A stretch of DNA of 64,000 nt, from the NCBI RefSeq assembly GCF_011745625.1, contig NW_027191482.1, positions 62,001-126,000 of the forward strand, written 5' to 3'. The position numbers and the translations under genes were made by a program. Source of the DNA: Cladosporium halotolerans (Eukaryota). The notes below the pieces were generated by a model, which ran no database searches, was not told where the DNA came from, and worked only from the letters and a program-made list of their open reading frames with translations. Below are positions 1 to 64,000 of this stretch, in pieces (the first letter of the stretch is position 1; every line of letters starts with the position of its first letter).

Positions 1-538
1 GTCTAGAGTGTCGAGAGCGGTGATTCGGATGTCTGTAGAAAGATGTGTCATGCCAGCACGAGAGTAGAGAAGAAGCCCGTCGAGGGGGCCAAGCTGAGAA
101 GGAGGCATGGCCTTGAAGAGTTTCAGCAATTGGGCCCGGACCGCAGGAGTGCCATCAAGGATCAAGGGCTGGGCTTTGGCGATGATGACTGATGGCGGTT
201 GCGGCCAGGGGGCTTCAGTGGTGGAGATTGCGGTGGTTAAATATGATAGAGCATCTTTTCGTTGAGCATCGTTTTTGCTGCCAATCAGAGAAAGGTTGTG
301 ATTGAAGATGGCGCTGGCTTCACGGCTGGTTTCGCTCAGACTCTGTTGCTTGAGAACGATCGCTATCGTGCATCAGTACCCATGTGCAGACCATTCGAGG
401 CAGTAATAAATACGTACACTTTGCGGCGAAGCTAGTATCAGTGGCGTTGGTATTCTTTGGTCTCGCTTTTCCGACTTTTAGCTTTTGCTTCTGGAAATCC
501 TGCTTCCTCTCTTTTTTCTTCTTGCTGGAGTTGGTCAT
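1..538 (-). CDS. IPI1: Pre-rRNA processing protein IPI1 (Rix1 complex); 5' part only, runs off the window start
   Basis: N-terminus MTNSSKKKKERKQDFQKQKLKVGKARPKNTNATDTSF is typical of Ipi1/TEX10. Intron 363-417 (GTACGT...CTGAT...TAG) joins it to SIVLKQQSL...KDALSYL...YSRAGMTHLSTDIR. Confidence 0.9.
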
Positions 539-849
539 CTTGCACGATCAGCTCGTATGTTGCAAGATGCCAATGCTTTGCTGTAGTCGCCGGAGTGGAA
601 ATATTGTCGTGAATATCCTTGGTCAAAGTCGAAGACGCCTTGTTGCAAAGATGTCCGAAGCCTTGGCGTGAAGCCGCTGGCTGTCGCTGGGAAGCAGCCA
701 TGCAGCCTTCCGAAGACAAGGGTCCAGTCAGCTCTATTTACCTGCTACCTTGTATTTCCACCGCAACCCAGAAAACACATAATTGGCGTTTCGACATACG
801 ACTTATACTTGGACTTGGTAGCTGCTGCTGGAGATTTGAGTCAAACATA

Positions 850-1251
850 ATGCAACAACCCTCACCTTCAGAGGAGACCGCTGCACTGCTTGCGCGTCTA
901 TCTTCCCGACCCGGCGTGCAAAGCACCCTCATCCTCTCTCGCGACACAGGCGCAATCGTGCGCTCGACAGGTCTCATTACCGCCGAAGACATATCAGAGG
1001 AAGGAGAATCTGTCCCCAACGGCATTGGCGGCACGGATACGGAAGGCAAAAAGAAGGGCACGAGGAACGCCGACGCTGTCGCGAGGCTGGTTTGGAACTT
1101 TGTGAAGAGTGCGGGCGAAATGACGGAAGAGCTCAATGGAGAAAGTGATGAAGTTAAGCTGCTGCGATTGAGGACGAGGAAGAATGAGCTAGTCGTGGTG
1201 CCGGACGCTAAATTCTTGCTGGTTGTTGTTCACGATACCCCTCCAGCGTGA
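850..1251 (+). CDS. Roadblock/LC7-family dynein light chain
   Basis: LARLSSRPGVQSTLILSRDTGAIVRS...DEVKLLRLRTRKNELVVVPDAKFLLVVVHD matches the roadblock fold. ATG at 850 chosen; start uncertain. Confidence 0.85.
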   Translation: MQQPSPSEETAALLARLSSRPGVQSTLILSRDTGAIVRSTGLITAEDISEEGESVPNGIGGTDTEGKKKGTRNADAVARLVWNFVKSAGEMTEELNGESDEVKLLRLRTRKNELVVVPDAKFLLVVVHDTPPA

Positions 1252-1382
1252 AAAGGCGATGGAAAGGCACCCTAGAAGAGAACAATTTCTCAAGGCTATG
1301 CTACTTCAAGCGTACGAAATACGCGCTTTACTCTCCGGCGCCCTGGTAATCTTCTTGCTCGCCTGGAACTGAGGCGCTGCGA

Positions 1383-1925
1383 TCACCAATGCTTCTCAGA
1401 GATGTCGACAGAGTTCACGTCCACCACATCATCCGTGAACCAACGCTCAGAGATCTCAATATCATTGCCGCTCATCTGCCGCTTCCGCATCCGACCATCC
1501 TCGGCAAAAGTCCAGTCTTCCAGGCCGTAACAACGCTTCCATTTCATGCCGTCGTATTTGTCCTGGTACTCATACCAGAACTGCACGGCGATACGGTCTC
1601 CCGTGAAGGCGAAAAGCTCTTTACGCAGGCGATACGACTTCTCCTTATCCCACTTCTTGGTCAGAAAGTCGATGATGGGCTGGGTCCCAGTGAAGAATTG
1701 GTCGCGGTTGCGCCAGATGCAGTCTTCGGTGTACGCTTTGGAGACCGCGACAGGGTCCCTTGAAGAGGTTACTATAGAACGAGAATGCGGAGTGGTTGGT
1801 GTGAAGAGAAGAGACAGTTCTGAACAATTTAGATATGGGAAGACTCACTGAGCATTCCACAAATCCTGTGCCTTTTTCACTTTGGCCCTAGCGGTTTCTT
1901 CGTTGAAAGGTGGTACGAGTGCCAT
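1383..1925 (-). CDS. DUF1348 (NTF2/SnoaL-like) protein
   Basis: MALVPPFNEETARAKVKKAQDLWNA, intron 1759-1848 (GTGAGT...AAG), then DPVAVSKAYTEDCIWRNRDQF...KELFAFTGDRIAVQFWYEY...RCYGLEDWTF. Confidence 0.88.
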
Positions 1926-2748
1926 GGTTGATTGTGATGATTTGTATGGTGCCTCTGGTGTTGGGATGTAGCAGTGTTATAGATCTCACGCTGACGAGGC
2001 CTAAGGAAAGTGCTTAGAGCTCCATGACCCTTGCACGCTTGTAAGCATCGCCGCCGGCTTCGCTATAATTATACTGCTCGTTTCATTGCTACAAGAACTC
2101 CCAGCTCCAGCTCCAGCTGTAGATGACGGAATGTCGAAACTCGAGTTCCTAAGGCATCGATCGCGATAAACGATAGTCTCCAAACATCATCTGAATTCAA
2201 AACCTGTCTGATGTTCGACTACCCTCCTAGATTTCTTCTATGCATGATCTTGTAGCAACGGCGAGGGTGATACAAAACCCGAGAACCTCTTGTGATCTGC
2301 CCGGCGAGACTCAACTGTCGAAGATTGCCTTTGGAGACCACTGGCATTATGAAAACAGGCCGCGTCCCCTATTGCTACATTTATTGCACCTATTAGAGCA
2401 CCCCTTCGTGGCTGGATCCAGGTCCGAATGCTGCCGAGGTCGGAAGCTCAGCGATTTCGTCATTGGTGGGGTGTTTGTTGTCTGGCTCGCTGGCGTTGAC
2501 CCCTCGTGTCTGCCCCTCCGGTGATAAACGTGTTCTGAGGTTTGATTTGGAATTTGGCCAGCGAGCCCGAACTTGAGCCCGCCGTAGATCGGCCATTGAG
2601 GTGTTTCGATAAGCTTCTCAATCTGGCCATTGCTCAACTTGAAGTGCTTCCATAATCCATACCGCTTCCCTGACTTCGCATCCACTTCTCTTCTCATCAA
2701 CCCCACGTTCACAAAACCTTCAATACCTAGACACTCTCATACAACACA

Positions 2749-3365
2749 ATGGCTCCCCTCAAGGCTGGCGACAAGTTCCCTTCGGACGTCAAGTTCGAGT
2801 AGGTATCCTGCATGTGCACCCCCCACGCACTTGGCTGACGGCAATCGCAGCTGGGCTCCCATCACCGACCCTAACCCCACCGCCTGCGGCCTTCCGCAGT
2901 CCTATGATGCCAGCAAGGAGTTCGCCGGCAAGAGGGTCGTCCTCGTCTCTGTCCCCGGTGCTTTCACTCCTAGCTGCCAAGCCTTCCACGTCCCGCCCTA
3001 CCTTCAGAACTTGGACAAGCTTCAGGCCAAGGGCGTCGACTTCGTCGTTGTCATTGCCAGCAACGACCCCTTCGTCATGAGCGCGTGGGGCAAGGTCAAC
3101 GGCTGCACCCCGGACACCAAGGTCTACTTCATGAGCGACTCCAGCTTCTCCAAGAAGCATGGCTGGGACGCCGGCATGGGCGACAGGAACGGCAGGTGGG
3201 CCATGATCATCGAGAAGGATGGCACCGTCAGCTACGCTGAGAACGAGGCCTCTCCGAAGGAGGTTCAGGTATGCTTGCCAACACGTCTTCTTAACACTAA
3301 AGGATTTGGGACTGACTGCGCGCGAACAGGTCTCCTCCGCCGAGACGATCCTCAGCAAGCTCTAA
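2749..3365 (+). CDS. Peroxiredoxin, Prx5/Ahp1/PMP20 type, with C-terminal PTS1 (SKL)
   Basis: VPGAFTPSC active-site motif and NDPFVMSAW. Introns 2799-2850 and 3269-3329. The spliced product ends ETILSKL*. Confidence 0.92.
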
Positions 3366-3783
3366 GTGCTTCGCCTCGCCCACACTGGTGAGAGCGTGAC
3401 GTGGAACGTGGAACGATAGACATACATGTCAACTATGACGAATAAAAATGTTTGCTCAAAGATAAAATCTGCTCCAAACTCTTGTAAAGTCATTTGGCTC
3501 CTTTGTGGAACAGAGTACCAATTGCTATGCGGTGAAACCCTAGAACCTTTCCTACTGATCATCCAGCTTCTCAGACAGTCACCTGCAGATTATTTTCCTT
3601 GGAGACCGTTGAAGAAGTTCATTCTTCGGGTAGTTCGTGGGAAGTCTGCAAACAATTGATGTGACTGCCCGCGCGGCGGCAGGTCGCGCCTGCCGTCGCT
3701 TGCTGCAACTTTCCTTTCACCTCACCCAGCTCTTGGTGCCTTCACACAATGCAAATTGCGAAGCAGCTCAGCGCCGTTGAAAT

Positions 3784-4956
3784 ATGGCTCATACAACGCC
3801 TGTGGACGTTCATTCAGCGCGTTCAGCGCGCCTTCAGACTCTTCGATCGTGCCACCGCTCTAACATGGACAACAACTGCGAAAGCGTCGCAGAGCTCAGC
3901 AGTAAGAAGAGCGGTAGCGATTCCCCGTCTACGCCGCCGCCGCAAGGCCACATACTCAGAGGCAAGAAAGAAGGATCTCCCATCACAACCATCACAGAAT
4001 CGATCGACCCTACAGCAATTCATCAGTACTCCCTTACGCAGCCTCAGACGCCTTTGAATGCAAACAAGGAGTCAACGCCTCTGAACTGGGGAAGTGGTGA
4101 ATGGAGCCGCCTGATCAAGGAGATCTCGCATGGCGACGAAGGCGCCTCAACTGAAACCACCGAAAAGGTTCCGACTCCTTGTAAGAGGTCCGATCCAGCA
4201 CCTACGGATACTGAAAGCGCATCCGACGGGAGCTCGTCAGGAGGCGTAAAGATTGACGAACATCCTTTTATCAAGCTCCTCGAACAGCGCAACGACGAAC
4301 CTGGTCACGAGCCGCGCGACACCCAGGTCGCCTCGACCTACATCGAAACAACTTACGACTCAGAAACAGATCAGTCCGTCATTCACAACTCAGATGCAAT
4401 GACGAATAAGGAGGAACTACTCTCACCAGCTCCCATATTCAGCTCATCGGCGCAAACCGTCCTTCGAGGTCTCATCCGCGACGCTCATCGCGGAATGATG
4501 TATTTCACACTACCGCATGCCGCCTTCTCGGGCGAGGATCTACGCCACGGACTGGAGTACGCGTTCGGAATGTTGCAAGTAGCGACAGTCAGATTGGCAA
4601 TCCTCGCAACTTTACTCGACGACATGGCCAACATGCCCGCCGATTCTCTCCGCGAGTGGATCGCGCAAGTCGACCGACTCGATCCCCAGACCTGCTACGA
4701 ACCTCGTATGCTTGTTGTGTTCGAATGCCTTTCCACCGGAGAGGTCCAACTCGCGCTCGCGGAACTGGTGCAATCGAGACTTATTGTTGAACACGAGGCA
4801 GAGCGCTTGAAGCAGCAGTTGGTGAGGAGGGCGGATGGGTCAGCGAAAGTAGAGAGTCCTGTGTCGTTGTGGGATGATGATCAACTCATCACGGATGGCG
4901 TGGTCACGCTTATCATGGTTCTTGCTATTGGCACGCTCTACTTGTTCATCAGGTGA
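3784..4956 (+). CDS. Hypothetical protein with a C-terminal hydrophobic anchor
   Basis: 390-aa ORF with a low-complexity N-half and a helical C-half ending GVVTLIMVLAIGTLYLFIR. No family recognised; start uncertain. Confidence 0.6.
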   Translation: MAHTTPVDVHSARSARLQTLRSCHRSNMDNNCESVAELSSKKSGSDSPSTPPPQGHILRGKKEGSPITTITESIDPTAIHQYSLTQPQTPLNANKESTPLNWGSGEWSRLIKEISHGDEGASTETTEKVPTPCKRSDPAPTDTESASDGSSSGGVKIDEHPFIKLLEQRNDEPGHEPRDTQVASTYIETTYDSETDQSVIHNSDAMTNKEELLSPAPIFSSSAQTVLRGLIRDAHRGMMYFTLPHAAFSGEDLRHGLEYAFGMLQVATVRLAILATLLDDMANMPADSLREWIAQVDRLDPQTCYEPRMLVVFECLSTGEVQLALAELVQSRLIVEHEAERLKQQLVRRADGSAKVESPVSLWDDDQLITDGVVTLIMVLAIGTLYLFIR

Positions 4957-5502
4957 GGTGGCGAGTTGGCATTTTCGATGTGGCATTCTGCGTGAAGTGC
5001 TGAGCTGGAAGAAACAAGGGCATAGTTGAGATCAAGTACATGTGTCCGTAGTCAAAAAGATACAGAGAGGTGTCAAGAATGCAAGTTCGTGGCATGTCGT
5101 CGTTCACCGAACGTGCGTGCTCACCTCATCCGACGTCCCACCCGAAACGAAGGAGCTCCCAAATTCCTTGGCCGCGCTGCCGGCGGGCTGGCTGCCGACC
5201 TCGAGTCTGGACCTGCCGTGAACTTACTCGCGCCTTGCTGCTTTCTTAGAACACGTCGCCTCCCTCGGAGCGCACACACGCCCACGCCATTCACAAACGA
5301 CAAAAAGTGCGTAGGAGAACGACGCAGAGCGGCGCATCGGATCGCGACAACTGCGATGAATCAGGGGATGCGTTCCCGGCTGCGCTCTCCTTCCTGAATC
5401 CCTACCATCTCCGGCTGGCGACAGGTTGCCTAGGCCCATCGCGCCTCCTAATTGCATCTTGACGGCCGCGCACACGATTAGTTCTGATCTCCTGGTGTCA
5501 AC

Positions 5503-7653
5503 ATGGCTGCTGGACGCTCGCTTAAAACCCTCGTCGGCCGCCGCCGGCGCCTGGACGAGGAAGGCGAGGATGACGAAGGGCCGGTGATGGTGGACGACTC
5601 GCAGAGCGAAGGCTCGGTGTTGACGGAGATGGACGAGAGGAGCGACGACGAAGAGACCCGCAGCGCCGGCGATGGACAAGCGGTGCAGGGCGCGAATGGT
5701 AATGCTGTGGAAGAGAAGCGGGAGGGATCGGCAAACGGCACGCGACCTGGGAAAAAGTCGCGGAAGCCTAGGAACAAGGGCGGCAAGAAAGAAAGGGGCG
5801 AGAGCGCTGATGGAGCGGCGGGGCAGGGAAACCTATTCCAGGCTACTGCGGATACGGAGGCGATGATGAAGGGTATGAACCTTGAGGACACTGGGGAAGG
5901 CGCCATTCAATTTGGAGACATGGACGAGCCAGTACACATTCCTTCGGGCAGCAGGTCACAAGCTGGGAACGGGCGTGCAGAGCGACCTGTCGACCGCCAA
6001 AGGCGAGAGCACCAGGAATACAAGCAGAAACGGAGCGCCGACCCTGCCTTCATACCGAACCGCGGCAACTTCTTCATGCACGACACTCGCGGGGCACCCA
6101 ACGGCCAGGGCCCTCCTCCGACTCGAGGTGCACTTGCGAGGGGCAGAGGGCGAGGAATACCGCAGGTCGGAGCCTCTGGAACGCCGCCAAATCCTGCGCA
6201 GCGACAAGACAAAGCGTCTGAGATGCCCTGGAAGCACGATCTCCATGAAGTTATTAATGAGGAATCGGGCCCTGGAGCTCAGAACAAGCCCGCGGTCTCG
6301 CAGCAGCAGCAACGCGACGATGCATCGCGTCTTTCCGCACGACACGCCCTCCCAACACAAGCATCAAGACCTGGACCGCCGCCTACGCTTTCTTTCGACG
6401 TGACCATACCTGTCGCTAAAGGTCAAGCTCGCGTATTTTTGCCTGGCATGAAGACTGCCAAGATGGGCTCTGAACTTTCCATCAAGAAGTACATCCGGCT
6501 GCCCAACCACAGACCGCCTTTGCGAAGGGACAAGCCCGTACGAGTCTTCATACCTGGTTTGGGTCCGAGATATATTTTCCCGTCGATGGAGCGATCTTTC
6601 ATTTTCATACCGCGGCAAATGCGCCCGAACCAGCGCGGCTTTGGGAGCAGCAACTACCATCGCAACACTGGTGGCTACGGATACTCTAGTCGACGGACCA
6701 GTATGTATGGCGGGAGCATGTACTCCGCTAGCGTTGCGCCGAGCAGGAGATCATCTATCGCCCGGGACAACACCTTCTCCCCGGTCTCTTTTGCAAGTGG
6801 GTTTGGCGGACAGGCTAGGCCCGTCGTTCGGCTGCCGTACAACGGTCAGGTTCTCTCAACTGGCACCTCGCCCGCAGGCCCGCTCTCTGGACATCAAACG
6901 CCGACTGGACAGGTTCTGCATACATACCCGCTACCGCAGAACGCGCCGCTGTTCAACACGCCCATGTCGACCGTGCATCAGCCCAGGCCGCAGAAACAAT
7001 TTTCTGTCACCGGCATCGAGTCGCCAGCGGTTCTGCACCAGTCACGAACTCCCACAGACGAGCAACAGCCGTTCCAAAACCAACTCCCAACTCACATGGC
7101 AGAGCAATCTGCTGGCTCGCACCAAGCTCAGGTTCCGTTCTATCCCCAGCAGCCGCACTACGCGTATCAGAATCAGTCACACCAGGCTGCCACGCCCCTA
7201 TCCGGAATCCCTGAGAATGCGATGAATTCCCAGGCCTTCCAGCAGCCGGCGATGTACTACCCGCAATATCCACCGCAGCATGGCATGTATTATCCGCAAC
7301 CAATGCAAATGTACATGCCTCCTTCCCAGGGTTACATGGCTCCGCCGCAGCAGCCTTTGTCGCAACCACAGCACGATCGGACTCAGGCTCAGGAAGGGCA
7401 GCGAGAACAACGGGAAGATGCAGCGCCGTCTGGTATGGTCGCTCACGAAAGCAACGGCATGGTCTTCTATATTCCTGCGTCGGAAGCTCAGCAACAAACG
7501 TCGCAAGAGCATTACCAGCCTGCTGAGAGCTTCGTGCCCTCGTACGCGATGCCGGGCCTCCCGCCGCCGACACCGGCGCCCGAGGCAACCTATTACTACC
7601 CCATGGATATGCAACAGGCGATGTACTACCCTCAGCAACAACCGCAGCAATAA
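5503..7653 (+). CDS. Btz/CASC3 (Barentsz) domain protein, exon-junction-complex associated
   Basis: DPAFIPNRGNFFMHDTR...RGRGRG...PWKHDLHE is the Btz/SELOR signature; Q/P/Y-rich tail; 716 aa. Confidence 0.8.
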   Translation: MAAGRSLKTLVGRRRRLDEEGEDDEGPVMVDDSQSEGSVLTEMDERSDDEETRSAGDGQAVQGANGNAVEEKREGSANGTRPGKKSRKPRNKGGKKERGESADGAAGQGNLFQATADTEAMMKGMNLEDTGEGAIQFGDMDEPVHIPSGSRSQAGNGRAERPVDRQRREHQEYKQKRSADPAFIPNRGNFFMHDTRGAPNGQGPPPTRGALARGRGRGIPQVGASGTPPNPAQRQDKASEMPWKHDLHEVINEESGPGAQNKPAVSQQQQRDDASRLSARHALPTQASRPGPPPTLSFDVTIPVAKGQARVFLPGMKTAKMGSELSIKKYIRLPNHRPPLRRDKPVRVFIPGLGPRYIFPSMERSFIFIPRQMRPNQRGFGSSNYHRNTGGYGYSSRRTSMYGGSMYSASVAPSRRSSIARDNTFSPVSFASGFGGQARPVVRLPYNGQVLSTGTSPAGPLSGHQTPTGQVLHTYPLPQNAPLFNTPMSTVHQPRPQKQFSVTGIESPAVLHQSRTPTDEQQPFQNQLPTHMAEQSAGSHQAQVPFYPQQPHYAYQNQSHQAATPLSGIPENAMNSQAFQQPAMYYPQYPPQHGMYYPQPMQMYMPPSQGYMAPPQQPLSQPQHDRTQAQEGQREQREDAAPSGMVAHESNGMVFYIPASEAQQQTSQEHYQPAESFVPSYAMPGLPPPTPAPEATYYYPMDMQQAMYYPQQQPQQ

Positions 7654-8451
7654 CTCGGGCCTGGTGGGATCTAATTTGCACCACACCTTTACTATTACCT
7701 TTGGCTGAACCTTTTGGCGTCGTTCTTCTTGTATGCCTTCTTTTGTCTTACGGCGGGCGAGGAAATGTTGGAAGCGAGCAAGCATGGCGTTTGAATACCA
7801 TCGCGGATGTTTGATTGAATGCGCGGGTGTTGCTTTTGTTAGTCTTGGAGGCGCAGATACCTAGAACTTTTACTTTGTTTCTCACGCAAGCTCCTGGACA
7901 TTACTGTTGTTCCCATGACGTCGTGACTCGACCGGTCAAGGACTCGAATCACGACATTGATAGGCCACGTGTCCCCTGCGTCCGCGCCGTGGTGAAGACA
8001 AGGGCGCGCAGACATGTAAGGCAGAACACGGATGCGCGAGTGGATGCCTCAGCGCTGACCAGGCCGCCTCTGAAACGCCGTGAACGCGGCTGGGCTCGGG
8101 CTCTCCGCGTTTGCGCCAGGCAACCCCAGAGCTACGCAGCCACGGGCAGCCAAGCTCTCCAGCTTCCGGTCAGCTCGGCCTGCCGCCTGCAGCACGACAA
8201 GCACCACCTCTCCCTCCCTCCACCGCCCACTCCACCTCGCCAACCTCAACCCATCGCCACCTAGTCGCCCACACCAACACCCCATCACTTGTATCCTCCC
8301 ACCACATTTCAACCTGCCGGCTCACAGGAACGGCGTTTCTTCGCACTCACCTGCCGCCTATCGCCGAGGCGAGTCCATACGTCACCGTTCGCCGCCTGGC
8401 GCTGCACTTGAACCACGACCTCCACCACACACTACCTCCACACCGTTCATC

Positions 8452-11400
8452 ATGGCGACCCCGGGCCATCACGCCGGGAGCAGTGCCGGACCCGATACTC
8501 CCATCACCATCAAGATCTCCGTCAACGACAACCTGAAGAAGCTCAAGCTGCCGCTTAAGGATCTGGGGGCGAACGTGCTCATAGATAAGGTACGCCAGCC
8601 TGATTCACTGTTACACCCAAGGCTGAGGCACTGTCCCTCACTTCGTGCTCGACGTTGATCCAAGATCACTGCTAACCGGTGCACTGTAGCTTCGCCACTG
8701 CCTCAACATCAAGCCCGAGCAGCACGCTGTCTTCGAGCGTTTCTCCGACTCCGCCGGTGGCTACATCGTCCTCGAGCCCACCACCCCACAGGTCTTCAAG
8801 ACCCTCATTCGTGCCGCCAAGGCCAAGTCAAAGCTCAGGCTGAAGGCCACCGTCAGCCCAGACCTCGTCGAGGCCAAGACCGAGGAGGAGACACCAGCAC
8901 AGGATATCCCAAGCATGGCTGCCCTGAAGGTTGCGGAGCCGGTCATCGTCCACTCTCCGGTCAACCAGGCATCCACGCGTGACTCCACCGCACTTGACGG
9001 CCGTTCCATCGGCAGCGGTATCTTCCAATTCCGTGAGGCTCGCGCCTCGCAGCAGACTCTGGTCGACGACGAAGCGCCTTTGCCACGAGGCTTCGCCGTC
9101 GAACGTGACGAGCAGAAACAACCCGCTCCTCGTGCCAGTATCCCATGCCACCGCGAGCTTGCCTTCCGCAGCCGCGAGCCTGCCATTGCTCCCACGGCTC
9201 CCGTCCAGGGTCAGTGGTCTGTCTACTGCAACAATTGCGACGTCGCAATGTATGATGCACACTATCACTGCAGTATCTGTGACGGCGGTGACTACGACCT
9301 CTGCGAGGCATGCATTGCTAACGGCATCCTCTGCCCTGGCGAGAGCCACTGGTTGATCAAGCGCTCCATTAAGGACGGCCAGGTGGTCACCAGCACGACT
9401 GAGCGTATTGGCGGCAAGTATCAGAAGGAATCTGAGAGGGAAGTGCCCGGAGCATTCACCGAGGAGACCAAGACTCTGGCTGAGGAGCACCGCATGCCGA
9501 CACGCACTTGCAACAACTGCGTCTACGTCTTGCCCGAGGCTCAGTTTGTCACCTGCACCACCTGTGATGACTTCGATTTGTGCATTGCTTGCCACACCTC
9601 CAACAAGCATGGCCACCACCCTGCTCATGGATTCAAGCCCGCCACCGATGAGACCGTCCTCACCATGGCTGCCGAGGCCGCCCTCGCTCCAGGCCGTCAC
9701 GTTCGCCACAACGCCCTCTGCGATGGCTGCGACAAGCCTATCTACGGCGTTCGCCACAAGTGTCTGGATTGCCCGGACTGGGACTACTGCAGCGCCTGCA
9801 TCCAGCAGGCATCGCTCAAGCATGCTCGCCACCGCTTCACCGCAATCTTCAGCCCGATCGCGGAGCCTCGCCCGAACTTCATTCGCCATCTGGGCATCTA
9901 CTGCGATGGCCCTCTCTGCAAGAACAGGGCCGACCAGTCATTCATCACTGGTGTCCGCTATAAGTGTGCTGTGTGCCACGACACCGATTTCTGCGCTTCC
10001 TGCGAGGCTCTGCCGGGCAACCACCACAACAGGACTCACCCGCTCATCAAGTTCAAGACACCGGTCAGGGGCGTCACCATCAACACCATGAACGAAGACG
10101 TGCGCGGCCATGTCCGCAACATGGGCGACAGAGTCCCGGCACCTGTCTCCAGCCCGATCCCGGCCGCGAACGCCGCGAGTGAGGTTCATACTGTTGCTGA
10201 GTTCAAGCCCGAGATGAAGGAGAAGACGATGCCGATCCCGGTGTTCAAATCAGAGCCGTCGACGCCCAAGGAGCCTGTGGTCGAGGCCAAGGTCCCTGCC
10301 TCACTTCTCAGTGCATCCTTTGTCAAGGATAGCATCGCCGACGGCACCGTTGTGGCTCCTGGCGCCCGCTTCACGCAGATCTGGACTCTCAAGAACGACG
10401 GCCTGTACCCATGGCCTGCCGGCTGCAGCGTCCGCTACGTCGGCGGCGACAACATGCTCAACATCGACAATGATCACCCGGCATCGGTCAGTGACATTGC
10501 CAACGCTTCTGAGAGCAATGTTGTCGGTCGCGAGGTTCAGGTGGGCGAGGAGATCGCTTTCAAGCTTACTCTCAAGGCGCCTGCCCGCGAGGGCAAGGCC
10601 ATCAGCTACTGGCGTGTCAAGGCCGCCGACGGCACTCCTTTCGGCCACCGCCTCTGGTGTGACGTCGAGGTCAAGAAGGCTGACGACTCCAAGTCAGCTC
10701 CCTTGGCTGGCAATGAGACCATGGCCAACATGACGCCTCAACAGTGGAATGCGCACAACCTGCAATCCATGATGATTGACCAACAGATGGCGGCTATGCA
10801 GGCTATGCAGGCACAGAGGTCGATGCTCCACCAGGCTTCCCCTCAGCAAACTCACACCCACCCGGTCTCCGGTCGCGAGATTCCCGTTGGTGGCTTCACC
10901 CAGTATCGTGCTCCGCCAGTGCCCCATGGTCATCCCATGGACGCTTTCGCCGTCAAAGACAAGGAGACCGCTAAGCTTCGCGTTGAGGCTATTAAGGCCA
11001 AGCTCCTGAAGGCCCGCGCTGAGAAGCACAACCACGCCGTCGCCGAGGCCAAGGCTGCTAGGGCGGCTGCTGAGAAGAAGACCGCCGACGAGAACGCGAA
11101 GGTCAAGAAGATCATCGAGGCCGTGACCAAGTCCCCCGCCGAGGAGGCCGAGGACGTCGCCACCAGCCAGATGGTCTTCCCCAAGCTCGAGAAGGAGAGC
11201 CCGGACGCCAGCATTATCCAGTCCTCGTCCAGCTCCGGCAAGGGCAAGGCTGCTTACGTCGAGGACGAGGCTGCCGAGGAGGCTGCTGCCGCCGCCGTCC
11301 CCGTGCAGTCTGCGCCTTCGGTCATCTCCCCGCAGACCGTTGCCGCTGGCGACGACTTCGACGATTTGAGCGACCTTGACATCCTCAGTCAAAGCGAGGA

Positions 11401-11473
11401 CGACGGCTTTATGACTGACGAGGAGTACGATATCCTGGACGCTAGCGACCAGGAGACCGTTGCTTCTAAGTAG
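8452..11473 (+). CDS. NBR1: NBR1-like selective autophagy receptor (PB1-like, 4 ZZ zinc fingers, FW domain, C-terminal AIM/LIR)
   Basis: Exon 1 ITIKISVNDNLKKLKLPL; intron 8590-8689; four ZZ-type CxxC...C..C.D.DLC..C repeats; FW domain (FTQIWTLKN...WP...YWR...FGHRLWCDVEV); terminal DEEYDIL. Confidence 0.85.
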
Positions 11474-12177
11474 GAGTCGAGCCGGCTCGTACTTGACTAC
11501 AGATGGGTTTCAGATTGAACAAGCAGGATATACTAGGTGATGAACGTTCACATCACGCTGTCCGCTCGATACGTGGCACGATGATTTCTTTTCTTTTCCC
11601 CTCTATGTTTTACTTACGAAAAGCGCAGAAGAGTGGATCTGTCACGGATCACTCGCTCGCGATGAAATGACTTTGAATTGTATCTTCTTTACTTGATTCA
11701 CACGGTCCGTCTGCGTGCGGGAATGAAGGAGTCATGGCGTGTTTTCTGAGAGATCACCCCTAGGATAGCGAAACTGGTAGTCTGGGAATTGGAATGGGAA
11801 TTGGAATGTTTTCTTTATGAAAGATCCACTTTCTTTGAAATATGTGGATGTTTGTGAGGCTCGCGTCGTCTTCGTGTGCTGGCTACAAGGTACACTAAAA
11901 GTAGGCAACAAACGGTCGGTTTTGCTGCATCGGAAGGCCCGGACGACTACGCGGCTCTCTTGCCCCCGCAACCCCGCTGAGAGCGTGAATATACGAGCTT
12001 CCAAAGGCATAAAGGCTGCAAACAATCGTCGCATCAATGCTGGACTATTCGATCGAGACGGCCTATCCGAAAACGTGAGGGAGAAATTTCGACATCAAAC
12101 CGGTTGGGTAAACGATCAACCGTGGCCGCAAGCAGCAGAGAACACAACTGTACGATCTCCCTTAGTAATACGGCAGA

Positions 12178-12829
12178 ATGGGATCAATTGAGCAAATAGG
12201 ACGTCTTGAGTTGGGCAAAGTGAACCAAACCCAATCTACACCGCTACATCCAATATACTGACAAACCTACCTCCCCAAAGGACGCCCACATGACTTTCCA
12301 CCGCGACCTCTCCAAACCCCCCGACCACCCCGAACACCACTTCTCCTTCACCGTCTGCTCCGGCTCCTCCTCCGACTCCCTCGCCCTGCAAGTCCCCAAG
12401 CACTGGCACAAGCACCACGACGAGTACATGCAGTGCGTCGCCGGCGAGATCGAAGTCCACCTCGACGGCGAGACCTTCATCGCCAAAGCCGGCGACCCCA
12501 CGATCTTCATCGAGCGGCGCAGAGTCCACGGCTTCAAGTTTGCCAAGGGCCAGAGGGTCGTGCTGAAGGAGATGACCCGGCCCACGGGCGAGTTCAAGCA
12601 GCGGTTTTTCGAGGACGTTTTCACGGAGGCGGGGTTCTGGGGCGCGATGAGAGGGTTTGCGGATGGGGATACGTATTTGGCCCTGCCGGTGCCCGGGTGG
12701 CTGAGGTGGCTGGATGAGGTTTACATGTTTGTTATGGGGCTTTTGGCTGTGTTGGTCTATCCGAGGAAGGGGCTGAGGCCGGAGTCTAGGGCGGCGGTTG
12801 TTGGGGATGAAGAGAAGAAGGAATTATGA
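12178..12829 (+). CDS. Cupin-domain protein
   Basis: VPKHWHKHHDEYMQCVAGEIEV...FIERRRVHGF cupin motifs. Upstream exon 12178-12219 joins through intron 12220-12280 (GTGAAC...CTGAC...AAG). Confidence 0.75.
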
Positions 12830-13481
12830 GGTTAAGCCTGCAGACAAGGAGAGTATCTGAGTCCTTGGTTTCCAAAGTAGGTACTGGATAAAGCCTTCGA
12901 TAGCACGCCTGAAATTGAGCTAAACTCGCCCTTTACATGGCGCTGTGTTGGTCATGCGCCAAAAATGAGGCTGGCTCACGGTGCTTACAGTCCCGTTGCG
13001 TTGGTCATATCGGAGGGACCGTCCTAAACTTGAATGTTTGACCGACGCGTTGTTGAAGTCATCACTAGCGCGTTCGATTCTCATGACCTTCACCCATGAG
13101 ATTTGCCTGCGCAGGACAGCATGGAGTTGAATGGGCAGACCACGAGGAGTGTAGGAAGTCTAAGTTAGGGTTCGGCAGGGAACTCCCGAAGCGTGAACCC
13201 TGTCCGATGATGGAGCCCGCTGATGCCGTAACCGGTTGTGAAGTCGTTTCGCGCCTCGATGATAAACGCTCACTTTTTGACTTTCACTCCCTTCGACTCT
13301 CTCCAACACCTGAATAGCGGCTATCGCAGAACGGCAAGACTCTCTTTCCTGAATCGACATCTCACCTACCCATACGTCTTCTGCTGGCCGCATCTGCCCT
13401 ACACGCCCACCTACCAGAACCGCTCGCGTGCACCCAGTCACACCTGAGTTTCGAGGAAGCGCGAAGCGCCGAATCGCCAAA

Positions 13482-14095
13482 ATGCTGAAGATATGGAGCA
13501 TGAAGCAGCAGCAGCAGAAGAATGAGGCGGCATCAGGGCAGGCAAAGAAGAAGAAGGTCACCGCGGCGCAACTGCGTGTCCAGAAGGGTGAGTCGCGATC
13601 TACCTTACGCCTGTGTCAGATCACTGGACGGCGCTGACAAACCTCGCAGATCTCTCAGAACTCTCGCTCCCGGGCACGATGAAGACCACCTTTCCCAACC
13701 CCGACGACATTTTGAACTTCACGCTCACCATCACGCCCGACGAGGGCCTCTACAAGGGCGGCCAGTTCAACTTCTCCTTCGCCATCAGCCAGAACTTCCC
13801 CCACGAGCCGCCCAAGGTCAAGTGCAAGGAGAAAATCTACCACCCGAACATCGACCTCGAAGGCAACGTGTGCCTCAACATCCTGCGCGAGGACTGGAAG
13901 CCCGTGCTCAACCTCAACGCCGTCGTCGTCGGCCTGCAATTCCTCTTCCTCGAGCCCAACGCCAGCGACCCGCTCAACAAGGACGCCGCCAACGACCTGA
14001 TGTCCGACCGCGACCGCTTCCGCAGGAACGTGCGCTCGTCCATGGGCGGCGGGCAGGTGAAGGGCGAGTCTTTCGACCGGGTGCTGCTGAAGTAG
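13482..14095 (+). CDS. UBC12: NEDD8/Rub1-conjugating E2 enzyme
   Basis: MLKIWSMKQ...[15 protein letters not shown]; intron 13588-13649; catalytic region [24 protein letters not shown]. Confidence 0.96.
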
Positions 14096-14476
14096 GAGAT
14101 TGTCTGGGTTTGGACATTTGGGGCTGGGCGGAAGATTTCGGAGGGTCTGATGGCGGCGGGGCCGTGTATATGAGAAGAACGATACCATGCTTTATGCATC
14201 ACGGCGGGTTTCATGGGGGAGTGGATAAGGGTGCATACCAGGCGTTTTGTCGCTCATACTTGCAAGGAGCGAGCGTTTCGCGTCGAGCGACTTGAGCAGC
14301 AGCACGATTGCCGAGAGACACTTTGTGGTTTCATGTGCATACGTGGTTCCTAGAATAGAATATTTTGCTTTTTTATTTCATTGCAGCGATACCATATTAC
14401 GAAGCAACACTATTCCACGAGTGCATTCCCATCCCATATATTGTAATCCTGAATCCGAAGCCGCCCTAGCCGTGAT

Positions 14477-15700
14477 TCACAAATCCTGGAAAGAAGCGGT
14501 GTTGTACAAGTGTTTGTTCGTCGTCTCCAGCACCTCGAGCGTCGAGCCAACCTGAATGATCCCCTCGTTCTTAGGCACACAGAGCATGCCAAAGCACGGT
14601 TTATACTTCGCCGGGCCGCCCTGGTCGACGCGGCGGAACTTCATCAGCACATCCCAAGGCTGCTTGGGATGCTTCTCGGCCGTGTCGGGGTTGACATTGG
14701 GCACCTGGCACCTGGCGCAGCGAGCGACGACGTCCAGGTCGAGCTTGAACAGCATCTCGCGGTCCGGCAGGCTGGTCGTGATCCGCACGCGCTTCCACGT
14801 GTCTTCCTCCCAGGGCTTGTCGTCGCGGCCGCGCACGATGATGTTCGGCCTGAAGCGCTCGATGGTCAGGGCTTCGGTGTCGGGAACCTCCTTCAGGCGA
14901 CGGTTGAGGTCCTTGAGCGAGGCTTCGGACGCCACCTGCAGGCTCATGACGTCCGCGAAGTGGTGTTCCTGCGTGCGGCCGTAGAGCTCTTCGCGGCCGT
15001 TGACGGCGATGTTGCGCGGCTGAGGACCCTTGTAGACCAGAGCGACCTCCATGTTGAAGAACTTGGAGAAAACGGAGTTGATTTCGTCGCTGTACTCGTA
15101 GGCGTCGGTGCCTTGCTCCCAGATCTCGACGTCGCTGAGCTTGGTATTTTCCTTCAGCCATTCCTTGGTGGGGAAAGCAGGGACGATGACGCTGGCGTCT
15201 GTGCCATGGACGGAGATCTCGAGCTGCGTCTTGTTGTCTTTCTCGATGATGGCTGTGTCGATGAGGGTCATGGCCGGGTTGGACCGGATCGTCATGAACT
15301 TCCTGTCCGACTTTGAGATAAACATCCAGTTGCGATCCAGCAGAAGGCCGGTCTTGCGAAGGCGAGTCTCATCCACTTCAATGCCTCGACAGGATTTGAT
15401 GGGGTAGATGCGCATAGAGACGATTTCCGTTGGAGGCGGGATTGGTGGCGAACCGGGTTTGTCCACGATTCCTGAGCTGGCTCCAAGGGTGGCATTTGGA
15501 CGATTCGGATCTTCTTCTGGCCCAGAAGTCAACTGAGCGTAGATGACGATGGCGACGAGACCCGCGAACACGGTGAACATCATAATGCCCGACAGGTTTG
15601 CGAGGTCGTTGAGGTTGTTATAATCGAAGTTGCGGACCCATTTGACGAAAGCAGCCGGAGTGATAGACCGAATGTCGTCCATGAGGCGTTGAACGTCCAT
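14477..15700 (-). CDS. MOSC-domain (mARC-like) molybdenum cofactor protein with N-terminal membrane anchor
   Basis: IYPIKSCRG, DRNWMF, ERFRPNIIV, WEEDTW and CARCQVPNVNPDT motifs; hydrophobic segment near the N-terminus. Confidence 0.9.
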   Translation of the reverse strand: MDVQRLMDDIRSITPAAFVKWVRNFDYNNLNDLANLSGIMMFTVFAGLVAIVIYAQLTSGPEEDPNRPNATLGASSGIVDKPGSPPIPPPTEIVSMRIYPIKSCRGIEVDETRLRKTGLLLDRNWMFISKSDRKFMTIRSNPAMTLIDTAIIEKDNKTQLEISVHGTDASVIVPAFPTKEWLKENTKLSDVEIWEQGTDAYEYSDEINSVFSKFFNMEVALVYKGPQPRNIAVNGREELYGRTQEHHFADVMSLQVASEASLKDLNRRLKEVPDTEALTIERFRPNIIVRGRDDKPWEEDTWKRVRITTSLPDREMLFKLDLDVVARCARCQVPNVNPDTAEKHPKQPWDVLMKFRRVDQGGPAKYKPCFGMLCVPKNEGIIQVGSTLEVLETTNKHLYNTASFQDL

Positions 15701-16301
15701 GATTACTGATGTTCTCCTTCTCGGCGTGTGGTAGGTGTAAGGAGAGCGCTGTAATGTGCAGCCACAAGCAATCAGCAAAATCGTGTGGCTTTTCTAGTGA
15801 ATACCGCTACGGCCCAATGGATGACGGAGGCGTGAATAGCAGTGATGTTAACGGCTTTCCGACACCAATGCGCCTTGCTCGCTGCCTTTAATAGAAGTCA
15901 GCGGCGAGATGTCTAAAAGAAGCGTTCGCGAGCGAGATGGTGGGTGCGTGGGAGTCTGGAGAATCCAAGTGGGGTGAAACGCCTGTGCACGGACGCGCGA
16001 GAGACGCGCTACGACCGTTCCAGGCGGTCATGAAGGCAATATGTCTCTGCTCCCTACGCGCCGTCTTTTCGTTGCCAAACGGAATGCTTTCACCATCGAG
16101 AGGCTCTTTTGTATTGACAGCGTTGAATATCCTAAGATTACGCTGCCCTATGTAACCTTGTGGCATAGTGATCGCAAGTTGTGATCGGACCGCATAATCG
16201 CTAGTGCGGGCAGCAGAAAGCAAGAGAATCCTGTGCTGTTGCTCCATGTTCTAGAGCACCGTTTAGTCCATCTGTGCACCATTTCTCGTCAGCATCCGAA
16301 A

Positions 16302-17095
16302 ATGGCCGCTGCAGACGCTACCACCCCGAAGGTCTTCCTGATCAGACACGGCCAGACCGAGTGGTCTCAGAATGGCAGATACACTGGCACCACAGACATT
16401 CCTCTGACGAGCCACGGTGAAGATCAAATCAAGGCTACAGCTCAACTCGTCTATGGCAAGGGCCGACTCATCGATCCGAGTAAAGTCATCAATGTCTTCC
16501 TTTCTCCGAGAAAGCGTGCAATTAAGACCTACGAGCTGCTGTCCGGCCAAACGGAGGGCTATGAGGTGACGGAGAATCTCGCTGAGTGGAATTATGGGTA
16601 TGTGAGTCTTCTCGCGGGTTGCTTCGAGATTGATGCTAATGCGATTACATAAGAGACTATGAAGGACGTGTAACCAAAGAGATCAGGGCATTGCGCAAGG
16701 AACGCGGCCTCGACACTGAGAAGGAATGGGACATTTGGCGAGATGGTTGCGAAGGTGGCGAGTGAGTCATGATTCAGTCTGCCAACACATAGACAAGTTT
16801 GCTCACAAGCACTAGATCTCCCGGAGAGCTCGCTGCTCGTCTTGACGTCCTGATCGAGAAGATCCGGACCATTCAAGGGCCGCATATGCACGACAGTGAA
16901 CCCAAGGACATTGTGCTTGTTGCACACGGCCACACTACGCGAGCCTTCGCAAAGCGCTGGTTGGGCTACGACCTTTCCTTCCCTCTCAGTTTGATGATGG
17001 AACCTGGTGGTGTAGGAATCCTCAGCTACCAGCACAACAACATTAAAGAGCCAGCCTTGTTGCTGGGAATTGGCTTTCCGCTCCAGGAATCGTAA
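16302..17095 (+). CDS. Histidine phosphatase / phosphoglycerate mutase family, sedoheptulose-1,7-bisphosphatase (SHB17)-like
   Basis: LIRHGQTEWSQNGRYTG, EWNYGDYEG, WDIWRDGCEGGE and LVAHGH motifs; introns 16598-16653 and 16762-16815. Confidence 0.88.
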
Positions 17096-17344
17096 GTAGA
17101 CTAGAAAGCTCTCATACATGGATGGAGATGTCCAGAGCTGTCCTTGATAGACAAGAATAGAATGAGAAAGTTTGAGGAAGACTCCAACTTGCGCAGTGAT
17201 GCAAATAAATCATTAGCTTTTACAGCTCGTCTCGTGAAGTCATGCAAACCACCCTTCAGCCGCTCGTGCTTTAACGCTCCATTTATGCTTTATTATTCGA
17301 CGAAGATGGCAAAAAGATTCTGCTCAGTCCAGTGATGAATTTAC

Positions 17345-17986
17345 TCAGTATGGTTCCGGGATGGCTTCGTAGTCGTCCTCAGGTGGCAGGAGGAAGGATG
17401 CTGAAACAACACCCACAGCGTCGAAGAGCATTACAATCCAGCTGACCGTGCAAAGAATCCAAGACTTGTCCAGCGCCCAGCCAACAAAGAAGCGGTTGTC
17501 GTGGTCATACAGGTAGGCCTGGGTATATTTGTCAGTGTCTGACCCTTGATTCCCCATCATGCTTCCTCTAATACGTACCACCAGTGTCATTGCGACAAGC
17601 TGCGCCGCCGCGACAACCATGATCATCGGCGACAAGATCTTCCACCCGATCTCTCGTGTTCCTCTACCTCCTACCAGAATTACAACATATGCGACCAGGA
17701 TAGCGACTTCGAAGATCACGCCAAAGTTCATCAAGAAGCCCGTGCTCCTCCACATGCTGCAGAAAGACCGGTCGTCCCCATGGCAGTCTTGGTCTTGCGG
17801 AAAGGGTGTACACTGCCCCGTTATGCTCGAACATCTCTTATGCAGGCCATAAGAAACTCGTATGGGATCGTTGTCGGTAGGAGACGTGTAGCTGATCCAG
17901 TTGGGCAAGGCGATAGCCGCGATGGTGCAGGCAACCGCGCCCAGGTACACCCAGAGGGAGATGCCGTATACGATGCGCCTGGTCAT
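17345..17986 (-). CDS. Four-TM claudin-like (PMP22/SUR7/PalI superfamily) membrane protein
   Basis: Four hydrophobic segments and a W...YGLHKRC...C extracellular motif; probable 60-nt intron 17519-17578. Confidence 0.7.
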   Translation of the reverse strand: MTRRIVYGISLWVYLGAVACTIAAIALPNWISYTSPTDNDPIRVSYGLHKRCSSITGQCTPFPQDQDCHGDDRSFCSMWRSTGFLMNFGVIFEVAILVAYVVILVGGRGTREIGWKILSPMIMVVAAAQLVAMTLVVRIRGSMMGNQGSDTDKYTQAYLYDHDNRFFVGWALDKSWILCTVSWIVMLFDAVGVVSASFLLPPEDDYEAIPEPY

Positions 17987-18347
17987 GGTCGCGGTCTGAT
18001 TTTTCGGAGCCCTCGCAAAAAGTACTTCTCAAGGGCGTGTTGCCGTGCTGTTGGTGCTAGTGACAGGCCAACCCGTGGCAGGCAGCTCCCATACCTTGGA
18101 CGCGACACCCATGTCGTCAGTCTTGGCGCTTGACGACTCCCACGTGCAGCCGTCGCTGCCGCTTCCCCCACGCGATGATCGGAGATAAGTGACTCCTACG
18201 CTGCGAATGGAGACCGAACTCAATGTCATATTTGTAGAATGTTCTAGCGATTACACGTCCTTTGACATTTGTACATAACAAAACTTCTACTGCTCACAGT
18301 GAATCCTGATCCTTTTGCCGTACAAGGGAAAATCCAGAAAGTGAAAG

Positions 18348-19658
18348 ATGGCCGCTTTATCAACATGCCCTCCAGTCAATCGGACGTCGGTGCAAGAAGC
18401 CCACAAACGTATTGAGAAATACATTCACCGAACACCAACCGTGACCTGCGAGACCTTGAATCGAATCGCATCGACGCCAGAGTCACAGCGGTGTCCAACA
18501 ACCGGCCCGAATGTAGCTGCCGAGCCTGCTCCTCATACCAACGGCGTCCAGGGCGATGCTTCCAAATTCAAAGCCAACCCAAAAGTCAGGCTTTTCTTCA
18601 AGTGTGAGAACCAGCAGAAGATCGGTGCCTTCAAAGCGAGAGGTGCCTTCCACGCTCTGGGTCGATTGATCGAAGAAGAGGGCATTGAGAATGTCAGGCA
18701 GAAAGGTGTCACGACACATAGCAGTGGTGAGTGAACTCAGCCAGTAGGAGTAATTCGAGTAGGACCTGACTTGTGTCTTCCAGGAAATCATGCCCAAGCC
18801 TTAGCTCTAGCAGCGAAAACGCACAACGTCCCCGCCCACATCGTCATGCCCACCATCTCCACCCCGTCCAAAATCGCCGGGACCAAATCCCACGGCGCCA
18901 ACGTCATCTTCTCCGGATCAACGAGCGACGAGCGCGAAGCCGTCGTAGCAGATGTTATCAAGAAGACCGGCGCAACCCTAGTGCCGCCCTACGACCACCC
19001 GGACATCATTCTCGGCCAAGGAACGCAAGCGCTGGAGCTCGAGCAGCAGGCCGCAGACCTAATCGCCGCAGACTCCACGCTGAGTATTCCGGGAAAGAAA
19101 GGCCTAGATGCCGTGATCGCTCCCATCGGCGGCGGCGGCATGCTCTCTGGTATCTGCGCGGCGCTGCACGGCACTGGCATCAAAGTCTTCGGCGCGGAGC
19201 CCAATTTCGAAGGAGCAAACGACGCAGAGATCGGCTTGCATCAGGGTAAGCGCGTGGAGAAGGTGAAAACGCTAACGATCGCGGACGGTCTGAGGACTCC
19301 CGTTGGCGAGATCCCCTGGTCGATCATCACGGACAAGTCGAAGTTGGCGGGCATCTACAGCGTCGACGAGGAGCAGATCAAAGCGGCGTTGAGGCTGGCT
19401 ATGGAGCGGGCGAAGCTTTTCATCGAGCCTTCTGCTGCCGTGCCGCTTGCGGTGATGCTGTATAATGAAGACTTTAGGCGGCTGGTTGAGCGTGAGGCGG
19501 GGCCTGAGGGGTGGAACGTTGGTATCATTCTGTCAGGCGGCAATACGACGGTTGATGCGATTGCGAAGATGTTCGCAGCGCCTCCTAAGGTTGAGGAGCG
19601 AGCGAACGCAACGCGTGGCGCTCAGGGCGAGAAAGTAGCGGAAAACGTGGCGGGTTAA
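18348..19658 (+). CDS. PLP-dependent serine racemase / threonine dehydratase family (SRY1-like)
   Basis: KCENQQKIGAFKARGA (PLP lysine), HSSGNHAQ across intron 18727-18783, PIGGGGMLSG, TIADGL, EPSAA, SGGN. Confidence 0.9.
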
Positions 19659-19766
19659 AAGCCAACAGAAATGTACAGAGATATAATGTCGAATACGTAT
19701 ACCTTCAAATGCCCGCCTGCCAACTCCGGTCCCAATGTGCTTTTCATGTACACAAAATTGAATGTC

Positions 19767-22449
19767 TTAGAATCCCCGAGCATATATGGCCATGGTCGAT
19801 GCTGACGAATTGCCACACGCTCCGCTGACTCCACCTGATAAGGCGCCCCCAATGCAAGGGTAACAGTTGTTGTCTCCTGCATTACCGGTGACGGAGCTAC
19901 CCCCTAAAATGCCAGAGACACTGGTGGTTGGTCAGCAATCCACGCAATGGTCGAACATTTGTGCCAATTTGAAAGGTCATAGGTTGCACCTACACGGTCA
20001 CATATGCGATTTGATTGCCGCACCACTGGATCGCAAATTTAAGTCAGCGCCCAAACTGCTAGAGATGACATTGGGCTACCGCACGCATTCCACAGTAGTA
20101 CTGCCGACGTTTAAAGTGCCGAAGTAGATCGTGCCTTGACCAAGGCAGGCTGCGCTGCACTTGCTGTTGGCCAATGTCGGATACGAAGTTTGATAAGCGG
20201 GTAACGCTCGACCGCTGGTGACGGATGGTGACCCGGTATGAACATAGCATCCCAAATAGCCATAAATATTCTGAGGAGAAGCCGAAGCTCCTGGAGGGCC
20301 GGAGGGGCGTAGGGAACTTGTCAGTAAGAGGGAGACAATGCCGACTCGAGCGTTACTTATCTGAAGGACCCTGAGCGGATATTAGCTAGGTTATTTATCA
20401 TCTCATTCGGTCCTGAAGTCCTGATGCAATACCCAGAGACCTTATGGAGTGCCATTTCCGTAACCAGCGATCACATGTGGCAATACGTGATTGATGTAGA
20501 AAAATGAGCAGCTTACCGTCGCACCTTGAATCCCTTGCACTCCTTGAGTCCCTGTCGGGCCTGTCGGGCCAAATGGTCCAGACGGCCCTGCTACACCTTG
20601 AGGGCCCTGCGATCCCGGTAGACCTTGAGTGCCTGTCGGGCCCGGCGGGCCATTTGGTCCCGTTACTCCAGTGGCTCCAGTCTCTCCTTGGATACCCTGA
20701 GTTCCTTGCGGGCCTTGTAGACCTTGAGCTCCCTGAACTCCCTGAATACCTGTCGGCCCTGTAGGTCCTGGTGGTCCAGACGGTCCAGTCATTCCCGCTG
20801 CTCCAGTAGGCCCGATATTTCCTTGCGCGCCCTGCGCTCCTTGTAGACCTTGAGTGCCTGTAGGGCCGGGCGGTCCAGTTGGCCCCGTTGCTCCAGTCGC
20901 TCCGGTATCGCCTTGTATACCCTGAGCTCCTTGTGGACCTTGTGTTCCCTGAACTCCCTGCGTGCCTGTTGGCCCTATCGGCCCAGTCGCTCCAGTCTCG
21001 CCTCGAGGTCCAGTTGGCCCCGCTGGCCCAGTCTCTCCCTGCACTCCTTGAGGTCCCTGTGCACCTTGCAGTCCTTGAGAACCCGTAGGTCCAGGTACGC
21101 CTGTAGCCCCAGTCGGTCCTGTGGCGCCCGTCGCAGTGGGTCCAGTTTCTCCTTGTGGTCCCTGAGGTCCTTGTACACCCTGCAATCCTTGAGAGCCCGT
21201 AGGCCCTGCTGCTCCGGTGGCACCCGTAGGTCCAGTGTCCCCTTGAGGTCCTTGTATACCTTGCAATCCTTGCGGCCCAGTTGCTCCAGGTACGCCTGTG
21301 GCTCCAGTGGGTCCAGCCGGCCCTGTTTCGCCCGTGGCGCCGCTGGAACCTGTCTCGCCTCTAGGTCGTGGTGTCTGTTAGATTCGCCCTCGAAGCAACG
21401 AAAGATGAGCGTGACTTATCTGTTTCGCCGGTGGGGCCCTGGCTTGTGTTAGCGGTCTCTTGATTGAGGGAGTTTGTGCTTCAAGGTTACTTACGATTGG
21501 GCCTGAAGGGCTGCGATGTGTACAAGTTAGCAGATAGTTCGCTCGAAGGCCATTTATAAGACCACTAACCCGGATGGGCCGGTCGGACCGGTGCTGCCTG
21601 GGGTCCGTGGTGAGAGTCAGCTTGGTCTGTTCCGTTTTTTGCCTTTCTCTCGGCCGACTTATCTTGCGGTCCAGTGATCGTAGCGAACGAAATCGCCTGA
21701 CAAGACGAGACGGAGAACAGCGACAGCGAGATGAAAAGACAACCCTCCGGCTGCGCGTCTTGCATGAAAACCGCAAACACCGTGCCGTTTTTCATTGCAC
21801 AAAAGCTAGCCTGGCCGTTGTAAAATGCCTCGTTCTGCCATTGCAGCAGCGCGTTCGAGCCGATGGTGAATGTCGTCGTGATCGATCCGGGGACAGTGCT
21901 GGGCACGAACATGGCAGCTCCGACGCCTTCTGATGTTGAGTATGTGTACACGACGCCGTCTAGGGTGGCTGTGAGAACACCGTTTCTGGCTGTGTATATG
22001 GGTGATGTTGTGCAGTCGTTTGTGATCGTGCCGTTGCTGCTGACGAAGTAGCTGCCTGATTGGCGCTTTTGGTTTCTTTGATGTTCCATTGCGATGAGGA
22101 CGAAGACTTCGTCTGAGTGCGTTGGACTTGGTGGGACCTCGCTTATAAACGACGCTTTTGTAGATACCATAGTGTTGCCTTGGTTTGGGAAAGTCGATGT
22201 CCATCGTAATGTGGTGATGCCATTGATGCTTGTTGGCGCGTTTGTGACTGTGATCGCGGCATCGGAGAATGGATAAAACGTCGTATTCAGTAACACGTCT
22301 GTATTCACGGATACCGGCTGCTCGTAGACCACTCTTCGAACAGGCGGTATTCCAGAGAAACAAGCTGACTGTGAGTGAACTGGAGCTGGCGAAATCAGTA
22401 ATGCTCCCAAAAACGCCAGCAAGAAACGTTGTAGTCTTCGTGACCTCAT
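19767..22449 (-). CDS. Secreted collagen-like protein with C-terminal WSC domain (about 709 aa, 9 exons)
   Basis: Exons on minus: 22449-21663, 21606-21570, 21510-21495, 21438-21420, 21367-20517, 20370-20361, 20308-20085, 20025-19994, 19920-19767 (2130 nt, open). Signal peptide; globular N-domain; about 107 Gly-X-Y triplets; then YLGCY...KCSAAC...YFG...ECWCG...NCYPC...ACG (8 Cys, WSC pattern). Confidence 0.8.
20309..20360 (-). other. AT-AC intron (U2-type), 52 nt
   Basis: TCA G|ATAAGT...ACTGAC AAGTTCCCTAC|GC CCC TCC GGC restores GPS-GPS-GPP and leads into the WSC exon. Confidence 0.72.
20517..21367 (-). repeat. Coding collagen (Gly-X-Y)n tandem repeat
   Basis: About 94 triplets in this exon. 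GXT/GXP blocks alternate with GXQ blocks; a single interruption (GPT-AT-GAT). Confidence 0.95.
21368..21419 (-). other. AT-AC intron (U2-type), 52 nt
   Basis: ACA G|ATAAGT...TCTAAC AGACACCAC|GA CCT AGA GGC restores GET-GPR-GET. The first usable AG downstream (TAG) is out of frame. Confidence 0.75.
21607..21662 (-). other. AT-AC intron (U2-type), 56 nt
   Basis: CAA G|ATAAGT...GCTGAC TCTCACCAC|GG ACC CCA GGC restores GPQ-GTP-GST. Confidence 0.7.
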
Positions 22450-23650
22450 GACGAGCTTTGGAGATAGCCGATCGTGAATCGGATCAGTAACATAAAATGC
22501 ACAGAGAATGGAGACTTCAAGGTAATATCAGCGTGTTAGGCCGTGAGAGTGAAGACGCTCCTCTCACCAGATACCAGATACCGAGCAAAGAACATCCCGA
22601 TCCAAATAGTCGGCGTTGCTACAGCAAGCCTGGGCGCCGGGCCCGAGTATCGGTCGGTCACAGGTGCAAAGTACAAATCGGGACGTAAGGAATGAAGTGC
22701 GTGTGGTTTTGCGGTGCGCGCTGCATTCCGGCACGAAGTCAAAGCCGAGCACACCAGAAGCCGGATTCTACTACACAACAGGTTGACCTGGTTGTCAGGT
22801 CGACGTGCAGATATAACATGACGATCATCGGTTCAGCTCGTTCACGTAGAGTATCGGCATGATGCTCCTCTGAAGTCGACTGCTTGCTCTTCGGACTGGT
22901 AGAGAAATGGTCCGCAGGCAGGGTGGTGACCGCAACAGAGCGCGGACTCGGGCCGAAGGGATTCGGTACGACGGGCATGGCTTGCTCTTGTATGCTACAG
23001 TCCAGTGGTGCGCTGTCTGACACTGGACGGTAGGCAACGGGTATATCTCCAGCATGATGTAACTAGATCATCATATTATTTCTTAGATCTCGGAGTCTTT
23101 AACGATCTTTGTGCTCGTATTGCAATATTTCGTAAATGAAACGGAGGATGAACCATTGAAAAGAGAATAAGTTGGTTTGTCAAACCTTTCCATGTGCCTC
23201 GAGGGAGAAGGTAACTCGTGGGGCGGATGTGTAAGATTGCAGAAGCTTGTAAAAACGGGACAGCGCGTAGATGGTACTTGTGATTAGTCTTTTCGGCTTC
23301 ATCTGGCATGAGTGCACGCGAAGAGACCTCGTCAACCATGGGTAGACGCAGGCTGCACATCGCTGAATACGTGATGTTAATCAGTAAGGCGAATGCGTAA
23401 GCTGACGACTGAATCATTGCCATGGGCTTCAGATGCAAAAACAGGAGAAAGCGCGTCGCAGTCGTGACACGGCGCGCACGGCCCCTGGCCAATCCTCCGA
23501 CCTCACCATTCGCAGCGGCCCTTCTTGAACGACATCCTAACACTTTCAACCGCCACCACACGACGACGTGAAAATGCCAGTGTGTTCAGCATGATTTACA
23601 GTCAGCCATCGACAACCTGAAGACATGCCAGTTCCCAGGGCACCACCCCA

Positions 23651-24445
23651 ATGCCCCTCCTAAACCCCTTCATCCGCCTCCCCGGCCGCTGGTCCCGCCG
23701 CCGTGCCCGGAAATTCCGCATGGCCCTGCAACTCCTTGCCCTCGCCGTCCTCCTCCTGGTCCTTCTCCCAGCCTACATAATCTACAAACCCCCCGCATCC
23801 CTCATCTCCTACCTGCAGTCCCGCAATCCCTCTGTGCTCTTCCAGATCGCCACGCAGCGGAAACTCGTCGCGCTGACGATCGATGACGCGCCATCGCAGT
23901 ACACGCGCGAGATTCTGGAGTTGCTGAGAGTGAACGACGCGCGGGCGACGTTTTTGGTGATCGGCGGCCAGGTGCCCGGCAACGAAGCGCTGCTAGCGGA
24001 GATCGTGCGCGCGGGGCACGAGTTGGGGAACCATGCTATGCATGACGAGCCGAGCGTGTCGCTGTCGTCCGAAGTACTCGCGCGGGAGATCAGGGACGTC
24101 GATGTGATGCTCGACAGGGCTTATGAGGAAGCCGGCGTCGAGCGGACGGGGCGGTATTTCCGGCCTGGGTCGGGGGTTTTCAGCGAGAGGATTCTGGAGG
24201 TTGCAGACGAGGCTGGGTATCAGACGATTCTGGGGAGCATTTATCCGCACGATCCGTTTATTGGACAGTGGAGGGTGAATGCGTGGCATGTGCTGAGTTC
24301 GCTGAGGAAGGGCGCGGTGATTATTTGCCATGATCGGAGGTCGTGGACGGTGCCGATGTTGAGGAAGGCGCTGCCGGAGATGAAGAGGAGGGGGTATGAG
24401 GTTGCGACTGTTTCGCGGTTGATTGGGTCTTTGAAGGATCCATGA
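23651..24445 (+). CDS. CE4 / NodB-family polysaccharide (chitin) deacetylase with N-terminal membrane anchor
   Basis: ALTIDDAP, RATFLVIG, GHELGNHAMHD, YFRPG and GAVIICHD motifs. Confidence 0.88.
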   Translation: MPLLNPFIRLPGRWSRRRARKFRMALQLLALAVLLLVLLPAYIIYKPPASLISYLQSRNPSVLFQIATQRKLVALTIDDAPSQYTREILELLRVNDARATFLVIGGQVPGNEALLAEIVRAGHELGNHAMHDEPSVSLSSEVLAREIRDVDVMLDRAYEEAGVERTGRYFRPGSGVFSERILEVADEAGYQTILGSIYPHDPFIGQWRVNAWHVLSSLRKGAVIICHDRRSWTVPMLRKALPEMKRRGYEVATVSRLIGSLKDP

Positions 24446-24878
24446 GGTCGCTCTGCAACTACTACTATTTGGCAACCGAAGAAGACGCATCGGCAAATAC
24501 TTGCGCGATGCTAGCTGCGAGGCACTTACATGTTACTCGACTGTTTGCAAAACAGTGGTGCTGGACTGTGTAGTCGAGCGATAGTGCTTGCAAGACAGAC
24601 ACTACGGCTCCACCGCGATGGCAGACTCGACAGTCGAAGGCCCTGAACAATCATCCAAAGGATCCGGGCGCTTACGTGGACACGAGGATGTCACTGGTAA
24701 TGGAAAGCATATGCCCAGTCCAACTCAATTATTCAGTGAGAAACATGTAGTGATAGAACATCACATAGCCTTGAATTGAGAACACTAGGCAATCGATACC
24801 CGGAAGATGTTCAGAAGTTAAACTTCCATTGCAATCACGGGTGCAAAAAGACCATGCTCAAGAACGAGCAAAAGATAA

Positions 24879-24979
24879 TGGAGAAACCCGGAGTCGAACC
24901 GGGAACCTTCTCCACTTAACAGATACAAGGCGTGCTTGTATGGTGCTAAGAAGATGTCATACCGCTAGACCATATCCCC
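24879..24979 (-). tRNA. tRNA-Ala(AGC) with 29-nt intron (24915-24943)
   Basis: GGGGATATGGTCTAGCGGTATGACATCTTCTT-AGC-A[intron]TGGAGAAGGTTCCCGGTTCGACTCCGGGTTTCTCCA; G3:U70 Ala identity pair; A and B boxes; T-run downstream. Confidence 0.93.
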
Positions 24980-26152
24980 GAAGTCGCATTGCTGCGAATT
25001 CATGTTGCAAATGCAGCTCGCGCAAATTATAATGCTTCAAAGTTTGGTTTCAAGAGTCACATCGCAACGCTTAGCATCATTACTAGTGATAACCTGGGAA
25101 GGCTCAGCTTGAATGAAAGGGTTCTTTCATTGCTCGACAGCAACATGTCTGGCGACATGGCTTTATATGCGATCGCATCCACACATGCCCCTATGCGGAA
25201 GGAACGGAAAGTGAAGTGGAAGCGCGGCGGTTAACAACAAGCGAGCAAAGGCATCCATCCATAACGAACAATCCATCCCCAATCAGGCCACCCATGCAGC
25301 CTCAGCCTCCTCTTCAGCCGTCACGCACAGGCTGCAGGCTTGCGGGCACACTAGTACTAGCGAGTACATAGCAGCTGCTTAGGCGCGAGTCCAAGCGCAT
25401 CGTCGACCCCGCAGACGAGGCGGCCAGGCTCTGGCAGCTGATAAGGCCAGGGTAGAAGTCCCTCCGTGCCCTGCCGTCCCATCTCTTCCTTTCTCGTCCA
25501 TCCCTAAACTCGAAGCAGTCGCTGCCATCGTTGTCAATCCAGCTAGCCGCTTGCCGAACAGCGAACGGAAACCCACTCTTCCTGTGCTTGTCTGCCCTGT
25601 CCGACAACCTTACCACGCTTACCTGACTTGCTGGGCTTACACCTGCCTCAGGTCCCTTCCGCTGCCCTCTGCCGCGCTCGCACATTCCTCGCCCGCCGCC
25701 CGTCTCGTCCTGCCTCGCTGCCCGAGGCACTCGTCCCGCGCCGGCTCTGAAACGCAGCGCCACCGTCGCACGCAACCGCCGCCGCGACTGTCGCCACCGA
25801 CACCGCCGGCACCACCTCTTCCTCACCACCACCGCCGCCCGCCTCGCCGCCTCGCCGCCTCGCCGCACCTCGCGCGCGCCCGTCGCATCGCATTCTCCCG
25901 CGCCCGGCGAACCCACACCGCGCGCGCCGCCTCGCCTCGCCTCCGACGCGTCCGGCCGCGCCCCGCCCGCTCCCGCGCCGGCTGCGCCCGCCGCCCGGCC
26001 CACCCTGCCTCGCCAGTTCGCGCTTGGCACGCCCCGAGCTCCCGCTGAGCATTGTCGCTTTTCAGGTTCTCATCCGCCAGCTCCAAAGAGGCAACTCATC
26101 CCCACATCCCCGAAATCCCGCCTTACTGCATCAAGCCGCACCCACCAGCATC

Positions 26153-27067
26153 ATGGCCGAGATCACCGCCAACGACCAGACCAACTCGCCCACCGCCCCC
26201 GACGACCTCGACAACGGCAACGGCAACGGCGCGCTCGAGAACAGAGGCGTCAAGCGCCCGCGCCCCAGCGCCGCCGACGACGATGACGACGACGACGACA
26301 AGCCCGGCCGCGAGCGCCGCAAGATCGAGATCAAGTTCATCCAGGACAAGTCGCGCCGTCACATCACCTTCTCCAAGCGCAAGGCCGGCATCATGAAGAA
26401 GGTGAGTCACCGCCTCGACTGCGCGCCGCCGTGCGACCGCGCGCGACGCCCACGGCCTCGTCGTCCCGGCTCGCGCGCATTACGCGTCGAGACACCTTCA
26501 ACGCGTCGCAAACCACTTACTGACGACATCGCATAGGCATACGAGCTGTCCGTCCTCACCGGCACTCAGGTGCTCCTCCTCGTCGTCTCCGAGACCGGTC
26601 TCGTCTACACCTTCACCACCCCCAAGCTGCAGCCACTGGTCACCAAGCCCGAGGGCAAGAACCTCATCCAGGTACATACTTGCACATCACTCACCCACCA
26701 CGCTTCACCTCCGCTGACCGCTTCCGCCAGGCCTGCCTGAACGCGCCTGAACCCGCCGACGCCAACGGCGTCGACGGCGAATCCGCCGTGGACTCGCCTG
26801 AAGAGCACAACGCCGCCCCGCCAATGGCTCAGCCAATGGCCCAAGGCATGCCGCGCAATCCTCCGCAGCAGACGCCCTCCTACATGACTGCCGATCAGCA
26901 GCAAGCGCTGCAGTACCAGGCCTACCTCCAGCAGCAGCAGCAGGCACAAGGCGCATATCCCATGCCGCCTCAGCAAGGTATGCACCAGCCGCGCTAGGAG
27001 CCGCCCTTAGCCAGGCTCTCCTAATGCACAAGCTGACGCATCATCGCAAGACATGAAACCGCAGTGA
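26153..27067 (+). CDS. MCM1: SRF-type MADS-box transcription factor
   Basis: RERRKIEIKFIQDKSRRHITFSKRKAGIMKK|AYELSVLTGTQVLLLVVSETGLVYTF. Introns 26402-26536 and 26672-26730, plus probable 26978-27050 (stop at 26997 if retained). Confidence 0.95.
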
Positions 27068-27670
27068 GCATCACGCGGTAGCAAGCAAACTATGAGACGA
27101 CATAAAGGACATCTTTTCTTCGGAGAGACCGGTGGCCTTCTTCGGGTTCAACCTGCTCTTTCCCTGCGTTGCGCGGCGCTCAAGGCGCTATCTACGGACA
27201 AACCCACTCTGGACTTTACTGTGGCTACGATTGACTTATTCTGAATCTCTCTTCTCTTTCTTCCCTTCTCGCCCTATTCCCTTTTGCTTGTTCTGTCATT
27301 TTTTTTTCCGGCTGAGTCCTTCCCCGGCAAACTTCCCAAAGTAACTTTTCGACAACCCAAAAAAGCTCGATGTCTTGCCCTCACGGTTGCAAAACTTCGA
27401 TATGAGATAATGCGGCAAGACGCGATGGAACGAGAGGTCGATGACGGACGAAATTGAGGAGGCTGGTCGTCTTTGTAGCTCGGATGTAATATATCTCTTC
27501 GAGAGCTTCGGATCGAAATGCATTCAGATCTCTGGAAATCGATCCCAGCATTGCCATCTCAATCTCGCATCCACCCGCAAAGCACACGATTACCCTCCCT
27601 CACTCTCACCCTCCGCCCAACCCTCCTCTCACTTCCCCATCCCTCACCCCACCGCCTCAACCACTCCCCC

Positions 27671-29486
27671 TCACGCTTCAACCTGCTCCGCCACCCTCCG
27701 AAGCAACGGCTCCCTCTCCCCACTCTTCTCCCCGGGCATGCCCTTCCACTCTCCACCCCCAACCTTCCCAACCCTCCACGTCCCCTCCTCCCTCGCTTTC
27801 TCAAAGAACTCCAGATTCTCCTCGAACCCGCGCCCGCCCGTCTCCGGCACGTAGACCTGCGTCACGACGCCCGCGACCAGGTTCGTGCCCGCGAAAATCG
27901 CAAACAGCCAGTACGACAGCGTGTTGAAGAGGATGGGCGTCAGCAGTGTCACGGCGAAGTTCGACAGGCCCCAGGTGATCACGCTGATGGCTGTGCCTTG
28001 GGCGCGCGCCGTCGTGGGGTAGATTTCGGTCGGGATCAGCCAGGGTGGCACGAGCCAGGTTATGCCGAAGGTTGCGGTGGCGAGGTAGAGGGTCTTTTTG
28101 TTTGGGGGAATTGGTTAGTTTTGGTTTCGGGGATTTGAGGAGTAGGTGAGGTGTGGGGGAGGAAGACGTACTGGGAGGGTTGTTAGCGTTTGTTTGGAAG
28201 ATGATTGAAGGGGTTGAAGTGAGGGACTTACCGACTATACCAGGGATTGCAACGCCTTCGGAGGGAATACCGAGTTGCTCGGAGTTCCTCTCGAGACCGG
28301 CGAAGACGGCCAGCAGGGCGAAACCTAGCGTTAAGAGAGCAGAGCCCCAAACCATCAACGCGCGCCGACCAACCGCATCAATCAGCAACCATGCGAAAGT
28401 CATGAGAACGAAGTAGGAGATATAATTCCCCTGCGTCAGAAACTCCGACTTCCGCACCCCATACCCCAACAGCTCGAAAATCTGCGGCCCGTACACCGAC
28501 ACCGCTCCATACCCCGTCAGCGCCTGGTTGACCTGCCCGACGACCGTGAGCACCGTCGCGTGAAACTGCGCCCGCCCCGGCACCAGCATATCCACATACC
28601 CCACGCTCCCCCCGCCCTCGACCTCCTGCCTATGCGCCTCGACCAGCTCCTTACACGTCCCCTGTACCTCCTCCCCATCCTCCCCACCACCCAGCACAGC
28701 CGCCAGACTCCCCTTCGCCTCCCCCTCGCGCCCATGGTAAATCAGCCACCGAGGCGACTCCGGCAACTTCTCAATAAACAACAACAACCCCAGCGGATAA
28801 ACCTGCATCGCCACAATCGGCACTCTCCAAGCCCACTCGTTCGATTTCCCGAGAGAGACAGTCGCCGCAAGGTTGATCGCAAACGCCATGTTCAGCCCGA
28901 AAACGTTGCTCTGGAACTCCTGCGCCAGCGCTTTGCCGCGCGCGCCGTCGCTGCTCAGCTCAGAGCTGTACACCGGCACCACGCTGTCGATGCCGCCCAC
29001 GCCGAGGCCCATCACCACTCTCCCCGCGTACATGACCGCGCGCGCGCCGCGGGAGTATCCCAGGCCGGCGACGAACATGAGCAGGTTGCCGAGGGAGGCG
29101 GCGAGCAGGCTGGCGAGGAGGGCGGGTTTGCGGCCGCGGCGGTCGGCGAGGTGCGAGAAGGCGACGGCCCCGAGGGCGCAGCCGAGGTAGTAGACGGAGA
29201 CGATTATGCCGATTTGGGGGGAGGTGGGGGGCAGGGACATGGTGTGCAGGTAGGAGGTGTTGGTGTTTATGAGGGACATCATGCCTTGGTCGTAGCTGGA
29301 GGGGGGTTAGCGGGTTGGGATTGGGGGGTTTGGCGATGGTTTTCTTGTGGGTGGAGGGCTGGCTTACCCATAGAGCGCTATGGCTGTGCTTGAGAAGAGC
29401 ACGACCTGCGAGGAGTGTTAGCTGGGCTGGTGGGTGTTTGGGAGTGAGGATGTTTAGGGACAGACCTGCTGTTTCTTGTCGTTCAT
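27671..29486 (-). CDS. MFS sugar porter (514 aa)
   Basis: YGYDQG, DRRGRK, GRVVMGLGVG, WRVP, PESPRWL, DAVGRR, PTEIYP and PETG motifs. Exons 29486-29466, 29405-29368, 29295-28233, 28093-27671. Confidence 0.9.
28094..28232 (-). other. [D1,2] stwintron (internal intron 28231-28171 nested in the donor of the external intron)
   Basis: GTC|G[GTAAGT...GCTAAC AACCCTCCCAG]TACGT...ACTAAC...AAAG|ACC. Removing the internal intron creates a GTACGT donor. Confidence 0.85.
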
Positions 29487-30428
29487 GAAGCTCTTGAGTC
29501 TATCCATCTTGACCGGTCTCCGTCCGACGGAGTCGGAGACGATGTAGTGTAGACCTGAAACGATGCCAGGGGCTTTTCCTCACAACGAGTTGTACAAAAG
29601 ACCAAGAAAATTCCTCCCAGAATCAATTGAACGAGGGACCGTTGGTTGATGATCAACAAAACAAAAGAGCCCTCAAAAAGCCCCGAAAACGACAGGGACC
29701 ACGATGGCACTTCAACGCAAATCAACAGGGAAGAAGCAATGACGTCCAGGGCACTAAATCGAAACTCAAACCAAAAGATCCACTGTAAGGTTGCACGTGG
29801 TACCTTGCAAAAAGGCGCCGATGGGCGTTCTGCCGCATCGCAAGCAGATGTCATGACGTTGGATTGCATAGGATCGACCGACGTCAGGTGGGGCTGGGCT
29901 GTTTGGCTGGCTGGCTGGACTCGACGGAGTGAGGATTTGCGGCACATGCTGCGAGATTCCAGGGCTTGCGGATCTCGGACGATAGAGCATCGATCTGAGG
30001 GCAGGAGGGCTGGATTTCTGTTACAGAGGTATTGGTTTTTCAACTTACGAATGGCATTCTAAAGGCCATCGTGAGTGAGAGTTTCGACGGCGATAATCAC
30101 GTAGGTGGAATGTCATAGTCTAGATCACGAAACATTGAATTAATCCTTCCTCATGAATGCCATGGTCTAGACACATCCCGTTGCCCAACCGTCTAGTAGG
30201 TAGAAAGCTAAGAGTCCGCAAAATCATCGCAATGAAAACAGCTTACCAATCCATCAAAAAAGCAGTGAACGCCATGCAATTTTTCTATCCTTCTTTCGTC
30301 TGCGACAGTCTCGTCATCAATCAAAAGAAAAGAGAAAACGCCGTGCAAAAGATGCAATGCAGTCGTGTATGTCCATCACAAAAGTCAGAAGACAATTAGA
30401 CAAGTAATGCTTATAAGGCATCACCCAT

Positions 30429-33400
30429 CTAAGCGTCCTCAGCGTCGGAGTCAGGCGGGTGGGGAGTACCCTTGGGGCTGTTCAGCCATTCGATGTGCCT
30501 CAGCCTACGCCTGACCTCCGACTCCTTCTGCTCGGCACGGGTCTTCTTCTTCTTCTTCTTGGCCTTGAACTTCATGTCTCCACCGCCCTCGGCGTCACTC
30601 TGCGCGGGCGTACCGTTAGTGGAGGGCGCGGCGGAGCTGACGTTGGAGCTGGCGACGGCGGAAGAGGCGAGGGAAGAGCCTGGGCGGGAGTCCTCGAAGC
30701 GGTCCATGGAGACGGCCAAGTGGCCCTTCTGCGTCAGGCGGCCGGCCTCGACGTGCCACTGCTCGGGGCAGAGGGCGCCAACGAACTCTTCGTTGTGGGA
30801 GATCATGACGACACCACCCTTGTAGTCGCGGATGGCGACGGCGAGACCACCGAGGGACTCGCGGTCCAAGAAGTTGGTGGGCTCGTCGAGCACCAGCAAG
30901 TGAGGGTTGTTCCACATGGCACCGGCAAGGACGACCTTGACCTTCTGACCACCGGAGAGACCGGAGATCTCGTTGTGGTTGGCGATCTCGGGGTCGAGAC
31001 CGACGTCCTCGAAGTGCTTGCTGATGACCTTCGGCTCGAGCTTGCGGAAACCAAGACCCTCTCTGCTGGCCTCGTGGTCGTCGTACTCCTGGATCAGCTT
31101 CTGGAAGCCGCGCTCCATGAGGGTCTCGCGAGAGATCATAGTGTTGTGCTTGGGCAACCAGCCAACCCACTTGACCTCGTACTGGAAGGTCTTCTTGTAC
31201 TTCTGACGACCAATGAGGGTCTCGATCTTGCGCGGGCCCTTGCCGTCACCGATGTCGATGGTCACCTCCATCTGAGCCTTGTCCTCATCAGTCATGATGC
31301 GGGTCTGCTTCATGTGAACCTCACGGTCATCACCGTTGGCGTAACGCCACTGCAGGTACTGGTTGGGAGTCTTCTCCAAGTGCATCTCGACGTGCTCAAG
31401 AGCGTGCTGCTTGATGTAACCGATACGCAAGTTGGGGTGCTTCTCGACCTTACCCTGCTGCGGGATAACCTCACCAGTCAGGACCTTGATAAGCGTAGAC
31501 TTACCAGCACCGTTAGGACCGATGATGGCAACTCTGCTGCTCAGGGTAAGTTGGGCGGACAGGTTGTGCAGGTTAGGCTTGGAAGCACCGGGGTAGGTGA
31601 AAGTGCAGTCGGACATGCGCAGAATGGCACGCGTGTTCGACTTGACACCAGTGAGGATACCAGGAGGCGGGAACTTGAACTGGAGCTGGTCGGCGCTGAG
31701 GGTGTAGTAGGTCTTGGCCTCAGGCTTCTGCTTGACGAAAGCAGCAAGGTTACCCTTGTAGTTGACGAGCTTCTTCTGCTCGTAGTGCAGAATATCCGTG
31801 CAGACCTCGTCGAGGAAACCGGAGTCGTGGGAGACGATGAGGGAGGTGATATCGGTGTGGGTCTTGAGGTACTCCTGCAGCCACTTGACGTTACCAACGT
31901 CAAGATGGTTGGTAGGTTCGTCAAGAAGGAAGACATCAGCGCGCATCAACATGGCGCGGGCCAAAGCCAGCTTCATCTTCCAACCACCGGAAAGAGAACC
32001 GACCTCCTCAGACTGGCGGCCTTCGGGGCCTGAAGAGAAGCCGACCTCTTCCAGAACGGCGACAATGCGCTCCTTGGGTTCGTTTTGAAGCTCAGGGTCC
32101 TTCACAGCGTACTCGAGAATGGTGAGGTCGGCATCCTCGCCCTGGTTGTGCTCGACGAAGCAAGTGCGGACCTGGTCCTGAGGAGGGAAACCGTCGAGCT
32201 TGCCGGTAGCAATAGAGCGCATGAGAGTACTCTTACCGCAACCGTTGCGACCGCAAAGACCGTAGCGGTGGCCCTTGAGCAGACGCAGGTTGGTGTGCGA
32301 GAGGAGGAGCATACCACCGTAGCCGAGGGAGAAGGTGGCGTTGACAATCTCGGTCTCACCCTCCTCGACCTGAGGAGGGGCGCCGAACTTGCGCTCGTCC
32401 TCGCTCACGTAGAACTTGTGCATGGACTCAGCCACCGGGGCAGCATTCTCCATGAGACCTTCCAGGTAAGGAGTGATGTTGTTGACGATGCGGTCCAAAG
32501 CGCGCTGGTTGACGTCCTCGGAGACGATCTGGGAGACGTAGGTCTTGGTAAGCGCCCAGAGGTCAGCGTCGCCAGGCAGGTTCAAGAGACCGCCGTTGGC
32601 TTGAACCTCCTTCTCAAGGAGAGCCAGAACGTCGGACTCGCTGACGCGCTCGACATCCTTGAGGGCGTTGGGGTCGGCACCTTCACCCATGGCCTTGTTC
32701 ATGACGTCGAGAGCCCTCTGACCGATCTCGCGGACCTCGGGGAGCGACGCGCGGTCACACACAGCCTGGACACCAGGCTGGAGTTTGGGAAGGAAAGTAC
32801 GGGCCTCGACGGGGTCGTGGACGAGCTTAGTCAAGTTCTCCACGACAACGGTGGTCTGACGGGTAACTTCCTGGGTAGTCGTGGGAGTGTTAAGCGAACG
32901 CTCCAGGATGGGAGTCAGCAGGGCGAGAACGGGCGAGGTGACGACGGTGACGAAGGTAGTCTGGCTGAGAGCGTGGATAGCCTTCTTCTGAGCCTCGGTG
33001 CTCGGGTCTTCGATAGCCTTGACGATGATCGGGATCTTGGGCGCAATGTCGTCGTTCTGGAGGAGAGTGGTCAAGAGGTTCATGGTCTTGATGCCCTGCT
33101 TAGACACCTCGGCCTTGAGATCGTGCATGCCAGCCTCAACGATGGGGATCAAAGCCTGAAGCTTCTTACCCATGGCCTCGCGCAGAACGTCCTTGTTCTT
33201 CTCGATCTCGAGGCTCTCCATGCCCATCTGTGCCTTGTCCGCCATCTTGCCGATCAGCGCCAGCGCAGCGGCAGCACCCTGCCACTTGCCGGTAGCCTTG
33301 CGGAGGTAGGTCATGAGTACGGGGAGGAGGCCGAAAACCTTGCCCTCGGAGTTGAGGTGGTTGAAGAGAGTGTCCAGCGCATACTGGGCACCCTCTTTGA

Positions 33401-33794
33401 CAGCGCTCTGCTTGTCAGAAAGCGCATCCAGCGCGCAGGTGACAAGTCCTTGCTCTTGCAACATGAAGATGACCTCGCTGATGCGAGCCTTGGGAGGGAA
33501 GCGCTCGAAAATTGCGCCAAGCGCGAACATGGCGCCCTCTCTCTTAGCGCCACTCTTCTTGTCGGTGGCAGACTTCACAATCTCCTGGATGATACCGTAG
33601 CCGGCAAGGCCACGGAAGCTGACGCTGTTCAGCAGCACGTCGGTGAGAGTGTAAGAAGCGTCGAGGCTCTCCTGAGACGTCTTGGAGCCGTAGATCTTGG
33701 AGGTGATCGCGTTAACGTCCTCGGGCGCAGGCGCAGCATTCTTGCTGGTGACCATGACTTGAGGGGCCATGGGGGGCGACTCCTGGTGAGGCAT
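30429..33794 (-). CDS. YEF3: Translation elongation factor 3 (HEAT repeats, two ABC cassettes, chromodomain insert)
   Basis: GRNGCGKST/LSGGWKMK and GPNGAGKST/LSGGQKVK; YEVKW chromo insert; Lys-rich tail; strong codon bias. Confidence 0.95.
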   Translation of the reverse strand: MPHQESPPMAPQVMVTSKNAAPAPEDVNAITSKIYGSKTSQESLDASYTLTDVLLNSVSFRGLAGYGIIQEIVKSATDKKSGAKREGAMFALGAIFERFPPKARISEVIFMLQEQGLVTCALDALSDKQSAVKEGAQYALDTLFNHLNSEGKVFGLLPVLMTYLRKATGKWQGAAAALALIGKMADKAQMGMESLEIEKNKDVLREAMGKKLQALIPIVEAGMHDLKAEVSKQGIKTMNLLTTLLQNDDIAPKIPIIVKAIEDPSTEAQKKAIHALSQTTFVTVVTSPVLALLTPILERSLNTPTTTQEVTRQTTVVVENLTKLVHDPVEARTFLPKLQPGVQAVCDRASLPEVREIGQRALDVMNKAMGEGADPNALKDVERVSESDVLALLEKEVQANGGLLNLPGDADLWALTKTYVSQIVSEDVNQRALDRIVNNITPYLEGLMENAAPVAESMHKFYVSEDERKFGAPPQVEEGETEIVNATFSLGYGGMLLLSHTNLRLLKGHRYGLCGRNGCGKSTLMRSIATGKLDGFPPQDQVRTCFVEHNQGEDADLTILEYAVKDPELQNEPKERIVAVLEEVGFSSGPEGRQSEEVGSLSGGWKMKLALARAMLMRADVFLLDEPTNHLDVGNVKWLQEYLKTHTDITSLIVSHDSGFLDEVCTDILHYEQKKLVNYKGNLAAFVKQKPEAKTYYTLSADQLQFKFPPPGILTGVKSNTRAILRMSDCTFTYPGASKPNLHNLSAQLTLSSRVAIIGPNGAGKSTLIKVLTGEVIPQQGKVEKHPNLRIGYIKQHALEHVEMHLEKTPNQYLQWRYANGDDREVHMKQTRIMTDEDKAQMEVTIDIGDGKGPRKIETLIGRQKYKKTFQYEVKWVGWLPKHNTMISRETLMERGFQKLIQEYDDHEASREGLGFRKLEPKVISKHFEDVGLDPEIANHNEISGLSGGQKVKVVLAGAMWNNPHLLVLDEPTNFLDRESLGGLAVAIRDYKGGVVMISHNEEFVGALCPEQWHVEAGRLTQKGHLAVSMDRFEDSRPGSSLASSAVASSNVSSAAPSTNGTPAQSDAEGGGDMKFKAKKKKKKTRAEQKESEVRRRLRHIEWLNSPKGTPHPPDSDAEDA

Positions 33795-34449
33795 GTCGCT
33801 CCTGTGTGTGTTTCCTTCCTCTTGTGTAGTCGTGATTCGCGTGAAAAAGGGTATCTCGTGGTGGGTGGGACTGATCTCAACCAAAGAGCGTGCGACTGAG
33901 TAAGCAGCTGATAACAGGCGACTGCGCTCGTCGGACCAGGCGGGTGCGCACTCGCGTTTGCACGCGAATTAAAGGGAAAGAGTGGAGAGTCCAGAGAGCA
34001 AAGGCTCCTGTCGGGTCAAGCGAGAGGTGCCTGTTTATATGGTGGTGGGAGGGAAGAGACAGGCAGCCCCGCTGAATTTGGAACTTTTTTGCAAGGCTTC
34101 CCCCTCTGCGCCCAACGAGTGTCTCCACGTGCCGCCAGGGAGCCGCTTTCAGCCCTACGGGCGAGACGTCACGGCTGTTGTTGACTTGGCTGCCGAGGCC
34201 GCTCGACTCGCCTCCTCCGACCCTGGCAAACTCTGTGCCAGATTATTCCAACTCCCGGTGATATTCCTTTCGAGGATATTCTCGGCTCGCCAATTATCGG
34301 GATATCTTCATTTGACAATGAATTCTTAGAATTGGGGTTTACACCTATGTCGGTTTTACAGAAGCTATCAATATCACTGCCTACAGAGTTTCACACCTCA
34401 CTTGGCATCCCCTGCCTATCTTGTCCGCATAAGTACCTTTCTTGTCACT

Positions 34450-35142
34450 TTATCTGACAGGGCCTTTCATGGAATCCTCCCCTCTCCGCCTGGCTTTTTC
34501 CCGCATTCGTACTCGTGCCAACATGTTCTCCACGCTGACGTATATCATTGCGCTGGCTCCCGGGTGCTCGAACATCGAAGGCGACAGACGGAGGTCCATC
34601 AAGTCGAGGTGAGATGGCTCATCGTATGATGGGCTAAGCGACCTCCCCGCATCGACGTTGAGACGATCTTGTTTCATAAATGGCTTTGGTGATGAAGCCT
34701 CGGATTGCGGACGTCGAGTTGGACCGTTCCATTCGTTTTCCTCCGCCGGCCTTGCACCATTCTCTGACTGTTGAACAGGTGTGATGACTGACGAGGGAAT
34801 CTCTTTGACTCGAGCTTTGTTGACCATCTCTCTTTGAGCATTGAGCCAGGCGTGAAGACGAGGCTTTTTCCGCATCTCTTCGCGAATACCACGCTGCACT
34901 GCAAGGATCACAGGTGACAAAGATGCCTCTTTCGCGTCGAATGCAACATCTTTGCGCTTGCTGGCCGCCGAAGCCAATGCAGCTTGCGTCGCTGGTTCCT
35001 TCTGCGGTAGATATTTACAACGGTTGTCGCTGGAAACGGCCATGATGAAGGGCAGGCGTGGTCGATTGATGTCAGTATGGAATACTCGACGATGATGGAA
35101 AGCTACGAGGCCTTCGTCGCTTTGTGATGGGCGAAGTGACAT
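34450..35142 (-). CDS. Hypothetical protein
   Basis: 230-aa ORF with no recognised motif; may start at 35043. Confidence 0.35.
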   Translation of the reverse strand: MSLRPSQSDEGLVAFHHRRVFHTDINRPRLPFIMAVSSDNRCKYLPQKEPATQAALASAASKRKDVAFDAKEASLSPVILAVQRGIREEMRKKPRLHAWLNAQREMVNKARVKEIPSSVITPVQQSENGARPAEENEWNGPTRRPQSEASSPKPFMKQDRLNVDAGRSLSPSYDEPSHLDLMDLRLSPSMFEHPGASAMIYVSVENMLARVRMREKARRRGEDSMKGPVR

Positions 35143-35370
35143 TGGATGTTGGGGCTAGGCAGCTCGTGACCAATTTCTGCCTTGCATGCGCTTTCACCTA
35201 CTTAGCGGTGACTTCGTCAAACACTGAATAAAACCCCAGGCCCTGCCGCGCCACCCCTAAAAAGGGCTTCGACACCTCTCAATCAATCTCATAGAAAGTT
35301 CGCACACCACACAACACAACCAACGATCCTTCCAACTCATACCGCATCACCAATCGAATCATCGTCCACG

Positions 35371-36060
35371 ATGGTTTCTCTTGCAACGGGCGAAGTCTCG
35401 GAGGTCTCAGCTGTTGTAATAACACAGGTGGAGCAGCGCGATTCAGCTCTTTGCACTGGATCCGAGGCCTCTACCGAAGCCAAAGGGCTTGAAACTGCCC
35501 AACCAACCCCTGCGTGGAGACCCTTCCGTTTCTTGGATCTTCCAAGAGAGCTCCGCGACCAGATCTACGACAAGTGCGTAGTTATAGGTGATGTCCGAGT
35601 TCCCAGGCACGACCTCACGGCGTCCAAAGACATGCGCTTTAGAAAGAAGAGCGATACCAAAGCACACACGCAGCTGTTTCTCGTTAACAGGCAGATCTAC
35701 GCCGAAGCCCTCGAGACTTACCTGTCTAAGAACCGATTTGTCTTGCCCGCACTCTACAGAGCGAGGGTGAGCGAGTACTCGAACCCCCAGGATTTCGCGT
35801 GCATCCCCGGCTGTACTCCGTTCCCGCCTGTCGTCAGGGGTGACAGTATGCTGCGCTCCATGAGTGTTCCGATTAGTAGGACTGCGAAAGGACAAGACAA
35901 GAGTTGTAGGATAGCGCGAGGATGCAAAGTTGACGCTTCAATGCCGTTCGGATGCGATCTGTCTGTTTGTTGTCTGTTTGTTGGTGGAGATCACATAGGT
36001 TGGAGGATGGGTCATGCCTCCTTTCACTTGTCTCCGGCACTGACTACGTCCGTCACGTGA
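35371..36060 (+). CDS. F-box-like ('FLDLPRELRDQIY') protein, possibly truncated
   Basis: PFRFLDLPRELRDQIYDKCV...LFLVNRQIYAEALETYLSKNRF is a common ascomycete family motif. The C-terminal third looks non-coding. Confidence 0.6.
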   Translation: MVSLATGEVSEVSAVVITQVEQRDSALCTGSEASTEAKGLETAQPTPAWRPFRFLDLPRELRDQIYDKCVVIGDVRVPRHDLTASKDMRFRKKSDTKAHTQLFLVNRQIYAEALETYLSKNRFVLPALYRARVSEYSNPQDFACIPGCTPFPPVVRGDSMLRSMSVPISRTAKGQDKSCRIARGCKVDASMPFGCDLSVCCLFVGGDHIGWRMGHASFHLSPALTTSVT

Positions 36061-36288
36061 TAACCTTAAATAACCTTAATCGACCTCCTCACTTACATTG
36101 GGCAAATAAGCCAAGACACAAGGCTCTCCGCTCCCTCACTAAGTGAAATGCACATTCTATCCCACAGTGACGCCAACAAATGAAGCCTCCCGTCCACCCA
36201 TATAACAGAAAAAGAAAAATCGATCGCCCCGCCATCCATGCAAAGTGGTATACGCGCGCTCAAAAACACCACACCACCCCTCCACCTC

Positions 36289-37906
36289 TCAACCCTCATG
36301 CGGCCTCTCCTCAGCCCTGGACTCCCTCAACCTCTGCACCTTCTCATGCCTAATACACCACAGACTCCATCCCACGCCGACCAAACTGCTCACGAGCGTC
36401 AGATAGTAAGCGCTCGCGTAGCAATCCCTGCCCTCGCCGCAAACCGTCTCGCCACCGCCGTCCGGCCCGCCGTGGAAGTTCGAGTGCTTGTCCAGCACGC
36501 TGCCGTAGACGAGGTTGAAGACGTTACCGGACAGCACGGGCGCGAGCGTCATGGCGCCCCAGTTGATGCCCATGCCCGAGGGGCCGAAAGCGTCCGCGAC
36601 GAGGGCCGGGTAGACGCCGAAGAGGGCGCCGTAGGCGAGGCCCGTGAGGCCCGAGAGCAGGAAGAGCTCGTGCGGGTTCTGCAGGGTGATGCCGACGACT
36701 TGCGCGGCGGTGAAGATGCAGGCGGAGGCGACGAGGGTCCAGAAGCGCGAGCCGTGGTGGTGCATGAGCCAGTCGGAGCCGATGCCGGAGGACAGGCGGC
36801 CGAGGAAGGAGCAGAAGGAGATGATGCCGACGTGCATGAGCTGGCGCTTTTGGACGAAGTCTTTTGAAACGGAGTCGTCGTAGTGCTTCCAGAGGGCTTT
36901 GGCGACATTGCCGATGTTGTTGATGGACATCAAGCCGACGCCGCAAAGGAGGCCGAGCATGACGAATAGCTGCCAGAATTTGGGGGATTTGACCAGAGCA
37001 AAACCGGTGATTTCTGTGTGGGCGTGGTGAGGGCTGTTAGGCTTGCGGTCGCTGATATCACCGGGCATCGACGCGGTAGGCGAAGAGACCAAGGAAGAAG
37101 TTTCGTCTGCATTGTCTATGGTGAGTTAGCTGCTTTCGGTGGATCCGATCAGAGAGAAGATACGTACCACCATCGCCTTTGCCGCTGTTGTCGCTAGCAT
37201 GGCGGCGATGCTGACTCCTCGTCCTTCGCATAGGATTGCTATCGTTCCGACTGAAACCAGGCCGCTCATCTGCCGGGACGGCCTCGTAAGGCGAGCCCGC
37301 CGGCAGGATCCTCAGGAAGAGCATACCAGTGAACACCATACAGAACGTGCCAACGGCGAGCAACAACAGCAGACCAGCCGTGTCATCAGGGAAGGCGAAG
37401 CCAGACACGAATGTGAACAGGAATGCACTGAGGCCAAACCCACTCAAAGGGAAAGCCGTGGCGGTTCCCCGATGGCGCGGCCAATTGGTTGCGCAAGTCT
37501 TGATAGAAGCACTGAAGGCACTGCAGCTTCCAACGCCGGTCAAGAATCCAAAGAAGCACAGCAGTCCGACCGAGTATCCATTCCCAGCAGCCTCGTATGC
37601 TCTGTGCAGAGGAAAGTATCCAGCGGCAAGACAGATGCACCCAAGCAGCACTCCCCATCGCGGACCTTTTGAATCTATCAGCAGGCCAGCTGGGATGCCC
37701 ATCGCATACATTCCCAGATTTCCCGCATTCCCAATGATGTTTATTTCAGTAGCCGAGAGGTTTAGGCGCTCCGCGAAAGAGGGCGCCCATGCAGAGAAGC
37801 CATAGTTGGTGCCGCAGGCCAGGGCTATGAGGGTGCCAGCTACGACGGAGACGATGCGGGCTTTGTAGTGGGATTGCTCCGGTGAGGCGGATGCTTGGAA
37901 GACCAT
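36289..37906 (-). CDS. MFS transporter, MCH1/nodulin-like
   Basis: LACGTNYGFSAWAP, NWPRHRGTATAFPLSGFGLSAF, GVGLMSINNIG and GINWG motifs; intron 37116-37167. Confidence 0.88.
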
Positions 37907-38934
37907 GATCTCGGACCTGATATCGCAATGCTGCTGCGTATGCGCAATCGGTCCCCTTCGTCTGTTCAGACAACCAGGTCGCTCATCGAAAGGTAGAGAC
38001 CCGAATCGGGTAATCGGATGTCAGGAGATGCAGTGACGTCGGGATGCGGTTATGAGGAGGTGCAGTTGCCGCTCAGCAGGTGGTGATCGCACGGTGGGAG
38101 TACGCAGGTGATCGAGAAGGAAATCAAAAGACAAGAAGGAGAGAGGGCAAGGAGCGTAAGGCTGACGAGTGACACCGATGTTGAGTGGGAAAACGTGATA
38201 GCTGCGACGCGAGGCGTGGCCGAGATAGGCAAGCACGTCTTATCTCGGCAATGGATGATGCGGCCGCCGACGCCCTGCACGGAGTTGTGCCGACGGCGCT
38301 CGGCCAGCCGTCGTCTCAACCACCCTGCCACCTCTCCTGGCAGCATATCAATGTTGCACAGCTGCTCCAACACCACCTTGTAGCTACCTTGTAACTTCGC
38401 TGCATCTGACATAAACTCCAACACCTAACCAGCTCATGCACGGATCACGCCTTGTACCTCATATTGGGTCTTTGCTTTCAAGGCCCTAAGTGCCGGCAAG
38501 ACGAACCGACTGCTGGCTGCTGTTAACCAAGACATGTGGAAAGCTTCTGCACGTTCTAAAAGCACGCGCGTGTGTCAGCATCCCACTGCGCTGATGCCGA
38601 CACCTACACCCGCATTCTCGCAGACCTGCCGCGTTTCGACCCGAGTTAGCTATACCAAGGGGGATCCACGGTGCCGGCATCGGCGTGTCCAGTGGAGGCG
38701 GGGTTTGACGCGGGGAGACAACAAGCACCACTCTTCGGCTGTTGATGCGGTATGCGGCCAGCATCGGCTATGGGACCTCTCCGGCCAATCTTCACTCACT
38801 ACAAGTAATCACGTCTTGCACTTCGCTAGCACACAGGTAGGAGGCGGACCTTTCAATTTGTTCATCCACATTCTCTCTTCACGTCCCGAATAAACCTATC
38901 CAGAGCGCTTCTAGATACAATATTGTCCCACAGC

Positions 38935-40875
38935 ATGGCTACCAGCAATGGTACCGCAAAGTCGGCTAGGTAAGTCAAACTCCCAAGTCCCTCTCGAACG
39001 TGGCTAACCGCCCGCCAGCTTGTACACGGCCTCCTTCGCGTTCTTCGAGGCCCTCTGGGAGGCCGGAGTAGAACATGCCTTCGTCAACCTGGGCTCCGAC
39101 CACCCATCAATCATCGAGGCCATTGTCAAGGGCCAGAAAGAAAAGCCGGACCAATTCCCTCGAATCATAACATGCCCGAACGAGATGGTAGCACTATCTA
39201 TGGCTGATGGATACGCTCGCCTCTCCGGGAAGCCCCAATGCGTGATCGTCCACGTCGATGTCGGAACACAGGGACTGGGAGCCGCAGTGCACAATGCATC
39301 TTGCGGTCGCGCTCCTGTCCTGATCTTTGCCGGTCTCAGCCCGTATACTATTGAAGGAGAATACAGGGGAAGCAGGACGGAGTACATCCACTGGATTCAA
39401 GATGTGCCAGATCAGAAGCAGATCATCAGCCAGTACTGCCGGTATAGTGGAGAGATCAAGCGGGGAAGGAACGTCAAGCAACTGGTCAACCGTGCACTCA
39501 GTTTCGCTTTGAGCGAGCCTAGAGGGCCGGTATATCTGTACGGTGCACGAGAGGCTATGGAGGAAGAAATCGACCCTTATCAGGTCGACCAGCAGTACTG
39601 GAACCCCGTCGAGTTGGGCGGGCTGACTAAGAAGCAAGTCGAGTCTGCTGCCGACCTGCTCGTCCAAGCAAAAGAGCCGCTTGTCATCACAGGATACAGT
39701 GGAAGAAACCACGCAGCTGTCGAAGCACTGGTGGGGCTAGCGAACACAGTCAAGGGTCTCCGAGTCCTCGATACTGGAGGATCCGATATGTGTTTCCCTG
39801 CCGATCATCCCAGCTGGCTCGGGATGCGCTTCGGCGTTGACGAGTCAATCAAGACTGCCGATGTGATCCTCTGTCTCGACGTCGACGTTCCCTGGATCAA
39901 CACTCAATGCAAGCCCAGCAAGGACGCAAAGATCATCCATATCGACGTCGACCCGTTGAAGCAGCAGATGCCCGTCTTCTACATCGACGCCATCGCACGC
40001 TACAGGGCCGACGCCGAAACCTCAATCACCCAATTGGCCGAGCACATCAAGAAGACGAAAGCCGACCTTATCTCCTCCCAAGACTTCTCCGCGCGATGGG
40101 ATAAACTGCAAGAGTCTCACCGCTCCCGCCTCAACACCATCGCCTCGCAGGCGAAAGCCGCCCCAGACGGCACCTACGCTACCTCGTATCTCATGTCCGA
40201 AGTCCGCAAGGCAGTGCCAAGGGATACACTATGGGCCATCGAGGCAGTCACTCAAACCCCGTTCGTCGCCGACCAAGTCCAAGCCACGATCCCCGGATCC
40301 TGGATCAACTGCGGCGGCGGTGGCCTCGGCTGGTCCGGCGGCGGAGCCCTGGGCATGAAGCTCGCGAGCGACGTGCAAGCGGGCGGCACCAACAAGGGCA
40401 AGTTCGTCTGCCAGGTGGTTGGAGACGGCACGTTCCTGTTCAGCGTGCCCGGCAGCGTGTACTGGATCGCTGCGCGATACAACATCCCCGTCCTGACTAT
40501 CGTCTTGAACAACAGAGGTTCGATGCCCCTTCCCCTATCCCTTGCCGTCATTGCACATCCATGCTAACCTCACGCCCAGGCTGGAACGCTCCGCGCCGTT
40601 CCCTCCTCCTCGTGCACCCCGACGGCGAGGGCTCGCGCGCGACCAACGAAGACCTCAACATCTCCTTCAGTCCCACGCCCGACTACCCCGGCATCGCGAA
40701 GGCCGCTGCCGGCCACAAGTGCTGGACCGGCGTGGCGACGACGACTGACGAGCTGGCCAAGCTGCTGCCGGAGGCCGTGAAAGCCGTGCAGGGCGGACAG
40801 CCCGCGGTGCTGGAGGCGCAGCTTGAGGGGCCGCAGGGCAAGTTTGCGGGCGGGAAGGCGGCTACTGTTGCGTGA
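38935..40875 (+). CDS. Thiamine-pyrophosphate-dependent enzyme (acetolactate synthase / benzoylformate decarboxylase-like)
   Basis: NLGSDH, catalytic PNE, and the GDGTFLF...LNNRGW TPP motif; introns 38970-39018 and 40518-40579. Confidence 0.9.
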
Positions 40876-41705
40876 ATTAATGTAGTGCGTCAAACGAATT
40901 CATGTCAAAGGACACCTTCTCCGTGCTTCTCTTCGCGAATACTCCTGCGCAGATCTTTTGATTGGAGAACGGCAAAAAGACAAAAAACATACAACAGGCG
41001 GGATTCCCAGATGGTCACCCACTCTAGTACTAGTCGCCCGGTTCAGTGCTTATGTATGGCAGAGCGGACGGGATGCCCAGTTTTCACTGACCTGTGGTCG
41101 TATGTGATCTATCAACAAAGCTCATTCAATATAATGATTGAGTTTTTACCTGGCGCGATTGTTCGTTCATGGATGTAAATCACAGCGAGGGCAGTGTTTC
41201 GCTGAAGCGTTCACCTACCTGTGTCTCTCCAATAGGGTATCAACGAGGTCAAGCTTGAGAATTGCGCAAACCTTCGAATGAGCAAATGTCTCCAGGGGCA
41301 GTGAAGGTGCTGAGGACTTCAACGACCTCGGGTCGATGGATCGCGTAGGCCGGACACTGCTGACTCAGCCTTCGGGGACCCAGGGACTCGGGGACCGCAT
41401 GTGTCAAGCCAGAATTGCATTGTTAACCACGCTCAATAACAACGTCTCGTGCCGTTCGAGCTACTAGAGCGATACTCTACCGACCGACATTCCTACAGTC
41501 GGTCTCAGCCCCGCGTGTATGTCGCTGAATTGCCAACCAATGTTCCCACCAGCCCGCTCTACGCTTAGAACGGCGCCCACTCTGAACGCAGGCTAGTATG
41601 CAGGCATCTGAAGGCCTTACTAATATCTCATTGAAATACTGTCCTGGTGTCCTCAGGTGCGAAAACCTGCACCCTACGTGATTTGACTGCATCACGAAAG
41701 TTTGA

Positions 41706-43795
41706 TCAATGACCAACCCTATCTGCTTCGGAGGCAGTCCCATCGACAGAACATCCCTCAACTCCAGACGCTTGTGGCTCCACCGTGGGCACGTCAGAGC
41801 TGTGGCGCGGGCTGCTAAACACTTGTAAGGTCGAGACAACTCCGTCAGCTAGGGAGCTTGTTTCGGCCGCGTCATTTTCCAGCGAATTCACGAGGTCGCG
41901 CTCCTCCTCCGAGTCCCTACGGTCTGATTTCGAAGATGTTTCTCCCTCGGCTATACTCACACGCTCTGGGTGGTTGCCGCTGGATCCAGCGACTTCCTTA
42001 TCTAGCCTCCTAAAATCGTTAATTCCTAGGATAGTTACGCGAGTCTACGCTAATAGCCGGGGTAAGGGATCGGCTCCTATATCTCCGACCTCTACTTATA
42101 AATAAAGGTCCGCGTCGTTAGTCGCCCGGAAGTACGTCGAGAAAAGATTCTAGTAGCTACTACCGTTAGCGTAGAATATATAGAGGCCGATAGCGGAATA
42201 GACGAGAGCGTAGAGGAAGGCGACCCCGTATATAATAAGGAGATCTAATATCGAGTATATATAGGTAACCGGCTAGGTAGTTACTTCTACCTTTATAACT
42301 TCTATTAAGGACGAATTCTTCCTATAAGACGTAATTAGTATCGAATATAAGTAACGAATTAAAAGTCTAGATAAATAGATAGTAGTTATCGTTAAGAATA
42401 TTTAACGTTATATTCTAGAAAAGTCGCTCGAGCGCTTATAGGATACTATCCGCGTTATCTTAGTCGATATTTATAAACTTTCTAACTATAGAACTATTAT
42501 ACTCGTTTATATTACTACGATAGCTTCTAGTAGCTAACCCGACGAGTAGGCGGCTAACTACTAGTATTACTCCTCTATATAACGCGGAGAAAGGGCTACT
42601 TAGTCTTAAGCTTCCTATAGTTAGGGCTATAGGAGTTTTCTAATATATAATATTAACCTCCTAAGTCTAAATTCTATTATAGAATTTAAAGTCTACGCTA
42701 TATAATATATTAAATAACATATATTCCGTAACGTTCACTATTCGCCTCTAGAGTACTTAAGGTTCGTCGCTCTCGAGGTATCTGTCCTAGTTACCTATAT
42801 TGGTCATGACAAATAGTCGGGCCGCGTCTGGTGACTAAGAATCATATGTGCGGTCGTAAACAGAACAAGGACTTGACAACCCGTCGGAGTCGGTCGGATA
42901 ACGGCCAGCCCAAGACGCGTATGAGGTGTGAGATCCTCCCGATGTTGCACCACTTGTGCCAAGTTCCTCGGTGATGAGACGTACTACTGAGCTGTTTGCC
43001 GGCTTGCAACGCATGGCGGGGCCATCGAATCCTAGGTGATATGTTGAGTTCTGGAAAGGTGGTACCATTGGCACGGGCTTGCCTGTTGTTGCCACCGAAT
43101 AAGCTAGTTTCGAAATCCGTTCATCTGGCGGGAGAGAGTTGTCGTCAGGACCTGAGCTCCAAGCAGATTCATTGAAGAAATTAAGCTCCGGCACCTTAGT
43201 GTCAATTGTTTCGAGACTTCCGACCGGTGATACCACCAAGGAACCAGGAGCGATAACGGCAGCGAGTGGAAGAAACCTGTTAACATCAGAACCAGGCGAT
43301 GTAGATTGAGCGTCCCTATGCCTACCAGGATACGAGGGCCATGCAAGTCAAAACCGGGTGTCTGTACCAAAATGAGCTTGATATAAACCCAGACAAATCG
43401 CCTAGTATGCCAGTCAGGACATCTATTTCCTGCGTTCTGAACTCGTTCTGGTGCAGCCTGAGCCATTGGTGTTGGACGTAAGCCGTCCCAACGCTGGTAG
43501 CGAAGGCTACTTTGACGATGAAGGCTAGTGCTGTGTTGAATCGAGATATCCACGATTGAGATAGCGTAGAGTGTGTGACGGGCTTGTTGTCGAGCCCTAG
43601 GCACACGAAATGGTGGGCCAGGGCAATGCTCAAGCCTAAAGCGAGGGAAACAAGCATGATTGTTGGAGCTCTCCAGCTTTTGGTATTTGGTCTGATGTGG
43701 TCGAGTTTGGACGACTCTTCAGACGGGCGGCTTTCGATGTTTTGGCCAGATTCACATTCAGAGTACTCGCCCCGACACCTGGGGGCTGTGGTCAT
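41706..43795 (-). pseudogene. Fungal multi-pass membrane protein gene inactivated by RIP
   Basis: Intact 5' exons (WRAPTIMLVSLALGLSIALAHH...; intron 43277-43325) continue into a stop-riddled segment (ALERLF*NITL...IGLYIFYANGSSY*NLFSTYFRAT...GADPLP) and then an intact C-terminus ending at 41706. Confidence 0.8.
41995..42800. other. RIP-mutated AT-rich island
   Basis: Abrupt drop in GC; TpA very abundant; CpA/TpG nearly absent; CpG retained. Confidence 0.88.
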
Positions 43796-44572
43796 CGTGA
43801 CGGCAGCAATCCGCAGAGAGCTGTTGACTGGAGAACTTATGAAAGGCAAGAATTGGACCAAAGAATTACTTCTCGCGCGACCATGGCGACCTTTTGTGAT
43901 TGACAGTGTGGCTGACGAGCAGACCAGCCTGCATGCTCCGCCATGGAGGCGGCCATGGTGTGTCTTGGCTAACGGCAATACAGCGCAACAGCCTACCAAA
44001 GATCAACGATCAGCCTGAAAGAGCGCATATGCAGCTCAGCCTCATGTTATGAGGTTTCGGTCCTGCTAGTTACACATGTTGCATACTTCTTGTGCTAGGC
44101 GAAGAGTTGATTGGTGCTATACATAGATAGAACTCAGCTCTCATTCAAGCTATCCCTTTCACAGCTAGACTCCGCTCGGTCTCCTGTCTCCCGTTAGCCG
44201 AACGCGGAGCGCCAAATCCAATCCGAGCTCACCCCTAAGACTCTCAATTTGGTTGATAAATACGGTGCTGTTCATCCAGAAAGAGAGGCACGCGATGTGT
44301 TACAAAGTCATCTCGGGTGAAGACACCATGCCTACCCGAGAGTATCTTTGTAGTGTTCTGAGATAACAAGTGTGTGCATTTGAATGTCTCGAGACACCTG
44401 TCTTCAAATATCATGGCGTTTGAGGTCTTTTCAAAGCCCCAGGTTCGGAAGAACAAATCACCAACTCAAGGAATGTGCAAAGGATGGTGTCATACCTCTA
44501 TAGCTTGCTCAACGCGGTTTGGGTCACTGGCTTATTCATTATCCCTCATAGCAAACACCAGAGCACGATAGC

Positions 44573-45145
44573 ATGGCCTCCTCTCAATTCCACACCACTC
44601 AGTATGATGCCGAACACTTCGTCGAAAGCGTCGGCGCGATCTCCATCAAAGCCTCAACGCGCGAAATATGCTTGATTCGCCACGAAGCGAGGAGAATATC
44701 TCCTAGCCAAAGGACGACGTAACGCTGGCAAATCACGCCACAAAGCAGCACTGCGCGAGGTCAAGGAAGAGACAGGGTTCGCGTCACGCATATAATGCCA
44801 CTCATCATGAGAACGCGGGCCCCGCCAACCCTAGAAGTTGGACACTATCCTGATGAGCCACGCGTCCATCAAGAGGCCACTGAGCCGTTTATGTTCACCT
44901 GTCGACAATTGGAGCAGGGTACAATCGTGAAGATCATTTGGTGGTACATTGCTGCGATTAAAGAAGACGTCGAGATGGAGCAGAGCGAGATGTACTCTCA
45001 TGCTCACTTGATCGAGTTTGACGAGGCTTCTGATCTGCTCACCTTTGAGCAAGACCGCGAGATTGTGCGTAAAGCAATTCCTATGTTTGAAGAATCAGAA
45101 TCGTCTTCACCTACCTTGTCGCGATGCATTAAAGGAAGCGTATGA
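44573..45145 (+). pseudogene. NUDIX hydrolase, frameshifted
   Basis: MASSQFHTTQYDAEHFVESVGAI...ICLIRH / EYLLAKGRRNAGKSRHKAALREVKEETGF (Nudix box) / MPLIMRTRAPP...KIIWWYIA...LTFEQDREIV. Two frame changes, near 44690 and 44790. Confidence 0.75.
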
Positions 45146-46474
45146 GGATCAGGAGACAAAGGAAGGTTGATACCGCTCGCGAGAACCAAGCCTGGCATGG
45201 TCTTATACCACGGCTCTAATGACTGGTCCTACGGGACAAATTCCGAATAACGGGTGAGGATGTTCCAACGTATTGAGGGTTAAGTGATGCACTGTCGGAT
45301 GGGCGGACAAAGCTCCAGATTGGTACTGTTGTGCAGACAGAGCGTGGGACCGCTTAGTAGGAGTCTCGACTCGGAACGTATTGGGTTCGAAGTATGTGGA
45401 AAATGCCCCAAGCAGAACATCTTCGTCAAGAGTCGACCCGTGATGAATTCGCTCACTTCAAAGCGTCAGGGTGTCGCAACATCTCAGTATCTCGATCGAC
45501 ACGCTGCATGAATGCTGCTCACGCCATTTGGTAAATTGCGTGTGTAGATACAGCAGAATTCGACCACTTGATTTGCTTGAAAATTCCATATCCACATTGC
45601 CAGCGTTGGCAGCGAAGCTCCCAATTGTGACAGGCAGCCAATCTTGCATTCGGCACGCGCGACCCATGCCCTCTCGTATCACCAAGCCTACGCTCCCATC
45701 ACGACCGTACGAATCGCTCCGTCGGACCCACTGTCTCGTTCCAGTATCCTAGCGTCCGGTCTTCGTCCATCACAGATCATGCGTCGAGCCAAAGCGCATC
45801 ACCGTCCTCTGTCTTCCACTCTCACTCTCTCTGTCACTACAAAATCCCTCCCATTCCTTCTTTGCACACCCACCGACCGCCACTCAATTATCGCATCATC
45901 TCTTTCCGCCATCCGCTCCTTATGCTCCTTCCACATCTTCATACACAAATGCCACAGAACCGAGCAAATCCAAATCATGTGCCCAACATCGTCCGAGAAG
46001 CTTGTTGAAATGTAGTAGTTGAGGGCAAGCCAAATAATTGGGAGAATAGAATTGGCAGAGACGCTCCATTCGCGCCGTGCCTGATGACGGGGAGGCATGC
46101 TGAAGTTTGACATTCCTCCTGGTCAATGTGGTGGATTCTTGTAATTGTTGTTTGGTGATTTTGCCGTAATGCTGGCTTCGTTAAGTAGTTGTTTCTTGCG
46201 AATCGCAGCGTACGCAATGAGTTTTGTGTATTTCAGCGACTAAGATGGTGTGCTGTGGTGCTCAGCATTATTTTTTTTGATGGTTGGTGAATGTCGAGTC
46301 GTGAACTGAGCGTTGAGATCATCTGTCATTGAGCTTTCACTTCTGAATCAATGCAGGACAAAGCCAAGCGGTTCACACTTCACTTCAAAATGTCTTCACT
46401 CTCTATGAACCCCAAAAGTAAATACTCTCCTCTAACAAAGGCATCTAAGCCGAGCCCCCAGACCTTCCGGCTGC

Positions 46475-49328
46475 TCATCCAACCTCTCTCCTCGTGCTCA
46501 AATACAACTCCAAGCTCGCCTCCCCATCCCCTTCGCCACTTGACCCTCTGCCACCGACTGCTCCACTCCTCCTCGCAACCCGACTCTCCCACACCATCGG
46601 CACCGCTCTCTCGCCCTCCAGCACATCGCCAAATCTCCCTGCCAACGGACCTGCATTGTTTAGCGCACCGTTCGTCTGCAAAACTGCCATGAGCGCCGCG
46701 TGTAGCAGGGCGTTGCGGCGTTCCAGCGCTTCAAGGCGCTCTAGGCGGGCATCGAGGCGGCGGTTCGTAGCATTGCTGGAGGTTGACGAGGATGCTGTTG
46801 GTGGATTGTTTGTGGTGCGCAGGTCTTGGGTAGTTATATGCGGAAGCGGTTTGCTGAGGGAGGCATTGTGGGAGTGATTGTGGCGGGGTTGGAGAGGGGC
46901 GGGAGAGAGAGGTGAATGAGGTGGGAGAGGAAGATCCTTTGCTCGGCCGTCGCTTGGGGAGGGCCGCATGACCTTCCTGGTTGCGTCTGGACCTGAGATG
47001 GGAGGTGTTGGAGGCAAAGCGCGGTTGGGTGGTGGCGAGGGCAGGGGTGGGGTGTCGTCTTTTTTTGCTGGTGGTTTGCTGGTGTCGGGTGTGCTTGGAC
47101 GAGAGTTGCCGATGCTTCCGCGGCTCCTTCGTTTGATGGCGGTGCGAGAGATTGAGGCAGACCGAGGGCGTGGAGCATACTTGGTGCCTTCACCGCGAAG
47201 GATGAGTCTGGGTGGTTTGAGAGTGTTTCTCGCTTTAGGCGGCGGGACTTCCTCCGCAACCAGCATTACCGGGCTGAGAGCCATGACCGCTGAATTGGGA
47301 CTTCCGTTGCTCACTGATGGAGAGGTGGGTGAGCAGCTAGCCCGAGGCTCTTCGCAAGACTTTTCCTTCTCCTCCTGGGAGGGTACAGTGGAGACTGGGC
47401 TCAGAGTGTTCTCTGTAATTTCCTTCCAGCTTGCGTTACTAGATGCGGATGAAGACGCTCGAGTAGTCAAGGGAGCAGGCCTGAAGTCAGGGATTTGAAT
47501 CTGTGGCCGTGCCTTGCGAAGACGGCGCGCAGGTAGCGTAGGATCGTTGACGATAGAGTCGATCGTTCGTGAGAAGCCAGGCTTGTCACGAATCTTGCGT
47601 TGTCTGGTCCGCTCTTCCCTCTCCTTCTTCGAGATCGGATACAGCGGATGCTTGAGTGGATTGCGATCTCGCGATTTTGGTCGTTTGATTGGTCCGGTAC
47701 ACTCTGTGATTACCGACGGTATGATGATTGGCATTTCACTCTCGCTGGCATGCTCGCTGACGCTTCTGATGCTGGGAGCCATCTTGGGCGTTGCTCTGCG
47801 GCCACTTCCTGGTGTTGTTATGATGCCTTCGATACCGGTTGAATCCCGGCAGAATCTCAACGGACTCTTGGCTGGCGGAGGACCAGGGCTGTCGGAAAAG
47901 CTTCGTGGTCCTATTGATGTGGCCATGCTAGGGGAACGCTGCAACAAAGGGTGACTTCCTAGCCTTCGCGGGGATGGATGTTTGATCTCGACGTCTCGTC
48001 CGATGCGAGGTAGTCTCACTGGAAACTCCTCCATTGGAAGTGCGATAGGGGATAATCTTGCATTCGGATGGTTGCGCTTGCTTGGGAAGTGGTGAGAACT
48101 TTCAACAGATCGCTTAGCGGGATGTTCGGTCAGGTCATGCCGGTAGGTCTCTGCGATTGTCGAAGCAGACTCAGGCTGTGGTGTGGGCGGATTAGAAGCA
48201 GCGGGTCTAACCGGTGAGGAAGATCCACATATTACACGCAGAGCAGGCTCGCTTTCTGCTCCAAGAGATACAGATGGCTGACGAGAAGGCGGTGGCGTGC
48301 TGTGTGGAAACCTTGCGTGAAGGTAAGTGTCGACACCGTCAAGTGTGTGGCTGTATCGTGTGTCATCTGTGAAAGATACCGAGACTCGCGATTCGAGGAT
48401 AGGAGAGCTGCCTAGGTCAGCCAATCACCCATACAGGTTGTTCAGTTGCGAATCTCACTTCAATGTCAACTTTTCGTCTTGCTTTTTCTCATCTTCAGGC
48501 ATTCCGATTGGTTTCAATGCCAAGTACTTCTGGCCTAACGCCATATCAGCAATGTCATATTGAACAAGTTTCAGCTGGACGCACCTGTGGAGGAGACTTT
48601 TTGCTCGATCGTGGGTGGCAGCAACAAACCACCTTCGTCTTGGAGCCTCAAGCCGTCCTGCTCCAACGCATTGTGCAGCCTGCTGAGGTCAGCAGAAGTT
48701 CGTCTACGACGATCGACAAGCCCCATACTCACTGATCATGTGCATCAGTCACAGATGCGGAAGGCCGCCGTTGCCCAACCTTCAACCACTTCAACACACT
48801 CCACGAAGCCGATACGGCACGTCGCGGATGCTCCTCGACCTTCCTCGGGCGCCTACTTGAGGGAATCGGACCGGTCGTCTTCAGAAAGAAAGCCAAATCG
48901 TGACTCTCATAGCCCGGATGCAAAGGTAGTAAGCTCGTCTGCGTCAACATCTTCTTCTCTTCGCGCCTCGCATACGGTGGCTGATCCGTGCGGACGTAAT
49001 GCAAGCTGTCCGGCCTAGAATCCAACCCGCCCTCGAGCGAAGCGTGAACGTCGTCGTGCAGTTCAACTTTGATCGAATCCTCTCTGAGAATGGTCGAGCT
49101 CGCCTTCCGCACGTTCTCTCGCTGCTGAGCAGAAGGGATCTGGCCCATGATGGCTTTCGTGTAAAGGGGCCCCGCGCCCACGGCGGCCATACCCTTGCCA
49201 GCGGCGCCAGAGAGCATGTCAGTATCGTGGGAGGGGCTGTCGGGGCCTGTTATCTCGAAGCCCCGGGGCGTGTGGTCGAGGAAGATCGGAGCTGGAGTGC
49301 GGCGATGTGCGTGAGCGGAAGGCTGCAT
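46475..49328 (-). CDS. Hypothetical Pro/Ser/Arg-rich protein with C-terminal coiled coil (about 900 aa)
   Basis: Introns 48683-48732, 48535-48584 and 48408-48458 give an open 2703-nt CDS; DLAFFLKTTGP and LEALERRNALLHAALMAVL blocks. Confidence 0.7.
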
Positions 49329-50645
49329 TAGGGACGATAATGGGGAGCGGACTTGGAGGGTTTGATGCGTCGGCGTGGCTCGCAGGCGGGCGTGCGTGGA
49401 ATTGATGGGATGCTGTGCGGCAGGGCTTGCGTTGTGCTGGCTGGACAGGGAAGCCGGGACTCGGAAAGAAGATGCACAAGGATAAATAGCTATCACATGG
49501 CTTTCCAGGAGCAAACGATTGTGTGCGAGCGAGTGACGGTGGCTTCAGTGGACGACCGAGCGGCTTTGAGGTCAGCAGGAGAGACGACAAGAAGGCTCTT
49601 CGCTTGGTACAACGAACAGGTCGAGGGTAAATAAAAGCAACTGGCCGCCCTCCTCAGAGTGAGTACTACGCAAAGGCGCAAGGGCAAAGCGGCGGGTCGG
49701 CAGCGCTGAAGAAAAGCCTTGGAGGACACATTGTACGACGCCTACCCGCAGCTACGAGCCGTCGGACGAGGGTGTGCAGGGTGCGCATCGCGAGCTATCA
49801 AGGGCAATGCCATGTGTTCAGGAGATGTGATGTTGGCATGAAGGCAGTGCAATGTGATGCCGGTGACTTGGTGTCTAGAACCGCTGCTGTGAGTCTTGTC
49901 GTAGACAACCAGACACCTGACGATTGTCCGGACGGCGAGCCGTCGCGATTGGCTATTAATGGATACCGACGGCGATTGTGAGGGCACACAGAGGGGCAAC
50001 AGCGTGTGCGCGCGCGCAAGGGGGTACGAGCATGCAAGCCGTCACGATTCGGCTGCAGGTGAGGTCGGACAAGGACAAAGCGTGGATGCACCCGAGCAGG
50101 GATTCCGAAACATCTGCGTCTCGCGAGAACAACACGCTGGAGCACGATCGTCGGAGAATATCCTGGTCACCAGTGTACCGTTACAGGCCCATCGAGTGAC
50201 ATTTCGAAAACGAAGCGTTCCTCGTGGGCAAATTCTCCGAAGATGGCCTGTCAAAGGTGTGGTGTCTATCCGGATCAAGTCACCATGTCGCGTGCTGACG
50301 GTCTTACGCTCACTCACTGCTACGTGCATCGGACATGGCAACATTCATTGGGAAAGCTGGCCAGGCATTGCTGCAGTGGCCGCACTGGGATAATACGTTA
50401 CTTACAGTGTCCGGTCGCAACGCGAGGGACGGCGAATGCTGCAGCTGCTGGCGGTCCGGTCTCAGTAGCAACAGACGCGGCCTGCCAGTGCTCTGGAGTA
50501 ATCACAGCGTCTCACTGATCTGCATGCTATCCTACACTCGCGGGTGTATCTATGTTGCTCTCGAAAACAAGCTTCCCTCTGAGAACCATCATCAACTTCC
50601 CGTCGTTACAGACTCCAACGGCACGGTCGGCCTCAATCGCCTCAT

Positions 50646-53600
50646 CTACCTTTTCCGCTCGAGGAAAGGGTTTGCGGCTTGCTTCTTCCTGCGAACGGGC
50701 GCAGGCGGTGGGACAGCGGGCGCTCTCTTCGTCGTGCCTTCTCCGCGCTCCCGGGTGTCTGCCTTCTCCTTGTCAGAAAGGGGTGTTTCACCCCGAGACA
50801 CTGTCCCATCCAGCTGCGCGGGCATCTTCGCTGAGGGCACAGCAGGATCCGCGTCGGCCATCTCGACATCTTCGCTGGGCTTCGACGGCTCCACGCGCGG
50901 TCGCACTGCGCCGTCGCTGCCGCTCTCTGACGCGGGCCGCTTCTTGTTGTTTGCAATGCGATCTTGGAACCGGTAGGTCACCCCTTCCATCTTGGTACTT
51001 TCAGAACCTTCGTGTTGCACAGCGAGCGGCGAAGGCCTCGTGGCGTGTGTCTCACTCGACGCGCCGTTCTGTGCGGGCGAGTGACGTGACGGCGGCTCGG
51101 ACGGAGTCCGGCTCTGCTTTCCAACCTGCATCTGAGACTTGTGCGAGTCGATGTCCGCCATCGACTTTGTGTTCAAGTCACTGGCAGGGAACGCACTCGA
51201 AGGCTTCTGCAGCATGCCCAGAACATTGCCCGTCGTGTAGTTGTCCCTAGCTTGAGCATCCTCGACGAGCATTTTCCAGTACCGGCCGCGTACGAGCGAC
51301 TCAGAGTTGCCGAGAACCCACAAACTCGACTTCGCTCTAGTCAGACCGACGTTCATACGCCTGATGTCCTGCAAGAAACCAATGCCACCTGCCGGTGAAG
51401 CACGCACGCAGGAGAAGATGATGATTTCGCTCTCACGGCCTTGGTAGGCATCAGTAGTGTTGAACTCAACGACATCTTCCACATCGTTACCGAATCTTGA
51501 CGCGAATCGGTCCTTCAGCGCTCTAAGCTGTGACTTGTACGGTGTGATGATACCAACGCGTCCTGTGAAATCGTAACCCTTGAAGTCGGTTCTCAACCTT
51601 GAGTACAGTGCCATGGCGACATCAATCTCTGCCAAGTTGATGAGGGAGTGACCCTTGGGTGCGGCAGAATGTTGACCCTTAACATCGAAGAAGCGATACG
51701 GTGCCAGAAGCGCGCTCTTGTGCCAGGGTTGCACCCGCAGACCTGCCATGCCTTCTCCATCCTTGAGCAAGCCATCGTAGAACGTCCTGCTCGGGAAAAG
51801 ACTGATATCAGGGTGCATGCGGTATTGGGTGTCAAGCAAATGCACCTCATTGGCAAAGTTGTTCTGCATGCGGACGAACAAGCTCTGTTCGTACTGGAAC
51901 CGAGCAGCCTCCTTGGAAAACACCGTGGGTGGCAGTTGCTTAGGATCTCCGACCATGATGCACTTCACGCAGCCGTATTTCAGAGGGATGAGGGAACTCA
52001 TTTCAACACACTGCGCTGCTTCGTCGATGATGACCGTTTCGAATTCAATGTTCAGGCTCTGGAACATGTCGTGACCGGAACCGCTGAGAGTAGCGCAGAT
52101 GACGTGAGCGTTGTCCAGCACAGCCTGTTGAGCTTTCTTGCGATTCAACTCGTTCTCACGTCCAGCCTGCCTCTCTTGATCCTTCGAATTATCAATGCGG
52201 ATACCAAGGTCGTTCTTCTTTCGGCGGACTGCGACGATGGCATTGTCGAGTTCGGAGCGCTCATTGCCCTTGACCTCGCCGCTGTCACGCTTGGAGTAGA
52301 GATCTCTCAGCTCAGCAGAGACCTTCTCGTGCTCCTTGTAGAGCTCGGCATTCTTTTGGCGCATGTTTTGATCTTTGTCAGAATTGCCGAGGTGCTTCGA
52401 AACGAGTTCTTCCATGGTGACGTCGCGGACCTGGGCATTGATCGCGTCACTACGACCAATACGGACAACATTCAACGGGTAATTCTTGCCGTTCTTCGTC
52501 TTGACGCCAGCCTTGAGACGCATCACCAATTCGTCGACAGCGGCATTACTGGGCGCGCAGACAAGTAGCTTACGTGAAGCACCGCCGATGTCTCCATTAC
52601 GCTGACCGGGCACGGCAATCCTGGTTGTTCCGGCCGATGAGCCTAGCGTACTCGACAGCAGGCCACCAACGATCGCGACGATAGTCTTCGTTTTGCCAGA
52701 GCCGGGAGGTCCCTGGATGAGCGAGAAACCCTCATTATCAAGCGCGGCATTGATTGCCTCCGATTGGGCGCGGTTCACGTTGTAGATGTCTTGAAGGTTG
52801 CCAATCTGCTTCTCGCTGTAGTTGATGCGAGGAGATGGCTTGGCTTTGATGATTTGGTTGCAGAGGTCGTAGTACTGCAAGCCCTGCAAGGCACCGTATT
52901 CACGCTCCAGCGGTGTGATTGACTGAATTTTCACACCGTGCACAAATACACCAGGTGTGAGTGAGGGACCAAGAGTACCACCAGTAAGCTGGTACACGAT
53001 CTCGTTGTGAGCCTTCTGGCGCTTGACACGGTAGATCCTGGCAAGGCAGTGCGGTGCCTTCTCATCTTCGGCTGGCTTCTTGGACGTCGACAAAAGGACG
53101 ATGTCACCCTCCTGAAGTTTCAGGTCCCTGTTGTCGACGTGGCTGACCGAGCTGCTGATCTCGATGAACTGATCAACATTACTACGATTGATGACTTTGA
53201 TCTCGTATGGCTTCGATGACTCCTCCTCGCGTGCTTTTACCATGCCTTGCCACGCTTCAAGAGTGAGGAGCGGTTGGAACGTTTCCTGATAAGTCGTCGG
53301 GTCAAGGAACGAATCCGATAATTGACGGAACTGGTGTTCATTGGATCCTGGTGGATAGTCACCTTCGTGGAAGAATTCCCATCGGAGGATCACGCGGTGC
53401 AAGGGTCCGAGATCCGGGGCTAGACGTGCCCTCATGTCTTTCAGGGAGCGCTGCGTTCTCTGAATACGAGTTGGGCCCCTCTTTGCCTCAGCCTTCTGCC
53501 CAGTGACGCTATTAGGGTCGACGAATGCAGGGCCGCGGTGCACAGGCTTCTTCTCCTTGGTCTTGCTGCCAAAGAGTTCATTGTCCAGCTCATCGTCCGA

Positions 53601-56600
53601 TTCGCTCTCCTCGTCCGAAGAGACCATCACGTTCTGGCCCTTAAGAGTATGATCTTTGCCCATGTCTCCCAGCCCAGACACACCGGAGCCAGCACCAATA
53701 CCCTTCGCCTTGGCGAGTGCTGCAGCTTTGGCTCTATCCGCTTCCTCTTTCGCTTGTTTCCGCTTGGCCAGAAAGTCATTTTGCGAGTCACGGGTCGGTG
53801 TAGGGCGGACGGTGGTGGCCCCAACGGCTTTCTTCCCAGCCAATTCCTGGCGCTTCTTCCATTGATCAGCAGTGACAGAAGCAGAAGCATTGAGCTTCTT
53901 CACTTCCGCTGCAGTCGGCGCAGATGACAGCTTGCTCTTTGCAGCCGATTTGCCCCAGGCATCCAAGTCAATCGCACCGGGCCTCTTCGCTTTGGTGGGC
54001 TCGATTGGAGTAGAAGATCTGCTGCTATCCCTACTGTCCCTGCCAGAGGCCCATTTCTGCAACGAGCTCTGCTTGAGAGGCTGCTGGGGAGCATCAACGT
54101 CGACAATCTCTGGGCCGCTTGCAGTGCCCAAGTGTTTCTCAAACGCCCTGGAGATCTTGGCTTTCTGGTTCATGCTGAGCTTCGTTTTAGTCCTGTTGTT
54201 GATGACATTGTCAAGACTCTGCGCCGCATCCTCTGCGATCTCGATGCCCACCTCCTCCAGGCGAAGTAACATCTTGGTCGTAAGATTGACGGCCTTGTCA
54301 ACCAAGTAGTCATCACGTAAGCGAAGCCATTTTGTAATACTGGTAAAGGTAGACTTTGGCCAGCCCAGAAGCCTCTTGTCGCTCTCCTGGGAATCGGTGT
54401 TGAGTGTCGTCTTGAGGGTGTTGGCGATAACCGAAAATTGGTCGAAAGCGAAGTCGGCGAAGTCCATAGTCTCACGACAGAAGTCTTGCATGAGCTCCTT
54501 TTCGTACCCAAGGTTGCTCCAAGGTTCCGTCTGTTCGAAGATCACGTTGAGGGTCATCCAGGTGAGTTGCCAGAAAGACTCGAGGGCACGAAGGTCGCGA
54601 TCCTCCAGAGTCCTGCCGGACCTCAGGATACCGTCGGAGCTGTCGCAAAGACAGCTGTACAAGTCGCTGCAGATTTTGAGAGTCCTCATGCTAGGTGTGA
54701 ATGCCTTCGCTCTGGCGATGGCCCTCACTGCGGAGATAATACCCTGAAGTGTGGTGCTTGGGGCGAGCTTCAGGACATGCATTAGACTGTCACGCCTGCC
54801 GTCCTCACCGCTTAGAGTCTTTAGCAAGTTCATGGCGGGATGTTGCAGACGATCATCGCCGTTGAACAGCAAAGAAAGAATGCCATTAGCACCCTCCTGT
54901 TCGCGGTACATTTCGACGAGTTGATCGGGGCTGAACGCCTGCAAACGGTCAAGAAAGTCGTCCGCTGTCATGGTAATGACTCGATTCAGAGCCAGGTTCC
55001 AGTCTTGGGCTTGCCTCGGTGCAGCTTGTACCTGACGCGAGGCAAAGGTCTCCAAGGGCAGCAAACCTTGGATGCCGGAGAGAATGGCGGTGGGAAGAGC
55101 GGCGTGTCCTGGCTGTACGGCCCGCATAGTCATTCTCCAGGTATCGAGACTCGATATACCTAGCTCATGATCCAGGCCTTTCTGCAGTAGGATGTGCGAT
55201 CGGTCTGCATGCAAACTCTGCACATCAATGGCAAGGACGTCCTTGACAATCGCAAGGCAGAGTCCCAGCGTGATGTCGATTCGCATCTCATCTCTGTCTT
55301 CGATGCCTTCGAGCTCATGCATTATCAACTTGGTATGCTCCTTTGCAACAAGCTCCGCCATGTGTGTCAAAACCGGTCCCTCCTTGACATTCGTTTTAAT
55401 GCTCCTCAAGGCTTCGAGCAGGCAGCGAAGTCCGTGACGCCACGTCGTACTACGGGTGTAGCGAGAGTACACATCGCTCTGACATCGCTTTATCAATTGA
55501 TCGAGGAGAGCACGAACAGGCGGTACAAGATTTGTGGGCTTGATCGATTTGATGAACGGTGGCAGCCACGCCAATTTCTCATCAAGATTCAGAGGCTCTT
55601 TGTCATCGGTGATTCTCATCACCTTCTCAAGAGTTGGAGACTTGAAGAATTGCTCGACCATCTGTTGAGGAGTACACGCCCCAAACGCATCCCAAAAGTC
55701 GTTCGGGCTTAGCTCTAGCAAGAGTTTGAAACTTGCTGTGAGGTCATCGAAATGGTCACCATCAACTGCGAAGTGATCCAGCGCCGTAGTGTAGAGATTG
55801 ACGTCCAGTGCACGAAGATGATTGGTGATGGTATCCTTGGTAAGCTTCTGAAGGATAATCTTCATCCCTGTCCAGAAAACAGGCAACAATTTGATATCAA
55901 GGAAAGCCACGTGCATACGCGGAAGTGCCTGATCCAGAGCCGGTTTGACGCCGTACTCAAACTCGGCTCCAGAAAGAGGGCGCTTGATGCCGCTGAAGTT
56001 CTTGATTGCCCAAGCCGAGCGATCTGCATTGCTGCTGAACAGGAAGAAAGCCATGCCGGGGGCGTAGTTGGGAAGCTTGATCTTCTTTTTGCTTTGAACC
56101 AGCTGAAATGGCTTGTCGAAATGTTGGCTCAGCGCATCTTCATCCTTGAGGAATGGCAAGCAATTCAGAGCTTCAAACAGCGCGTACATGCCTACGTCTC
56201 CGGCAGCAGCGATGTTACGCTGCTCCGGCGGAAGATCATGCAGCATCGCTTTGGCGGAGTCCAGACCTGCTCCAATCCGCTCGATATTCATTTCATCAAA
56301 GCGTCGCATGAATTGTTCAACCTCATCCGTATCGTATTCCGACTCGAGGCTCGTTTTCAGCTGACTGCGGCTGCGGTGGTAGACTCGAATGCAGATGTCG
56401 CATCGTATGAGCTGTTTGCGCAGGCTGTCCTTGAACTGCTGCTGGTATACCTGCGCCTCCCCGCCATCAAATGCCAAAATTGTACATGCATCCAGCACTC
56501 TTGATGTCCTGCTCTGCGCCTCTTCTACCTTTGACTGCCGGGTCTCCTCATCTTTGATCTCGCTGGAGGGTATGCCTTGAATGTCCTCATCATAGTAGAG

Positions 56601-56693
56601 TTCGCCATCGTCAGACCCGTGGCGCGGACAAAACCAGTGAACCTTTTCGTCCAAAGAGGTGATGTCTTGAATCTTTTGCACGAGCTCCGCCAT
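50646..56693 (-). CDS. SEN1: SF1 RNA/DNA helicase Sen1 (senataxin)
   Basis: N-terminal HWFCP...CDIC domain; QGPPGSGKT, CAPSNAAVDE, IIDEAAQ, GDPKQLPP, QYRMHP and RRMNVGLTRAK motifs; 2015 aa. Confidence 0.96.
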   Translation of the reverse strand: MAELVQKIQDITSLDEKVHWFCPRHGSDDGELYYDEDIQGIPSSEIKDEETRQSKVEEAQSRTSRVLDACTILAFDGGEAQVYQQQFKDSLRKQLIRCDICIRVYHRSRSQLKTSLESEYDTDEVEQFMRRFDEMNIERIGAGLDSAKAMLHDLPPEQRNIAAAGDVGMYALFEALNCLPFLKDEDALSQHFDKPFQLVQSKKKIKLPNYAPGMAFFLFSSNADRSAWAIKNFSGIKRPLSGAEFEYGVKPALDQALPRMHVAFLDIKLLPVFWTGMKIILQKLTKDTITNHLRALDVNLYTTALDHFAVDGDHFDDLTASFKLLLELSPNDFWDAFGACTPQQMVEQFFKSPTLEKVMRITDDKEPLNLDEKLAWLPPFIKSIKPTNLVPPVRALLDQLIKRCQSDVYSRYTRSTTWRHGLRCLLEALRSIKTNVKEGPVLTHMAELVAKEHTKLIMHELEGIEDRDEMRIDITLGLCLAIVKDVLAIDVQSLHADRSHILLQKGLDHELGISSLDTWRMTMRAVQPGHAALPTAILSGIQGLLPLETFASRQVQAAPRQAQDWNLALNRVITMTADDFLDRLQAFSPDQLVEMYREQEGANGILSLLFNGDDRLQHPAMNLLKTLSGEDGRRDSLMHVLKLAPSTTLQGIISAVRAIARAKAFTPSMRTLKICSDLYSCLCDSSDGILRSGRTLEDRDLRALESFWQLTWMTLNVIFEQTEPWSNLGYEKELMQDFCRETMDFADFAFDQFSVIANTLKTTLNTDSQESDKRLLGWPKSTFTSITKWLRLRDDYLVDKAVNLTTKMLLRLEEVGIEIAEDAAQSLDNVINNRTKTKLSMNQKAKISRAFEKHLGTASGPEIVDVDAPQQPLKQSSLQKWASGRDSRDSSRSSTPIEPTKAKRPGAIDLDAWGKSAAKSKLSSAPTAAEVKKLNASASVTADQWKKRQELAGKKAVGATTVRPTPTRDSQNDFLAKRKQAKEEADRAKAAALAKAKGIGAGSGVSGLGDMGKDHTLKGQNVMVSSDEESESDDELDNELFGSKTKEKKPVHRGPAFVDPNSVTGQKAEAKRGPTRIQRTQRSLKDMRARLAPDLGPLHRVILRWEFFHEGDYPPGSNEHQFRQLSDSFLDPTTYQETFQPLLTLEAWQGMVKAREEESSKPYEIKVINRSNVDQFIEISSSVSHVDNRDLKLQEGDIVLLSTSKKPAEDEKAPHCLARIYRVKRQKAHNEIVYQLTGGTLGPSLTPGVFVHGVKIQSITPLEREYGALQGLQYYDLCNQIIKAKPSPRINYSEKQIGNLQDIYNVNRAQSEAINAALDNEGFSLIQGPPGSGKTKTIVAIVGGLLSSTLGSSAGTTRIAVPGQRNGDIGGASRKLLVCAPSNAAVDELVMRLKAGVKTKNGKNYPLNVVRIGRSDAINAQVRDVTMEELVSKHLGNSDKDQNMRQKNAELYKEHEKVSAELRDLYSKRDSGEVKGNERSELDNAIVAVRRKKNDLGIRIDNSKDQERQAGRENELNRKKAQQAVLDNAHVICATLSGSGHDMFQSLNIEFETVIIDEAAQCVEMSSLIPLKYGCVKCIMVGDPKQLPPTVFSKEAARFQYEQSLFVRMQNNFANEVHLLDTQYRMHPDISLFPSRTFYDGLLKDGEGMAGLRVQPWHKSALLAPYRFFDVKGQHSAAPKGHSLINLAEIDVAMALYSRLRTDFKGYDFTGRVGIITPYKSQLRALKDRFASRFGNDVEDVVEFNTTDAYQGRESEIIIFSCVRASPAGGIGFLQDIRRMNVGLTRAKSSLWVLGNSESLVRGRYWKMLVEDAQARDNYTTGNVLGMLQKPSSAFPASDLNTKSMADIDSHKSQMQVGKQSRTPSEPPSRHSPAQNGASSETHATRPSPLAVQHEGSESTKMEGVTYRFQDRIANNKKRPASESGSDGAVRPRVEPSKPSEDVEMADADPAVPSAKMPAQLDGTVSRGETPLSDKEKADTRERGEGTTKRAPAVPPPAPVRRKKQAANPFLERKR

Positions 56694-57354
56694 CCTGATG
56701 CGGAGGGCGAGCCTCGCGTTGGCTCTGTGCTTGCTTGATGATACGGATCTAGTCGTTCGAGTGGTGTATTATGGGTAATGTCGAGATGATTTGTGAGAGG
56801 GTGTTGGTGGTGGGTGGAAGTGTTGGAAAGCGACAGGGGCGCAAGTCTTAAGCTGCTTTGCGCTGATCGCATGTGACTGTTAAGTCGCGATAATTCTAAG
56901 TGAAAGCGATCTGAAAATCAAGCTCTAACAGCATGTGATCATGGGTCAAGGTGTGTCCGGTCAAGCGAAGGAAGCTGTTGGCCAGGGAAGAACCGGCGAA
57001 AGGGTATCAAAAGTAGGCCAACCAGAACGCCAACCAATGCAGAGATTAACCACAGGCTTGACAGCCTTTGCGGGGTGTTGACGGGAGTTCAGCCTTGAGG
57101 GCGAATGCAGAGGGAGTCTGATCGTGATGTGAAGATGCAATTGAATGCTCAAAGCGCAGCCACTTCCGACGATCTCCCGCAACGCGACTTTCGCGCGTCC
57201 CCGCGTGCCTCAGGGTCTCCCGTACAGCTCTAGGCGTCATCAATTGTGCGTCAGCCTTGACTACCTTACAGCGTCGTGCAGCTTGGAATGCATTTATCTC
57301 AACTATGTGAAAAGGTTTAATGTCTTGACTGAGCTTGATCACGGCATTGCACGG

Positions 57355-58792
57355 ATGCAATCAACATTCAGAGTCACCTTGCCTAACACAGAGAGTACTT
57401 ATGGCCAGTATGTGAACAGGCAACAACTTGTGGCCTCACGTAGGTCACACACCAAGTCTCGAGGAGGCTGTGTAGCTTGTAAGAGGAGAAGAATCAAAGT
57501 AAGTGAGTGCAGGTACTCCAGAACCATGTCAGCAAGCCCACTCTATCTCTCTAAGTACCAACCAAAAGGACGCAGCACCGTCGAGAGATGCATGCGTTGT
57601 TATGAGATGCTGACATGTTCAGTGTGATGAGTCTCGACCGAGATGCACCAGATGCCAACGTATGACGCTCGATTGCGCGTATCCGTCTTCTGCAAGCTCT
57701 TCTCCGTACGAACAGGTGCCAATAGGACCGACGACAGTGTCAAGGAATCTAGCCGTTGATGTCGCTCAATCCAGCGTTCTCGAATTTCTTGGATTGGACG
57801 GCGGCATCTTACCTCCAGGCAAGCCCAACGACAGTATCCGCGCTCTCGATCACTTTCAAAATACTACATGCCATACGTTTGGTGGCGACATCTTGAGCCG
57901 GGTCATGCACGCCGTCGTGGGTGCCAACGTCTGGCAGTATCCGTATCTCATGCACATGGTGCTTGCCGTGTCCGCTGGTCACCAAAAACGCTTACTCGAA
58001 TCCACTTCACAACGTAAAAGACTTCACGACCTGGGCTTGGCAGAAGCCACCCATTGGCATCACGGCCTGAAAATGTTTCAAGAAGAACTTGCACAAAGCC
58101 ACCCCCCTCCTGGGCCAGAACGTTTTGATTTTGACGCGATGGTTGCTGCGATGTTCCTAACCATTGTGTTCACATTCTCAATGGACGATCAGCACGACAT
58201 CGACGCGCTGAGCATGGACGACGACTCCTTCGTCGATAGCATCATCAACACCATGGCATCAACGGGCGGATTCCGCGCTCTTCAAGCCATTCGTGAGGCA
58301 CCAAGCCACGGCTCAATATGGGTGCCAGTATTTTCTGCGGCCGATGATGATGCTGGGAGCTTCACGAACGGCCAAGATGGTATTGACGGGCTCCCGCCTG
58401 CGTTCGTTCAACTTTGCAATCTTGACCAGACTTCCTCGTCGCAGACCAATTCGTACCACGCGATTCTCCGCCATCTCACGCCATTACTTTCACTGAAGCC
58501 CGGTCAGCAAAACATGAACAAACTTTTCGCCTTTGGTGGAAGACTTCATGGCAAGTTCCGTCCTCTTCTCCTTCGAAAGGATCTACGAGCACTTTTACTC
58601 CTCTCATGGTGGCTGGCATTGTTGAGGCAGGTTGACGAATGGTGGGTGAGAAATTGGGCCAGGACGACATGCAGCAGCATTGTCACGTACCTATCCACTG
58701 CATCTGATCCAAAGGTACAGGCGCTACTTGTCTTTCCGGCTACATTTGGTACTGCGGACATCTCTTGGATATGGCATCTTGATGGCGATTAA
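57355..58792 (+). CDS. Zn(II)2Cys6 transcription factor (Upc2-like family)
   Basis: RRSHTKSRGGCVACKRRRIK|CDESRPRCTRCQRMTLDCAY across intron 57499-57622; YPYLMHMVLAVSAGH fungal TF domain. Confidence 0.9.
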
Positions 58793-58822
58793 TATTATGT
58801 CTCGACAAATCTAGAATACACA

Positions 58823-59807
58823 TCACCCAGAAACACTCTCGCCTTCTCTCTCCGACTTGCGCAAGGGAGACGCAGCTTTCGGAAGCCATCTGCCAGGATG
58901 CCAATACGTGAAAAGAAACACGGCCACCACGATCGGCGCGAACTCGAGGCATCCAAAGAACACCTCATGCGTTGAAAGATTCTGCAAAAGTCCTTCCGCA
59001 GTCTCCGCCAACCGGAAGCAGGTCCTCAGATACACTGCGAGAGTTGCGACCACGAGCGCCGCGACAAAGCTTCTGCTGATCGTCGTCGGACTCTTCCTAG
59101 CCTTGACCAAGGTCCAGAAAAGGACGACAAGGAACACTGCAAACGAGAATACCTGGAACGCAAGACCCGCAAGTAAGATGTTGTTCGGTGTCGTGGGATC
59201 CTCTTGATTGGAGTATGCGACGCCAACTAGAGCTGCGCCTGCAATTTGGATGATCGTTGCGGCGACGTCGCAGACAATGAAGATCCAGAGAATGAGCTTC
59301 GGTGGCATCGGCGCGTATTGTCTACCATAGACGTTGATCATGACCGAGACGAGAGAGTAAATCGCTGCTGAGAAGAAGACTGGCGCGACGACGATGAAGA
59401 AGTACTATTGCGTCTTAGCGACAGTGTATCAAAGTACTTCAGCGCATCGCATTGGCTTACCTGGATCACAAACCATATCACAGAGTATGGGTCTTGTTGA
59501 CTGGAAAGTATTCGGAACGCATAGCCGACGATCTCCATGGCTGTCCCGATTACTACTGTGCTGAAGTACCACGTCCGATGGCGAATGAGCAAATACAGAT
59601 GTGCTGCGAGTCCAATGACGAAAAGTATCACGCCCAGGAGTCCCACGGCAAGAGAAGGGGTGTATCTAGCACAGTGGTTAGTAATGAGAATATCTTTGTG
59701 ATCTCGGGCCACACAAACCCGTAAATAATGATAGAAGCATCATTCGGACCCATTGGATTGGGAAAATTAGGGTCGACATAACCCTGCACAGGCGGTTGTG
59801 AAGCCAT
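58823..59807 (-). CDS. RTA1-like (lipid-translocating exporter) membrane protein
   Basis: YGYTPS, MEIVGYAFR, CDVAATIIQIAG, LAGLAFQ and RTCFRLAETAEG motifs; introns 59666-59718 and 59405-59460. Confidence 0.9.
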
Positions 59808-60539
59808 TGGCGAAGAATGAATGGGATCCCGTTTTGCTTGTGGTGTAGGAAGACTCTCGAACGAAGTTGGTGAATCCTGCCACGAAACACTCACAAACCC
59901 ATCGATCAGGGCAACGTAGCCCTTTATGAGTACCACTACGGCAGATTCTAGGCTACCTGATTACTTCATAAGTCAGCAGAGGCGTTGAAGGCCCGTGCTC
60001 TCTATACGCACTTCCACATTGGGCTAGCGCAAACCTAACAAGCGAAGATCGCTTCTTGCGATCGACGTGGGAGCTGCAATCCTTTTCCTGCACCAAGGCG
60101 TATCGCTTCATGGGGCAATTAGCGTATGCACAGCCCTGTGAGGACGTGGGACTTTGGTTCAAGCAGGATGAATTTGTGGTAAAAAGTTGATCCGTCATCC
60201 AGGAGATTCACTCGTATGTCACCGGCAGTATGGTCCAGCGCCCCTAAACTCCTCTCCTGTTCCATGGAAGTCTTGTTTGGGCGCTCGAAGGATATTGCAT
60301 TCCACATGGAGACCCCTTGAAGGTCTTTGGCTTTTCATCGAAAATCAGTAGCCTGTTGTCCTCTCCCTTGGACGATTCATATCTGGTCCCTGTCTAAAGA
60401 GCCTCAGAGCTTGTTATACTGGAGAAGAACAGAATACAAATTGATCTCGGATGCTCCATGGGGACCTGATAGAGCCCATTGACGTGACCTTAAGGTCTCG
60501 CGCAAAAGCATTTTAGCCCCTATGGGTACAAGCAGCGCC

Positions 60540-61904
60540 TTATGGAGGCTGTGCAGCCAGAACACTATCCACCATACGTGTCGCAGCTCCCAAGTAGTTG
60601 CTAGGCTCACACAGCTCCCGTAGCCTCTCGACGCTGACGACGCTCGTCACCTCAAGCTGCTTCTGTAGTGTCCCAAGTAGCGTCGTTTCGCCGCTCCCTT
60701 CGATAGTCTGCTTGCAGGCCTCATATACAATATCGTGGGCCCTCTGCCGTCCTACACTCTGCGCAAGCTCCATCATCACAGCCTCAGCGACAATCAACCC
60801 CCTGGTCGAGTCCAAGTTGCGCTTCATACTGTCCGTATTGACGACAAGCCCCGCCAGCGCAAAATCAGTCTGCGCCAAAGCACCAACAGCGACCACGAAA
60901 GACTCCGGCACTGCAACCCACTCAAGATGCCAGGGGCCAGTGGCCCGCTCGAAATCCGTGAGCATCGCATCAAGGCACAAGCTCGCATTCGACCGCAGGA
61001 TCTTTGACGCTGCCAGAATGACTTCCGAGGAGATGGGGTTGCGCTTTTGCGGCATCGTCGAGCTGGCGCCGCGGTGAGGCACGAAAGGCTCGCTGACCTC
61101 GCTTACTTCGTTCGAAGACATGAAGATGAGGTCCGTCGCGATCTTGCCTAGCGTGCCTCCGACCAGCGCGAGGAAGTTGGTCGTTTCGGCTATGCCGTCT
61201 CGTGCTGCGTGCCAGGTGATGACTGGGTCGTGCAAGTCCAGCTCACGCGCAAGCGCGGCGCGGGCTTTCAGTCCGATGTCTGTGTCATTCCCGAGCGAGG
61301 CGAGTGTCCCTGCTGCTCCGCCAAATTGAACGAGTAGGCATCTCGGCTTGAGCTGTTCTAGGCGCTCAATGTGTCTTTGTACGCTGGAGAGGTAGACTGC
61401 ACACTTATAGCCGAAAGTGACTGGTAATGCATGTTGTAGATGGGTGCGGCCGGCCATTTCAGTGTGACGGTGGGTCCCGCAGATCGTTTCGAGGGTGGAA
61501 GCTATTTTCTTAAGCTGTCTCTCGACTAGATCGAGGCCACTGCGTATCTGCAGCACAGTCGCAGTGTCCATGATGTCCTGCGTGGTTGCTCCCCAGTGCA
61601 CATATCCGCCGGCATCGTCTCCGCAAGTTGCAGACAGCTGCTTCACGAGGGGTGCGATAGGATACCCGACGATTTCAGTTTCCCGTGACAGCTGCTCGTA
61701 ATCCAGATGGAGGGAGGCACACAATGTGGTGATAGTGCTTGCAGCTTGCTTGGGGATGATTCCGACCTCAGCTTGGGCTCTTGCCAGAGCTGTCTCCACG
61801 TCGACGCATCGCTGTATGAATGCTTTGTCGTCGAAGATTGCTCGGATATTTTCAGTACCAAAGAGATTCTTGAACAGCAAAGAGTCAATTGCGCTGACGG
61901 GCAT
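60540..61904 (-). CDS. Fumarase/aspartase-superfamily lyase, PcaB (3-carboxy-cis,cis-muconate cycloisomerase)/adenylosuccinate lyase-like
   Basis: YVHWGATTQDIMDTA, MAGRTHLQHA, QFGGAAGTLASL and the SSTMPQKRNP signature; intronless. Confidence 0.88.
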   Translation of the reverse strand: MPVSAIDSLLFKNLFGTENIRAIFDDKAFIQRCVDVETALARAQAEVGIIPKQAASTITTLCASLHLDYEQLSRETEIVGYPIAPLVKQLSATCGDDAGGYVHWGATTQDIMDTATVLQIRSGLDLVERQLKKIASTLETICGTHRHTEMAGRTHLQHALPVTFGYKCAVYLSSVQRHIERLEQLKPRCLLVQFGGAAGTLASLGNDTDIGLKARAALARELDLHDPVITWHAARDGIAETTNFLALVGGTLGKIATDLIFMSSNEVSEVSEPFVPHRGASSTMPQKRNPISSEVILAASKILRSNASLCLDAMLTDFERATGPWHLEWVAVPESFVVAVGALAQTDFALAGLVVNTDSMKRNLDSTRGLIVAEAVMMELAQSVGRQRAHDIVYEACKQTIEGSGETTLLGTLQKQLEVTSVVSVERLRELCEPSNYLGAATRMVDSVLAAQPP

Positions 61905-62344
61905 TTTCTCGGGACTGCCCTTGTGGTCGCCGGGACTAGCCTCTGGATGAATTCGCGACGGGGTTTGCTCTCGACGTATTGAACGAAATATGCTGCAGTG
62001 CACTTAATTGACCAAAACGATTCTCGATCAATGAAAATGAGCTCAAGTATTGTACACTGAGTTGTCATAGCCTAGCCTTCTGTCTTTGACGAAGTCGTTT
62101 ACGAGAGTAGTGATCGCACAAACGACCTATGAGCTTCCGATGTCGGTTGAGCTTCGTACAGTCTCCACTTCTCGGACATACTACACACCACGGTGTGCAA
62201 AAAGTAGAAAATCGACAAGTACGAGATCCATCCCATCGGAGATGACAAGAATACCGTCAGAAAGCTTTCCGCTTTGTGGTCACAGCTAGGGTGACCTAAT
62301 GATCACAAAAAATGTCTATCTGAAAAGACTAATGTACATGGCCA

Positions 62345-63704
62345 TTAAGGGAAGAGACTCGTGATCTTCCTTCCACCATTAGGAAGCTTACACCTCAAGA
62401 TCGCACCTGGATGCTCTCTCGAATCCACCCCAAAGTTCCAGTCCGGCTGGTAATAAAGCTGGTTGATGTTGAGATAGATGTACCCGTCGGCACCAACGCT
62501 GGCACCATCAGGCCAGAGAATGCGAGGGTCGCGGACGAACGGGTTCGTCTTGCCGTTGCCGCTAGGAGTCGAGTCGTAGAAGTAGACTGCGTTCGACTCC
62601 GGCATGAGCTGGTAGACCAGGCCGTTGTTGTCGCCTTCGAAGCCGTTGGCGTCGCCGCCCCGCTGGCCGTGGTCGCTGACGTTGCTGTGAGCATTGAGCT
62701 CGGCGGCTGGGTTGCTGTCGCGCTCGCGGAGGTTGGCGGTAGGGACGGAGTAGAGGCGTTTGGAGGTGAGAGGGGAGTAGTAAATTCTCTCGCCGTCGGG
62801 GGTGATTTGGATACCGTCAAGGCCCTCCAAGAGCCAGCGGCTTGGCCTGCCAACTTGCTCGAAGTAGAACGGGTGGCCGACGTAAGAGGGGACGTCGTTC
62901 TGTCCGCGCAGGACTGAACGGTCTTGGTCAAGTCGGCGCCAGCTCTCTCCGGTTCCAAGATCAACCATGATGAAGCCAAGGCGACCATCGTCGGAGCTGT
63001 CAACAAGGTAGGCAATACCTTTGCCGGAAGTGCCCGTCACATTAGGCCGCAGGTCAAACCGTAGATCGTTCAGGTAAGAACTAGGGTAGTGCACATTCGA
63101 CGGGAAGGTGAAAGTCTGGTAGATGGTGTTGTTGGCCAGCGAGATGGCAACCAGTTTCGGTCCACCGGGCTGAGCATATGGCATGGACGGCTCGCCTTGT
63201 CCATTGTGGATCGTTGGACGGCCTGTGTCAATTGCCCACAAAGTCTCCGGTCTGCCAGTTGCATTGGACTCCGGAGTGACGTAGACTGCTTGCACTGAGA
63301 TAAAAGCGCTGGAGTTGCCAGAGCCGAAGTCGATACCATTCCAGCTGGTGTTGAGCTGATCAACCGGAAGGTTGAGCTCAAGAGAGGGGTACGCTTCCTC
63401 TGCGGTTTGGTTCACGACAACACCAAGTGTGTAGCGGTAGTCGCCACGTGTGTACGTTGTGAAAATGCGCCCATCAGAGGCGGCTGCAATGCCAATGGGC
63501 CATTGATCATAATCTGCCGACTCCAATTAGAGACCGACGCCAGGTTTCAGCTTTCTGCGAATACCTACAGTAGTGCACTTCTTCGATCTCTGGTCCGTAG
63601 GTGCCGTTGTCGACGCGCAACCTTGTACCAGAGCTGTTCTGATAAGTCACTTGTGCTGTTGCACCAATGCCCAATGCAAGGGCCGCAATCGCAGAAAACA
63701 ACAT
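62345..63704 (-). CDS. Secreted major royal jelly protein (MRJP/yellow) family protein
   Basis: Signal peptide MLFSAIAALALGIGATA; intron 63514-63568; LWAIDTG, YLNDLRFD, DGIQITPDGERIYYSPL and DPRILWPD motifs. Confidence 0.88.
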
Positions 63705-64000
63705 TGTGAGGGATGATTGTGTTGGATTGCGAGGGAGGAGACGCACGGCTGTTACTACCATTGCCTTATGTATGAGCTATTCGCCCACGCTGCTTTCGTC
63801 ATGATGGCCGGCCGTCGACATGCCGCCAGGTCCGACATGGCTGCTAGCGGAACATCAATCCGGTGCCGAACCGTGTCCATCGCAGCAAAACGTCGATGGT
63901 AATTCCAGGGTTGAAGTCATTGATGCTGGAGTTGAGTGGAGATGATGGAGATGACGCAGTGATCGACATGATGTTGCGTTTGTCGTGGAGTTTGAAGTTC

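Follow-up and report, generated by a model that had tools for sequence, protein, structure and literature searches.

Three putative U2-type AT-AC introns in a predicted DUF7908-collagen-WSC gene of Cladosporium halotolerans

A survey of five model species counted 24 AT-AC introns among about 608,000 U2-type introns, a share given as 0.003% (Sheth et al. 2006, PMC1557818; this source, like PMC10711555 and PMC2846911, is cited throughout from excerpts of its text). AT-AC is likewise a minor combination in fungal annotations (PMC7072748), and fungal xylanase genes have been suggested to contain type II AT-AC introns (excerpt of PMC1557818). Known examples, such as those of the human SCN4A and SCN5A genes, have AT and AC termini, an ATAAGT donor of the U2 type, an ordinary U2-type branch site and borders conserved between orthologues (PMC1557818, same excerpt), and the putative introns described below resemble them in all four respects. 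They differ from the catalogued ones in that a single gene contains three of them (five in a relative), that all lie in phase 1 of Gly codons belonging to a repeat, and that they were multiplied at least once by tandem exon-intron duplication; their splicing is a prediction here. The second precedent is an engineered one: in yeast and human, a G-to-A change at position +1 is rescued by a G-to-C change of the last intron base (excerpt of PMC1557818), and interactions between the first and last bases guide the choice of the 3' site (excerpt of PMC10711555). Those double mutants (Parker and Siliciano 1993; Chanfreau et al. 1994, as cited in the excerpts of PMC10711555 and PMC1557818) carry, relative to GT-AG, the same pair of changes as our gaps, and even their GT-AG starting point has a counterpart in a relative (L003), where the same codon is split by a canonical G|GT...YAG|G intron; in contrast to the mutants, however, the introns proposed here are natural, conserved and multiplied. 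As to the U12-type AT-AC introns, only the terminal dinucleotides are alike: there is neither a ATATCCTT donor nor a TCCTTAAC branch box in our gaps, and the host lineage is reported, in the excerpt of PMC2846911, to be without the machinery.

The gene is on the minus strand of the window, by which we mean the whole 64-kb stretch of C. halotolerans DNA that was analysed. Removal of three AT-AC gaps and of five GT-AG introns gives an open frame of 709 codons, which would encode a secreted protein of 709 aa made, in that order, of a DUF7908 domain, about 330 aa of Gly-X-Y repeats and a WSC domain. The features of this model are as follows.

19767..22449, minus strand: predicted DUF7908-collagen-WSC coding region; ATG at 22449, stop codon ending at 19767; 9 exons, 8 introns, 709 codons; Pfam searched with the pieces
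21663..22449, minus strand: exon 1; signal-peptide-like N-terminus and DUF7908 (PF25485, E 1.9e-34); ends ATC ACT GGA CCG CAA G
21607..21662, minus strand: AT-AC gap 1; 56 nt, phase 1; ATAAGT...CTGAC-N9-AC
21570..21606, minus strand: exon 2; 37 nt; conserved in the read-through tail of the relative P0003
21511..21569, minus strand: intron 2; GTTAGT...CTAAC...CAG; 59 nt, phase 2
21495..21510, minus strand: exon 3; 16 nt
21439..21494, minus strand: intron 3; GTAAGT...CTAAC...CAG; 56 nt, phase 0
21420..21438, minus strand: exon 4; 19 nt; encodes GPTGET(G)
21368..21419, minus strand: AT-AC gap 2; 52 nt, phase 1; ATAAGT...CTAAC-N9-AC
20517..21367, minus strand: exon 5; 851 nt; main collagen Gly-X-Y block (PF01391, E 4.1e-46)
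20371..20516, minus strand: intron 5; GTAAGC...CTAAT...CAG; 146 nt, phase 0; acceptor shared with the public model P0102
20361..20370, minus strand: exon 6; 10-nt micro-exon GGTCCTTCAG
20309..20360, minus strand: AT-AC gap 3; 52 nt, phase 1; ATAAGT...CTGAC-N11-AC; junction between collagen and WSC
20085..20308, minus strand: exon 7; end of the collagen, linker, first part of the WSC domain
20026..20084, minus strand: intron 7; GTGCGG...CTGAC...CAG; 59 nt, phase 0; junction VEC|WCGN in agreement with P0102
19994..20025, minus strand: exon 8; 32 nt
19921..19993, minus strand: intron 8; GTAGGT...CTGAC...CAG; 73 nt, phase 2
19767..19920, minus strand: exon 9; end of the WSC domain and stop codon

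Gap 1 (21662-21607, 56 nt) reads aag|ATAAGTCG...CTGACTCTCACCAC|gg, gap 2 (21419-21368, 52 nt) reads cag|ATAAGTCA...CTAACAGACACCAC|ga and gap 3 (20360-20309, 52 nt) reads cag|ATAAGTAA...CTGACAAGTTCCCTAC|gc. A preliminary description of this DNA had put three gaps at these positions, each with an ATAAGT start, a CTRAC branch site and an AC end, and it was confirmed letter for letter. It had also proposed that all three split a Gly codon in phase 1 and that cutting at AC restores the Gly-X-Y register, which holds for 3/3 in the spliced model, where the register is unbroken at every junction. Equally correct were its GT-AG assignment of the other five introns (donors GTTAGT, GTAAGT, GTAAGC, GTGCGG and GTAGGT; AG at the 3' end in 5/5) and its remark that a GPR-GET unit recurs in the repeat: GPRGET is found again within the large collagen exon of the predicted protein. 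The last base of gaps 1, 2 and 3 lies 10, 10 and 12 nt, respectively, from the branch A. When retained, every gap shifts the frame, with stops 32, 19 and 2 codons past the junction; only gap removal puts DUF7908, collagen and WSC in one frame.

The composite motif ATAAGT-N20-50-CTRAC-N6-10-AC was searched for on both strands of the 64-kb window and in 100 shuffles of it. The four matches correspond to the three gaps only, one of them being matched at two lengths, for an expectation of 0.22, and 0/100 shuffles reached four. The set of AT gaps was then extended to 11 with those of two metagenome relatives (three from the window, five from L001 and three from L002); since the gaps are related by descent, counts such as 11/11 overstate the number of independent observations. 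A G at -1, a CTRAC-type branch site and a YAC end followed by G are found in 11/11, the end being CAC in eight and TAC in three. The donor is ATAAGT in 9/11, and ATAGGT or ATATGT in the other two. The branch A lies 10-12 nt from AC in all 11, and 10-18 nt from AG in the 18 GT-AG introns of the window, L001 and L002 genes; the latter distances were read directly from the sequences, as an automatic pick took a later decoy motif for two introns. At positions +3 to +6 the AT donors match AAGT better than the GT donors do (3.82/4 versus 2.56/4; Mann-Whitney p 1.3e-4, with rows that are not independent).

The domain assignments are clear for two of the three parts: exon 1 scores 119.3 bits against PF25485 (DUF7908; cut-off 27) and exon 5 scores 155 bits against PF01391 (collagen; cut-off 27.2). 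Exon 7 alone reaches 21.9 bits against PF01822 (WSC; cut-off 27.8), the domain being interrupted by two introns; for the public protein P0102, which is spliced and 100% identical, a precomputed PF01822 match is on record. The same three-domain architecture is annotated in P0001 and P0002, and both P0105 (621 aa) and P0146 (591 aa) have it intact. Zymoseptoria tritici and Hortaea werneckii also have members of the family. A literature search found no paper on a fungal DUF7908-collagen-WSC family. Fungal collagen-like surface proteins are exemplified by Metarhizium MCL1, which is secreted and has a Gly-X-Y block; this block is common to both proteins, whereas the flanking domains, here DUF7908 and WSC, differ. 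An AlphaFold model of the DUF7908 domain has a pLDDT of 76.8, and its comparison with the PDB gave weak beta-trefoil-like matches (best 3h6q, E 0.014; none at E <= 0.001), a hint rather than a finding.

That standard gene predictors would fragment this gene, as had been anticipated, is what is seen in the public annotation. The C. halotolerans model WHR41_07128 (P0102), of 164 aa, covers the WSC end only; it starts inside intron 5, and gap 3 is translated in it by mistake. Split or mis-framed models were seen directly for WHR41_07128, P0001 and P0002, with which roughly 100 truncated models are consistent.

The donor states of the P-numbered relatives are deduced from read-through ORF translations, not from DNA: read in this way, the gap 1 donor G|ATAAGT(C), which gives ITGPQDK(S), is present in five relatives of 71-95% identity (P0003, P0004, P0005, P0008 and P0019). 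GXY|DK is the first interruption in 9/73 anchored homologues, spread over at least two separate clades; P0034, P0046 and P0051 belong with P0004, P0005, P0008 and P0019 to a 'QDK' clade. P0003 is 95% identical to the exon 1 product across 262 aa. Its tail changes frame inside gap 1 through a 1-nt indel, yet ATAAGT and ATCAC|GG are both kept; the two changes deduced in the tail for exon 2 are synonymous in the collagen frame. A W (TGG) in P0003 shows that the CAG|GC found downstream in the window is CTG|GC there, so that the nearby in-frame AG is lost. The gap 2 donor and the next 9 nt are conserved in P0003 as well (tail AKQISHAH). At the codon and phase of gap 1, L003 has a GT-AG intron, G|GTTAGC...CTGAC...CAG|GA.

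In the metagenome relatives the introns can be read on DNA. L001 has five AT-AC introns beside six GT-AG, and L002 at least three beside seven; the three orthologous L001/L002 pairs are AT-AC in both. The AT-AC intron orthologous to gap 3 is found in L001 at 6160-6208, and the exon that precedes it ends with 10 nt (GGGCCTTCAG) to which micro-exon 6 is a match. The linker encoded by exon 7 is homologous to GASATSNLFGYLGCY of the intron-less L004. Pattern searches of genome contigs (63 matches) and of viral contigs (4 matches) brought no relative among their matches. One of the metagenome relatives has a tandem duplication of a unit made of one exon and its AT-AC intron, and in an alignment of paralogous units (A1) donor, branch motif and terminal AC are among the intron columns that do not vary. 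The 9 nt following AC vary mainly at codon third positions (2 and 5), and between L001 and L002 they differ at 3/27 positions (11%), as compared with 10.5% for exons and 31-41% for intron bodies; judged by this pattern of change, they behave as exon. The AT-AC feature is thus evolutionarily conserved on sequence comparison, in line with the conservation of AT/AC termini in orthologues that the preliminary description had put forward as a check: the gap 1 donor in five relatives with both ends in P0003, gap 3 in L001, and the three L001/L002 pairs. Its other suggestion, that the two 52-nt gaps of the window arose by intragenic duplication of exon-intron units, fared less well. The shared ACGCTC is there, but overall similarity does not exceed that of shuffles (0.69 versus 0.65 ± 0.03; 73/500 shuffles reach 0.69); gaps 2 and 3 as duplicates of each other were therefore rejected as unsupported, and unit duplication is seen in a relative, not in the window.

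From the above we conclude that the three gaps are probably genuine U2-dependent (type II) AT-AC spliceosomal introns in a real DUF7908-collagen-WSC gene. The U2-type assignment proposed earlier stands for every sequence feature (ATAAGT, CTRAC, the distance to YAC and the lack of U12 signals), while the use of AC rather than AG as acceptor in the RNA is what we infer from them.

It is on this point that the best surviving alternative bears. The introns could be AT-AG, or AC and AG could both be used, with the acceptor one triplet further on (two for gap 3), at the AGs located at 21598, 21359 and 20291; the predicted protein would then lack GTP (gap 1), GPR (gap 2) and GPSGPP (gap 3). Such cuts likewise keep Gly-X-Y, and an AG placed 18-21 nt after the branch A is not impossible. 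Moreover, an AG is found exactly 9 nt past AC, in register, in 10/11 AT gaps, above the base rate of 47% (78/167) for an A at that codon position (P = 0.003 on an assumption of independence between gaps that does not hold). However, the exception is gap 3 itself, which has no AG at +9 and in which one must go 30 nt from the branch A to meet an in-phase AG. Furthermore, a synonymous change has removed the AG downstream of gap 1 in P0003, where the AC is kept, the terminal YAC is invariant in 11/11 despite diverged intron bodies, and the 9 nt between AC and AG, with their third-position variation, diverge like exons. Finally, in the work covered by the excerpt of PMC1557818 an A at +1 is rescued by a C, not a G, as last base. 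We consider AG acceptors unlikely.

The gaps might also not be spliced at all, the locus being either a gene in decay or a set of two or three distinct genes. The public annotation does contain a separate 164-aa WSC gene, and most database models of relatives end after the N-domain. In addition, four of the 24 sequencing runs listed (90% likeness, positions 18500-23500) gave DNA-like contigs that cross introns and intergenic DNA and have no splice joint at any of the eight introns, although, being DNA-like, these contigs are silent on expression. The sole joint in them links 20718 and 20962 across 27 other letters and is due to a variant in repeat length. Against the absence of splicing, about 330 residues of perfect Gly-X-Y remain open with no stop, and the exons are under purifying selection, as indicated by the 95% identity to P0003 and the synonymous changes of exon 2. 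The collagen block has no separate start or signal peptide. The start of the public WSC model lies within intron 5, and this model includes a translated intron; the truncated models are either ORF calls or the output of predictors restricted to GT-AG. The family does have intact three-domain proteins. An unspliced locus is, on this evidence, quite improbable.

Very improbable, too, is the removal or bypass of the gaps by canonical GT-AG or GC-AG splicing at nearby sites, which could use the GT at +5 of ATAAGT or, for gap 3, a 246-nt intron (20516-20271) skipping the micro-exon together with the gap. Frame-keeping pairs do exist, GTCGGC(21658)...AG(21594), GTCACG(21415)...AG(21361) and GTAAGC(20516)...CAG(20271), but a listing of frame-keeping cuts is too permissive to do more than name the canonical candidates. 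The +5 donors (GTCGGC, GTCACG and GTAACG) are poor and place Asp, Asn or Lys in the Gly register; at gap 3 such a donor leaves a 40-nt intron with its AG 4 nt from the branch A. The 246-nt bypass passes over earlier AGs downstream of the branch point and deletes GASASPQ, which aligns to the coding GASATS of the intron-less L004. In L001 and L002, a register-preserving GT-AG cut is available for 1/7 of the AT gaps examined, versus 7/7 for the AT-AC cut.

That the introns are of the U12 type is extremely improbable: AT-AC termini are typical of one U12-type class (excerpt of PMC1557818), but no ATATCC donor and no TCCTTRAY or CCTTRA branch box occurs in any of the 11 AT gaps, and the machinery is reported missing in Ascomycota and Pezizomycotina in the excerpt of PMC2846911, which agrees with the earlier statement that filamentous ascomycetes are not known to retain the minor spliceosome. 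The chance of a sequencing or assembly error hiding true GT...AG introns, in favour of which no point was found, is practically nil, as it needs six coordinated errors (three G to A, three G to C). Independent database sequences of relatives imply these very letters, two metagenome contigs of a different organism contain them, and gap 3 is translated with them in P0102.

If the gaps are type II AT-AC introns, as we favour, the signals and the reported U12 absence in Ascomycota (excerpt of PMC2846911) point to removal by the major, not the minor, spliceosome. The donor G|ATAAGT departs from the fungal consensus G|GTAAGT at +1 only; U1 and U6 would still be able to bind it, and U2 would bind the branch site. 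By analogy with the yeast and human work, the first-base A would, at the second step, pair non-canonically with the last-base C, so that YAC would be used in place of YAG. In relatives the collagen part is made of short exon-plus-intron units that duplicate in tandem, which multiplies an AT-AC founder unit; reversion would need two simultaneous changes, so that the AT-AC state would be locked in. No regulatory role, such as the splicing-efficiency control that the preliminary description had raised as a possibility, is required by this explanation.

How the AT-AC state arose may be linked to the repeat. In a Gly-X-Y register, the 3' site could slide by 9 nt harmlessly, and a GT-AG intron could thus become AT-AC via harmless intermediates: the last G would change to C, splicing shifting to the AG one triplet on, then G1 would change to A and splicing would go back to AC. 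Once locked in, this state would be multiplied by tandem duplication of exon-intron units. As for the conserved AG at +9, it would represent either the footprint of this path or a back-up or alternative acceptor still in use, leading to isoforms one triplet apart. We therefore raise, as a tentative proposal with the odds rather against it, that this Dothideomycete collagen-like family holds the densest known U2-type AT-AC arrays, with three to five or more per gene, and that they arose by such sliding.

To conclude, gene finders limited to GT-AG split or mis-frame the whole DUF7908-collagen-WSC family, so that a widespread secreted collagen-like protein of the Dothideomycetes is largely invisible in databases. 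Few classes of intron are as rare as the U2-type AT-AC; here, one gene would have three, and up to five in relatives. With three to five AT-AC introns per gene, GT-AG neighbours equal to them in size and an AG at +9 in competition, such a family would be a natural experiment bearing on the pairing of the first and last nucleotides, on 3' splice-site choice and on the origin and spread of rare intron types.

Re-reading of the minus-strand gene (coding region 19767..22449) from the ATG at 22449 recovered the three AT...AC gaps with exactly the positions, lengths and terminal letters of the preliminary description (slashes mark exon borders):

Gap 1: 21662-21607, minus strand, 56 nt; aag/ATAAGTCG...CTGACTCTCACCAC/gg
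Gap 2: 21419-21368, minus strand, 52 nt; cag/ATAAGTCA...CTAACAGACACCAC/ga
Gap 3: 20360-20309, minus strand, 52 nt; cag/ATAAGTAA...CTGACAAGTTCCCTAC/gc

All three split a Gly codon in phase 1, as had been claimed, and Gly-X-Y is unbroken over every junction. Removal of the gaps, together with five GT-AG introns (donors GTTAGT, GTAAGT, GTAAGC, GTGCGG and GTAGGT), gives a nine-exon model of 709 codons; retention of any one gap causes a frameshift, with stops 32, 19 and 2 codons on. Over the whole 64-kb window, the composite motif ATAAGT-N20-50-CTRAC-N6-10-AC was matched 4 times against 0.22 expected (at least 4 in 0 of 100 shuffles), and the matches are the three gap sites only, one being matched at two lengths. 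Some exons are tiny: exon 6 is a 10-nt micro-exon, GGTCCTTCAG (20361-20370), between a 146-nt GT-AG intron and gap 3, and exons 3 and 4 measure 16 and 19 nt.

Exon 1 encodes an N-terminus that reads as signal-peptide-like, followed by DUF7908 (PF25485, E 1.9e-34); exon 5 (851 nt) is a collagen triple-helix repeat (PF01391, E 4.1e-46), and a WSC domain begins in exon 7 (21.9 bits on the fragment, under cut-off). Exons 7-9 match 'hypothetical protein WHR41_07128 [Cladosporium halotolerans]' (164 aa; PF01822 assigned; window 19767-20470) at 100% identity; the public annotation leaves this protein unconnected to the N-domain and collagen parts. The forecast that gene finders would fragment this gene was borne out, because that model uses an ATG within intron 5 as its start and reads through gap 3 as coding sequence before 'PSGPPGAS...'. 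The three-domain architecture is real: intact DUF7908-collagen-WSC proteins of 621 aa (P0105) and 591 aa (P0146) exist. All three Pfam domains are also annotated in two NCBI models, P0001 (Cladosporium fusiforme) and P0002 (Elasticomyces elasticus), which nevertheless lose the frame within the collagen part. On a contig of a close relative from the soil-metagenome run X3, 243 nt of the collagen exon (20718-20962) are replaced by 27 other letters, which makes the Gly-X-Y repeat polymorphic in length. DUF7908 (21664-22449, minus strand) gave an AlphaFold model of mean pLDDT 76.8, whose C-terminal ~150 residues have only weak, beta-trefoil-like matches: macrocypin 3h6q (E 0.014), FGF and IL-1, and CBM92. 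Speculatively, the protein may be secreted, possibly carbohydrate-binding and collagen-stalked, with WSC at one end and the weakly beta-trefoil-like DUF7908 at the other.

Elsewhere in the window two RNA genes were found:

24879-24979, minus strand: tRNA gene (Rfam, 45.6 bits), with ~34 nt in the anticodon loop where the model has 5
40986-41105, minus strand: dispersed 5S rRNA gene (78.5 bits)

ARAGORN reported no tRNA at 24879-24979; the gene is probably intron-bearing.

A search with the N-domain returned 99 proteins (144-459 aa) from Dothideomycetes and metagenomes, the majority ending right after that domain. Because many are plain ORF calls reading into the first intron, their tails report intron letters. 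The tail '...ATITGPQDK(S)', which corresponds to G/ATAAGT(C), is present in P0003 (95%), P0004 (91%), P0005 (71%), P0008 (72%) and P0019 (76%). In 73 of 232 proteins retrieved the end of the domain could be recognised; the first interruption is GXY/DK in 9 of these and a phase-0 GT donor (V...) in 23. A tree built from 63 N-domains places the window protein with the five proteins named above and P0001, a gene model (support 94/80); P0034, P0046, P0050 and P0051 form a second AT group on the other main branch (100/99). At the protein level, the tails 'GPT/DEPQDKY' of P0068 (Zymoseptoria tritici) and 'GPT/DESF' of P0050 suggest donors of the ATGAG type, the AT counterparts of GTGAGT, in other members of the family. 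The tail of P0003 spans gap 1, exons 2-4 and introns 2-3, then enters gap 2, where the donor and the following nine letters are unchanged ('...AKQISHAH'). By tblastn the tail matches window frame +1 up to and including 'DKSAER' and frame +2 starting at 'KLT...', which implies a 1-nt indel within gap 1, in keeping with non-coding DNA; both ends of gap 1 are retained (...ATC AC/G G).

A metagenome scan yielded six DNA loci of relatives; wherever a gap separated collagen-frame segments, every cut compatible with Gly-X-Y was considered:

L001: N-domain identity 67%; six GT-AG introns, all phase 0 after ...GAT; four AT-AC introns plus a fifth at 6160-6208
L002: N-domain identity 66%; seven GT-AG introns; three AT-AC introns, the contig stopping after the third
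L003: N-domain identity 52%; phase-1 G/GTTAGC...CTGAC...CAG/GA at the same codon as gap 1; no AT-AC intron seen
L004-L006: N-domain identity 69%; one collagen exon, without GT-AG or AT-AC introns

The fifth AT-AC intron of L001 sits at the collagen-to-WSC junction, the position of gap 3, and the phase-1 intron of L003 is the canonical counterpart of gap 1. L001 has 4 matches to the strict ATAAGT motif, L002 has 2 and L003-L006 have none; the two remaining L001/L002 gaps begin ATAGGT and ATATGT. Among the seven L001/L002 AT gaps examined, a single one also allowed a register-keeping GT-AG cut, with a poor donor (GTCCTA). The gap at L001 6037-6087, 51 nt without an in-frame stop, could from its sequence stay in frame as a 17-residue non-collagen insert, alone in this among the 11 AT gaps.

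The anatomy of the 11 AT gaps was compared with that of the 18 GT-AG introns of the three genes (window, L001, L002). Base -1 is G in 11/11 AT gaps versus 10/18 GT-AG introns, and the match to AAGT at +3..+6 averages 3.82 of 4 versus 2.56 of 4 (donor difference, Mann-Whitney p 1.3e-4, with rows related by descent). The final three bases are YAC in all AT gaps and YAG in 17 of the 18 GT-AG introns. From branch A to 3' end the distance is 10-12 nt in AT gaps and 10-18 nt in GT-AG introns (the latter read by eye, the automatic pick having hit a later decoy motif in two introns); lengths are 49-58 and 51-146 nt. No U12-type donor or branch box was found in the 11 AT gaps, and U12 splicing is reported absent from Ascomycota and Pezizomycotina (PMC2846911).

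Judging from the sequences, the gaps are probably spliced from AT to AC. The rival that survives best, although it is unlikely, is AT-AG splicing, or mixed AC/AG use, which would cost the protein one triplet only: 10 of the 11 gaps have an in-register AG exactly one triplet (9 nt) past their closing AC, with A at that codon position having a base rate of 78/167 (P = 0.003 assuming independent gaps, an assumption that does not hold). This AG (window 21359-21367 and 21598-21606; L001, L002) is conserved beyond what an unconstrained third codon position would lead one to expect; after gap 3 (20291-20308) an AG lies two triplets past AC. Against the AG, gap 3 lacks it at +9, and P0003 has lost it after gap 1: the window's CCCCAG/GC is CCCCTG/GC there, as read from Trp (TGG), a synonymous Pro change that removes the alternative. 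The AC lies at a normal branch distance and the AGs 18-30 nt from the branch. In A1, an alignment of paralogous exon-plus-intron units, the YAC end is invariant despite strongly diverged intron bodies, few other intron columns being so besides donor and branch motif. The 9 nt after AC vary at codon positions 2 and 5, and their L001/L002 divergence of 3/27 (11%) is close to the 10.5% of exons and far below the 31% and 41% of intron bodies. First- and last-base interactions can redirect 3' site choice (PMC10711555), and in yeast and human a G1-to-A change is rescued by a last-base G-to-C (PMC1557818).

Canonical splices that remove or bypass the gaps exist on paper, but their donors are poor, the register is broken, or 'GASASPQ' is lost, a stretch aligned with the coding 'GASATS' of the intron-less L004. 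A pseudogene or split gene is unlikely given the open, perfect Gly-X-Y frame, the conserved exons and the intact family members. Assembly error would have to have altered six letters in concert, and independent sequences contradict it.

The case made for intragenic duplication of the 52-nt pair in the window lacks statistical support (similarity 0.69 versus 0.65 ± 0.03, reached in 73/500 shuffles). In the family, L001 carries one unit more than L002, and its units U1 and U2 (exon GVPGATGSTGP[TI]GPT plus AT-AC intron) both align with unit V1 of L002, intron bodies included; the family's history therefore includes the tandem duplication, or the loss, of such a unit. The start of exon 2 after gap 1, (G)TPGSTG, resembles the unit start (G)PAGSTG. 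The simplest account of the AT-AC abundance would be a founder effect with a two-mutation lock-in. Nothing was found for or against a regulatory role of the gaps.

U2-type AT-AC introns are known and very rare: PMC1557818 counts 24 among 608,562 U2-type introns in five species and lists fungal xylanase genes as hypothesised cases. Among fungal annotations AT-AC is a minor combination (PMC7072748), at ~2 per 10,000 introns by our rough arithmetic from the table there. Our literature search, supplements aside, found no paper on this DUF7908-collagen-WSC family or on AT-AC intron arrays. Compared with known type II AT-AC introns, the gaps are ordinary in kind, but here they form arrays that spread with a repeat.

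Follow-up and report, generated by a model that had tools for sequence, protein, structure and literature searches.

A [D1,2] spliceosomal twin intron in a sugar porter gene of Cladosporium halotolerans

The last two coding exons of a transporter gene of Cladosporium halotolerans are separated by 139 nucleotides that carry two sets of intron signals. Does this insertion leave the message as one ordinary intron, as the public gene model implies, or is it a spliceosomal twin intron (stwintron), in which one complete intron splits a splice site of another? The gene lies on the minus strand of the window, i.e., of the whole 64-kb stretch of DNA that was analysed, and consists of four coding exons that encode 521 residues (Table 1). 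The Pfam Sugar_tr domain is recognized on both sides of the insertion, with scores of 185 and 63 bits against a gathering cut-off of 22.3, and the product is, judged by its sequence, a sugar porter (PF00083) whose nearest named proteins come from Cladosporium. The NCBI model for C. halotolerans, P0121, is identical to this product at 520 of 521 positions and lacks Val381 only, because that model uses a GTCGGT donor three bases upstream.

Table 1. Coordinates of the sugar porter gene and of the twin intron within the 64-kb window
Feature	Position	Strand	Description
Coding exon 1, sugar porter PF00083	29466..29507	-	ATG at 29507; gene model; N-terminus identical to P0121
Intron 1	29406..29465	-	60 nt; unusual donor GTCTGT; skipped in X5 contig
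Exon 2	29368..29405	-	Gene model; piece of X5 record 7
Intron 2	29296..29367	-	72 nt; canonical; absent in L015, L016 and L018
Exon 3	28233..29295	-	Last codon Val381; Pfam Sugar_tr profile 26-344 of 452, E 2.6e-54
[D1,2] stwintron	28094..28232	-	139 nt; phase 0; ends GG...AG
G1 of split external donor	28232..28232	-	Invariant in 4/4 loci
Internal intron	28171..28231	-	61 nt; GTAAGT donor; branch GCTAAC 28187-28182; CAG acceptor
External intron remainder	28094..28170	-	77 nt (78 with G1); TACGT start; branch ACTAAC 28119-28114; AAG
Rival cryptic donor GTCGGT, within Val codon	28230..28235	-	Use removes 142 nt and Val381, as in the public model
Exon 4, C-terminal transporter part to stop codon	27671..28093	-	Pfam Sugar_tr profile 357-447, E 2.9e-17

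Read on the minus strand from 28232 to 28094, the element begins with a single G, followed by a 61-nt intron and then by 77 nt that belong to a 78-nt intron. The first-pass annotation of this DNA, which had described a 139-nt gap with two branch sites and two acceptors, matches these letters base for base, coordinates included. The start is GG-T, and the external donor is split between its G1 and T2 by an internal intron that is complete and canonical. G28232 and the 77-nt remainder together make a 78-nt intron with the donor GTACGT; what removal of the internal intron leaves is thus a canonical intron, equipped with a branch point and an acceptor of its own, in agreement with the motifs and spacings of model A, the five-motif [D1,2] formula given in the accessible text of PMC9024468. 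Every defining [D1,2] feature that was tested is present, and the order of the two splicing steps is what we infer. The element is real and is correctly read as a [D1,2] stwintron, a member of a rare, previously described class of introns.

The same signals bear on the order in which the parts could leave. The G of the internal CAG also begins a perfect GTACGT, so that prior excision of the downstream part would destroy the internal acceptor. By the rule given in the accessible part of PMC5639578, and with A as the next exon base, such downstream-first excision would be a dead end here. The first exon base after the element is A in the window, L015 and L016, and G in L018 alone (these three loci are described below). 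Because of this A, the [A2,3] route is impossible in this strain, and the window does not have the [D1,2]/[A2,3] alternative-splicing option; L018, by its next base G, has [A2,3] splicing as a second option.

When all 139 nt are taken out, two open frames meet in phase 0 and encode the 521-aa protein. As the first-pass annotation had claimed, one-step splicing from GTAAGT to the distal AG retains a G and shifts the frame, with a stop after 97 wrong residues. Its statement that internal-first removal creates a GTACGT donor, and that removal of the 78-nt external intron is then in frame, also agrees with the sequence. The half-spliced form, in which the external intron is kept, stops after 18 codons. 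Among the enumerated GT/GC-to-AG pairs, every in-frame one-step route to the start of the last exon deletes coding residues: the donor at 28235 costs Val, those at 28250 and 28253 cost 6-7 residues, and donors further upstream cost more. The unspliced message of this genome remains open for 143 codons without a stop; in L015, L016 and L018, unspliced read-through stops after 14-27 codons.

Two other readings of these letters were rejected. A 501-aa open frame at 27801-29306 runs across the unspliced element, and such read-through is not conserved in the relatives. A micro-exon (TAC, followed by GTCTTC) would have a poor donor and would shift the frame.

Orthologous loci were taken from 80 related metagenome loci, with counts at the site from a tblastn pass. 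Among those that span the site, the three closest, L015, L016 and L018 (77-81% identity), carry 180, 221 and 161 nt, respectively, at the same codon, made up of an internal and an external intron of 73+107 nt in L015, 60+161 nt in L016 and 57+104 nt in L018. Each of them starts with GGT(A/G)AGT and continues with the internal intron, CAGTACGT, a second branch point and CAG, and in all three the frame returns once the whole element is removed. CAGTACGT is invariant across the loci, and the intron bodies diverge in both length and sequence. The hybrid of internal acceptor and donor remnant (CAG/TACGT) is the same in all four genomic loci, the window included. Conservation of position and motif, the criterion given in the accessible text of PMC9024468, is thus seen in 3/3 clade loci that cover the site, and the comparison with orthologues that the first-pass annotation had proposed finds the same layout at the same codon in each.

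The element lengths are not equal modulo 3, and the bodies give poor alignments; therefore, it is the signals that are conserved and not a coding frame. Conserved signals are, on this sequence comparison, what two-step splicing would predict and what one-step routes would not. Elsewhere among the 80 loci, 67 cross the site without an insertion, and the other 10 do not cover it. Split or gapped matches elsewhere in the gene are found in 58 of the 67 insertion-free loci, many of them near-duplicates, which suggests that these 58 are genomic DNA.

The remaining introns of the gene vary among the same loci. All introns of this gene are C/A-rich and resemble one another. The off-consensus donor of intron 1 has GTATG-type counterparts in L015, L016 and L018, and intron 2, missing from this position in all three, may have been gained recently in this lineage. 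At 18 codons downstream of the stwintron site, a plain intron is present in other Dothideomycete orthologues (L020, L024-L027, L029, L044, L045 and L062) and absent from the window, L015, L016 and L018. The external intron of L016 (L016:3551-3771) contains two branch-point/acceptor pairs, the earlier one being CCTAAC...AAG, and the distal pair alone restores the frame.

Evidence for the mature junction comes from assembled contigs of four sequencing runs (X1, X5, X6 and X19 of 24 listed), none of them on record as RNA. In an X5 contig with 22 differences in 627 aligned bases, a single letter separates position 28093 from 28234. That letter, at 28233, gives a synonymous Val codon, the same codon as in L018. 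The joint therefore skips 139 nt and keeps Val; neither 142 nor 138 nt fits. The X5 organism is a ~96% identical relative and a different strain, so that a message free of the whole element, G1 included, is seen in one contig from a close relative of this strain; apart from the synonymous third base, it has the mature junction that the first-pass annotation had predicted. From another X5 contig, introns 1 and 2 are missing, and the run therefore contains spliced RNA. A plain or absent intron in the DNA of the X5 organism would give an identical junction, which is unlikely because the 99%-identical neighbours P0001 and P0123-P0127 are of the GG type.

One of two X1 contigs ends at 28093 and the other begins one letter before 28234, a weak hint that fits the parting of spliced and unspliced paths. 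The X6 versions are unspliced, and their intervening sequence is of about the same length; no spliced joint at the element is found in the X1 or X6 contigs. X19 carries the whole stretch unchanged and may be the source of this DNA, so that it gives no independent support. No intermediate or mis-spliced joint is found among the contigs compared, which, being assembled, drop rare forms.

Searches of both strands of the 64-kb window with model A return a single match, at 28232, of 139 nt. The model also matches L015 and L018 and misses L016 because the external intron of the latter exceeds the model range. Any model A match occurs in 3 of 100 third-order Markov windows, a simulation without real introns that understates the background due to ordinary introns. 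A shorter pattern matches the genome at 13 places, and its controls match at 12 places without the leading G and at 4 with an altered hybrid motif. Since the controls are of similar size, the motif alone is not diagnostic and the case rests on transcript and orthologue evidence; for the same reason, the genome-wide counts were rejected as a stwintron census. The [D1,2] reading of the first-pass annotation is supported by the X5 junction, by the hybrid motif invariant in 4/4 loci and by the sole match to model A in the window.

The pattern searches also brought up other candidates. In a rough frame test of 18 pattern matches, 8, with this site among them, run into a stop within 18 codons when read as a simple intron and regain a long open frame on twin excision. 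Other [D1,2] candidates in the genome are L002, L004, L005, L011, L012, L095 and L096 (around position 1501 in each); L006 and L013 are possible [D1,2] cases, and the other 8 pattern matches are unsupported by this test. One of the 12 control matches, L103 (G000:C112:318105-318182, minus strand, and downstream), is a candidate pure [A2,3] stwintron: no G precedes its 72-nt first intron, the 152-nt second intron shares the last G of the first, and the next base is G. Its simple reading stops after 8 codons, and the [A2,3] reading stays open for 150. An apparent 3-nt micro-exon (TAC) lies between two introns in L105 (G000:C142:184641-184699, plus strand). The introns L107 (G000:C218:54309-54368) and L108 (C246:260279-260336), on different contigs, have the same flanks, TCATTCCC before and TACGTCATCT after, and possibly belong to paralogous genes that have a micro-exon or a twin intron of another type.

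Very probably, then, the element is a strict [D1,2] stwintron that leaves the message through two U2 reactions of the ordinary kind. In the first step, the 61-nt internal intron, with its own donor, branch point and CAG, would be excised, bringing G28232 and TACGT together into the donor GTACGT. In the second, the 78-nt external intron would be excised via ACTAAC and AAG. The predicted product joins Val381 to Thr382 in frame, at the junction seen in the close relative, and gives a full-length sugar porter. Skipping either step would result in a frameshifted or truncated message that would probably be degraded.

The public model implies a different route, one ordinary 142-nt intron, with GTCGGT at 28235 as donor and the AAG at 28094 as acceptor, that deletes Val381. 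This intron is in frame, P0121 is annotated accordingly, GTNGGT is present in all four genomic loci, and intron 1 of the same gene has a similar donor with C at +3 (GTCTGT). It is nevertheless quite improbable as the route used in the cell. The Val codon is kept in the X5 contig. Among 120 homologues, 93 have the spacing with Val and none is shorter by one residue (a longer motif match is seen in 10, and 17 have no match). A 142-nt intron also leaves the internal branch point, CAG and TACGT, invariant in 4/4 loci, unexplained and does not account for plain-intron relatives whose intron begins after Val. Loss of Val through this donor was the outcome that the first-pass annotation had set against its own reading: the public C. 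halotolerans model does use the donor, but neither the X5 contig nor the homologues bear out the loss.

Slimmer still are the chances of one-step removal of the 139 nt by a non-canonical GG donor, with the internal signals acting as helpers or decoys. Such a route yields an identical mature junction, and the X5 contig cannot tell it from two-step removal. However, a GG donor is outside the U2 consensus, which counts against it. Nor does it predict the conserved exact hybrid CAG/TACGT that rebuilds a consensus donor; reconstituted donors have been demonstrated for other [D1,2] cases, as described in the accessible texts of PMC5639578 and PMC5587772. Hardly credible at all is a mainly regulatory or decaying element, with most transcripts mis-spliced or intron-retaining and the gene attenuated or a pseudogene: frameshifting routes exist, the unspliced message is open in this genome, and mis-splicing of [D1,2] stwintrons is documented in the accessible part of PMC12403724, but the coding exons on either side are undamaged, at 77-81% identity to orthologues that share the layout, the X5 contig has the correct assembled form, and read-through is not conserved in the three relatives.

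The strict [D1,2] stwintron has no sequence-similar copy elsewhere in the genome: at E<=1 the search finds the element itself alone, although low-complexity DNA may be skipped by such a search. Within the element, RNA folding does not rise above shuffles (z 0.04), there are 0 inverted repeats, and there is no self-complementary symmetry, 293 of 300 shuffles being at least as symmetric. In view of this lack of structure, symmetry and a second copy, it is an old single-copy stwintron and not a propagating one. [quoted passage not shown]

Metagenome gene calls that run into the intron show its first bases and were used to follow the site in 175 proteins. Of these, 52 read Gly-(Lys/Glu/Met/Gln), as expected from a GG-T-type start, and 14 read Val-(Arg/Ser), which a plain phase-0 intron would give; a further 51 are either spliced or free of the intron, and 58 have no motif match. 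Eight of the 14 Val-type proteins read through to the next exon, which implies a single intron with a length of 67 or 91 nt. A quick tree was made of 28 rows picked from 57: 17 of the GG type, 4 of the plain type and 7 outgroup rows. Every row with an intron falls in one clade (SH-aLRT 98). Rows with a plain intron lie inside two clades, surrounded by GG-type rows, and two changes suffice. A single clade of GG-type rows is rejected (p-AU 8e-13) in an AU test made post hoc, after the first tree had been seen. The plain-intron class, which includes P0006, P0007, P0130, P0141 and P0004 (C. fusiforme), is defined by protein read-throughs, not by DNA, and one of the two events is carried by P0004, an automatic model in which a stwintron could equally be hidden.

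These patterns suggest that the stwintron is ancestral in the Cladosporium-like clade, with about two reversions to a plain intron. On the simplest reading, it would have been gained at a site that other Dothideomycetes have empty, close to the root of the clade, and kept in most members, with the [A2,3] option available where the next base is G (L018) and the internal intron lost about twice. A plain-intron precursor in an unsampled early branch is possible. A bolder scenario, tentative and on balance doubtful, is that the element was born whole at an empty site near the Cladosporium root, with no plain precursor, and that at least two plain reversions, one among species with near-identical transporter proteins, took place through recombination with a reverse-transcribed splicing intermediate. 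If true, it would represent a very recent, datable de novo [D1,2] gain outside Xylariales, together with loss through the intermediate.

No report of this stwintron was found in the openly accessible literature, outside which lie the subscription journals, including the first stwintron papers. One supplement file of PMC9024468, which perhaps does not include the spreadsheet tables, contains no match for this case. The [D1,2] reading returns to the public gene model one residue of a membrane helix, illustrates how annotation conceals such introns, and extends the documented [D1,2] stwintrons to a Cladosporium gene without a found prior report. All known fates are seen at this one site: strict [D1,2], [D1,2]/[A2,3], plain intron and no intron. 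The genus is small and easily sampled and thus suits tests of intron gain and loss.

The mechanism is not new, and the range of states at the site repeats those of dhaoS and bioDA, as far as the accessible texts of PMC5587772 and PMC5639578 describe them. More than 1500 [D1,2] stwintrons are reported from Hypoxylaceae alone in the available part of PMC9024468. With the unique ones among them, the present element shares the fit to model A, a single copy and a position conserved in orthologues, and its 139 nt fall within their range of 114-313 nt. In contrast to the underlying symmetry described there for all 117, none is found here, in a Dothideomycete host and by a different test. The sister [D1,2] stwintrons of Xylariales, in the accessible text of PMC12403724, share the splice layout of the present element and, like it, can be mis-spliced with retention of the G, but carry near-terminal inverted repeats, whereas the Cladosporium element has no repeat, second copy or fold above shuffles.

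The lipS [D1,2] and bioDA [D2,3] stwintrons (PMC5639578, accessible part) are excised in two steps, as proposed here, and in bioDA the internal intron alone has been lost repeatedly, as the tree suggests for the present site. At the lipS and bioDA sites, early-diverging fungi have a plain intron, whereas the plain introns found here are confined to the clade and appear to be a derived form. The closest parallel in its range of states is dhaoS, the DHA1 antiporter gene of Aspergillus nidulans and its orthologues, as presented in the accessible text of PMC5587772. The two differ in gene family, lineage and phase (phase 0 here), and the intermediate that was cloned for dhaoS is deduced here from the sequence; no 1-nt-shifted intron is seen among the relatives compared. 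Yet both are [D1,2] stwintrons in genes for MFS-type membrane proteins, both occupy a position specific to one orthologue clade, and both were missed by automatic annotation. In both, A or G at the first downstream base separates strict [D1,2] from [D1,2]/[A2,3] forms (here L018), and plain introns have been, or appear to have been, derived through loss of the internal intron.
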